NCBI GenBank assembly: GCA_964016885.1
Contig: OZ024743.1
Location: 286,874,001-286,938,000, forward strand
DNA length: 64,000 nt
Source: Eledone cirrhosa
Taxonomy: Eukaryota
Direction of reading: 5' to 3'
Positions 1 to 64,000 of this stretch are shown in pieces; positions within the stretch are counted from its first letter, which is position 1; each line of letters opens with the position of its first letter. Below the pieces are notes generated by a model that made no database searches, had not been told where the DNA came from, and worked only from the letters and a program-made list of their open reading frames with translations. A program made the translations under genes and the position numbers.

Positions 1-11850: not shown

Positions 11851-14689
11851 ATGTATATATATAGATATGTGTGTGTGTGTATATATATAAAAATATGAAA
11901 GGGTAAGGTATTGTCTAGACACATGTATCCACGCTATGCGTGTTTGTAAGAATTATGCAGGTGCAATGGTATAAGAAGATCTGAGAGAAAAAAAATATAT
12001 ATATATTATAGAATGTCTCCTTCTTTTTCTAAGATAGTAGGTAGAAATTAGATAGTGATTTAATTGCTATTTCTAGCAAACTGAGTGACCATGTAGAAGA
12101 TATTTTGTTGAATAATTCTCTCTCTAAATTGTAGATATTTCCCTCTACATCAGAACACATTAATATAACATATTGCGTTCTTACTTTATTGACTGTAGTA
12201 AACACAGGCTACCAGGAGTGTTGTTACATTCAATTATCATAGGCATACGCTCTCCTTCCAATTTATAGTTATGATAGTAATTGAATATAATTAGTAGCAT
12301 TTAAGCAGACTACGTAGGTTAGCAAGTCAGTAAAAGCAAAAATATGTAGTATATTTAAATGATAAGAAGTTCAGAAAGCCAATACAGTGGAGATAGAAAT
12401 ATAAAGGTGGTACTAGGGTAATATATCTCATCATGATATTTTAAGGTAAATATTTTGTTTTCAAATGAATGTAGAAAAAATGATAAAACAATGCATTCTG
12501 CTCTGATGTTGTGTGTGTGTGGAGCAGTCATAAAAGCTACTTCATGAAGCTCTGTTCTATTGTCCATTTCTAGTATATTCAGTATATTAAAGTGTCCTGA
12601 TGTAAAGGAAAACACATAACATTTTGAACAGAATTTTTCATTGGAAAAAGATGCCATTCTTTACTGAAAAGCTTGACATAAAGTCTAGAATATTTCTCGC
12701 CTTATAATATACTAAAATTGTATCTTTTGCTTTTACTGTAAAGTCATGTTAGGATTTGAAATCAATACAGCAGGCTAATGAAGCACTCAACAATTATACA
12801 GTGCTGCCACTGTTTAGCAGTGTTATTTTGTACGCTCTATTGTCTATATATAGCTAGGTGGACTGACCCAATAGTGGCCAAATATCTTTGTCTTGGACAT
12901 TATGTGATGGGATATGAATTGTCAACCATTCTACTTGTGACCAACACTATCAACTTCATCAATGAGAGATAGCTGATATGTTCATCTTGCATTTTCTACT
13001 CTCAGTCTGGGGCCTTTCCTTTACAGATGGTCTCAAATAGAATACTTTTGATCATATTTCTGCTCAATCAGGGCTGACTTTGGGCTAAACAACAGCAATT
13101 CTATCAACTCAGTGAACCATTACTATATGCTTATTTAAAGTATAATTCTATTGGAATATTCCCAAAGCACCATGTCGATATTTAAAAATTTTGTTTACAT
13201 TTATTCATTTATTGTACCATAAAAATGTATTTCCCTGTAGCAAGGTCTTTTACTCTATAGTTCTTTATTTTTTAGTTCTTTGTGTGGTTTTAAATCAATA
13301 CAGCTCTTGCCAGTAAATATATTCATTTTATAAAGATGTATTGGAAAAGTGAAGCAAAAAGAAAAAATGACCCTCCCCCCCTCTAAAAAATAGAAAATAG
13401 AAAATGAAGAAAATTATTGAAATTGCTGGTTAAGACAGGAACAAATATATTTTTTCATTATAATGGATACAAAAATATATTTGGCCAAGATATAATGCTC
13501 CAAAGGTTGATTAATGCACGAGAGAAATGACGGACTATTCGTGTAGATTGAATTGTAAGCAAGGGAAGAGGACAGAGAGAAAAAGAATGAGAAAGAAAAG
13601 AAAGAGAGGGGAAAAAAGATGAGAGAGAGAAAAGAAAGAGGGGAAAGAAAAAAGGAGAGAGAGAACAGAAGAGGAGGAAAAGAAAAGAAAGATAGAGAGA
13701 AAAGAGAGGCGAGAAAGAAAAGAAAGAGAGAGAAAAGAAGGATGAGAGAGGGTTAGGGCTGGAACAATTCTTTCATAAAGTGGTTCTGAGATGTTATGTG
13801 CAAACCTGAACCATAACCTACAGCAAGTTGTAGTTTGTGTGTATGGGAGGGGAGGGGGATATTGGGAGGTTCAATGTAAATGATTAGCAGATTAAGTGAT
13901 AAGAAAATGTAAAAGGAGTGGGGTGGGGAAAGGCAACAGTAGTGAAGGGTTAATAGCAGATGATGAAGATGATGATAAGGATAAGGATGATAAGTGCGAT
14001 GATGTTCAAAACCAAGTAGATGAAAAAAAATGATGATTTTTATTTTGATAATAATAATTGTCTCTACTTTAGGCACATGACCAACAATTTTAGGGGAGGG
14101 GAAAGTCAATTAAATTGACACCAGTGCATTACTGGTGCTTTATTTTATCGACCCTGTAAGAATGAAAGGCAAAGCTTAAACTCAGTGGGATTTAAGCTAA
14201 GGACGTAAAGGGCCATAACTTTATACCACAAAGTATGTTGTCCAACACTATCAATACTGCCAATTTCTAATTTAAGAAAATAGGCCAGCAATTTAAGGAA
14301 GAGAAAATTCAATTATATCAACCCCCAATATTTGACCAGTACTTTATTTTATTGATCTCAGAAAGGTGAAAAACAAAGTTGACCTTCTGAGTCAACTTTG
14401 CTAATACAGAAAAAGAAAGCAGCATAAATCAGAGGAAAGGGAGGAAAGAGAAAGGACTACTAGATAAAGGAAGAAAGAAAGGGCATGGGGAGAGGGTGAC
14501 AGACTCTACACCTAGGTCAGAGTGGTGTTTTGGCTGTGCCCCAGGGACAAAATGGCAAAGCCATTTCTGCAGACAATGGCCAGCAACACCCGCTGCAATG
14601 GCCACTCTACTTTGTGGGATCCTTCCCCAAACAGGCTGCTATTGATCCAATTTTATAGAGGAGGACAGCTATCCAGGGTTCACAAGTTC

Positions 14690-15000
14690 CTGAGATCCTC
14701 AAGTTTCACTTGAAGAGGAAAATCAGAGTGGAGAGGTAAGTGCTGCCTTCAAAGGAATTTGTTGAAAGGTGGGCGAGAGAGGCAAACATGACCTGAATGA
14801 ATGGGCCGACTCTTAGTGTAAGCCTGTAGATTAGCGGGGAAGAACTGGGACAGGGCACTTACCAGAGAACCATAGGTTCTCTGATCTCTAGGGTAAGTAT
14901 AAATCCATAGGGATTTTTTTTCAATCAGTGACTCTCCAATGTCTCCTCCCTATTGAGGAATCTTTTTTGTTTTAATTTTTTATTGTTATCTTTCATTTTT
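14690..15000 (+). mobile_element. Diverged 3' fragment of the Tx1-like family seen at 52441-58353
   Basis: aagtttcacttgaagaggaaaatcagagtggagagg...gaaaggtggg...gggccgactct...ctgtag aligns by eye to 57951-58079. Confidence 0.65.
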
Positions 15001-15114
15001 AACATTGTTAAAATTTGTTTACATGCAAAATCCACACACCAACACATACATACACACACTCTATGTTTTTCTTGATGTAAATCCTTTGTGGTTAATAAAG
15101 AAATCATTCTTCTT

Positions 15115-15652
15115 ATTGCGTTGGTATGGACATGTGATGTGTATGAAGGACAACAGCTATATAAAAAAAGTGCAAAGCAATCAAAATTGATGGAAGCTAC
15201 GGAGTTGGTAGACCAAGAAAAACCTGGGACGAGGTGATAAAAACTGACCTTGCTCACTTACACCTCTCTAAGACAATGACACTGGATCGAGATCTTTGGC
15301 GCTATGCAGTTATACAGAAGACCCACCTTCCCATGCATACAAACTTAAACCGACAGTCAGTAGGCACCTCTTAATCCAATATACACCCCACCCACACCCC
15401 CTAGTTCATCCTCCCATTTCCATGTAGGTGACACGACAAAAAGCATCCAGTCCACACTGTAAAGTGGTTGTGTAGGAGACACGGTGAAAAGGCTCCCAGT
15501 CCACACTGTAAATGTGGTTGGTGTTAGGAAGAGCATCCAGCTGTAGAAAACCTGCCAGAAATAGTTCTGTATCCCAACCAATCTCGCCTCAAATGGGACA
15601 AAACCATCCAGCATGGAAGATGGACGTTCAACAATGATGATCATGATGATGA
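15115..15652 (+). mobile_element. RTE 3' fragment, degenerate
   Basis: [12 protein letters not shown]; GRPRKTWDEVI; gat tail. Confidence 0.8.
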
Positions 15653-16603
15653 CAGCTCATGGCAGAATTGTTAGAGCATTGGACAAAATATGTTACAAAT
15701 ATTGTTTTATCTCTTTAAAATTCAATCCTGTTTGATCTTGTCTGTCATCCTTTTGAGTTGGATAAAAATACTTGTGGGAATTCAATTGACTACAGCCTTC
15801 TAATATTAGCTACTTTATGTCAATGTTAGAAATACTTATTATTATTAGTGTTATTTTTTTATGATAAAGCGCAGAATAGGTAAAGTGTCACAGTGTCTTA
15901 TGGTATTTAATTACTTTTCTTTATGTTCTGAGTTTAAATTTTGCTGTGGTTGAGTTTATCTTCTTGGATTATTTTAGAATTGATAAAATAAAGTGTCAGT
16001 TAATCAACTTAGAAATCCTTATTATAAAGATAGTGGAGCAGATGGTATATAAAATGCCTTATAGTAATTAGTTATGTTGCTTTATATTCAAATCCTGCTT
16101 GGAACATATTTGCCTTTCATCATTCTGATTATTACTGTTAACAAAATACTATAAAGTACCAGCTGAACTTGACTGTCCCTTTAAGTGGACATAAAGCAAA
16201 ATATATGTCTTAGGAAGAATAAAAAAAAGTTTTAAAGAATTAATTTAAAACTCCCTATGTGCTAAAACAAGATATTTTATGAGCCATCAAGAAACAACTA
16301 ATGAAGAGCCTCTACACTAAGTTTGAGAAATTGTTTTATTACCAGGCATGAATTGAAATCATCATCATCGTCATTTTCCTCCTCCTCCTTCTCATCATCA
16401 TCATTTTATGTCCATTTTTCCATGCTTGGGTTTGATATGTTTTTCCAGTACCAGTCTTGTATTGGGACAATATAATTGAGTATATAAGGAATTTAGAGCA
16501 AGGAATTATAAGGAATTATAAGGAATTTAGAGGATGTGAATAGAAAGAGAAAGATGGAATGCTGGAGAAACATAGAGAAAAAATGGAAGAGAAATGATTG
16601 GAG

Positions 16604-16659
<56 letters not shown>

Positions 16660-16706
16660 CCTGGATTAAATCCTTCTCTTAATGCTTACCTGTGTTTTCT
16701 CTTTTA

Positions 16707-16776
<70 letters not shown>

Positions 16777-17309
16777 TTGTGGGTAGAAGGACTGTGGTGG
16801 GAGTAATAGAGAAATGAAAAAGATGATAAAATGAGATGGATCAGAAGAAGTCAACTTATTGCTACTTTATGGCTAAAGTTCAGAATCAGTTAAAAAACTA
16901 TAAAATGAGACAAGTAAAGCAAAAAATATTCCCATGTCAAGCATAATACTATTGATATATGTAGATTTATACAGATTTATACAGTGAGTAAAGACAGCTG
17001 AGCATAGAGATGTCTTGCATCAAGTCTCTATCACAGTATCATTGGTGGAGAATTGAAAGATGTATAAATGGTGATGAAAATAGAAGATTGTGATGATAAT
17101 GGTGGATGGTGGTTGATGGAATATATAATAAAATGCAATAAAATATTTTGAAAACAAACATACATACAAACATACATACATATATACATACATAAACACA
17201 TACATACATACACACACACATACATACTTATATACATACATAAATATACCCACACATACATACCCGACTCTCTATTGTAAAAATTTATAAAATTATAAAA
17301 TCAGAAGAA

Positions 17310-17680
17310 CATACGTACATATATACATGATGGCTGTCCCCTCGTTATCGAGTATGGCCATTGCACGATATAACATAATTAATAATTATCGATTAATGCT
17401 ATCGTGCAATGACTGTGCATAAAGATTTTTTTAAAAGTGAGGAAAGACTGTGCACTGAGCCAATCCCACTCTCTGAGCAACAGTAGCTATAACCCCAAAA
17501 GAAGAAAAGATCAACATCATCAGTAACTACTGAGCTGTAGGTTTTATGTCGGAGTTATCCCAGTTTCCTAAGTTGCCTTCATCTAGAAGAATGCCCTGAG
17601 AAAGGCTAGGGGTCCTTCACTCCCAGTGACTTAACCGCATAAACGGGTATCCAGCCTGATTATTTCTATGTCCCCGCGCA
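17310..17680 (-). repeat. Unclassified interspersed repeat; opposite-orientation copy at ~21466-21770
   Basis: cactgggagtgaaggacccctagcc...aactccgacataaaacct...gggttatagctactg shared by both copies. Confidence 0.7.
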
Positions 17681-18351
17681 TATACATACACATGCATACA
17701 TGTATATACTAGGGGCGAAGGGTCCGTGCATGCAATGCATGCAGTGCATGCATTATAGAATCTTGAGTTGATCAATTGTGTTGGTTGAAGCAAGCAGAAT
17801 TTTGGCTGCTTAATAAAATGTATAGACACAAAAATAGATAACACACACACACACATACACACAAACACACGGCAGATTTGAGGCAAGCAGAATTTTGACT
17901 GCTTACTAAATCGTAGACACATAAAAAGATAACACACACACACACACACACTAGATAACACTACATGCGGCTTTGACCAGGAGGATCATTTAGAGGGAAT
18001 GGGAGGGGGAGGGTAAGGCTGCACAGCCCCACTTTCCGCCATGGCGATTGGACTGCATGCCCTGCTTTCCAGGTTACCCTTTGCCACTGCTATATACATA
18101 TATACATATACACATATATACATATGTATATACATATTTACACATTTTTGGAACTCATGAGTTCTTCCGCTCTTTGTCAGGTTTTGTTTTTTGTCCTACA
18201 GTGTGTCCAAAATCACCCTCCTCACCAAGTAAACTTGGTGGGATTGCTGGTTTAGTCGCCGACGACCTGAACATGTGATAGGTTGTACTGGGTTACATGT
18301 TACCAGTAGCACTCAAGAGTGACCTGATATAGTATGCATATTTACATATAC

Positions 18352-19616
18352 ATAGCTTTTGTTGACTTGGAGAAAGCCTTCAACAGAGTCCCCCGTTCCA
18401 TTATCTGGTGGGCTCTTAGAAAACTAGGTGTTGATGAATGGCTTGTGAGAGCTATACAAGCCATGTATAAAGAAACAGTCAGCAAGGTTAGAATTAACAA
18501 CGAATATAGTGAAGAGTTTAGCGTAAAAGTTGGTGTCCATCGGGGCTCTGTTCTTAGCCCCCTACTATTTATTATTGCCCTTCAGGCTATAACAGAGGAG
18601 TTCAAGACCGGCTGCCCATGGGAACTGCTATACGCAGATGATCTAACGCTCATAGCTGAATCAATGACCGAGCTAGAGAAGAAATTCCAAACATGGAAGC
18701 ACGGCCTAGAATCAAAAGGCCTTAAAATTAACCTGGCTAAGACTAAAGTTCTAGTTTGTAGGAAAGAAAATAAGGCGCCGGTCCCTTCCGGGAAATGGCC
18801 ATGCTCAGTGTGTAGGAAAGGCGTAGGTAGAAACTCCATTTTATGTCCCAAATGCAAAGTATGGGTGCATAAAAGATGTAGTGGGATCACAGGTAAGCTA
18901 ACTAAGAACATAGATTTTACATGTGGCCGGTGCTCTGGTGCAATAAGTAGCAGCAAGTGCCCACAAAATACTAGCTCTTTCAATTGCGCAGAGGGTTCTA
19001 TAGAAATAGTGGACAGCTTCCGTTACCTGGGTGACAAAATCAGCAGTGGGGGAGGATGCTCTGAAAGTACAGTAGCTAGAGTCAGAACTGGATGGAAAAA
19101 GTTCAGAGAGCTTATACCACTATTAGCCGCTAAAGGGTTCTCCCTAAAAATGAAAGGCAGGTTGTATGATGCCTGCATACGAACAGCAATGTTGCATGGC
19201 AGTGAGACCTGCCTTACCTAAATACAAAGTAAAACCTACTACAGTCAGTAGGCATCTCTAACAAAACACACCCCGTCCCACCAACCCCACCCCATCCACA
19301 CCGCCCCTTTCAATGAAAAGTTATGTTGGTGCCACAACATCCAGGCCAAAACAAATGAGATCGTGTAGGTGTCACGACAAAAAACACACAGTCCACACTG
19401 TAATGTAGCTGTGTAGGCAACCCGGTAAAAACCTCCCAGCCCCACACTGTAAATGTGGTTGGTGTTAGGAAGGGCATCCAACTGTAGAAAACCTGCCAGA
19501 CAGTCCTATGCGAGCAAGACAATCACTCTTGCCTCAAGTGGGAAAACCCCCATCCAAACCCATGCAAGCGTGGAACACGGACGTTAAACGTTGATGATGA
19601 TGATGATGATGATGAT
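18352..19616 (+). mobile_element. RTE LINE, 5'-truncated, RT + PHD-like finger, with internal deletion
   Basis: AFVDLEKAF, GVHRGSVLSPLLF, YADD, CSVC...CPKC...HKRC...CGRC; (GAT)n tail. Confidence 0.92.
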
Positions 19617-19630
19617 ACATACATACATAC

Positions 19631-19662
<32 letters not shown>

Positions 19663-19663
<1 letters not shown>

Positions 19664-21445
19664 ACGAAGGAAGTGTTGTAAGGAACCAAGTGGACCATAA
19701 TGCACCAGAGTGCTCAATACTTTGGGTAGTAGAGTGGGTAATTTCCTGGAAATGACCCTCAACCTCGAAAGTGATCTGTACTACCCATACAGGAAACCAA
19801 ACAACCTACACTACATCCACCGCCACTCTAACCATCCTAGAAACATCACCAATAATCTGGTTAAAAACATCTCCCTCTGCATATCTCGTTTGTCCACTAA
19901 TGAGCAGATATTCGATGAACATGCGCCTTATTACAACCAGGCCCTCAAGCGAAGCGGCTTTCGGGAGGAAATCTCCTTTTCCCCAGCCTCCCCTAGCAGA
20001 ACCAGCAGGCAACGCCGCTGCTCACGCCACGTAACGTGGTTCAACCATCCCCACAATGCCAAGGCTGCAACACCAATCGGGAAAATCTTCTTTAGACTCC
20101 TCGAAAAACACTTCCCACAACAACACCGCTACCACAGCATAATCAACAAAAACACTATCAAACTCTCCTACAGCACCACACCTAACTTCGCACAAAACAT
20201 TGTCTCCCCAAACAACAAGAAACTCAACTGCTATGGAAGAAACAACCTGACATTAGTGGAGAGCCACCAGGAGGTGTAACTGCCCTGATAGATCTACGTG
20301 CCCTCTCAACAACAGATGCCGAGAACGTAACGTGATCTACTAATGCAATGTGAGGACGGAAAACTCCAGCAAAGCTTATATAGGATTAACCGCTTGTGAC
20401 TTTAAGACCCGGCTCTACCAACACCAACATACGTTCCGAAACCCGGCCCGGCGACATGTCACTACACTTTCGGGCCACATCTGGGACCTCCAAGATAATA
20501 ACATAACATACAATCTTACTTGGAGCTTACTGTCCAGGGCTAACTCCTACACTGGAGGATGCCGTCCGTCTAGCTTATGCTCGGAGGAAACAATACAAAT
20601 TCTGTTTACGAAAGACCAACTCCTAAGCAAAAAAGATGAACTTGTAACCGCATGTCAACACCAATTGCATAGGACTTGCCTTGCCCTCAAACTCCCTCAT
20701 GACCCGGGTGGGTAGACAATGGCTGTAACATCCTTCTTTTCCCCATTTGCCAAACAAGATAGGGGAAACCCCAGCATACATTCCCTTTATCTCTTCTTCT
20801 CACTTCCTGCCACTCCCTCTCCTCTTCCTTTTCCTTTTTCCTCTTTCACTTACCCTGAGGCAGCCCATTGGGCTTTTGTAGCTTCAGTACCCCCACCCCC
20901 GTAAATTCTATATAGCATTGGCCGAAAACGTAATACCAGCTAAAAATATAGCAGCTGGTTTAGACTCTAGTTTTTTTATTATTTTTTTAATAATTTTTTT
21001 AATATTATTTTTTATTTATTATTTTTTTATTTTTTTATTTTAATTTTTAAATTTTATAACTTCCCACTCTCAGATTCCTCTAGAATTCTTTTTTCGCCTG
21101 CTTTCTAGCTAGCCTAATTCCTCCACACTCCTTAGAATTTGCTGTATAGAATTCACTTTCAACACTTGACCGGCTTCACCCACTCCCTCATTGTTCTACA
21201 GGCAAGTCCAGCCACCCCAACCCCCACCCACCGCCATGAAAGATTTAATTGTGTTTACAAGAAATTTTGTCCAATCCTTTTGACAACTACAATCTTCAAG
21301 AAATGCATGATTATCGCACGCCGATATATAGAATTACCCTTAGAAAAGTTCGGCTATTTATTACCATGCTAAAAATCTAATTTAGTCCAGAAATAGCCGT
21401 CAAAACAGCTTGAGCTCTGCCGTCGGAGTCTTGAACATTTTCATA
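19663..21445 (+). mobile_element. Penelope-like element, 5'-truncated (RT thumb + C-terminal GIY-YIG), disrupted
   Basis: NFLEMTLNL, YRKPN, TWFNHPHN, KLSYSTTPN, CNC..CPL, YIGLTACDFKTR, CQH; (TA)n flanks. Confidence 0.85.
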
Positions 21446-21989
21446 TATATATATTTTTTTTTTTGCCCGGGGACATTGAAATAATGGGGCTGGATACCCG
21501 ATCGTGCAGTTAAACCACTGGGAGTGAAGGACCCCTAGCCCTTGTCAGAGCATTCTTCTAGGAGAAGGCATCTCAGGAAACTGGGTTAACTCCGACATAA
21601 AACCTGTGGCTCAGTAGTTACCTATGATGTTGATCTTTTCTTCTTTTCGGGTTATAGCTACTGTCGCTCAGAGAGTGGGATTGGCTCAGTGCACAGTCTT
21701 TCCTCACTTTAAAAATATTCTTCACGCACAGGCATTGCACGATTGCATTAATTAATAATTATTAATAGTGTTATTATTATTGTTATTATTGTTATGACCA
21801 TGCTGTAAATGGAGGAGTAGAGAGGGCCAATGAGTCTAGTAAGACATCCTCTCTAGTGCTGGTGGCATGAATAAAAGCACCCAGTCCATGCTGTAAAGTG
21901 GCACTGGTGTTAGGAAGGGCATCGAACCAGTGTATTAATGCCAAAATAATTATGAGCACAACAACAAATATATATCGCAATAACTGCGT

Positions 21990-24900
21990 AAACAGCAATA
22001 ACACTAACCATTTTAGGGCTGCGCACGGTAGTGGGGTGGCTGGTGCGGCCATGTGCAAGAACTCCCAACCGTCTTCAAGCAATCACACTACAGGAAAAGG
22101 AACAAAAATATGAAGACGTCGCATCTCAGAGTTGCAACACTTAATGTTGGCACTCTCACAGGTAGATCTGGTGAAATAGCGGGGATGCTGGAGAGAAGGC
22201 ATGTGGATGTGTGCTGAGATGGAGAGGTGCCTCTGCGAGACTAATCGCAGGCAAACATCTTAGTTATAAGCTTTTCTGGGTAGGTAAGGATGATGGGTTG
22301 GGGGAGTAGGCATTTTCCTGGCTGAGAGATGGATCGATAAGACAATAGAGGTAGTTCAAGTTAATAATAGAATAATTAAGCTTAGATTAGTTGTAGGCAG
22401 GAGACTACTGACAAACATCTCTGCCTATGCTCCCCAAGCAGGCCTAGGTAAAGAAAAGAAAGACTGCTTTTACGAGCAACTTTTACAAACAGAAGACGGA
22501 GACAACCTTATGTTAGCAAGGGACTTCAATGGTCATGTTGGACAGCTCCAGGATGGTTACACTGGGGCACATGGTGGGCACGGTTATGGCTCAAGAAATG
22601 AAGGAGTGAGACTTCTTGAATTTTGTGATGCAAGTACACTAACCATTGGCAACACTAACTTCCAGAAACCTGCCAACCACCTAATAACCTACAAATCAGA
22701 CGAGCACATAATCCAGATTGACTTCTTACAAATTAGGCTGTGGGACAGGCAGATAGTGTCAAATACCAAGGCATACCCTGGGGAAGAATGTACCCCACAG
22801 CATAGGTTAGTCGTTAGTAATATCTCAGTAAGCAAGAGACGGAATGAGACATACAGGAAGGTGTGGAGAAGAAAGGTTTGGAAGCTAAAAGACCTTTCAC
22901 TAAAATACAAATTTAGAAGACGATTTAGAGTTGTATGACATAGATGATAACTGGAATTTCTTATGTGACAACTTACTGCAGGCTACTGATGAAACTTATG
23001 GCTGGAGCAGAGCTCCAACCAGACAGAGAGTGACCTGGTGGTGGAACAGCATGGTAGATAGGGCCATTAGAGACAGAAGACTAGCATGGAGGGCTTGGAA
23101 ACAGGGTGGGAGTAGGGAAGGATATACAGCTGCTAAGAGAGAAGCTAGACGTCAGGTGTACTTAGCACGCAGGGAGGCGGAGAGTAGGAGGTTTGCCAAT
23201 GTTCTGCGATGGGAAGATCAGAGACGTGCGGTGTTCCATATTGTAAGGCAGTGTGTCAATGCAAATCAGGATGTTGTTGGAGATAAATGTGTCCAGAATG
23301 ATGCCGGTGTACTTAGTGTCACGAATGATCAGAAAAAGGAGGCCTGGAAATGTCATCATGAGAGACTGATGAATGTGGAGAACGAAATTACCCTCAGTAG
23401 ATCCGACAGAGGGACCAGCTATTGAGATTGACGAATATAGGGTCCAAGAGGCGATTAAGGAAATGAAAAATGGTAAGGCTGCTGGACCGTCAGGGATAGT
23501 TGTTGTGATGCTGAAGGCATCAGGGGACGTAGGCACTAAACTGGTTGCATGCATCATCAATCAGGCTATATATGGTGGTGTCATACCCAAAGACTGGTGG
23601 AGCAGTATTCTCATAAATTGCTACAAAGGTAAAGGGGATGCTCTAGAGAGGAGCAATTATATGGGCGTAAAACTGATGGATCAGGTTATGAAAGTGGCAG
23701 AAAGGATATTAGCACAACTAATTAGAGAAAGGGTCAAACTAGATGAGATGCAGTTTGGTTTTGTGCCTGGGAAAAGTACAACAGATGACAACTACAAGAG
23801 AGGTTCTTAGAGAAGAATAAGCCACTATACTTAGCTTTTGTTGGCCTAGAGAAGGCCTTTAATAGGGTACCCTGATCTGTCATCTGGTGGTCCCTAAGGA
23901 AACTAAGTGTTGAGGAATGGCTTGTGAGGACAGTGCAAACTTTGTACAGAGGTGCTGTCAGTAAAGTGAGGGTAGGAATGGAGTTTAGTGAGGAATTCCA
24001 GATACAAGTAGGAGTACATCAGGGTTCGGACCTCAGCCCGCTCTTGTTCATTATAGACCTCCAAGCCATAACAGAGGAGTTTAAGACTGGCTGTCCATGG
24101 GAACTTCTCTATGCTGACGATCTGGTTCTTATAGCAGAATCAGTAGAGGAGCTAGAGAATAAATTCTGGCTATGGAAACAGCAGTTGGAAGCAAGAGGAC
24201 TGAGAGTGAACCTAGCTAAGACAAAAGTGTTGATGAGTAGAAAAGAGGACAAAACTCTGATTCCGTCAGGGAAATGGCCATGTTCGATATGCAGAAAAGG
24301 AACTGGTATAAATTCTATAAAATGCACACAATGCACATCTTGGGTACACAAGAGATGTAGTGGGATAGCAGGCAAACTAACAGGTAGGGAGATATATGTA
24401 TGCAGTAGATATACAGGGAAATTAGACTGTAGAAGTCGCATTGATAAACACATTTTTCAAATGCAGGTGGGTGCTATAGGAGCGGTTGATAGCTTCCAGT
24501 ACCTAGGAGATCAGATTAGCATGGGAGGGGGGTGTTCCAATGCCATAGTATCTAGAATAAGGACGGGTTGGAAGAAGTTTAGGGAGCTGCTTCCTCTGCT
24601 GACGAAGAAGGGTTTCTCCCTGCGTATGAAAGGCCGGTTATATGATGCCTGTGTGAGGAGCGCGATGCTGCATGGTAGTGAGCCATGGGTAGCAACTGCA
24701 GAGGATATGCGATGGCTGGAGAGAAATGAGGCAAGCATGCTCCGTTGGATGTGCAGTGTAAATGTGCGTGAACAACTGAGCATGGATGTGTTGAGAGAGA
24801 CACTGTGTCTGAGAGGGATAGATTGTAGTGTGTGAGAGAGGAGACTGAGGTGGTATGGACATGTGATGCGCATGGAGGATGACTGATGGGTGAAGAAGTG

Positions 24901-25102
24901 CCAGGAATTGCCAGTTGAAGGAAGACATGGTAGAGGTAGACCGTGAAAAACATGGGCGGAGGTGGTGAGAGTAGACCTCAGGTTGTTGAAGCTCACAGTG
25001 GAGATGACGAAGGACCGTGACAAGTGGAGAGATATTGTGCTGAATAGGACTCGTCTCACCCTTGCAAGTAGGGAAAAGCGGACATAAAATGATGATGATG
25101 AT
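21990..25102 (+). mobile_element. Near-full-length RTE LINE, pseudogenised (APE + RT + PHD-like finger)
   Basis: LRVATLNVGTL (~22126), DFNGHVG, QFGFVPG, GVHQGS, YADD; multiple stops and frameshifts; (GAT)n tail 25091-25102; 5' boundary uncertain. Confidence 0.9.
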
Positions 25103-25779
25103 ATATATATATATATATATAGATAGATAGATACATGTACATATATACATATATACATATACACATTTACATATACATATCTACACATACATAATACTTA
25201 AATACATACATACATACATCCCAGTGGGAGCATCCAATGTTGCCAATGCTCCCAAAAAGCACACCAGATGTGAAGCAAAATTAAGGTGATACTGACCGTT
25301 TCCTCCAACTACTGAGGTGTTGTGCATCACAAATATACACCTGAAGAACAAACAGTTACAAAGAAGTAATATGAGAAAGTCCTCCAACATCTTCTTGTTT
25401 CCCTTGCTGTCCTCCGGGGAAACGCCTTTTCCATTCTGTCTGCCGGAGCTGGGGGGAGGGGGGGGGGGGCATTACGTATCATTCCACTGAATCAAGTTTT
25501 GAAAGTATACATACATACATTGGAGTATCACATGTGAATAATCCATTTTTGGCATTATTCTTACTATAACTCAACCTCCAACCATGAATTTATTTCTAGC
25601 TGTTTGTGTTTACTCTACCCCCTTATTTCCACCCCAGATGCAATAATAAAATAAAAGAAAAAAAACGAAAGAAAAATTCTGCCAAAACAAAAAATACAAA
25701 AATAAACAAAATAAAAGAAAAGGAACTCTTCTTGATGTGGTTTGGTGCAAAAGACAAGATCTGTGGGTCTCAAAAATTG

Positions 25780-26110
25780 TAGCTGTATCATGACAATCCC
25801 CTGATTCATTCGTCACAGCTGATCCAAGGTTTTTTGGCAAAGAGAGGCCTTTTGCACATTTGCCTGGCCCCCTACTCTTCAGACGTAATTCCTTCTGACT
25901 TCTTTGAGTGGCATAAGGACATCATGTTGACTATGATAACAGAGCTGAGAACTATTCTGGAAATAGGATTCTATATACACACCAAACAGTAAAAGGATTG
26001 CTGGGATGGGTATGGAGGCTCAAGGGGCGTATTTCAAAGGGGATTAGCAACTGAACACCACCAAGTACTACATTTTTTCTCCAGGTTAAGGTTGAATATT
26101 TTTTCAACAG
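25780..26110 (+). pseudogene. Tc1/mariner transposase relic
   Basis: tggccccctactcttcagac..ccttctgacttcttt resembles WPPYSPDL.P.DFF; gaggctcaaggggcgtatttcaaaggggattag = EAQGAYFKGD* resembles a mariner C-terminus. Confidence 0.5.
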
Positions 26111-26617
26111 ACTTTGAAGACATAAATTCATCATCATTTTTCACATTCACTTCCCCATGCTTGCAGTTGTTATGTGTTGGGTAGAATACCTTGTGGTATT
26201 TATTCAAGCTCTCTGATTTCAAATTCTATGGAGGTTAAATTTGCTTTTCATCCAATGGAGGTCAATAAAAAAAAGTAACAGTCCATTGAGTCTTCTTTTA
26301 TCCCTCTCAGTCACCCCCCCCTCTCTATAAAAAATTGAGGACTTACAGAGGAAGGATCAAAAACTCTCTATTTCTCTCTTCCTCACTCTTATATATATAT
26401 GTGTATATATATATATATATATGCAAAAAGGGAACATGAATAACAACACAGTACAATGAAGAAAAATATCAGTTTAATGCTTGGTATAGTAGGAAGATAG
26501 AATGAGAAATAGAAAGATAGAGTGAGGAGAGGAAGAAATGGGGAAAAATCTGAGAAAAAAAAACACATACATATTCAGTCAGCCATTTTTTAGAAGAAAA
26601 ATATATACTGTATATAC

Positions 26618-26725
<108 letters not shown>

Positions 26726-28989
26726 ATTTACCATCTGACAAAGCTACATAAAAAAATATATTTTGTACTGCCAAAATGTGGATAAAATAAAATAGTTATT
26801 CAAAAAATCTAACAAAATGTAAACAAATTTTAACAGGTAACAAGGATTTTTAAAACCACCATTTTCTTTCGTCATGACAAAGTGTGCTTGAGTATAGAAG
26901 TTACTACAACAGTCTCTAAAGGATGCAAAAGGTGATAAATCAATGCATGTGTTAGGTTATAGTTCATATTCTTATTTTCCAAAAGTAATAGCAAGTGTAG
27001 AAATATAAATAGTTGTTTCTAAAATTCACAATAAGTTTAATTCATTGGCTTTAAATAAAATTTACTCAAGATGAATACATTTTAATATAAGGACTTTTAA
27101 TCCAATGTATTTCTTTCAAATACTGCATTGAGTCCTTTATAGTATTATATGAAACCAGCATCAATACAATGCAATACAATGTAAAATAGTATCTTAATCT
27201 AAAATCACAAATTCACAGTACAATATAAAATCACAATGATGTGAAGAATAATTCTAATATTAAATTTCACTACAGCAGTAAACTTCATGTCAATATTTTT
27301 GAACCAATGCTTTAGTATTTCTTATCTCTCTGTTTATCTAGTTTAGAATACATCGCTGCATGTTGTAAGAGGGTTGGGTTCGTGTCAAAATGGGAATCTG
27401 GCTGTAAAACATTGCCTCAAGTAGGACCCTGTGAGTATGAAGCTTATCATGGGGCCTTCAAGACAAATCCCTGCTTTCTTGAAAAGAAAAAAATGGACCT
27501 TAAAATACTTTTGCTTTTATATTTCTTATCTTCATATGTCTTAAGATAAATAACTGGACTCAAAAGATGTGTTGTCAGAGTAGATTTTTGTACAGAAATG
27601 AATTATTTGTAACTGGGCAACTGAAATTAAATTGACATCACCTGAGGTTCTCAGGTTATCATCATTATCATGATCACCATTTTACGTCCATTCTTTCATG
27701 CTAACATGGGTTAGATGAATAGTCCTGTTGTGGACAATGCCAGGTCAGGTGACCATGTCTTGCTCATACAGAACTGATTTTGGCTTGATTTCTACAGCTG
27801 GATGCCCTTCCTAACATTAACCTCATTTACAGTGAGTACTGGGTGCTTTTTACCATGGTGCCTCATATACAGTTTTAACTAAACCTGCCACTGTTCACAT
27901 TGATCTTTTGATCCTAGTCTCTTAAGCTAGGATACCACTAGTATATGTCAAGTAATTTTCCATACTACTAAGTCAGGCAGAAAATCAAAACTTCTACTAA
28001 CATTTTTATGATCTTCTCTTCCATGCAGGCATGGATTGGATGAGAATTTACAATTTCAGTGAGTTTTTATTCAGAGTTGCTGCTCTGTTAGGTGGAACAG
28101 GGTAGCCATATCATGCTTGTATATTCCAATTTTCGTATTGTTTTTCTGGCACCAACCACTTTACAGAGTGCACTGAATGTATTTTATGGTGGGATTGAGT
28201 ACTAGAGAGAGTGTCATGTCATCAACAAGACTTGAGTCCTCTTTACCCTACATGTATATATGTGTGCATACACGCGTGTGGATGTGTCTGTTTGTCTCCA
28301 TGTGATTACTTCACTGTACTAGCATTGATGGTGATATTTGTTTATGTCTTACATAAATAAAATGTCCTGTAGCTCACTAGTTCAAGCTACAAAAATGAGT
28401 ACCTTACTTTAAAAAAAATCATTATGACATGAGGAAGGACATCTGACAATAGAACACTCCATGGGAAAGTTTCACACAACCCATACTAGCATGGAAAAAT
28501 GATGTTGATGATGATGTGTGTGTATATGTGCATACATATATATATATGTAAATAAGACCATTATTGCTCCAACCAGTCTACTCACCATCAATAACTACCC
28601 TATACATAGACATACATTGCACATATATACACTATATATATATATATATATATGTATACATATATATGCAAACAGGCAAGTAGGACTGTCAAACACACAA
28701 ATCTGAATGCAGACATATCCAGAACAAACTGAAAGCAGTCATTGAACGCCCTATACATAAATAATACACTCAGAAAACAAAGCTAATAATAAACAAAACA
28801 TCTAGTAGATAAGACCATCGAATTCCAAACTCGTAAAAAATACATTCGTATAAACGAAGCCAATCATGAACTAAATGTCTATATTAGAACAAAGACACCC
28901 TCCATAATCCCAACCTCGGACAGTATCTATATTTCCTAACCCCTAACCTGCTCTAAATAGGAGTATGGGGAAGACTTTTTTCAAGCCCC

Positions 28990-31160
28990 CCTCCCAGTAG
29001 CAGTTATCAAACTTGATAATAGTTTTCCTAGCCTCTAGAATAATATTAATTTCGTCCTCCGTTAGGTCGGAATTGAGTTTGGAAAACGATAGGGCTTTAC
29101 GTAAAGTACTGGGTGAGATTGAAGAGTAGTATTCGTCTATGTCGAATTGTATAAACTTAGACGTAACTCTTAATTTGAATACTGGACAGATACGACCCTT
29201 CCACAAGAAAAATGAGAACCTTACCTATATCAATTTTAACTCAAACCACCCACTTTCCATGATCAAATCAATTCCCCGTAGTATTTCTCTCAGAATCTCT
29301 CGTCTATCGTCTAACTCTGAGATTTTCAATGAACATGCTGAATACTATAATAACGCATTAAGAAATGCCGACCGCTGGGATAAAATAGAATACATTGATA
29401 AGAATCTCCATAACACACATAGCTCTATACGAAATCAAAGAATATGTAACCGGTGTACAGAAATACAAGCGCACACACGCAGTACCACCAGACATACTAA
29501 TAATGGAAAATCATCACCAAATAAATCACGTTGTAGAAAGTATATCTGGTATAATCCCATTTTTAATGCTTCAATTAGTACAAAACTATCTCTTTCATTC
29601 TTTAAGTTAATTAACAAGCATTTCCCTAGTTCCCATAAGTACAGTAAGATTCTAAACTCTAAGACTATTAAACTATCATACTCCACTGCACCAAACCTTG
29701 AAGCATACATAAAAAAAACTTAACTTAAAGCAATTAAACAACACTACAAAACAAAATATTTTAGTAACAGATGAGCATAACGTAGTATCGGCCTCCCAAC
29801 CACCAAATGGGAGACGGGTACTACACAACCCACCTGAACTGTTATCCCAACTTATCCATGGTATACCTGCTACCCACAACAAAAACTGCAACTGCTACCT
29901 ACCCGAAAGATGCCCATTGAAGAATAAATGCCTAGAGTCCAACATTGTTTATCAATGCACTGTCGAATCGAACGACCAGAAATGGTATTACATCGGGTCT
30001 ACTACTATCTCCTTTAAATCTCGCTGGTATCGTCATCGATTCTCGATTAAACATCCTAATCACCGTCTTGTGACTACGCTCGCCAATAAGACATGGGAAC
30101 TCCGAGAATGCAACCGGCATTTCACCTTGAAATGGGATAAACTTTCCAGTGCTAGTGCATATCGGAGTGGATTGAAATACTGCAGATTATGCAAACTTGA
30201 ACTCTTTTACATCTTAAAATCCAAAAATAAATTACTAAATGACAGAATCGAACGATCATTATACTGCAACCACAAACTGAAGGCTAAATTCTCTCACTAT
30301 AAAATAACTTAACATTCGAACCCGAGACTATAACATCGCTTTCTCGCTAACTATTTTCTCTCAATAACTACTTCCTAACTATATCCCCCACCCCCACACT
30401 ACAAGACAATACCCTGCTTATCATTATAAATGGCTACTTAAGTGCGAATTGTAGACTACAACTATGGACTCCATGTACCCCATCTCGTAGCTTTCGTCTG
30501 TCCCCTCTCTATCTCTCTTTCTTCCTCTCTTTCTCTCTCGCCCTCGGTCTACCTCCCTCCCTCTCCACATCTATGAACCTGCTCTCTGTGGCAATACATA
30601 ATTCCAACCTTAACTATATCAACACACCGCCTAAGGTTGTCACTTTGAGAGTAAGCAGTATAATAAAACCCCTACCACAACATTTTGATTAAGATATCTT
30701 TATTCTTCAAACCACTCTCTCCCATTTCTCCAACCCCTACATATCTCTCTCTCCCCTTCTTTCTCTCTTCCTTTTCTACTCTATCTTCCCCAATAACTTC
30801 CTTTAAGAAATACAAGGGTATTTACATTTTAACCATTCTGCTCTGAGGAAATGGTAGAAGCAGCATTTGAAAATTGAGTTTCTGCAAATAATTGCCAATT
30901 TGCACATAGCATGACTAGGGTTTATAACTACTGTTGAAACATTTGTAAGCACTCGGAATAAATTACCTTTTTATGATGTCTACCTGTTATTATTCATTCT
31001 TTATCTACACTCCGGAATACAGAAGGATCAGAAACTGAGTTTCTTCAACTATTGTTCCATAACTCGTTGAGTAACCCCTCACCGTACGTCAACTCTATCT
31101 AGTGTAGTAATTAACCATTACTGCATTCAGGATAATGCTAAGCATTTCTTGCATAACCTA
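28990..31160 (+). mobile_element. Penelope-like element with inverted 5' RT fragment; GIY-YIG at 29917-30312; HHR in 3' region
   Basis: LDVTLNL, IWYNPIF, KLSYSTAPN, CNC..CPL, IVYQC..YYIGST, KW, CRLC, CNH; minus-strand FIQFDIDEYYSSIS at ~28995-29160. Confidence 0.88.
30839..30951 (+). ncRNA. Hammerhead ribozyme with ~86-nt stem II region
   Basis: tgct-CTGAGGA-aatggtag...ctactgtt-GAAAC attt GTA-agca. Confidence 0.7.
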
Positions 31161-31969
31161 ATATATATATATATATATATTGTTATACTTTGGGAGGGTC
31201 ATGTTGCCAATAAGAAACACACGCACCAGTTGCTTTCACTTCAATTTATTATATATTTATAAATTTATAAATTTCTGGTTGGTTGGTTGGTTCCACAACC
31301 AGATAGTTGTTTATATATAGTCATAGTTCTTTCGTCACACACTCTGTGACCTCTTCAGTGACTGGGGATTCCTTTCTTTGTTTCTGTGCCTCTCCTTTGT
31401 TCTGTCCTACGCCATTTTGTTTCTGTGTGTGTGTTGTGTGCTCAGTCTGCGCATGCGCCACATCCAGGTGTCTGTGTGTGTTTATGTTCATTTATTTATT
31501 TGTTTATTTACATGTTACTGGTTGGTTGTTTGTTCTATGTGTGTGTGTGTTTTCATTTTGTCCTTAATTGTAAGTTGTGATGTTGCTGTTCCACTCATAT
31601 TTTCTATTTAATTTTGGTTGTAATTCTTTTATGTTTATTGCCTCTGTAATTTGTCTAAACATTGCGTCTTTTCTGTGTGTAGATTCTATTTTTATTTCTA
31701 TGTTCTCTAATTTACCCTTGTGTTCTATTTTAGCATGTTGGTAGAGTACAGATGATTCTTTATTATCTTGAAGGTCTCGCCAGTGTTCATTTATCCGTTC
31801 CCCTACACTACGAGCTGTCTCACCTATGTACACTATATTTTTGTCTCTACATTCTCATTCAGTACATCTTATGCTATACACTACATTTCTAGTTTTACAG
31901 TTAATATGGGGGCTTATTTTACAGGTTATACATTTCTTATCTATACATGAGGGTCTTTGAAAAGGGTCT

Positions 31970-32368
31970 TTTCAAAGACCCTCATGTATAGATAAGAAAT
32001 GTATAACCTGTAAAATAAGCCCCCATATTAACTGTAAAACTAGAAATGTAGTGTATAGCATAAGATGTACTGAAGGAGAATGTAGAGACAAAAATATAGT
32101 GTACATAGGTGAGACAGCTCGTAGTGTAGGGGAACGGATAAATGAACACTGGCGAGACCTTCAAGATAATAAAGAATCATCTGTACTCTACCAACATGCT
32201 AAAATAGAACACAAGGGTAAATTAGAGAACATAGAAATAAAAATAGAATCTACACACAGAAAAGACGCAATGTTTAGACAAATTACAGAGGCAATAAACA
32301 TAAAAGAATTACAACCAAAATTAAATAGAAAATATGAGTGGAACAGCAACATCACAACTTACAATTAA
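31970..32368 (+). CDS. PLE Zn-finger linker + GIY-YIG endonuclease fragment (no RT, no true start)
   Basis: CIDKKCITC...C.TRNVVYSIRC...YIGETARSVGERINEH...FRQITEAINI...LNRKYEW; mirror arm has GGA>TGA. Confidence 0.85.
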   Translation, partial: FQRPSCIDKKCITCKISPHINCKTRNVVYSIRCTEGECRDKNIVYIGETARSVGERINEHWRDLQDNKESSVLYQHAKIEHKGKLENIEIKIESTHRKDAMFRQITEAINIKELQPKLNRKYEWNSNITTYN

Positions 32369-32568
32369 GGACAAAATGAAAATACACACACACATAGAAC
32401 AAACAACCAACCAGTAACATGTAAATAAACAAATAAATAAATGAACATAAACACACACAGACACCCGGATGTGGCGCATGCGCAGACTGAGCACACAACA
32501 CACACACAGAAACAAAATGGCGTAGGACAGAACAAAGGAGAGGCACAGAAACAAAGAAAGGAATCCCC

Positions 32569-32613
32569 AGTCACTGAAGAGGTCACAGAGTGTGTGACGA
32601 AAGAACTATGACT
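32569..32613 (+). ncRNA. Minimal hammerhead ribozyme (mirror at 31319-31363 -)
   Basis: agtca-CTGAAGA-g-gtcaca gagtg tgtgac-GAAAG aa CTA-tgact. Confidence 0.72.
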
Positions 32614-32809
32614 ATATATAAACAACTATCTGGTTGTGGAACCAACCAACCAACCAGAAATTTATAAATTTATAAATATATAATAAATTGAAGTGAAAGC
32701 AACTGGTGTGTGTGTTTCTTATTGGCAACATGACCCTCCCAAAGTATAACAATATCGGTTTCAACACACGATTTCAGATAAAGAATCTTGCTAAACAAAT
32801 TCAGAAACG

Positions 32810-32862
<53 letters not shown>

Positions 32863-33566
32863 AATTTTAGTACAGCATTAACGAAGCCTTAGTTTGCGGC
32901 CAATCTAACGGATGCAAATTCGGTATGTAGCTTTAGTACTCGATAGGGAATAGTACCCCAGAGTAATAACAATACGTTTAGACAGCTTAGAAAATCAAAT
33001 ATAGCGATCGGCAGTCCAGCCGAATTACCACAGCAACGAAAATGGTTGGACTCAGGAAAAGATTTTAGACTGACCTGGACATAGCGTTGAGACCGAATGC
33101 AACATGTAATGCATATCGTATAGCATACGATATACATCACATACAACACACAACATCCACGCTAGGTTTCTGCAAATCCAAGATCGACAAATTCCGCTTG
33201 CATGGGTCTGCAACTTAATGGTCTTTGACGACAGAACAAAGGATTTCCTTCTTCAACGAGTCTTGTGTTCTTTAGCCTCTGCGGGTATGTTCTAGCAGTA
33301 AATTTCGCTATAGACACGTGCTTTTCTCCAAGACAGGTAACCCCCGTTTTAGCGGTGAATTCGAAATTTGAGACAAAGGAATGAAATTCCCTTAGACAAA
33401 CCGAATTAAGCTCAACCAGAAGTCATCAAACAAACATAAACAATTAATCAATCAAGAGAATTGTCTAATATATATATAGTGAAAAATTGAACGGGAACAA
33501 AACAGAGAGGCAGTACGAACAAAGGTTTATTAGTTTCACGCTCTTGAGAGTAGGGTGGTGGTGGGG

Positions 33567-33600
33567 GACGACGTTTCGGGCATAAGCCCTTCTTCAGGTG
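33567..33600 (-). ncRNA. Minimal hammerhead motif (degenerate relative at ~36628-36665 +)
   Basis: cac-CTGAAGA-a-gggc ttat gccc-GAAACGTC-gtc; palindromic ACGT stem III; stem I only 2 bp. Confidence 0.55.
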
Positions 33601-33705
33601 AAAAGTGTGTGGGAAGAGAGTTCCAAGGGTGTGTAGGGGAGTGGTGGAGAGACATATAGCAAAAAGGGGGTGAGAGGAAACGGTGCAAATGAAATTAAAA
33701 ATAAA

Positions 33706-33747
<42 letters not shown>

Positions 33748-33834
33748 TATACATATACATATACACACACATATATATATACGTACATATATATACATAT
33801 ATATATATATATACAGTATATATATATATGTATA

Positions 33835-33885
<51 letters not shown>

Positions 33886-33890
33886 GTATA

Positions 33891-33975
<85 letters not shown>

Positions 33976-34025
33976 CGAATTTTGTTTATCGTGAACTCGT
34001 GCGCCGATTTTTCGATACTCGATCA

Positions 34026-34096
<71 letters not shown>

Positions 34097-34108
34097 ATAG
34101 ATGTATAT

Positions 34109-36353
34109 ATACAATTAACAACAAAGACCGCTTAGAACATAGGTATATCTTTAATTGCTAACAGTGTTTCGTCCACACTAGAAGTGGGACTCTTCAGAGC
34201 ATAAAGAGTAAATACATAGTATACAAGCATTGACAAAGCCAAAACAGAAGAATATATGTGGGGATACCATAAGTTGGGAGGAGTTTAAAGAGTAAAGTAA
34301 AAGGAGTAAAATAAGAAAAGAGTAAAATAAAAATAAACATAAAAATAAGAATAAAAATAAAAATAAAAATAAAAATAAAAATAAAAATAAAAATAAAAAT
34401 AAAAATAAAAATAAAAATAAAAATAAAAATGAAAAATAAGAAATGTTATCACTCACAGTTGGGCAGGGTTCCGTTAACATACAGCTACATACAAGTATAT
34501 GCATAAGCATGAGCACCCGCATGCACCTACACACAAGCACCCGTATGCAACACATACAGTATACACTAATACAAATAACATATCATAGACGGATGGGCAC
34601 AAGTTAAGAGATAGAGATAGATAAGAAATAGATAAGAGGTAGATAAAAAATAGATAAAAAATAGATAAAAAATAGATAAAAAATAGATAAAAAAATAGAT
34701 AAAAATAGATAAAAATAGATAAAAATAGATAAAAAATAGATAAAAAATAGATAAAAAATAGATAAAAAATAGATAAAAAATAGGTAAAAAATAGATAAAA
34801 AATAGATTAAAAATAGATTAAAAATAGATAAAAATAGATAAAAAATAGATAAAAAATAGATAAAAGATAAAAAATAAAATAAAATAAAATAAAATAAAGT
34901 AAAGTAAAATATACACCAGAAGATAAATAAAACTACACCAAAAAAAATGGAGTAAAATATACACCATAAAGGAAGGTGTGGGTAAAGATAAGACTGGCAA
35001 ATGCATAAGCTATCAAGCTATGTTCACAAGTGATATACGTACAACACATAAAATACACAAAAATATATATACAAAAATATATATAAAAAATATATATAAA
35101 AGAGACGTATATATAAGGATATATATATATATATATATATACACATATCAGTCCAAGTAATGCATATTTATAAAGATGTAACTGGGGGTAAAAAGATGTA
35201 ATAAGGGTAATCAAGATAGTAATTATTGTTGAACTGCGACTAACTGCAACACCTAAGGCGTCCGTGTGCTCCTGATATATTCCATATATCATCATGGGTC
35301 AACACTAGTGTCACCTTAGGATTTCTATAATAATATTATTATTACATGCCCTAATAATTACCATCTTGATTACCCTTATTACATCTTTTTACCCCCAGTT
35401 ACATCTTTATAAATATGCATTACTTGGACTGATATGTGTATATATATATATATATATATCCTTATATATACGTCTCTTTTATATATATTTTTTATATATA
35501 TTTTTGTATATATATTTTTGTGTATTTTATGTGTTGTACGTATATCACTTGTTGAACATAGCTTATGCATTTGCCAGTCTTATCTTTACCCACACCTTCC
35601 TTTATGGTGTATATTTTACTCCATTTTTTTTGGTGTATTGTTTTATTTATCTTCTGGTGTATATTTTACTTTACTTTATTTTATTTTATTTTATTTTATT
35701 TTTCATCTTTTATCTATTTTTTATCTATTTTTATCTATTTCTTATCTATTTTTTATCTATTTTTATCTATTTTTTATCTATTTTTTATCTATTTTTTATC
35801 TACCTCTTATCTATTTCTTATCTATCTCTATCTCTTATCTTAACTTGTGCCCATCCGTCTATATGTTATTTGTATTAGTGTATACTGTATGTGTTGCATA
35901 CGGGTGCTTGTGTGTAGGTGCATGCGGGTGCTCATGCTTATGCATATACTTGTATGTAGCTGTATGTTAACGGAACCCTGCCCAACTGTGAGTGATAACA
36001 TTTCTTATTTTTCATTTTTATTTTTATTTTTATTTTTATGTTTATTTTTATTTTACTCTTTTCTTATTTTACTCCTTTTACTTTACTCTTTAAACTCCTC
36101 CCAACTTATGGTATCCCCACATATATTCTTCTGTTTTGGCTTTGTCAATGCTTGTATACTATGTATTTACTCTTTATGCTCTGAAGAGTCCCACTTCTAG
36201 TGTGGACGAAACACTGTTAGCAATTAAAGATATACCTATGTTCTAAGCGCTCTTTGTTGTTAATTGTATTACGGCTCTGTCCTCTGACATTGGGCTAACC
36301 ATATACTGCCTATTTGATAAGTGGAGTGTTACACACTCCCAATTCTCTCCCTT
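34109..36353 (+). mobile_element. Non-coding fold-back element with HHRs (arms ~34109-35227 / ~35353-36269) and 15-bp TSD
   Basis: Long inverted repeat, ~125-nt spacer, unique 3' tail 36270-36353; tatagatgtatatat at 34096-34110 and 36355-36369. Confidence 0.8.
36177..36222 (+). ncRNA. Hammerhead ribozyme (mirror at 34156-34201 -)
   Basis: tgct-CTGAAGA-gtcc cac ttcta gtg t ggac-GAAAC act GTT-agca. Confidence 0.82.
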
Positions 36354-36358
36354 ATATA

Positions 36359-36414
<56 letters not shown>

Positions 36415-36422
36415 TATACATA

Positions 36423-36460
<38 letters not shown>

Positions 36461-36462
36461 CA

Positions 36463-36556
<94 letters not shown>

Positions 36557-36735
36557 TTTTTCGTTTTTTTGTGTGTCTTTACTGGACCTTTTTTCTGTTC
36601 CATTATGATCTTTCTCTAGTTTGTAATATCCTGAAGAAGGGCTTAAGCCCGACATGTGAAACTTTCTTTCCTCTTTCCAATATAAAGCATGAAACTAAAA
36701 ATTTTGCACTGCTGTTTGTTGTCTCCTTGAACTAT

Positions 36736-36736
<1 letters not shown>

Positions 36737-36772
<36 letters not shown>

Positions 36773-37320
36773 CTGTTTTACGTCCATTCTTCCACGCTAG
36801 CATGGGTTAGATGGGTTGTCCTGCTGTGGGTAATGCCAGGTCAGGTGACCATGTTTTGCTCATACAGAACTGATTTTGGTTTGATTTCTACAGCTGGATG
36901 CCCTTCCTAACACCAACCTCATTTACAGTGAGTGCTGAGTACTTTTTTTGTCATGACACCTACACAACCACTTTACAGTGGGAGGGTGTGGGGGCATACT
37001 GTCTATATGCTTCAGCTTTGGCTTGTACCCATGGGAAGTCGGGTCTTCTGTATTACTGCGTAATGCCAGAGGTCTCGGTCCTGTGTCATCACCTTTGAGA
37101 GGTGCAATTTGGCAAGGCAGCTTCTATCACCTCATCCCAGGTCTTCTTGGGTCTCCCCACTCCAAGGCATCCATCGGCTTTTAGTGCTCTGCACCTTTTT
37201 ATGCAGCTGTCATCCTTCATACACATCACATGTCCACACCAACGCAATCTCCTCTCCTGCACACAGCATTTGATTTCTCTTATGCTTAGTGTTTCTCTCA
37301 ATTCATTTATGGTTTGCTGT
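36737..37320 (-). mobile_element. RTE 3' fragment
   Basis: ERRLRWCGHV...GRPKKTW; (GAT)n tail. Confidence 0.88.
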
Positions 37321-37331
37321 TCATATACACA

Positions 37332-37413
<82 letters not shown>

Positions 37414-37417
<4 letters not shown>

Positions 37418-38862
37418 GTGGAACACTGGAAGGTAATATCCGTAGTGGTAGAGCACTCAGTCCAAGGGACGAGTTAGGTAGAAGTGGTTACACAACAGTT
37501 GGTTCACCATACCGAGAACAATTCTTTCACCTTCGTGGATCTTCAGCTCGGGATGTGTATGGTTATAGGAATAGGAAGGACAACCGTACGAACGCGCATG
37601 CGCATAAACTCGGTCACTTCACACAGGCAATACTAGACTGCGTGCGGGGGGGGGGGGGAGTAAGGGAGATAACTGCGAAAGTCCGGAAAGTTTTTTGGTT
37701 GAAAATAAAAAAAATTAAAAATAAAATTACAAAGAATCAGTCCGGAGCCTTGTAGTTATGCAATAGATGTTTGGTGACGTGTGAACAACGTGTGAAAAAT
37801 TCACTCCTCGTGTTTAGGCAATCACTATTGCGTAATCTCTTTAGGATAGTTATTCGTTCGTCAATACATAAGCCACACATCGGATTTCCCCTTGCGTATG
37901 GCTTGGACTTAGTGATGGCTTTCCATTGAATGGAGTACCCTATACTTGAGTCCTTGAGGGACCATACGTGGCTCGCGAGTTTCGTGGATGAACGTCTGTC
38001 CGGGTATCTGAAGGTAGACTGGTGGTTCAGGAAACGCTCCTTGAATCGGCCCTCCGCCATGCCCACATAGGATTTGACCTCCTGTGGTTCGTTTGGTCGG
38101 TTGGAAGTGACCACAGCTTCATAGATTACAGCTGGTGTGTTGCATTGTTGTTGAAGGGGGCAAGCTTCAGGCTTACGGCAAGAGCAACCTGGTGGGGTGT
38201 TGCTCCTAGGGCTGCTGGTGATGTGGGCTTTCATGTTCTTAGCGCAGGAGTATCCTAGTTAAACTTTGTGTCGGTTAAAGATGGAGTGGTATTTATAACC
38301 TATGGGGAAGTGTCTATCTAAGAGGGCTAGAAATTTTTTTCCTACATTGGTTTTAACGTTGAGTGAGAAGGGAGGAAATAACCAGATAGTTTGTCTATTG
38401 TTGTGCTTACTTTTCTTAATGGTGTTGTTGCTAGTGGGAGAGTAGGTGATAAGTTGTGAGAAGCCGCTGTTAGCCAACGCCGTGTTATAGTAGGGTGCCA
38501 CCCTGTCAAAGATAGCCTTATTAGAGGAGAGGTTTGAGATTCTAGTACTGATATTCTTAACGAAGTTTCTAAAAACAGTGGAAGGGTGGCATGAGTCCTT
38601 GTGAATGTAATTAAGTTTCTCGTTTAGCTTATGGAAGGGTATGTGGGTGTGTGTGCGAAGGTCTAAATTAATGTCTAAGAAATCTACGCTAGAGAGGTTG
38701 GTGGCTACTGTTATCCTAAGGCCTAACTCATTGAAGGTAGAAGCTAAGTCCTTTTTAAACCGGTCGAGGTCGTGACCACTTTTATGGCTCGATAAAGTCA
38801 GTCCATCGTCACGGTATATTCCCGTGTGGAAGTCCGGGAATCTAACACGTAATATGTCTATG

Positions 38863-38866
<4 letters not shown>
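37414..38866 (-). mobile_element. Penelope-like element, 5'-truncated; RT(YRDD)-thumb-GIY-YIG frame with one premature stop
   Basis: GIYRDDGL at ~38800-38823; IWLFPPFS; stop at 38259; CSC..CPL; VIYEA..YVGMA; QWK; CGLC; RSE; CSH; (TA)n on both sides. Confidence 0.9.
37512..37551 (-). ncRNA. Minimal hammerhead ribozyme in PLE 3' region
   Basis: ccgag-CTGAAGA-tccacgaaggt-GAAAg aatt GTT-ctcgg; one mismatch in stem III. Confidence 0.7.
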
Positions 38867-38931
<65 letters not shown>

Positions 38932-39256
38932 TATGTATATTTTTTATATCTAGCAATATGAGGTATGTTTATGAATCAATATTTGAAAGCCTTCAGCTAT
39001 GAATTTTGGAAACTGATGATGTAGAGCCATCTAACAGATTCCAGCAGAAGCAAGAATTTCTGACTCTGGTCATTATCAAGACAATGCTCCTTTTCCCTGC
39101 TCTCTGCTGGAACTCAATATAGGCGAAAACATAGTTTTGACACCTATGTACATGGGCTGATTAGCCTCATTTGCATATATATATGTATAATTATACTTAA
39201 CTCATCCTACGGAGTAAGTGCTCTTACTCTTGGATATTTCTACCAAAATCATATAT

Positions 39257-40620
39257 ATATGTATTTGAATTTCATATTTCTAAAGAAATACGGTGTTTAT
39301 AAATAAATATTTAGAAAGCCATAGCTATGAAAAACACATTGGCAGCTAATGCCACCCAGTGGAATCCAGCAGAAGCAAGGGGGACAATCGTCGATGCATT
39401 TCGAACTCAATTGGTTCTCGTCAGGATGATCTCTCCTGTTCTTGTAACTGTTGGACTTTGAAAACAGTCGAAAATATATAATTATTTTCGTCTGGGTAAA
39501 TGAGGTGATTAATCTCATTTGTATATGAAGCTGTATAAGTTGACTCAACTTACAATAGAATAGAATTAGGATTTAGCAGTGTCCAGCATGGCGTTAGCTG
39601 CCAGTGTGCCTTTCATAGCTATGGCTTTCTAAATGTTTATTTATATTCATACTGTATTTCTTTAGAAATACGAAATTCAAATACATATTTGTATACAGCT
39701 ATGTTCGAAGCTAAATCATAATATATAAATATACATGTAGGTAAACAGAAAAAAATACAACAGGCGATGAACTATAATGAAGTTCATTAGTTTAACGCTT
39801 AATATAGTAGGATAAGTTTTAACATTTTGGATGCTAATTCTTCATCACAAAATAGAATGAGAAATTAAAGAAGAATTAGAAAGATAGAGGTAATTTAGCA
39901 AGGGTAGATATGAAATAAATTTTCTTTGAAAAAAAGCAGGTCTGTTCATTTCACTATCTCTTGGAAAAAACAATTATGTATATATATTGTAAATGATCGA
40001 TAAGTTTTTTTAAAGATGGTACAAGGTGGTAGAAAATACAAAGGGCAAATGATGGTAAATGAAAGAAAACAAAACAAAACAAAGAAATGTTTTACCCAGT
40101 GTATTTTGGCATGATATTTCAGGACTAATACCCTCTTTTCAGATGCAGGGCTGAAACAGTCCAAGATAAAACAAATAAACAATCTGAACTTTCTTCTGTA
40201 ACTGTTCCTATGTATTGGAAAAATGTATGTGCATGCACAGGGGTTACTATGGTAACCATTCTGCCACATGCTTTTCTGACCTATTATTTATTTCTGGCTT
40301 TCACCGGCTGATAAAAATGGCTTCCTTAATTCTTAAATTTATTGTATTGCTTTCACTCGCCTCTATGGTGACCTCAATGTCTTGGCTGTGGTATCTGTCA
40401 AGATGTTTATTGACGGAAGAGGCTCTCATTGTTACGTGTTTCTTGATCCATATCTGTAGGCTCCTTGTGATACTTCTAATGTATGAGGAGCTGCATATTT
40501 TGCATGTGATCTTATAAACCACATATGCTCTCATGCACACTTTTGTGTACATATATCGCTGTATGTGTGTTGGTATCTGTGGAGCAGTCCCCTCAATGAG
40601 GATCCCAAATGTGCCAGCCA
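39257..40620 (-). mobile_element. Degenerate PLE (GIY-YIG relic 40301-40560, HHR, inverted repeat 39257-39332/39611-39688)
   Basis: VVYKITCKICSSSYI...SSVNKH...NLRIKEAIFI; linkage of the parts is inferred. Confidence 0.6.
39387..39430 (-). ncRNA. Minimal hammerhead ribozyme
   Basis: atcatc-CTGACGA-gaac caattga gttc-GAAA tgca TC-gacgat; palindromic ATGCAT stem III. Confidence 0.75.
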
Positions 40621-41147
40621 TATATATTCAATCCCTCCCTACGGATGGCTTGTCTACTATATATATATTATATTATTTATTTATGCTCATACATGGAACA
40701 TAAGTGCTTCCAAAGGTTTCAATGCTCAATATTGACCATATCCCCAGATCGTAAAAGGGATCAAAATTATGACCTAATCTTCAGGTGCTTAGCCGAGTTT
40801 GAAGATATCATTAAAAGTATCAACTCTATTTTCCTTTGTCACACCTACAGACATTTTCTACACACACACACACACAAATACATATACATGTACATATCAT
40901 TATCATCATTTAACATACATTTTCCTTTTTTGCATAGGTTAGATGTATTATCACATTATGAAACAAGTCAGGTCAGGTGACCAAGTCAGACTGGCAATTA
41001 CCAGACTAGTAAAACCATTGTTCAGCTAAGTACTCGATACTTCGGAAAGTAGACTGTAATGGCAAGAGCTCAGCTATGGCACTAACTCTTTACAATATAT
41101 GGGAAAAGCGGAAGTAAAATGATGATGGTGATGATGATGATGATGAT

Positions 41148-41185
<38 letters not shown>

Positions 41186-41217
41186 CAGGGAAAATGGACG
41201 CTAGCCGATAGTAATAT

Positions 41218-41282
<65 letters not shown>

Positions 41283-44200
41283 TGTGTGCACATGTACACC
41301 CCACACCCCTCACAATAATGAATGTATGAATAAATAAATGGATAATTAAATGAATCCATGGCAGCCAGTGGTTGGGGTGCTGGTGATGAGAGATTGCAAC
41401 AGTGGGAGGGTAAGAAGTGGTATAGGGCGGGGTGGGGGTAGCTAAATAAATGTCAGTAAGAATTATTGCTGAGAGATAAGATGGATGAAAATAGAATGAA
41501 AATATTTGGAGAGAGTGAGGTGGGTGGGGTAAGGAGAGAAGGAGAGAAGGAGAGAAAAAGAGAGATTGAATGAGAGAAAGAAAGGGAGAGGGGAGGTGGC
41601 ATGGCAGACACAGGAACAAAGGCAACCCATACCCAGAAAAGAGAAACATTGTTAGCAACCATTAGTGGAAAACAAACTTAAGCATTAAAAAAACAACAAC
41701 AAACACACAAATAGGTATACAAAAACACACACAAACATTATTCTCATCTGCTCATATATACACCTTCACACAGAGTAAATGATACACATTTCACTTATAT
41801 TAAGAATATTCCTATAAATTTATTGTCAATTTTCATTTCATTCATAAAAAGGCAAAGGAATGATAACAATAAAAAGCGATTGAGAGCTTTTAATAACCAC
41901 ACATGTTCTCATTGGTTAATATCACCTGCTGATGTGTGGTTATAGCTGTGCACTGATGAAACCCAGGTCAGGGTTGGGGAGAACCATGATTAATCCATTG
42001 ATAAACATTCTATCTAGGAGTTAAGTCACTAAAATTGTTTTATAGCAAGGGTCAAAATACTTTCTTATATGGCATGCATGGCATGGTCCTGTAACTCCTG
42101 AGGGAGTCGTTGGGGCGCCGTATTGACAAACAGCATTTCTAGGGCATTATTTAAACCTGGTGGAGCCCATCTACTCTCCAGGTCTGAATACAGCAGATTT
42201 CTTCCTGAAAAGGAGAGAGAGAGAATCGACCCCAGTACTAGACTGGTACTTTTTTTATTGACCTTGAATGGCTGAAAGGCAAAGTTGACCTCGGTGGGAT
42301 TTGAACTCAGAGAGCAGAGAGTTGGAATGAATACCTCAAAGCATTCTATCGAACATCATAACATCCCAATTCGCCACCTACTTTCTTATACACATATATT
42401 TAATTCATTGATTCATATGCATTGCACAATATTTTGTAATTTTATTCATATGTAATATACTATATATGTTGAGAAACCCCAGTGATCAGGACCTGTGGAA
42501 AAGGCAAACCCAGGAAGTCATGGGGTGAGGTTGTGAAGACCAACCTTAAAAAACTAACCCTCACAAAAGAAATGAAAAAGGACCAACAGCGAAGGCTGGT
42601 GCAATGTTGTGCTGGTGAAGACAGCATATTATGTGGCCTGACATCCCAGTGTCCCTCCCACCTTCCACTAGCACTCCCTAATAGTATACAATGTAACCTT
42701 AATCATCCCAGTGTCCTCTCTTCCTCCTTAGTTGCTTAGCACTTCCTAGCAGCTATCCTCACCATCACTCATTAGTTGCTTCCCCCTCAAAAGTCTCTAG
42801 ATTCCCTCATTATTGCTACTCTAGTAGCCACATTCCATATTGCCCCCCTCCACTATCTCTCCCTAGTAGCTATCCTTACCATTACTGCACCTCCCACTCC
42901 ACTTATGCTCTCTCCTGTATGTATTCATTCCTTTGCTGCTGTACCTCCACCTAAAACCTTTAGGTACTCTCACTATCACACCCTAGTAGCTACTCTCTTC
43001 ACAAATATGCCCCCCCCTATCACTCCTTAGCTATTTTTTCTATCACTACCCCCCCCCCCGGCATTGGTTACTGCCACCCCACCCTAGCATTAATTACCAA
43101 AAATCCACTCCCCCACTCCACCTCTTCAGTGTTCTCATCACTCTGTCAAATCACACCACACTGGCCATAACTTCATACTTATCCCCATCCTAACGTTTCT
43201 CCCCACCCCCAACAGGTGGTTGGCTACCGGGGGGGGGGGGGGGGCATGCCTATAAAAAATACTGAGAGAACCCTTCATTTGTGTCACAATACATAAGCTT
43301 CTCTAGTGTTAGTGATCTACAGGATAAATGCATCCAGTACATGCTGTAATGTGGTTGGTGATAGGAAGGGCATCCAGCCATAGAAAACTTGCCAAATAAA
43401 ATGTCGGGAAGACCCTTCAATAGCACCAATAGCACCATGACAACCTTATATATACAAATTTGAAATGTGTGCATCCAACAGCAAATAACCATATTAATAG
43501 TTGAGAAAATTGGGCAAAGCAACCCAGAAGATGGAAAAGGTGGGCATCCACTATTTTCTGATTTTGGGAGTTACTTTGATTTTTCTCAACTACTATTATC
43601 GTCATTTACTTTAGAATGCACACATCTCAAATTTTCCAAATGCCTCTTAAGCCAACTGCTTATTATATATGATATATATGTATATTTATGTATGGTATGT
43701 ATATGAATTTCTGTATTCATGTAAGTTTTCATATATATATATGTATATATGTATATATGTATATATGGATGTGTGTGTATATATTTTTCGCCAACAAACC
43801 ACGTGTGGACATGGACGGGGGGGGGGGGGGGGAACAAATCACTACATCCCTTAGGGATCGCAGTAAGTACTCCACAAAACATATAAACAATATACACACA
43901 GATTTATATACAGATATATACCATATGCATATACACACACGTGAAAAGAAACCACACTATTTCGGTATGAGACACTATACCGGTCAATCTTACGTATGTA
44001 GTGACCTACATTCCGCGGGCTCACATACATTCTTTGTGCGTGATTTGGCTCAGCTCAGCCAATCAACGCCAGTAGAAGAGGATGTATCCCTACGCGTCCT
44101 GGGGGGAGAAATTCCCCGCGAAGATTTGAAGAATCTTTCTCTCGCACCAGGAACTTCGAACCTGCAACACGTACATGTGACGGTGAGATTTTGCACCTTA

Positions 44201-44396
44201 GCCTGCCGGCTTTCCGGCACAATGACACATTCCCTTTTGTAACCTCATTTTATGTGTAACTTCAACCATACAAGTTAACATACATTATTTGTGCTACAAC
44301 AAAAATAAACATACATTTCATCTCTAATTTCTGCTGTTGACATCATTATTATGTTACTCGTGTCTCAATAACATTTATACACCATGCTGCTAAAAG

Positions 44397-44414
44397 TGGT
44401 GACCCCGACGTGAT
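44397..44414 (+). promoter_or_regulatory. Primer binding site complementary to tRNA-Trp 3' end (mirror at ~47046-47063 -)
   Basis: TGGTGACCCCGACGTGAT is the reverse complement of the metazoan tRNA-Trp 3' end AUCACGUCGGGGUCACCA. Confidence 0.85.
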
Positions 44415-45756
44415 GAATATTTTCAGTTCAAAATATTCCTTTTGAAATGAGATTAAAATTGGCAGTGTATGTATAAACAAATTTACGCCACGAGGAAATT
44501 TCAAAACGGCTACCACCAAGTACCAGCCATCAGCAGCAACACATGACTAACTATTAACCAACACCAGGGAACGGCTTGTAACTTTACCGACGCAACCACC
44601 ATACCTTCTGTCTCGTTACCACAAGGACTCGAGAAATTAAGACATTAGTCTTCTCACCATTATGGCGTCAGACGTGGCTGCCATATTGGTGACTCTAGGT
44701 TCTTCAACGCTCGACTTCGACTCTACAGAAGATTCATTGTGACTTTGCTTTAACAACAACAACTCTACTAGCTCCCTAGTAAGAGCGATCCCAAAGAAAA
44801 GAAAAGCGAACTTTTTGTTAAAAGAAACAATTCTTTCCTTCTTCCTTTTTTTTTCAGGCATTTATTTTTTAAAAACTGTATTATATGGAAATTCATTTTT
44901 TTTCTATCATTGTATACATGACTGCATCATTTTCTTTATCATTGTATATATGACTGCACCCACACATTTATTTGCTGTTTTACATGCCTGCATATGCACA
45001 CATTTCTTTGTCACCTACCAACATGTTGTTCTTAGTATATGTTCTTCAAACGTAATATTCTGAGAGATCCCTTTTCACCTGGTTGAGGTGCCGTCACATG
45101 CTAGCGACTCATAGAGCTTAATTCACCTGGATTAAGACAGGCACCGCAACACGAGAATGCTAATTGCAGCTGAACTCAAACAGTTTCGCATCTCGTTGCA
45201 CACTCATCGTCCATAACAACCTCCATCTTGTTACCTTACCCGACTCACTGGGAAAACAACAAATAGAACTGGACTTGTCAGCATTTCCACCACTTCTGTG
45301 GATTCGCCCGAATTATGGAATTTACACTGCAACCCACCTACAGATTCAACTTGCTCTTTTCTTTTCAAAGCAACTAGCCATTTTTTCCTGACTCCCTAGC
45401 ACATTCGGCAATACACCTGGGAAGCCAACATTTTCTCGCCTACCCATCATCTTCTTGCCAGCACTGGTAAACTACCATAATAGCTTCATCCACAGCTACT
45501 GGTACAACACTTACCATTAACATTTAATGCAAGAACAGCAACTTCGCCCATGTCAGACTTTATCCGTTTTCTGTTAGACCTTTGGTGGTCACGTATAAAC
45601 TACAAAACAGATAGTCATTTGACACAGCGGCTCAACACGGCCCTGAGCGCCTCATTTTGTTTCTTGCATTCATCCTTCTGCTCAATTATTTTTTCACTGA
45701 TGTGCTCTTTCAGCATTTGTTCTTGCTGATTCAATAATCTGTATCGACTTCCGTCT

Positions 45757-45768
45757 AGAAGGGGAGTA
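45757..45768 (+). promoter_or_regulatory. Polypurine tract preceding the 3' LTR start
   Basis: agaaggggagta immediately before tTGTAGTGACC. Confidence 0.75.
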
Positions 45769-47176
45769 TTGTAGTGACCTACATTCCGCGGGCTCACATA
45801 CAAAATGAGGCGCTAAGGGCCGTGTTGAGCCGCTGTGTCAAATGACTAACTGTTTTGTAGTTTATACGTGACCACCAAAGGTCTAACAGAAAACGGATAA
45901 AGTCTGACATGGGCGAAGTTGCTGTTCTTGCATTAAATGTTAATGGTAAGTGTTGTACCAGTAGCTGTGGATGAAGCTATTATGGTAGTTTACCAGTGCT
46001 GGCAAGAAGATGATGGGTAGGCGAGAAAATGTTGGCCTCTCAGGTGTATTGCCGAATGTGCTAGGGAGTCAGGAAAAAATGGCTGGTTGCTTTGAAAAGA
46101 AAAGAGCAAGTTGAATCTGTAGGTGGGTTGCAGTGTAAATTCCATAATTCGGGCGAATCCACAGAAGTGGTGGAAATGCTGACAAGTCCAGTTCTATTTG
46201 TTGTTTTCCCAGTGAGTCGGGTAAGGTAACAAGATGGAGGTTGTTATGGACGATGAGTGTGCAACGAGATGCGAAACTGTTTGAGTTCAGCTGCAATTAG
46301 CATTCTCGTGTTGCGGTGCCTGTCTTAATCCAGGTGAATTAAGCTCTATGAGTCGCTAGTATGTGGCGGCACCTCAACCAGGTGAAAAGAGATCTCTCAG
46401 AATATTACGTTTGAAGAACATATACTAAGAACAACATGTTGGTAGGTGACAAAGAAATGTGTGCATATGCAGGCATGTAAAACAGCAAATAAATGTGTGG
46501 GTGCAGTCATATATACAATGATAAAGAAAATGATGCAGTCATGTATACAATGATAGAAAAAAAATGAATTTCCATATAATACAGTTTTTAAAAAATAAAT
46601 GCCTGAAAAAAAAAGGAAGAAGGAAAGAATTGTTTCTCTTAACAAAAAGTTCACTTTTCTTTTCTTTGGGATCGCTCTTACTAGAGAGCTAGTAGAGTTG
46701 TTGTTGTTAAAGCAAAGTCACAATGAATCTTCTGTAGAGTCGAAGTCGAGCGTTGAAGAACCTAGAATCACCAATATGGCAGCCACGTCTGACGCCATAA
46801 TGGCGAGAAGACTAATGTCTTAATTTCTCGAGTCCTTGTGGTAACGAGACAGAAGGTATGGTGGTTGCGTCGGTAAAGTTACAAGCCGTTCCCTGGTGTT
46901 GGTTAATAGTTAGTCATGTGTTGCTGCTGATGGCTGGTACTTGGTGGTAGCCGTTTTGAAATTTCCTCGTGGCGTAAATTTGTTTATACATACACTGCCA
47001 ATTTTAATTTTATTTCAAAAGGAATATTTTGAACTAAAAATATTCATCACGTCGGGGTCACCAATTTAGCAGCATGGATTATAAATGTTATTGCGACACG
47101 AGTAACATAATAATGACGTCAACAGCATAAATTAGAGATGAAATGTATGTTTATTTTTGTTGTAGCACAAATAATG

Positions 47177-47386
47177 GTTTCTTATATAGGCACAAGGACA
47201 GTAATTTGGGTAAGGGGAAAGTCGATTAAATCGACCCCAGTGCGTGACTGGTACTTTATTTTATCGACCCCATACGGATGAAAGGCAAAGTTAACCTCAG
47301 CGGGATTTGAGCTCAGATCATAAAGAGCCGTAACTCTACGTTGCAAAGCATGGCGTCCGACTCTCTACCGATACTGCCAATCCACC
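47177..47386 (-). mobile_element. Full-length tRNA-derived SINE with 19-bp TSD, inserted in the right LTR
   Basis: TSD tgttgtagcacaaataatg at 47158-47176 and 47387-47405; absent from the left LTR. Confidence 0.9.
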
Positions 47387-48039
47387 TGTTGTAGCACAAA
47401 TAATGTTGGTTAACTTGTATGGTTGAAGTTACACATAAAATGAGGTTACAAAAGGGAATGTGCCATTGTGCCGGAAAGCCGGCAGGCTAAGGTGCAAAAT
47501 CTCACCGTCACATGTTGTACGTGTTGGTGGTTCGAAGTTCCTGGTGCGAGAGAAAGATTCTTCAAATCTTCGTGGGGAATTTCTCCCCCAGAACGCGTAG
47601 GGATACATCCTCTTCCACTGGCGTTGATTGGCTGAGCTGAGCCAAATCACGCACGGAGAATGTATGTGAGCCCGCGGAATGTAGGTCACTACACGTACAT
47701 TGGTAAAATATCTCTGAACATTGACTTCGCTTCTAACCCACATACACCTTTTAATTATATATATATATATACTAGCAGCTGAAAGTTAATAATTTGAAAA
47801 ATATTATTGAAAGTTTATTATAAAGAAGCAGTATCAGGAAAAAAAACGTTATTTTGCTGTTAATAAACAGTTGCCTTCTACAGTACGTTTCATTTAACTT
47901 ACGCAGCATATTTATTTATTTACATGCACAGACTCTTCTGTACACACACAACATTTAGGAAAACGGAAACAAAATACACAAAAAAACAAAACAAAAAACA
48001 CATTTTATTTCTATCGTAATCAAGTGCGCTAAACCTATA

Positions 48040-49295
48040 TTGTTTACATTCTGTGTTTTTCTACGGATGGGTAGAAATAACAAAATTGCCATGGTGATAT
48101 CCATCGATGAAGTATGCGACAAAACTGGTCGATGTTCCAAAATAGAACATTGCCCAGAAAACCACATCTGCCATATTTGTACGGAACCCGAAAACTCGTT
48201 TCGTAATCGCTGGGTCGAATGTGGAACCTGTCACATCTCTGTCTGCCTTCAATGCGCCACAGGCTTCTGGAGGATCCCAGGCCCAAAAAAGAGACATCAT
48301 AATGCTATGATGGATAGAATATGGGAGATGGTCCAGCTAAAATCCTGGTGCTTTCAGTGCCTGGCCTGTGTGCCTGCCTCCACTAATGTTATTGAAAACA
48401 ACAACAACAACAAAAACCGATGACTGTATCTTCCTCTACCATTGTTACTGAACAACGGCAAAAACCTATGACACTGGCTTCTACTGCTATTCCTGTGGGA
48501 GAACATCAGAAACAACAACAACCCATGTCTTCCGCTTCCAGTACATCTCGACACCAACAACCTGCGACTGTGTCTTCCCCTACCATTCCCGTGGAGGAAC
48601 ATCATCATCACCAACAACAACAACAACAACAGCAACAACAGCAACAACAACAACAACAACCGACCAGTACAGATTTTGCAGAATTGCAACTAATGATTTC
48701 TGCTTTAAGAAGGGAAGTAACAGGAATAAAGGCAAGCATTCGGGTAGGACCCCACAATGAGGGGTCTTATCGGAATGCCTTGCTAAAGAATCTCCCTGTA
48801 CCTCTTGCCGTATCTGGCCTCACTGAGAAGACTGCGGAATCTGCTACCCATGAAGTAATTGCCATTGGGGTACCAGAGGACAAGGCTGATCTTCAGGCAT
48901 TTGCTGCCAGCTCAGCCAAAGACCTAGGCTGTGTTCCCCCAAAGATTGCTCTCCGCCTTGGTCGACCTGGTCCAAAACCCAGACTCATCAGGCTGTCTTT
49001 TTCGGACCCCGCTGAGGCAATCTCATACCATCTGGCCTCTGTTAAAGCTGGGCGTGAAAATTGGATTACCTTCCGAACACGCCCAGGCCTACCACCCCAT
49101 GTACATCCAAAGCTCCGTGCTGCAGCTTCCTTGAATCGGAACTCAGCACATGAAAGTTTTAGTCTGCGTCATGATGGGCAGATCTGGAGGTTTGTTAAGG
49201 CTGGTGAAACGTGGAAGAGAGATACCAGCTGGTCTGAGTGTGATCTACCCACAATAACTGGCAATGAAAAAACTGCTACAACTCTGGGAAACTAA
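48040..49295 (+). pseudogene. CR1 ORF1 (PHD-like finger, polyQ, coiled coil), frameshifted at ~48400
   Basis: CHIC...WVECGTC..VCLQC...WCFQC; RLGRPGPKPRLIRLSF. Confidence 0.75.
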
Positions 49296-49351
49296 ACCAG
49301 AACAACCTGCCACCCTCTACACACCATCATAAACTGCGAGCAGGGTACAAA

Positions 49352-52112
49352 TTGTTGTCCTTAAATGCTCGCAGTTTATGCAACAAAATACATCTGTTTG
49401 AATCCTACGTCAGAAGCATCGACCCTGACTTCATCACAGTCACAGAAAGATGGGCACATTCCTTACTCTGTGATGGGGTTTTCAGCATTACTGGGTACAA
49501 CCTTTTCCGCAAGGATCGCATTAATCGCCGTGGTGGTGGTGTGATGGTCTACGTTCGTTCAAACTTTTCGGTAATTCCTTGCATTGATTTGAACGAATCA
49601 CAGGAAGAAGTTTTTTTCTGTGACATACGTATGACCATGTCAACACTTCTGCTTGGTGTTGTTTATCGTCCCCCAAACTACCATCAGGACACACAGCTTT
49701 GCGATATCCTCAGAGTTGCTGCCAAGAAAACAGCCACTTATGTGTTTATTGCAGGTGACTTCAATCATCCTGAGATCGATTGGGAAACCTTTCGTTGGCC
49801 ACAAGGTGCAAACGATTTCCTTGAACTAGTGCTGGACTCAAACTGGTCACAAGTAGTCACCTCTCCAACAAGAGGTGACAACACTTTGGACCTGATCTTC
49901 ACCACTACTCCTGAAGTGGTTATCAGTTGTACTACTGAGGAACCTCTAGGCGACTCTGATCATGCTATGATCATTGCCAATCTGGCACTTGAGGGCAGCA
50001 ACAAAAACCAGAGCCATCTCCAATCTGCTTGCTTTGATTGGAAGAAAGCGGATTGGAACTTGTACTGCACTGAGCTACAGCGCCCAAACTGGCATGAGAT
50101 GTATAACTCTAGAGATGTGAACACTATACTCCAGAGCACCCTGGACTCAATATGGATAGCGTGTGCAGCATCGGTGCCATGTAAACAGAAAAAAACCCAC
50201 CCCAAAAGTGCAATTTGGGAAACTTCAGCGGTCCGACTTGCCAGGAAAGAACGTCGGAACGCTGAACGGGAATATAAACTGCATAAATCAGATGCCAACA
50301 GAAAAAAGTGGAATAAATCTTCTAACCATCTCAAGCAAGTGACAAAGAAGGCAGTGCTTGAATTTGAACAGTGCATAGCAACCAATCCTGACAGTAAGGT
50401 GTTCTGGAAATATGTTCATTCAAAGCAGAGACCTCACTCTCCAGTTGGTCCTCTTCGCAATCCCCACACAAGCCAGATCACTGACGATCCCAAAGAATGC
50501 GCAGAACTCATTGCTGAGTGCTATGCAAGTATTTTTACTGTTGAAAACCAGAATGTACCATCTCCACCATCTCTAACATCAAATTCCATAACAACTATGG
50601 AATTTACACCTGCAATGTTGCGACGTCACCTTAAGAATAAGCGCAACTATGCCTCCCCTGGTCTTGATGGTGTTACATACCTGCTTCTCAAACGTGGCGG
50701 GTATTTCCTTTTGCGCCAGCTTTCTTTCTTCTTTCAATACTGTCTCAACAATGGTGCTACTCCGGAGCAGTGGAAAACTGCCAGTGTCATTCCCCTGTTC
50801 AAAAAGGGCAACCGCATGTCACCTGTCAACTATCGTCCAGTCAGTCTTACTAGCTGTATGGCCAAACTGATGGAATCCTGTGTCAGAGAAACACTTTGGA
50901 ACTTCTGGAGCTCTCACAGCCTCATCCGGCCCTCACAGTTTGGATTTATCCCTAACTCCAGCTGCTGTGATCAGCTTATCGAGTTCCTTGAAGACATCAC
51001 CCGGATCACTGACAGCGGCTCATGGGTGGATGTTGTTTACCTTGACTAAGGCTTTTAATTCTGTGCCACACAAAAGACTTATCGCAAAACTCTCTGCAAT
51101 GGGTGTGAGGGATGATCTTTTCGACTGGTTGAAATCCTTCATTCTCAGCCGAAAAGAAGTAGTCACGGTTCTAGGACAGCATTCTTCACCATATGAGATG
51201 TCATCTGGTGTACCACAGGGATCTGTTCTTGGTCCCCTTTTGTTTGTGGCATATATTAATGACATAGATGCCAACTTACAGAATGCCACGGTACTGAAAT
51301 ATGCAGATGACATCAAGCTGTACCTTGAAATCAAAAGGACTGATCCTGAAATCTACAACTCTTTCCTACAATCAGACCTGGACACAATGCAGCAATGGAT
51401 CACAGACTGGCAACTGAAGCTGGCTGTGGACAAGTGTACCACCATGCATTTTGGGAGGAAAAATCCAGCGTCCACATACTCCCTCCACAACACTGATATC
51501 AAGAAGTCCTCTTGTGAACGTGACCTGGGCATTACTGTCAGCAGCGATTTGCGTTGGACAAAGCATGTCTCTAAGATTGTCAAGAAGGCCGAGGGTGTCT
51601 TGGCATCACTCAGCAAGACCTTTGTTAGCCGCTCTCCAACCATCTATTTAAAACTGTATACAGCTATGGTACGACCACACTTGGAATTCGCATCATCAGT
51701 CTGGAACCCCTATCTTGCTCAGAACATTGACCTCCTGGAAACTGTTCAGAGACGTGCAACCAAGCGCATACCCTCCATCAGACACCTACCATACTCTGAA
51801 CGCCTTGCTTCCCTGGGCATGGATTCATTGAAGCTCCGACGTCTGGCAATGGACTTGGTAAATACCCACAAAGTTATTAACCATCTCGCCAATTGCAACC
51901 CTGAGCACCTTTTTGATCTCCATGTGTCTAACACATGTGGACATGCCTACAAAATCAGAAAACAGCACAGCTCCCATGACTTTCGTAGACATTTTTTCGC
52001 ACTCAGAGTTGCTGAAGCATGGAACAAACTGCCTGCGTCAGTTGTTAGCTGCCGAGACACTGCATCCTTTAAGACACTCATGCTTCCCGAAATACGCCAA
52101 AACTACACCTGA
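49352..52112 (+). pseudogene. CR1 ORF2 (APE endonuclease + RT), single frameshift at ~51045
   Basis: LNARSL, GDFN, LDLIF, SDH; DVVYLD/TKAFNSVPH; SGVPQGSVLGPLLF; YADD; RPHLEFASSVWNP; WNKLP. Confidence 0.92.
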
Positions 52113-52254
52113 TGTACCCCTTCCCTACACATGCACACATGTGTGTATCATGACTTGTGCACTGTTCATTTTCCTGATATTTGTGCATTGCCCTATGTAC
52201 TATACATGCACTTTTTGATGAGTTGTGGTGCACCTGGGCACTGTACACAATATT

Positions 52255-52290
<36 letters not shown>

Positions 52291-52396
52291 CATGTCTCAT
52301 ACACTGTTCATTTTCCTGACATTTGTACATTATTCTATGTACTATACATGCACCTTTGATGAGTTGTAGTGCACCTGAGCACTGTACACAATAATT

Positions 52397-52440
<44 letters not shown>

Positions 52441-52668
52441 GGTCTAAGCGGACGTATTTTGCTCGCTCACAGTAAGTCGCTTTATTTGCCTGTTTAAATT
52501 ATTTGTTGTTAAATATTTCTTGTTGTGTAAGGGATATAAGCCCTTAGACTTTGCCCCGTGAAGGGGAAAGTATAATATTTGGGCCTTTTGGCCCAAATAT
52601 TTCAACTTTTTTTACATGTTAAAAAATTTATGAAGAAAAAAAAACATGGCTGAGCCACGCCCCCCCCA

Positions 52669-54624
52669 GTGATATGTCGGCTGTCGTGCGACAACGACGT
52701 AGAAGTTGAGAGGAGCGCTACAGCGAAATTAACACACATTGATAACACAAATACCACCACAAACAAGGTAAACAAAGACACCAATGATACCAATAAGAAC
52801 TCTAATTTGAAAAAAAATGACAGTAACAACGACAACGAAAATACAGATAACAAAAAAAAAAATAACAAATACAACAACAATATCAACACCACTAACATGA
52901 AAACAAATAGCGACAATACCAACAGCAACAATACCAACTGCACCGAGAACAACGGTGGCAGCAAAAACAACAATGATAACAGCGACAGTGCTAACAACAA
53001 CACCAACAAGAACAACGTCAACAACACCCCCAACGAAAACAAGACCACTTTCGCTGCGGCAGCAGCAAAAAAGAGGCCATGCTTCAACATGGACCTCTCA
53101 AACAAAGATGGAAAGTTGGCCCAGGCATGGAAGCTCATCAAGCAAGAGCAAACTTGGGCCAACTTAACTGTCCTGGTAGAAGCTATTGAGGCAGTGGAGC
53201 GCAAAACGGTGCATTATAGATGCATCTCAGCACAGACCAAAAGGGCAGCGTTAATCCCACAAGAAGATATCGAAGTCGCGCTGAGGTGCATCAGAGAAGA
53301 CACCCAGTATATAGAGAGGGGCAGACAGTACGGCACCATTTCGGTGTTGTTCAAATCAGAAGCCCTCGCGATGAAACACGCCATGACTCCATGCAAAACC
53401 AGCAAGGTCATAATGTACCCCTCCCACATGGGAAAAAGAACGGTCCGTCTCCGCATTCCCAGAATCCCACCAGGACTTGACATGTGGTGGCTTCTGGGAT
53501 GTGTGATTGTGGAGGGGACGGATACAGTCCCTATAGAAGTGACCAGAACGGCCAGAGAGGACTGGTCCGGGGTTGACCTGGAGATCCTTCTCCAGATCAG
53601 GCCCGAGAATGTGAAGACAATCAAGGACCATATCCGCCTGCAGAATGGGACGGTCATGCACATTATGACCGAAGGCAAAAGGCCGCAGTGTTTTGTTTGT
53701 GGGGAAAAAACCCATTTTCGAGCCTTCTGCCCTCAACTGCTGAAAGAGGCAAGGGGTCAAAAGGCTCCACTGCTGCCGACGCCGGGGCGAGGACCACAAC
53801 CAACACCTGCACTGGCAAAACCACCAACAACAACACCAATAGAAAAAACACCACCATCATTGACCACCCAGGGGGGAAACGAGGAAAGCTGTCAAATTCC
53901 CCCTCCCCACCAAAATACACACACCAATAAAACCTTAAACATACATACAAACACACTTACAGACACAGACCCCTCATCTACCAGTAGTGAAGATGAGGGA
54001 AATCCCAAATCCCCCAAAATACAAAAAAGGAAACACAAAAAGAAAAAAAAAACTCAACAAAGCACAAAAGCGCCCACAATAAAAAACGCAGACACCACCC
54101 ACGCAAACATCTCTCCAATAACACCAACATCAACACCACCATCACCATCACCAGAATCCCCCAATAGCAAACAACCTAAACAGACGCAAGAACAAATACA
54201 CACACAAACATCTGAAACCACAGACATCGCACTCACAACAAACACAGATACAACCGAAACAACACCACCAAAACCATCACCACCACAGCCACGCAAACAA
54301 ATAAAATCACACCAACAAATCATACAAAACTTCGTGCTCGTCAGGAGGGCCAACAAGGAACTGATGGCCCTCGTAGCACGAAGTGAAAATATACAAAAAG
54401 AGGAGGAAATGTTTAAATCGAGCACATTTCGCGTGCCGAAAGATTTGGTTCTGGTGCGAATGTCGCTCGACATATTCAAAGAAATACGAGACAGCTTTCC
54501 TCGGGACGTGGGAACCCCAAACGTAAAACCCACTTCAAAACTTTTAAAGGGGTTCCCAAAAGAAACCCCACTAACTATGGAGGTCGAACAACCCAACCTT
54601 CACAAGAGCCCGGAAGGTAAGTAA
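52669..54624 (+). CDS. Tx1 ORF1 (gag-like; Asn-rich N-terminus, CCHC knuckle, Pro/Thr-rich C-half)
   Basis: 651-aa open frame; CFVCGEKTHFRAFC; true start uncertain. Confidence 0.8.
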   Translation: MICRLSCDNDVEVERSATAKLTHIDNTNTTTNKVNKDTNDTNKNSNLKKNDSNNDNENTDNKKKNNKYNNNINTTNMKTNSDNTNSNNTNCTENNGGSKNNNDNSDSANNNTNKNNVNNTPNENKTTFAAAAAKKRPCFNMDLSNKDGKLAQAWKLIKQEQTWANLTVLVEAIEAVERKTVHYRCISAQTKRAALIPQEDIEVALRCIREDTQYIERGRQYGTISVLFKSEALAMKHAMTPCKTSKVIMYPSHMGKRTVRLRIPRIPPGLDMWWLLGCVIVEGTDTVPIEVTRTAREDWSGVDLEILLQIRPENVKTIKDHIRLQNGTVMHIMTEGKRPQCFVCGEKTHFRAFCPQLLKEARGQKAPLLPTPGRGPQPTPALAKPPTTTPIEKTPPSLTTQGGNEESCQIPPPHQNTHTNKTLNIHTNTLTDTDPSSTSSEDEGNPKSPKIQKRKHKKKKKTQQSTKAPTIKNADTTHANISPITPTSTPPSPSPESPNSKQPKQTQEQIHTQTSETTDIALTTNTDTTETTPPKPSPPQPRKQIKSHQQIIQNFVLVRRANKELMALVARSENIQKEEEMFKSSTFRVPKDLVLVRMSLDIFKEIRDSFPRDVGTPNVKPTSKLLKGFPKETPLTMEVEQPNLHKSPEGK

Positions 54625-54657
54625 ACCTTCCTCTCTCTCTCTGTTTAACCTGCCAAC

Positions 54658-57600
54658 ATGGCCGTATTAAGAGTAGGATGTTTAAATGTTCGAGGCCTGG
54701 GATCGTCCTAGAAGCAGGGTCACCTGCTCAACGACCTCAGGCCTATAGAAATGGATGTAATTGCAGTCAGCGAGACCAGGATTTCCGACACGCACGCACT
54801 AGCCCCCATTTTCGATGACTATCAGATCTTTGCATCTGTTAGCCAGCCGGGAATGGCAGGCGGGGTGGCAGTGCTGTTTAGGAAAGGCCTGGATCTCGAG
54901 GTAAGGTCGATCTTCCGGGACCCGGACGGGAAGTTGGTGGTCCAGGACGTGAACAATAATGAAGGTGGTGCCTTTAGACTGGTGGCCGTCTATGCTCCTA
55001 GTGGGGCAGGATGGCTGGACTTCTTTAGACGCCTGGAAGCCTTTCTGGGTACGTCTCGCCCTTTACTGTTAGCGGGGGACTGGAACGGCATCTTAGACGC
55101 ACGCTGGGACTGTGTGGGAGTATCTGATAGGAGCGGGGGGTGCAAAAGCCTCAAGAACCTGATCAGCCAATTCCAACTGTCTGACAGGTACCGACTAGAT
55201 TTCCCTAATGCGCCAGTGTGGACCTGGGCTAACCGCACAGGGTCATCTAGATCGTATATAGACAGGATATTCATTAGGAAAATAGACAGAAATAGTGTAA
55301 GCTGTCCACGTTTTAAAACGGTCGCCTATTCAGATCACAAGTTTGTGATCTGTATGGTCGACCTAGATAAGACGCGTAGGTTAGGACCTGGTTACTGGAA
55401 GCTAAACATGTCATTTCCGGCACGTAAGGCTTACAGGGACCAGGTCAACAATTTAGTTAAGAAAAAGTTGACAGGGGGAGTCGTCAACAATAGATGGTGG
55501 GGGCTCTCAAAAGAGAGATTAGAGTAATGTCGATAGAGTTTAGCAAAGAAGTAGCATTAGAGAAAAATAGAAAGGAGGGGGAGTTGGTAGATAAGTTAGA
55601 CGAGGCTATTGGTAGTGGCATTGCAACTGATGTTCTAGTGGCGAGAATGGCATTAGACCATTTCTTCAATGCGAAACACGAAGGTTGCATTGTCAGAGCT
55701 AAGGCGCGTGCTCTGAGAAACGAGGGAACCAAAGCTGTTCGATGGGCCTGCGTGGCAGAGGCGCAGCGTGGTAATAAAACCACGATTCGGTCTTTGACGG
55801 ACCGAGACGGGCACGAGCTGAGCGATTCCAAGAGGATGTGTGAGGCCTTTCGCCAACATTTTGCTCGGTTGTTCGGGGGAAGTGGCGGGTCAGAGATGGT
55901 GGCGGACTTCAGTCCCTACCTCGATGGCTTTCCGCAACTCTCGACGGCTGACGCTGGGCGCTGCGAAAGGCCAATTACTTCAGCCGAGATTCAGGATGCC
56001 CTTGTAGGCTGCATGAGGCGCAAGTCACCTGGTTTGGATGGTCTGCCCTACGAGCATTACGTAAATATGCCAGACTTGTTCTCCAATCTCCCCGAAGCGC
56101 TCTACTGTAACTGGCAGCAAAACGGGAGTATTCCCAGTTCTGTGAGCCGGGGCGTAGTGACGCTGATAAGGAAAGACGAGAACAAGAGGGACACATTAGA
56201 CAATTTCAGGCCCATAACTCTGCTCAACACAGAGTTTAAGATTTTGGCCAGGGTGTTAGTGAAGAGGTTGGCGCTTGTCGTCGGGGATTTGGTTGGGGAG
56301 ACGCAAACTTGCGGAATCCCAACCAGGTCCATACACGGCAACCTCCACCTAATGCGATACATCATAGAGAGGGTAGGGTGTAAACCTGGCTTCGGTGGGA
56401 CTCTGATCAATTTAGATCAATCGAAAGCATTCGATAGGATCGACCTTCGGTATCTGGAGGCTGTCCTCAAGGCGGTTGGCTTCGGCCCCATCTTCAGAAG
56501 CTGGATCGCTGCAATGCACAGCGGCACCTGCTTAATGGTCAAAATTAATGGCCACCTCTCGGAACCGTTTCAGGTCTCCCGATCGGTCCGTCAAGGGTGC
56601 CCTCTCTCCTCCCTTCTGTACATATTGACTCTCGAGCCTTTACTGCAGAAGCTGGAACTGTTGCAGGGCATCCTGCTCGAACTGGGACGCGGAAAGGCTG
56701 TGTCGGCTTATGCGGACGACATCACCGTGATGGTGTCGGACACCTCAGAAATCGAGGTGGTCGGCACCTTATTGGAGGAATATGAAAGGTTGACGGGAGC
56801 AAAACTTAACCCGGAAAAGTCAGTGGGCTTGCAACTCGGCACCTGGAGAGGCAAGTCCATGCCGTCCAACAGCGTCGTTAGGCGCTGGACGGACGGACCG
56901 GTAAAGTTGCTAGGGGTTTGGTTTGGGCCAGACCTCCAGGTGGATACGAATTGGGACGAGGTGACGGGCAGGGTAGTCAGTCTCACCCAGAAATGGGCTG
57001 GGATGAAGCTATCACTGAAAGGTCGGGTGGAGGTGGCGAACGCGTACATCGCGTCCGTCATCTACTACCGTCTGACTGTCGTCCCTTGCCCCCGTTCGCG
57101 CCTCACCATCTTGGAGCGGCTCCTCTTCAAATACTTGTGGAGGGGTCAGGTTCCGCTGGTGAGGCGGTCCATCTGCTGCCAGCACCCTCTACGTGGAGGG
57201 CTGGGCATGCCATGGCTAATGATGTGCAGGCACGCGCTGAGGCTGCGGCATCTCCAGATATTCTGCCTAAACGGTGAACAGGTGTGGTCGCCGTTTGTCA
57301 GACGCGCCTTTCCGCAGCTCGTTTCTTTGACTGAGTTGCAGTCCTGGGTCAAGAAGAGACCGAGACTGGGTGACTGGCATCTGGAATGTTGCCAGGCACT
57401 CACTGCCCTCTACCAGGCGGGCAATGCGGTCAGTGGAACTTCCACTCTCGAGTTCTATAGAGGATTAGTGGTGGGCAAGTGCGACGACGCACTCGGAAAG
57501 GCTCTGGGAGTCAACGAAGTCGAACTAACCAGTCTGTACCGGTTGACTTTCGAGCCAGGGACGATGGATAATTTCCAAAAATCCCTCGCTTGGCAGTGCT

Positions 57601-58079
57601 ACCGGGGGACACTGCCGGTTCGACATAAGCTCTACAGGCACGGAAGTGCTGTCAGACGGACCTGCCCAAGATGCGCGCAGAGCGACGAAACCGTTCTGCA
57701 CGCACTCGTCCAGTGTTCGTGCATTATTGACTTGTGGAGTTATGTTGAACAGCTGTTGTCGCATGTAGAACAGATCCGGCTATCGGCCGAGTCCATAGTG
57801 AAGATCGACCCGCCGCCTTCTTTTGGCCAGGAAGGGCAGGCAATTTTCCTCTGTCTGGTGGCAGTAGCGAAAGAGGTTATATGGTGGACGAGGTTGAAAG
57901 GACTGAAGACAGACACTTTTCTCTTCGGCCAATTCCTCATCAACTTTTTCAAGTTTCACTTGGAAAGGAAGGTGAGGGTGGAGAGAGAAGTGCTGCCCCT
58001 CAGTACATTTGCTGAAAGGTGGGTGAATGTGGCGAGAATGGCCCGTGTGAGTGGGCCTACTCTGGTCATGCGGCTGTAG
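54658..58079 (+). pseudogene. Tx1 ORF2 (APE + RT + C-terminal CCHC), stop at 54709 and frameshift at ~55500
   Basis: LNVRGL, GDWN, IDRIF, SDH, GPGYWKLN; LDQSKAFDR, VRQGCPLS, YADD; CPRC...ETVLHALVQC. Confidence 0.92.
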
Positions 58080-58355
58080 GTAGGTAAATTTGAAGAGGAG
58101 AGGGTGCCCTTCCAGGGTTCTCTCGAAGCGTCGGGTCGTTCAGGACTGGTGGGGTACCTGAGCGAACCCTAGGTGGTCATCCCCCCTATTGGGGAATGTT
58201 TTCTTGTTGTAATTTTCTTGTTACTTTATTGTTACTTTGTTATTGTTACTTTGTTTATTTATATTGTTTACTCGATTTTTCTGTAAAACCCCACTGTCCC
58301 AGTCTTTTGTATTGTCCCCTATATGTCGGCCCTTGTGGCCAATAAATGAAATCAT

Positions 58356-58392
<37 letters not shown>

Positions 58393-58739
58393 GAAATATG
58401 AATATCCATTTTATGTAGGCTAATTCATGTTAGTGTAAAATAAATAGGCGAAACAAAAAATGGAAGAGGCAGCTTACTATATATATATATATATATTAGT
58501 GAAAGTAGAGGATCTACTACGAGCTCAGTTGTTTCGGCTAATTTCACTAATATATTCACTCTGCATTATACCAAGTATCAAGTACTACTCTGATTTGTGA
58601 TCTTCCCAATCCTGGTACCACAGACTATCTATGTATATATTGAAAAATAAGTGATGTCTGATGAGACAAGTTAGATGATATATGTGCATATTCGTTTTGC
58701 CAAAGTAAAAGGAATATGTGCTGGTGTATGTTTCCTAAC

Positions 58740-60285
58740 AAGTACTAAGCTTTATTCAGGATAACCTAGATATGCTCAATCATTTACCAGAAAGATTAAA
58801 CCATGACACACTGCCATATTTAGGACAAATGAGCCCCTGTGCTAGTTAAGTTATGAGGCCCCTTACTTAGGTAAACAATTTCTTTGGCAGGAAGATGGGT
58901 TTCTCTGGTCAACGGGGCTCTGTTCTTAAGCACACCTAAGCGTAATGGTAAATTCAGCACTGATGACAACAATCATTGTTTCATTTGATGTAGTAAATCT
59001 ATACATTAATACTCTACATATTCATGAAATAGAGGCTATTCAATATTGGCTCAACATGTACCAGTTTGAATATCCGAACCATATAGATATAAATTTTGTT
59101 CTCGAAGGTCTCAAGTTTATTCTACAAAACAATTATTTTATGTTTAATGAATTTATTACATCCTGTCAAATTTTGGCAACAATCATGAGTATTAAAGCAG
59201 CACCAACATATGCAAATATAGTTATAAGTTACCATGAAAAGAAAATTTATGGAGTCACTAAAACATTTTGGAGTCAACTTTTATTTGTACCTAAAAGAAA
59301 ATTGGAAAAAGTTTCTCGATGTTGGTTTATTGCAGAAACCAAACGATTATCAATTTATTATATCAAAACAAATGATGTACATGAAATTACATAATAGAGA
59401 AGTTCACATTTTTCTCAGACAAAAAATATACTTACAATTGTTTAATCTTATGGAACGAAACAATAGATAAACTAGAGGAATTTAGAAATGTTACTAACGC
59501 CATATAGATCAATATTCAACTCATGATGGAACTTAGCAAGGAAGAAATCCCTTTGTAAATGTTTTGATAAACATAATAGATGAATGGGTTGAAACTGTTG
59601 TCTGTTATAAACCCACAGACTCAAAACAATACTTATTATTCCTGTCCTACCATCTAAACATACGTGAACATATATTCCTTTTACTTTGGTAAAACAAATA
59701 TGCATAATTGTTTCCAACTAGACAATATGAAACTGAAGCCTGATAGACTTACAAAATATCTTAATCCTGCGAAAATTTCCCTCCAGTTTAGTGAAAAGTG
59801 GAAGAGAAAAAAAAAAAATATAAATATTCAAAATTTACGAAAGCTAGAAAATAAACCAAAAGAAAACACACTTCCATTTATATCAACATGCAATCCGAGG
59901 AATATTGAAGTATATAATCATATTCATAAGAATATTTGTATTTTGTATAATGATAAAAAAAAATGAAAAACATCTTGGAGAATTAAAAAATTATAAAGAG
60001 CAAATTACAACCGAAAAATTTGAAAAAAATTACACACAAGTGCAAAAAATACACAAACAGATTCCCAATCAATGAGTAACAAAATGTGGAAAACCTAATT
60101 ACAGAATTTATGAATATATGCTGGGGGGCTCAGAATTCAGATTAGAAGATGAACAAACATTTAAACTTAAAAATAGTTTCACATGTTGATTTGGTAATCT
60201 TGTCTACGTTTTAATATGTGGATGTGGAGCAAATTACAGTAGAATAACAGATCAGAGATATAAATACAAGAAAGATTGCACTGAA
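58740..60285 (+). pseudogene. Heavily degenerate PLE RT/EN (Neptune-like by motif impression)
   Basis: VSFDVVNLYIN, FILQNNYFMFN, AAPTYANI, LPFISTCNP. Confidence 0.7.
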
Positions 60286-60288
60286 CGG

Positions 60289-62958
60289 ATCATCATCATC
60301 ATCACCGTTTTATGTCCGTTCTTCCACACTAGCATGAGTTAGACGGGTTGTCCTGTTGTGGGCAGTGTCTGGTCGGCTGACCATGCCTTGCTCATACAGG
60401 AACTGGTTAGGCTTGATTTCTACAGCTGGATGCCCTTCCTAACACCAACCTCATTTACAGTGAGTGCTGGGTGCTTTTTCCGTGGCGTCTACACGTCCAC
60501 TTTACAGTGTGGGCTGAGTGCTTTTTTGCCGTGGCACCTCCACGACCACCTTGCAGTGGGGGGTGTGGGGGCATATTGTCTATATGCTTCAGCTTGTACC
60601 CATGGGAGGCCGGGTACTCTGTATTACTGCGTGACGCCAGAGGTCATGGTCGTGTGTCATCGCCTTTGAGAGGTGTAATTGGGTAAGGTCGACTTTTATC
60701 ACCTCATCCCAGGTCATCTTGGGTCTCCCCACTCCGCGGTTTCCATCGACTTCTAGTGCTCTGCACCTTTTTATGCAGCTGTCATCCTTCATACCCATCA
60801 CATGTCCATACCAACGCAACCGCCTCTCCTGCACACAGCATTTGATTCCTCTTATGCTCAGTCTCTCTCTCAATTCATTTATGCTTTGTTGTTCGCGTAT
60901 ATTACTATTACACATCCATCGGAGCATGCAGGCTTTGTTTCTCTCTAATCTACATAAGTCTTCCACCTTCAGCGCCCAGGTCTCACTACCATGCAACATT
61001 GCTGTTCAGATACACGCATCATACAGTCTGCCTTTCATTTTGAGGGAGAAGCCTTTTGCAGCTAGCAGTGGTAGTAGTTCCCTAAACTTCTTCCATCCCG
61101 TTCTTACCCTAGTTATTGTACTTTCTGAACACCCACCTCTGCTGCTAATTTGGTCACCTAGGTAGCAGAAGCTGTCTACTGTTTCTACAGAGCCCTCCCA
61201 GAGATTGGTGGTACTTGTTTCCTGTGGCTGTTTGCTGCTTGCTGTCCAAGCACAGCTACTGCATGTGAAGCCTACATTCTTAATTAAGCTTCCTGAGATC
61301 CCGCTACATCTCTTGTGTACCCATTGTTTGCATTTGGGGCAGAGAATGGAGTTCCTACCTACACCTTTCCTACATACTGAGCAAGGCCATTTCCCTGAGG
61401 GGATCTGGGTTCTGTTTTCTCGTCTACTTACAAGGACCTTAGTCTTTGTCATGTTGACTTTGAGACCCTTTCTTTCTAGTCCCTGCTTCCAAGTTTGGAA
61501 TTTATTCTCTAGTTCTACCATAGATTCAGCTATAAGTGCGAGGTCATCAGCATACAGGAGTTCCCATGGGCATCCGGTCTTAAACTCCTCTGTTATTGCC
61601 TGCAGGACTATGATGAACAGGAGGGGGCTAAGAACAGAGCCCTGGTGAACCCCAACCTGTACGCTAAATTCCTCGCTATACTCATTGCTAATCCTAACTT
61701 TGCTGACTGCTCCTCTATACATGGCTTGTACCACTTTCACAAGCCATTCATCTACTCCTAGTTTTCTAAGAGCCCACTAGATTACAGCACGTGGAACTCT
61801 GTCAAAGGCTTTCTCAAGATCAACAAATGCCAGGTAGAGTGGCTTACTTTTAGCTAGGTACTTTTCCTGTAACTGCCAGACAAGGAAGAGGGCATCAGTG
61901 GTGCCTCTTCCTGGTACAAACCCAAATTGCATCTCGTCTAGTTTCAGCCGGTCCCTAATCAACTGTGCTATAACTCTTTCTGTTACTTTCATGACCTGGT
62001 CCATCAACTTTATACCTCTATAGTTTCCTCTATCTAGTGCATCACCTTTACCTTTGTAGCAGTTGACAATGATGCTACTGCACCAATCTTTTGTTATGAC
62101 ACCTTCTAGTATTACCTGGTTAATAATACGTGTGGTTATAGTGTGACCTACAGACGCAGATGCCTTCAGCATTTCGGCAGCTGTACCCGATGGACCGGTT
62201 GCCTTCCCCATCTTCATATCTTTGATTGCCTTACTTACTACGCTGCTGCTGACTTGTACTGCTGGCCCCTCTATAGGGTCTACTTGGGGTAGGGTCTCTT
62301 CTTCCCATGCATTCTCCTCATTGGTAATCTATCATAATGACTCTTCCATGCATCTTTCTTCTCAGCACTTGTGAGGGCAAGCTCACCTTTATCATTCCGG
62401 ATACACTTCTCTCCAATGACATCACAATTCTCTCTGACACACTGCCTCGCATTCTTGAACACCTTCTGTTTCTGGTCCTCACGTTGCAAAACATGCTTGA
62501 ATTTTCTATCCTCTGCTTCCCTCCTAGCTAAGTATACTTGCCGCCTAGCTTTCCTCTTGGTCTCTATGTAATGTACCCTGCTCCCCCCGTTCTTCCATTC
62601 TTTCCATGCCTGTCTCTTGGCCTTAACTGCCTCATCTACTTTATTGTTTCACCACCAAGTCACTCTCCTCCTGCTTGTGGTCTTACTCCAGCCACAGACC
62701 TCATCCGTCACCTCTAGTAAGTTATTTTTTAGGAACTCCCAGTTCTCTTCTACATTGAATGTCTCTATCTGTTCTTCTTTACTATAGTAGGCGTTAAGTA
62801 AAATATCTTTAAATCTGTTACTGGTTGAGGGGTCTTTCAGCTTCCAGATCTTTCTTCTCCAGGTTGGCCTCTGTTTCCAGGTTCGTCTAGTTCTGACTGT
62901 GAGGTCGCTGACAACTAAGCTATGTTGGGATGTACATTCCTCACTAGGGAAGGCTTTA
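60289..62958 (-). mobile_element. RTE LINE, 5'-truncated, several stops and frameshifts
   Basis: QFGFVPGRGTTDA, FVDLEKAFDRVP, YADD, PHD-like finger, (GAT)n tail. Confidence 0.92.
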
Positions 62959-63099
62959 GGATATAGAGAAAAATGTGCCAGGGAGAAAGTTTCTGAATTT
63001 AAGAATTTTTTCAAGGTGTCAATTTGCAGATGATATTACCAAACAACAAAAAATAAACAAAGAGAAATTACAAATTCACAAATATAAACCACGCTTAAT

Positions 63100-63475
63100 C
63101 ATCATCATCATCAACATTATTGTTTAATGTCCATGTTCCACGCTAGCATGAGTTAGATGGGTTATCCCATTAGAGGCAAGTTGTGTCAGGTGATTTTTGT
63201 CTTGCTCATATAGAACTGTTTCTGATTAGGTTTCTACGGTTGGATGCCCTTCTGAATGCCAACCACATTTACAGTGTGTGCTAGGTCATTTTTTTTGAGA
63301 CTCCTACACGACCACCTTACAGTGTGGACTGGGTGTTTTTTGTCATGATATCTACATGACCATTTTACAGTGTGTACTGGGCGCTTTTTGTCGTGACACC
63401 TACATGACCACCTTACAGTGTGGGCTGGGTGCTTTTTGTTGTGACACCTACACGACCACTTTACAGTTTTGGCTG
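63100..63475 (-). mobile_element. RTE 3' UTR / RTE-tailed short element with ~45-bp tandem units
   Basis: Repeated gacacctacacgaccactttacagtgtgg units; (GAT)n-type end. Confidence 0.7.
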
Positions 63476-63691
63476 CATGCGTATGTTTAGGAATAATATT
63501 CTGCCAAAAAAATTCACGTGTAAGTCACGTGACTATGATAGCATTCTACTATAAAGTCAAAGATACACAATGTTTTGTTTAAGAAGCCTTAATAAAAAAC
63601 AAATATGCTGACAATATAGATAGCTTGAAATTCCAAACACAAATGCCATAGCTGTCAAAAATCAACACATACACACATATATCTCTATTAT

Positions 63692-63885
63692 TTAATCCTT
63701 TCATGACTGCATTTCTAATTCTATTTCAATTAATTAAGATTTACTTAAATTACTAATTATTTGATTACTAAGATAGTAACTTATATTAGAAGATTTTAAT
63801 TTAAATTGGAAACCTTTAAAATGGGGGGGGGGGTATTTCATTGAACCAGAGCCGGTGATGGCCAGGTTGGTAACAAAAGGGTTAA
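63692..63885. mobile_element. Possible piggyBac-like MITE
   Basis: ttaa-tcctttc ... caaaaggg-ttaa imperfect TIRs with TTAA flanks. Confidence 0.4.
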
Positions 63886-64000
63886 TTACATAAATATTTC
63901 ACATGAAAATATACAACCAAAGTGAAAGAAAATATAAAGTCAACAGTAAGTGTGTCAACTGGTTACTCACCACAAAGAGTACCGGAGCCTTCTAATACTT

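Follow-up and report, generated by a model that had tools for sequence, protein, structure and literature searches.

A non-autonomous CsRn1-type Gypsy element as an inverted dimer, with both U3 ends outward inside one 4-bp target-site duplication, in Eledone cirrhosa

The integration of an LTR retrotransposon is usually drawn as the entry of one cDNA through one U3 end and one U5 end. The window that we analysed, a 64,000-nt stretch of Eledone cirrhosa DNA (contig OZ024743.1, positions 286,874,001 to 286,938,000 of the forward strand; coordinates below count from its first letter), contains at 43993–47697 a unit that departs from the canonical layout of direct LTRs with one U3 and one U5 end: its LTRs are inverted and both outer ends are U3 ends. 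How did a mirror-image pair with two U3 ends come to lie inside one 4-bp target duplication? The original prediction was that a template switch in a single molecule had produced a palindromic cDNA that was still integrated.

The unit measures 3.7 kb and is a dimer of a non-autonomous CsRn1-type Gypsy element in inverted arrangement, both U3 ends pointing outward. The predicted order of parts, namely an LTR, a PBS, a PPT, the first 33 nt of a 3' LTR and then the reverse complement of the interior, a PBS and an LTR, with CGTA on both sides, was confirmed. Arm A lies on the forward strand and comprises an LTR with TG...AA ends and its U3 end outward (43997–44394), a PBS of the tRNA-Trp type preceded by a 2-nt spacer (44397–44414), and a non-coding interior of ~1.36 kb (44415–45769) that includes a PPT (45757–45766); the PBS fits the CsRn1-type pattern described in PMC2582038. 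The 3' LTR then begins on the same strand and is present for its first 33 nt (45770–45802), which places the junction 33 nt beyond the PPT. At the junction (45800–45802) there is a 3-nt overlap today and a 1-nt overlap relative to the family state, because G45659 is a private base. The palindrome has an unpaired spacer of 139 nt (45661–45799, forward strand). Arm B runs on the reverse strand, from an interior that ends 109 nt before the 3' LTR start (45800–47045), through a PBS with a 1-nt spacer (47046–47063), to an LTR with its U3 end outward and U5 alleles common to another subfamily (47065–47693). This LTR was later entered by a 210-bp insert on the forward strand (47177–47386, with a 19-bp duplication at 47158–47176 and 47387–47405), which we take to be SINE-like and which was missing from the original description. 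The two copies of the CGTA duplication (43993–43996 and 47694–47697) interrupt a LINE copy on the forward strand, with part of its 5' region on the left (43785–43992) and the remainder on the right (47698–52109). The right part contains an ORF at 48396–49292 and endonuclease and reverse transcriptase (RT) sequence in two frames at 49268–52109; these downstream ORFs match endonuclease and RVT_1.

Two details of the first reading were revised. The unit does read TG...CA, but these letters are not a pair of LTR ends, since normal LTRs of the family read TG...AA and the terminal CA is the inverted start of U3. The peptide NGYHQVP had been taken for a remnant of RT; it lies in a stretch of the arm A interior (44498–44566, forward strand) that aligns at 94–97% with the 5' leaders of L230 and L232, two longer relatives, and in L230 the match is located ~1.5 kb upstream of a long ORF. 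A Pfam search of three X-read frames returned only an unrelated weak match (E 0.37), the best tblastn match was not significant (E 0.35), and the leader match rules the RT reading out. An assembly or library fold-back artefact is unlikely, because the arms differ by substitutions and the insert is present only in arm B. Fold-back chimeras would have identical arms and no target duplication, whereas here the arms differ and the duplication is present.

The family to which the unit belongs was searched by LTR, with 2322 candidates, and by interior, with 1436 candidates; 40 from each search were scored. The first 33 nt of U3 have 1241 exact matches in the genome. Ordinary copies are 2.2-kb non-coding elements with LTR ends TG...AA, some of them in tandem arrays that share one LTR. 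Their 4-bp duplications were exact in 21/26 copies of one sample and 41/47 of another, and many different target tetramers are used. Such copies resemble the non-autonomous LTR elements called TRIM and LARD in having LTRs, a PBS and a PPT around a non-coding interior; the described TRIM and LARD forms have direct LTRs, unlike 43993–47697. A coding relative, L093, has LTRs 93% identical and Pfam matches to RT, RNase H and integrase in that order, the order of gypsy pol, together with a CX2HX9CX3C motif at the gag position, where 1/6 of the long copies scanned had it. The shared LTRs suggest that coding copies like L093 mobilise the non-coding element. CsRn1-like elements are characterised in PMC2582038 by a PBS for tRNA-Trp, 4-bp duplications, LTR ends TGT...AAA and the CX2HX9CX3C motif. 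The present family likewise has the tRNA-Trp PBS pattern, a 4-bp duplication and TGT...AAA LTR ends, and its coding partner has the CHCC gag motif. As far as that source describes CsRn1, PwRn1 and AgCR, they share with the family the tRNA-Trp-type PBS, the TGT...AAA ends and a 4-bp duplication without target preference; the unit at 43993–47697 differs from this lineage in being non-coding, with inverted LTRs and two U3 ends.

The state of the site before insertion could be read from paralogues of the flanking LINE. In 19/24 of them the left flank, one CGTA and the right flank are contiguous with nothing gained or lost, as the predicted integration through two U3 ends requires of an empty site; the remaining 5/24 represent a variant subfamily. 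Two contigs of public run X6, possibly paralogous, carry the same empty join. The CGTA duplication is thus genuine, and single integration through two U3 ends is supported. The nominal chance that two target tetramers agree is 1 in 256, with low-complexity targets agreeing more often. The empty-site paralogues also rule out a nested insertion suggested by a link between the right flank and a 7-nt word of the LTR. Because the empty site is clean, the unit was inserted either by a single integrase-type event or by two events that used the same four bases.

Foldback and TIR DNA transposons and the inverted LTRs of DIRS elements also form long terminal inverted repeats, which the unit resembles in appearance, and it had been suggested to mimic such transposons. 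Nothing points to mobility of this kind. The 22-mer across the junction occurs once in the 3.0-Gb genome with one mismatch allowed, so the dimer form has not spread. No piece in the public contigs of four runs, which appear to come from relatives, bridges the junction, an absence that carries no evidential weight. In contrast to Foldback, TIR and DIRS elements, the unit gives no sign of moving as a whole, its arms consist of LTR, PBS and interior, and its duplication has the length typical of the Gypsy family. Without any sign of copying, function or spread, the locus is a dead end.

Among the copies sampled, none is as close to either arm as the arms are to each other, in line with the original expectation. 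Between the arms there are 13 substitutions in the LTR and, over 1263 nt of interior, 16; the interior distance is 1.3%, against 2.1% for the nearest of 39 other copies. In U3 they differ at 0/17 informative columns, while 68 other copies differ at at least 2. Eight substitutions and a 5-bp deletion are common to the arms only among the sampled interiors, and two of these markers, searched genome-wide, match only the arms and one 77% relative (L088), which has no bearing on the arm markers. From 44474 on, the interior, including the unpaired spacer, belongs to one subfamily. The arms carry different family alleles at LTR nt 346, 384 and 385, in the PBS spacer and at 44449/44451; a 3-nt indel at LTR nt 176 marks no parent, being homoplastic. 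Counted as events, the differences between arms number 11 over 397 nt of LTR, of which 10 are substitutions and one is a 1-nt indel, versus 14 in 1263 nt of interior (P 0.015–0.03), whereas private changes in ordinary copies are about even between LTR (1.0%) and interior (0.9%). If the shared alleles are counted as local mutations, the interiors stand at about 1.0% and 1.5%. The private G45659 is absent from 36/36 other copies and pairs with the junction base C45801. We infer arm-to-arm conversion after insertion, because the private markers are confined to the arms, the LTR differences are denser than those of the interior, and G45659 pairs with the junction C.

Origin of the whole LTRs from two parents was considered, and comparison with haplotypes and ordinary copies narrowed it to U5 and the leader. 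Ordinary elements also show polymorphic-site differences between their own LTRs, in 13/26 of one sample and 7/23 of a second, two of the latter with 8–10 sites; because such discordance is frequent, the U5 patch could be a later conversion from another copy. The U5/leader differences at 43993–47697 are suggestive of two templates, not proof of them.

These comparisons bear on the single-molecule origin, in which the plus strand would stall 33 nt past the PPT, prime itself 139 nt upstream and copy to its own U3 start, with the U5 and leader differences arising later by conversion from other copies. The junction 33 nt past the PPT accords with it, as do the identical U3 haplotype of both arms, the 8 private substitutions and the deletion that their interiors have in common, a spacer from the same subfamily as the interior, the 3-nt overlap, and the frequency of patchy LTR discordance in ordinary copies. 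A template switch within one molecule predicts identical arms, yet U5, PBS spacer and leader alleles differ, and part of the similarity on which it draws looks like later conversion. It would need two extra patches (U5 and spacer of B, and 44449/44451 of A); the private alleles tested occur in no source copy, the LTR differences exceed those of the interior, and the 3-nt overlap depends on the base absent from all 36 other copies. We consider this origin unlikely, also in view of the inverted units found elsewhere in the family.

Seven further inverted units were found, two of U3-U3 and five of U5-U5 type. Three opposite-strand pairs within 8 kb, where 0.2 were expected, occurred among the first 100 U3 starts listed (80 loci, C1 0–126 Mb), and all three were single units with exact duplications: L090 (U3-U3, its duplication in CA/TA-rich DNA) and L091 and L092 (both U5-U5). 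We also fetched 100 loci without a listed partner (40, 47 and 13 from three lists, covering part of such loci of the U3-start list). Both orientations were present in five, of which four were inverted units: L144, a U3-U3 unit whose duplication matches at 3 of 4 bases; L145, a U5-U5 unit with both ends present and no duplication; and L183 and L225, of U5-U5 type with one end lost. An opposite-strand match at L140 was unrelated to a dimer. A 102-nt pattern with 25 matches gave no inverted pair, and nothing new came from two further match lists, one covering the first 100 of 601 matches and the other the first 100 of 276. Among the eight units including 43993–47697, six retain both ends, with four exact duplications, one near match (3/4) and one without. 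Inverted units make up a few percent of loci in this biased and incomplete sample. The possibility that the AA at the U5 end causes a preference for U3 was ruled out, as U5-U5 units are at least as common.

The sister units, with two U5 ends and other junctions, do not fit the predicted single-molecule switch, and in two of them the arms are of different haplotype. At family-polymorphic columns of the LTR, the two arms of L091 differ 6 times and those of L092 12 times; in L091 they also differ across the interior. Each unit has one or two private alleles shared between its arms. This pattern points to two templates plus conversion, and fold-back of one molecule cannot produce L091 or L092. The arms of L090 and L225 are close enough for one template.

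The junctions lie near priming sites or the ends of cDNA. In 7/8 units one side of the junction falls ≤35 nt from a reverse-transcription landmark (P about 2–8e-5, with landmarks and the 35-nt width picked post hoc, after the data had been seen). Plus-strand strong-stop DNA extends over the LTR and the adjoining PBS stretch, and the second arm of L090 consists of an LTR and 16/18 PBS nt. Minus strands left unfinished end at the PBS or shortly before it, and L092, L183 and L225 restart 10, 34 and 0 nt before the PBS. In L144 the inner U5 end is complete and is followed by the spacer and the first 3 PBS nt, not by target DNA; it resembles a free cDNA end, although a cut tandem could look alike.

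These positions weigh on the second way of entering at the same four bases, in which a second copy would insert in reverse orientation into the target duplication left by the first, with later deletion of the palindrome's unstable centre. Double insertion accounts for two templates and is known for Drosophila tandems, including, according to PMC5932611, a Rover pair in inverted orientation that has a target motif at its centre. A central target copy was found in 0/8 units here; a central deletion could hide one, except at the intact inner end of L144, where PBS letters follow. Neither the 95 single-orientation loci among the 100 fetched nor the U3-start spacings yielded a direct LTR-target-LTR junction, the junctions cluster at priming sites, and the family targets many different tetramers. 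We regard double insertion as quite improbable. Less probable still is a chromosomal template switch, at a replication fork or during repair, that leaves an ordinary TG...AA insertion duplicated in inverted orientation and returns exactly at the element end. It would yield arms from one template and keep the duplication, and L125 in the same family is a rearrangement between inverted neighbours. But the switch would have to return with single-base precision, at several independent loci, at an AA end that does not complement the TG start, and it leaves PBS-bounded arms unexplained; inversions of the L125 type swap duplications rather than keep them.

We therefore consider it probable that joining of two closely related cDNA intermediates near their PPTs and integration through like ends were followed by arm-to-arm conversion. 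Joining of two molecules is favoured because the empty site is clean, the 4-bp rule is kept, the arrangement recurs with both classes of like ends and the junctions resemble intermediates, and also because the arms of L091 and L092 are of different haplotype and the U5/leader alleles of 43993–47697 differ. Against two templates, the arms of 43993–47697 have the same U3 haplotype and interior subfamily, as one template predicts; further against this explanation, L145 has no duplication, L144 matches at 3/4 and L183 and L225 have lost one end. The two cDNA molecules would probably come from one particle or one burst, and stalled or free cDNA ends may have joined over a 0–3-nt overlap. Integrase would use one like end from each molecule, giving the single 4-bp duplication; the arms would afterwards convert each other over about 44474–45660, and the SINE-like element would later enter arm B. 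Joining by host end-joining, after integrase had taken one end per molecule, is a possibility that we hold at less than even confidence, and a jump of reverse transcriptase between two molecules before integration appears rather doubtful. We lean towards host end-joining, and sequence alone cannot separate the two.

Retroviral integrases can carry out two-donor concerted integration in vitro, pairing like ends of separate DNA molecules with a correct duplication. The dimer resembles these products in having like ends within a correct duplication, probably also from two molecules, and differs in being heritable chromosomal DNA with its free ends joined. Inverted LTR tandems are known and, in McGurk and Barbash 2018 (PMC5932611), are ascribed to double insertion. 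Those tandems, like the units here, are LTR elements placed head-to-head or tail-to-tail at one site; the Rover pair described there keeps the target motif in its junction, while 8/8 junctions here do not and lie at cDNA landmarks. The accessible part of PMC12789967 presents only the standard integration model. We found no account of recurrent like-end dimers within one duplication in the literature searched, which misses most subscription and older papers.

We tentatively suggest, with a little less than even confidence, that Gypsy integrase in the animal germline regularly pairs U3-U3 or U5-U5 ends from different, often unfinished, cDNAs, and that a few percent of the insertions of this family may be two-molecule events. 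If so, the fossil junctions would be a record of reverse-transcription intermediates, and an unseen U3-U5 class would add to the tandems that share an LTR and to 'ordinary' copies with mismatched LTRs, biasing LTR-LTR dating. Structure-based LTR finders that require direct LTRs would miss or split such units. Because the natural series includes like ends of both classes together with clean duplications, it makes two questions testable from genomes alone: whether intasomes can pair ends of two molecules in vivo, and at which intermediates reverse transcription stalls. Such units would also be a source, derived from retrotransposons, of kilobase palindromes whose arms convert each other.

The dimer, an inverted pair of non-autonomous CsRn1-type Gypsy elements, is located about 210 nt inside a LINE copy (window 43785-52109) whose ORF2 is frameshifted, and a second LINE lies downstream (52654-57998). 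Across the other genomic loci carrying copies or relatives of the dimer's family (L002-L060, L093-L124, L229-L233), several subfamilies were distinguished, which agree over the initial 150 nt of their LTRs and differ in the remaining LTR, PBS and interior. The haplotypes at these loci were strongly mosaic, and coding relatives of some 5.3 kb had differing PBS sequences.

The LTR of the dimer's arm B contains a SINE-like element (47158-47405 with its flanking duplication), and the same element was carried by 11 of 68 LTR copies (L038, L043, L044, L052, L056-L060 and L090 besides the window). It was located at LTR nt 287-315 in 10 of the 11 carriers, varied in length and often occupied just one of an element's two LTRs. 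LTR nt about 290-310 is apparently a hot spot for SINE-like insertion. The LTR of L183, an inverted unit of U5-U5 type, ends abruptly at the same motif. Within the window, this short repeat was found at 47177-47386, 42224-42311, 7946-8092, 14070-14385 and 9503-9584; we take it to resemble a cephalopod SINE.

Rearranged relatives were also observed. L032 (G000:C2:207.42 Mb) is a direct-LTR element with hybrid LTRs, and its interior (locus 2913-3080) contains an inverted U3 piece (nt 12-46) joined to a U5 end plus a second PBS, which looks like an inverted-dimer junction that itself underwent retrotransposition. At L125 (G000:C28:8410500-8420400), two adjoining, oppositely oriented elements have exchanged their target duplications, which is the hallmark of an inversion via recombination between both elements. 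In the U5-U5 unit L091, the left element's inner 5' LTR shows 99.6% identity with the 3' LTR of the right element (4675-5217 versus 6168-6710) and differs from its own partner by 11 substitutions and a deletion, reflecting either local conversion or a mosaic origin.

LTR-sharing tandem arrays occur at L058/L059, at the coding relative L093 and at C1:431.64 Mb. Other elements, including those at L106 and L123, look ordinary, yet their own two LTRs differ at family-polymorphic sites, as did the LTR pairs of 13 of 26 ordinary-looking elements in one sample. These elements are candidates for U3-U5 two-molecule insertions or for later conversion.
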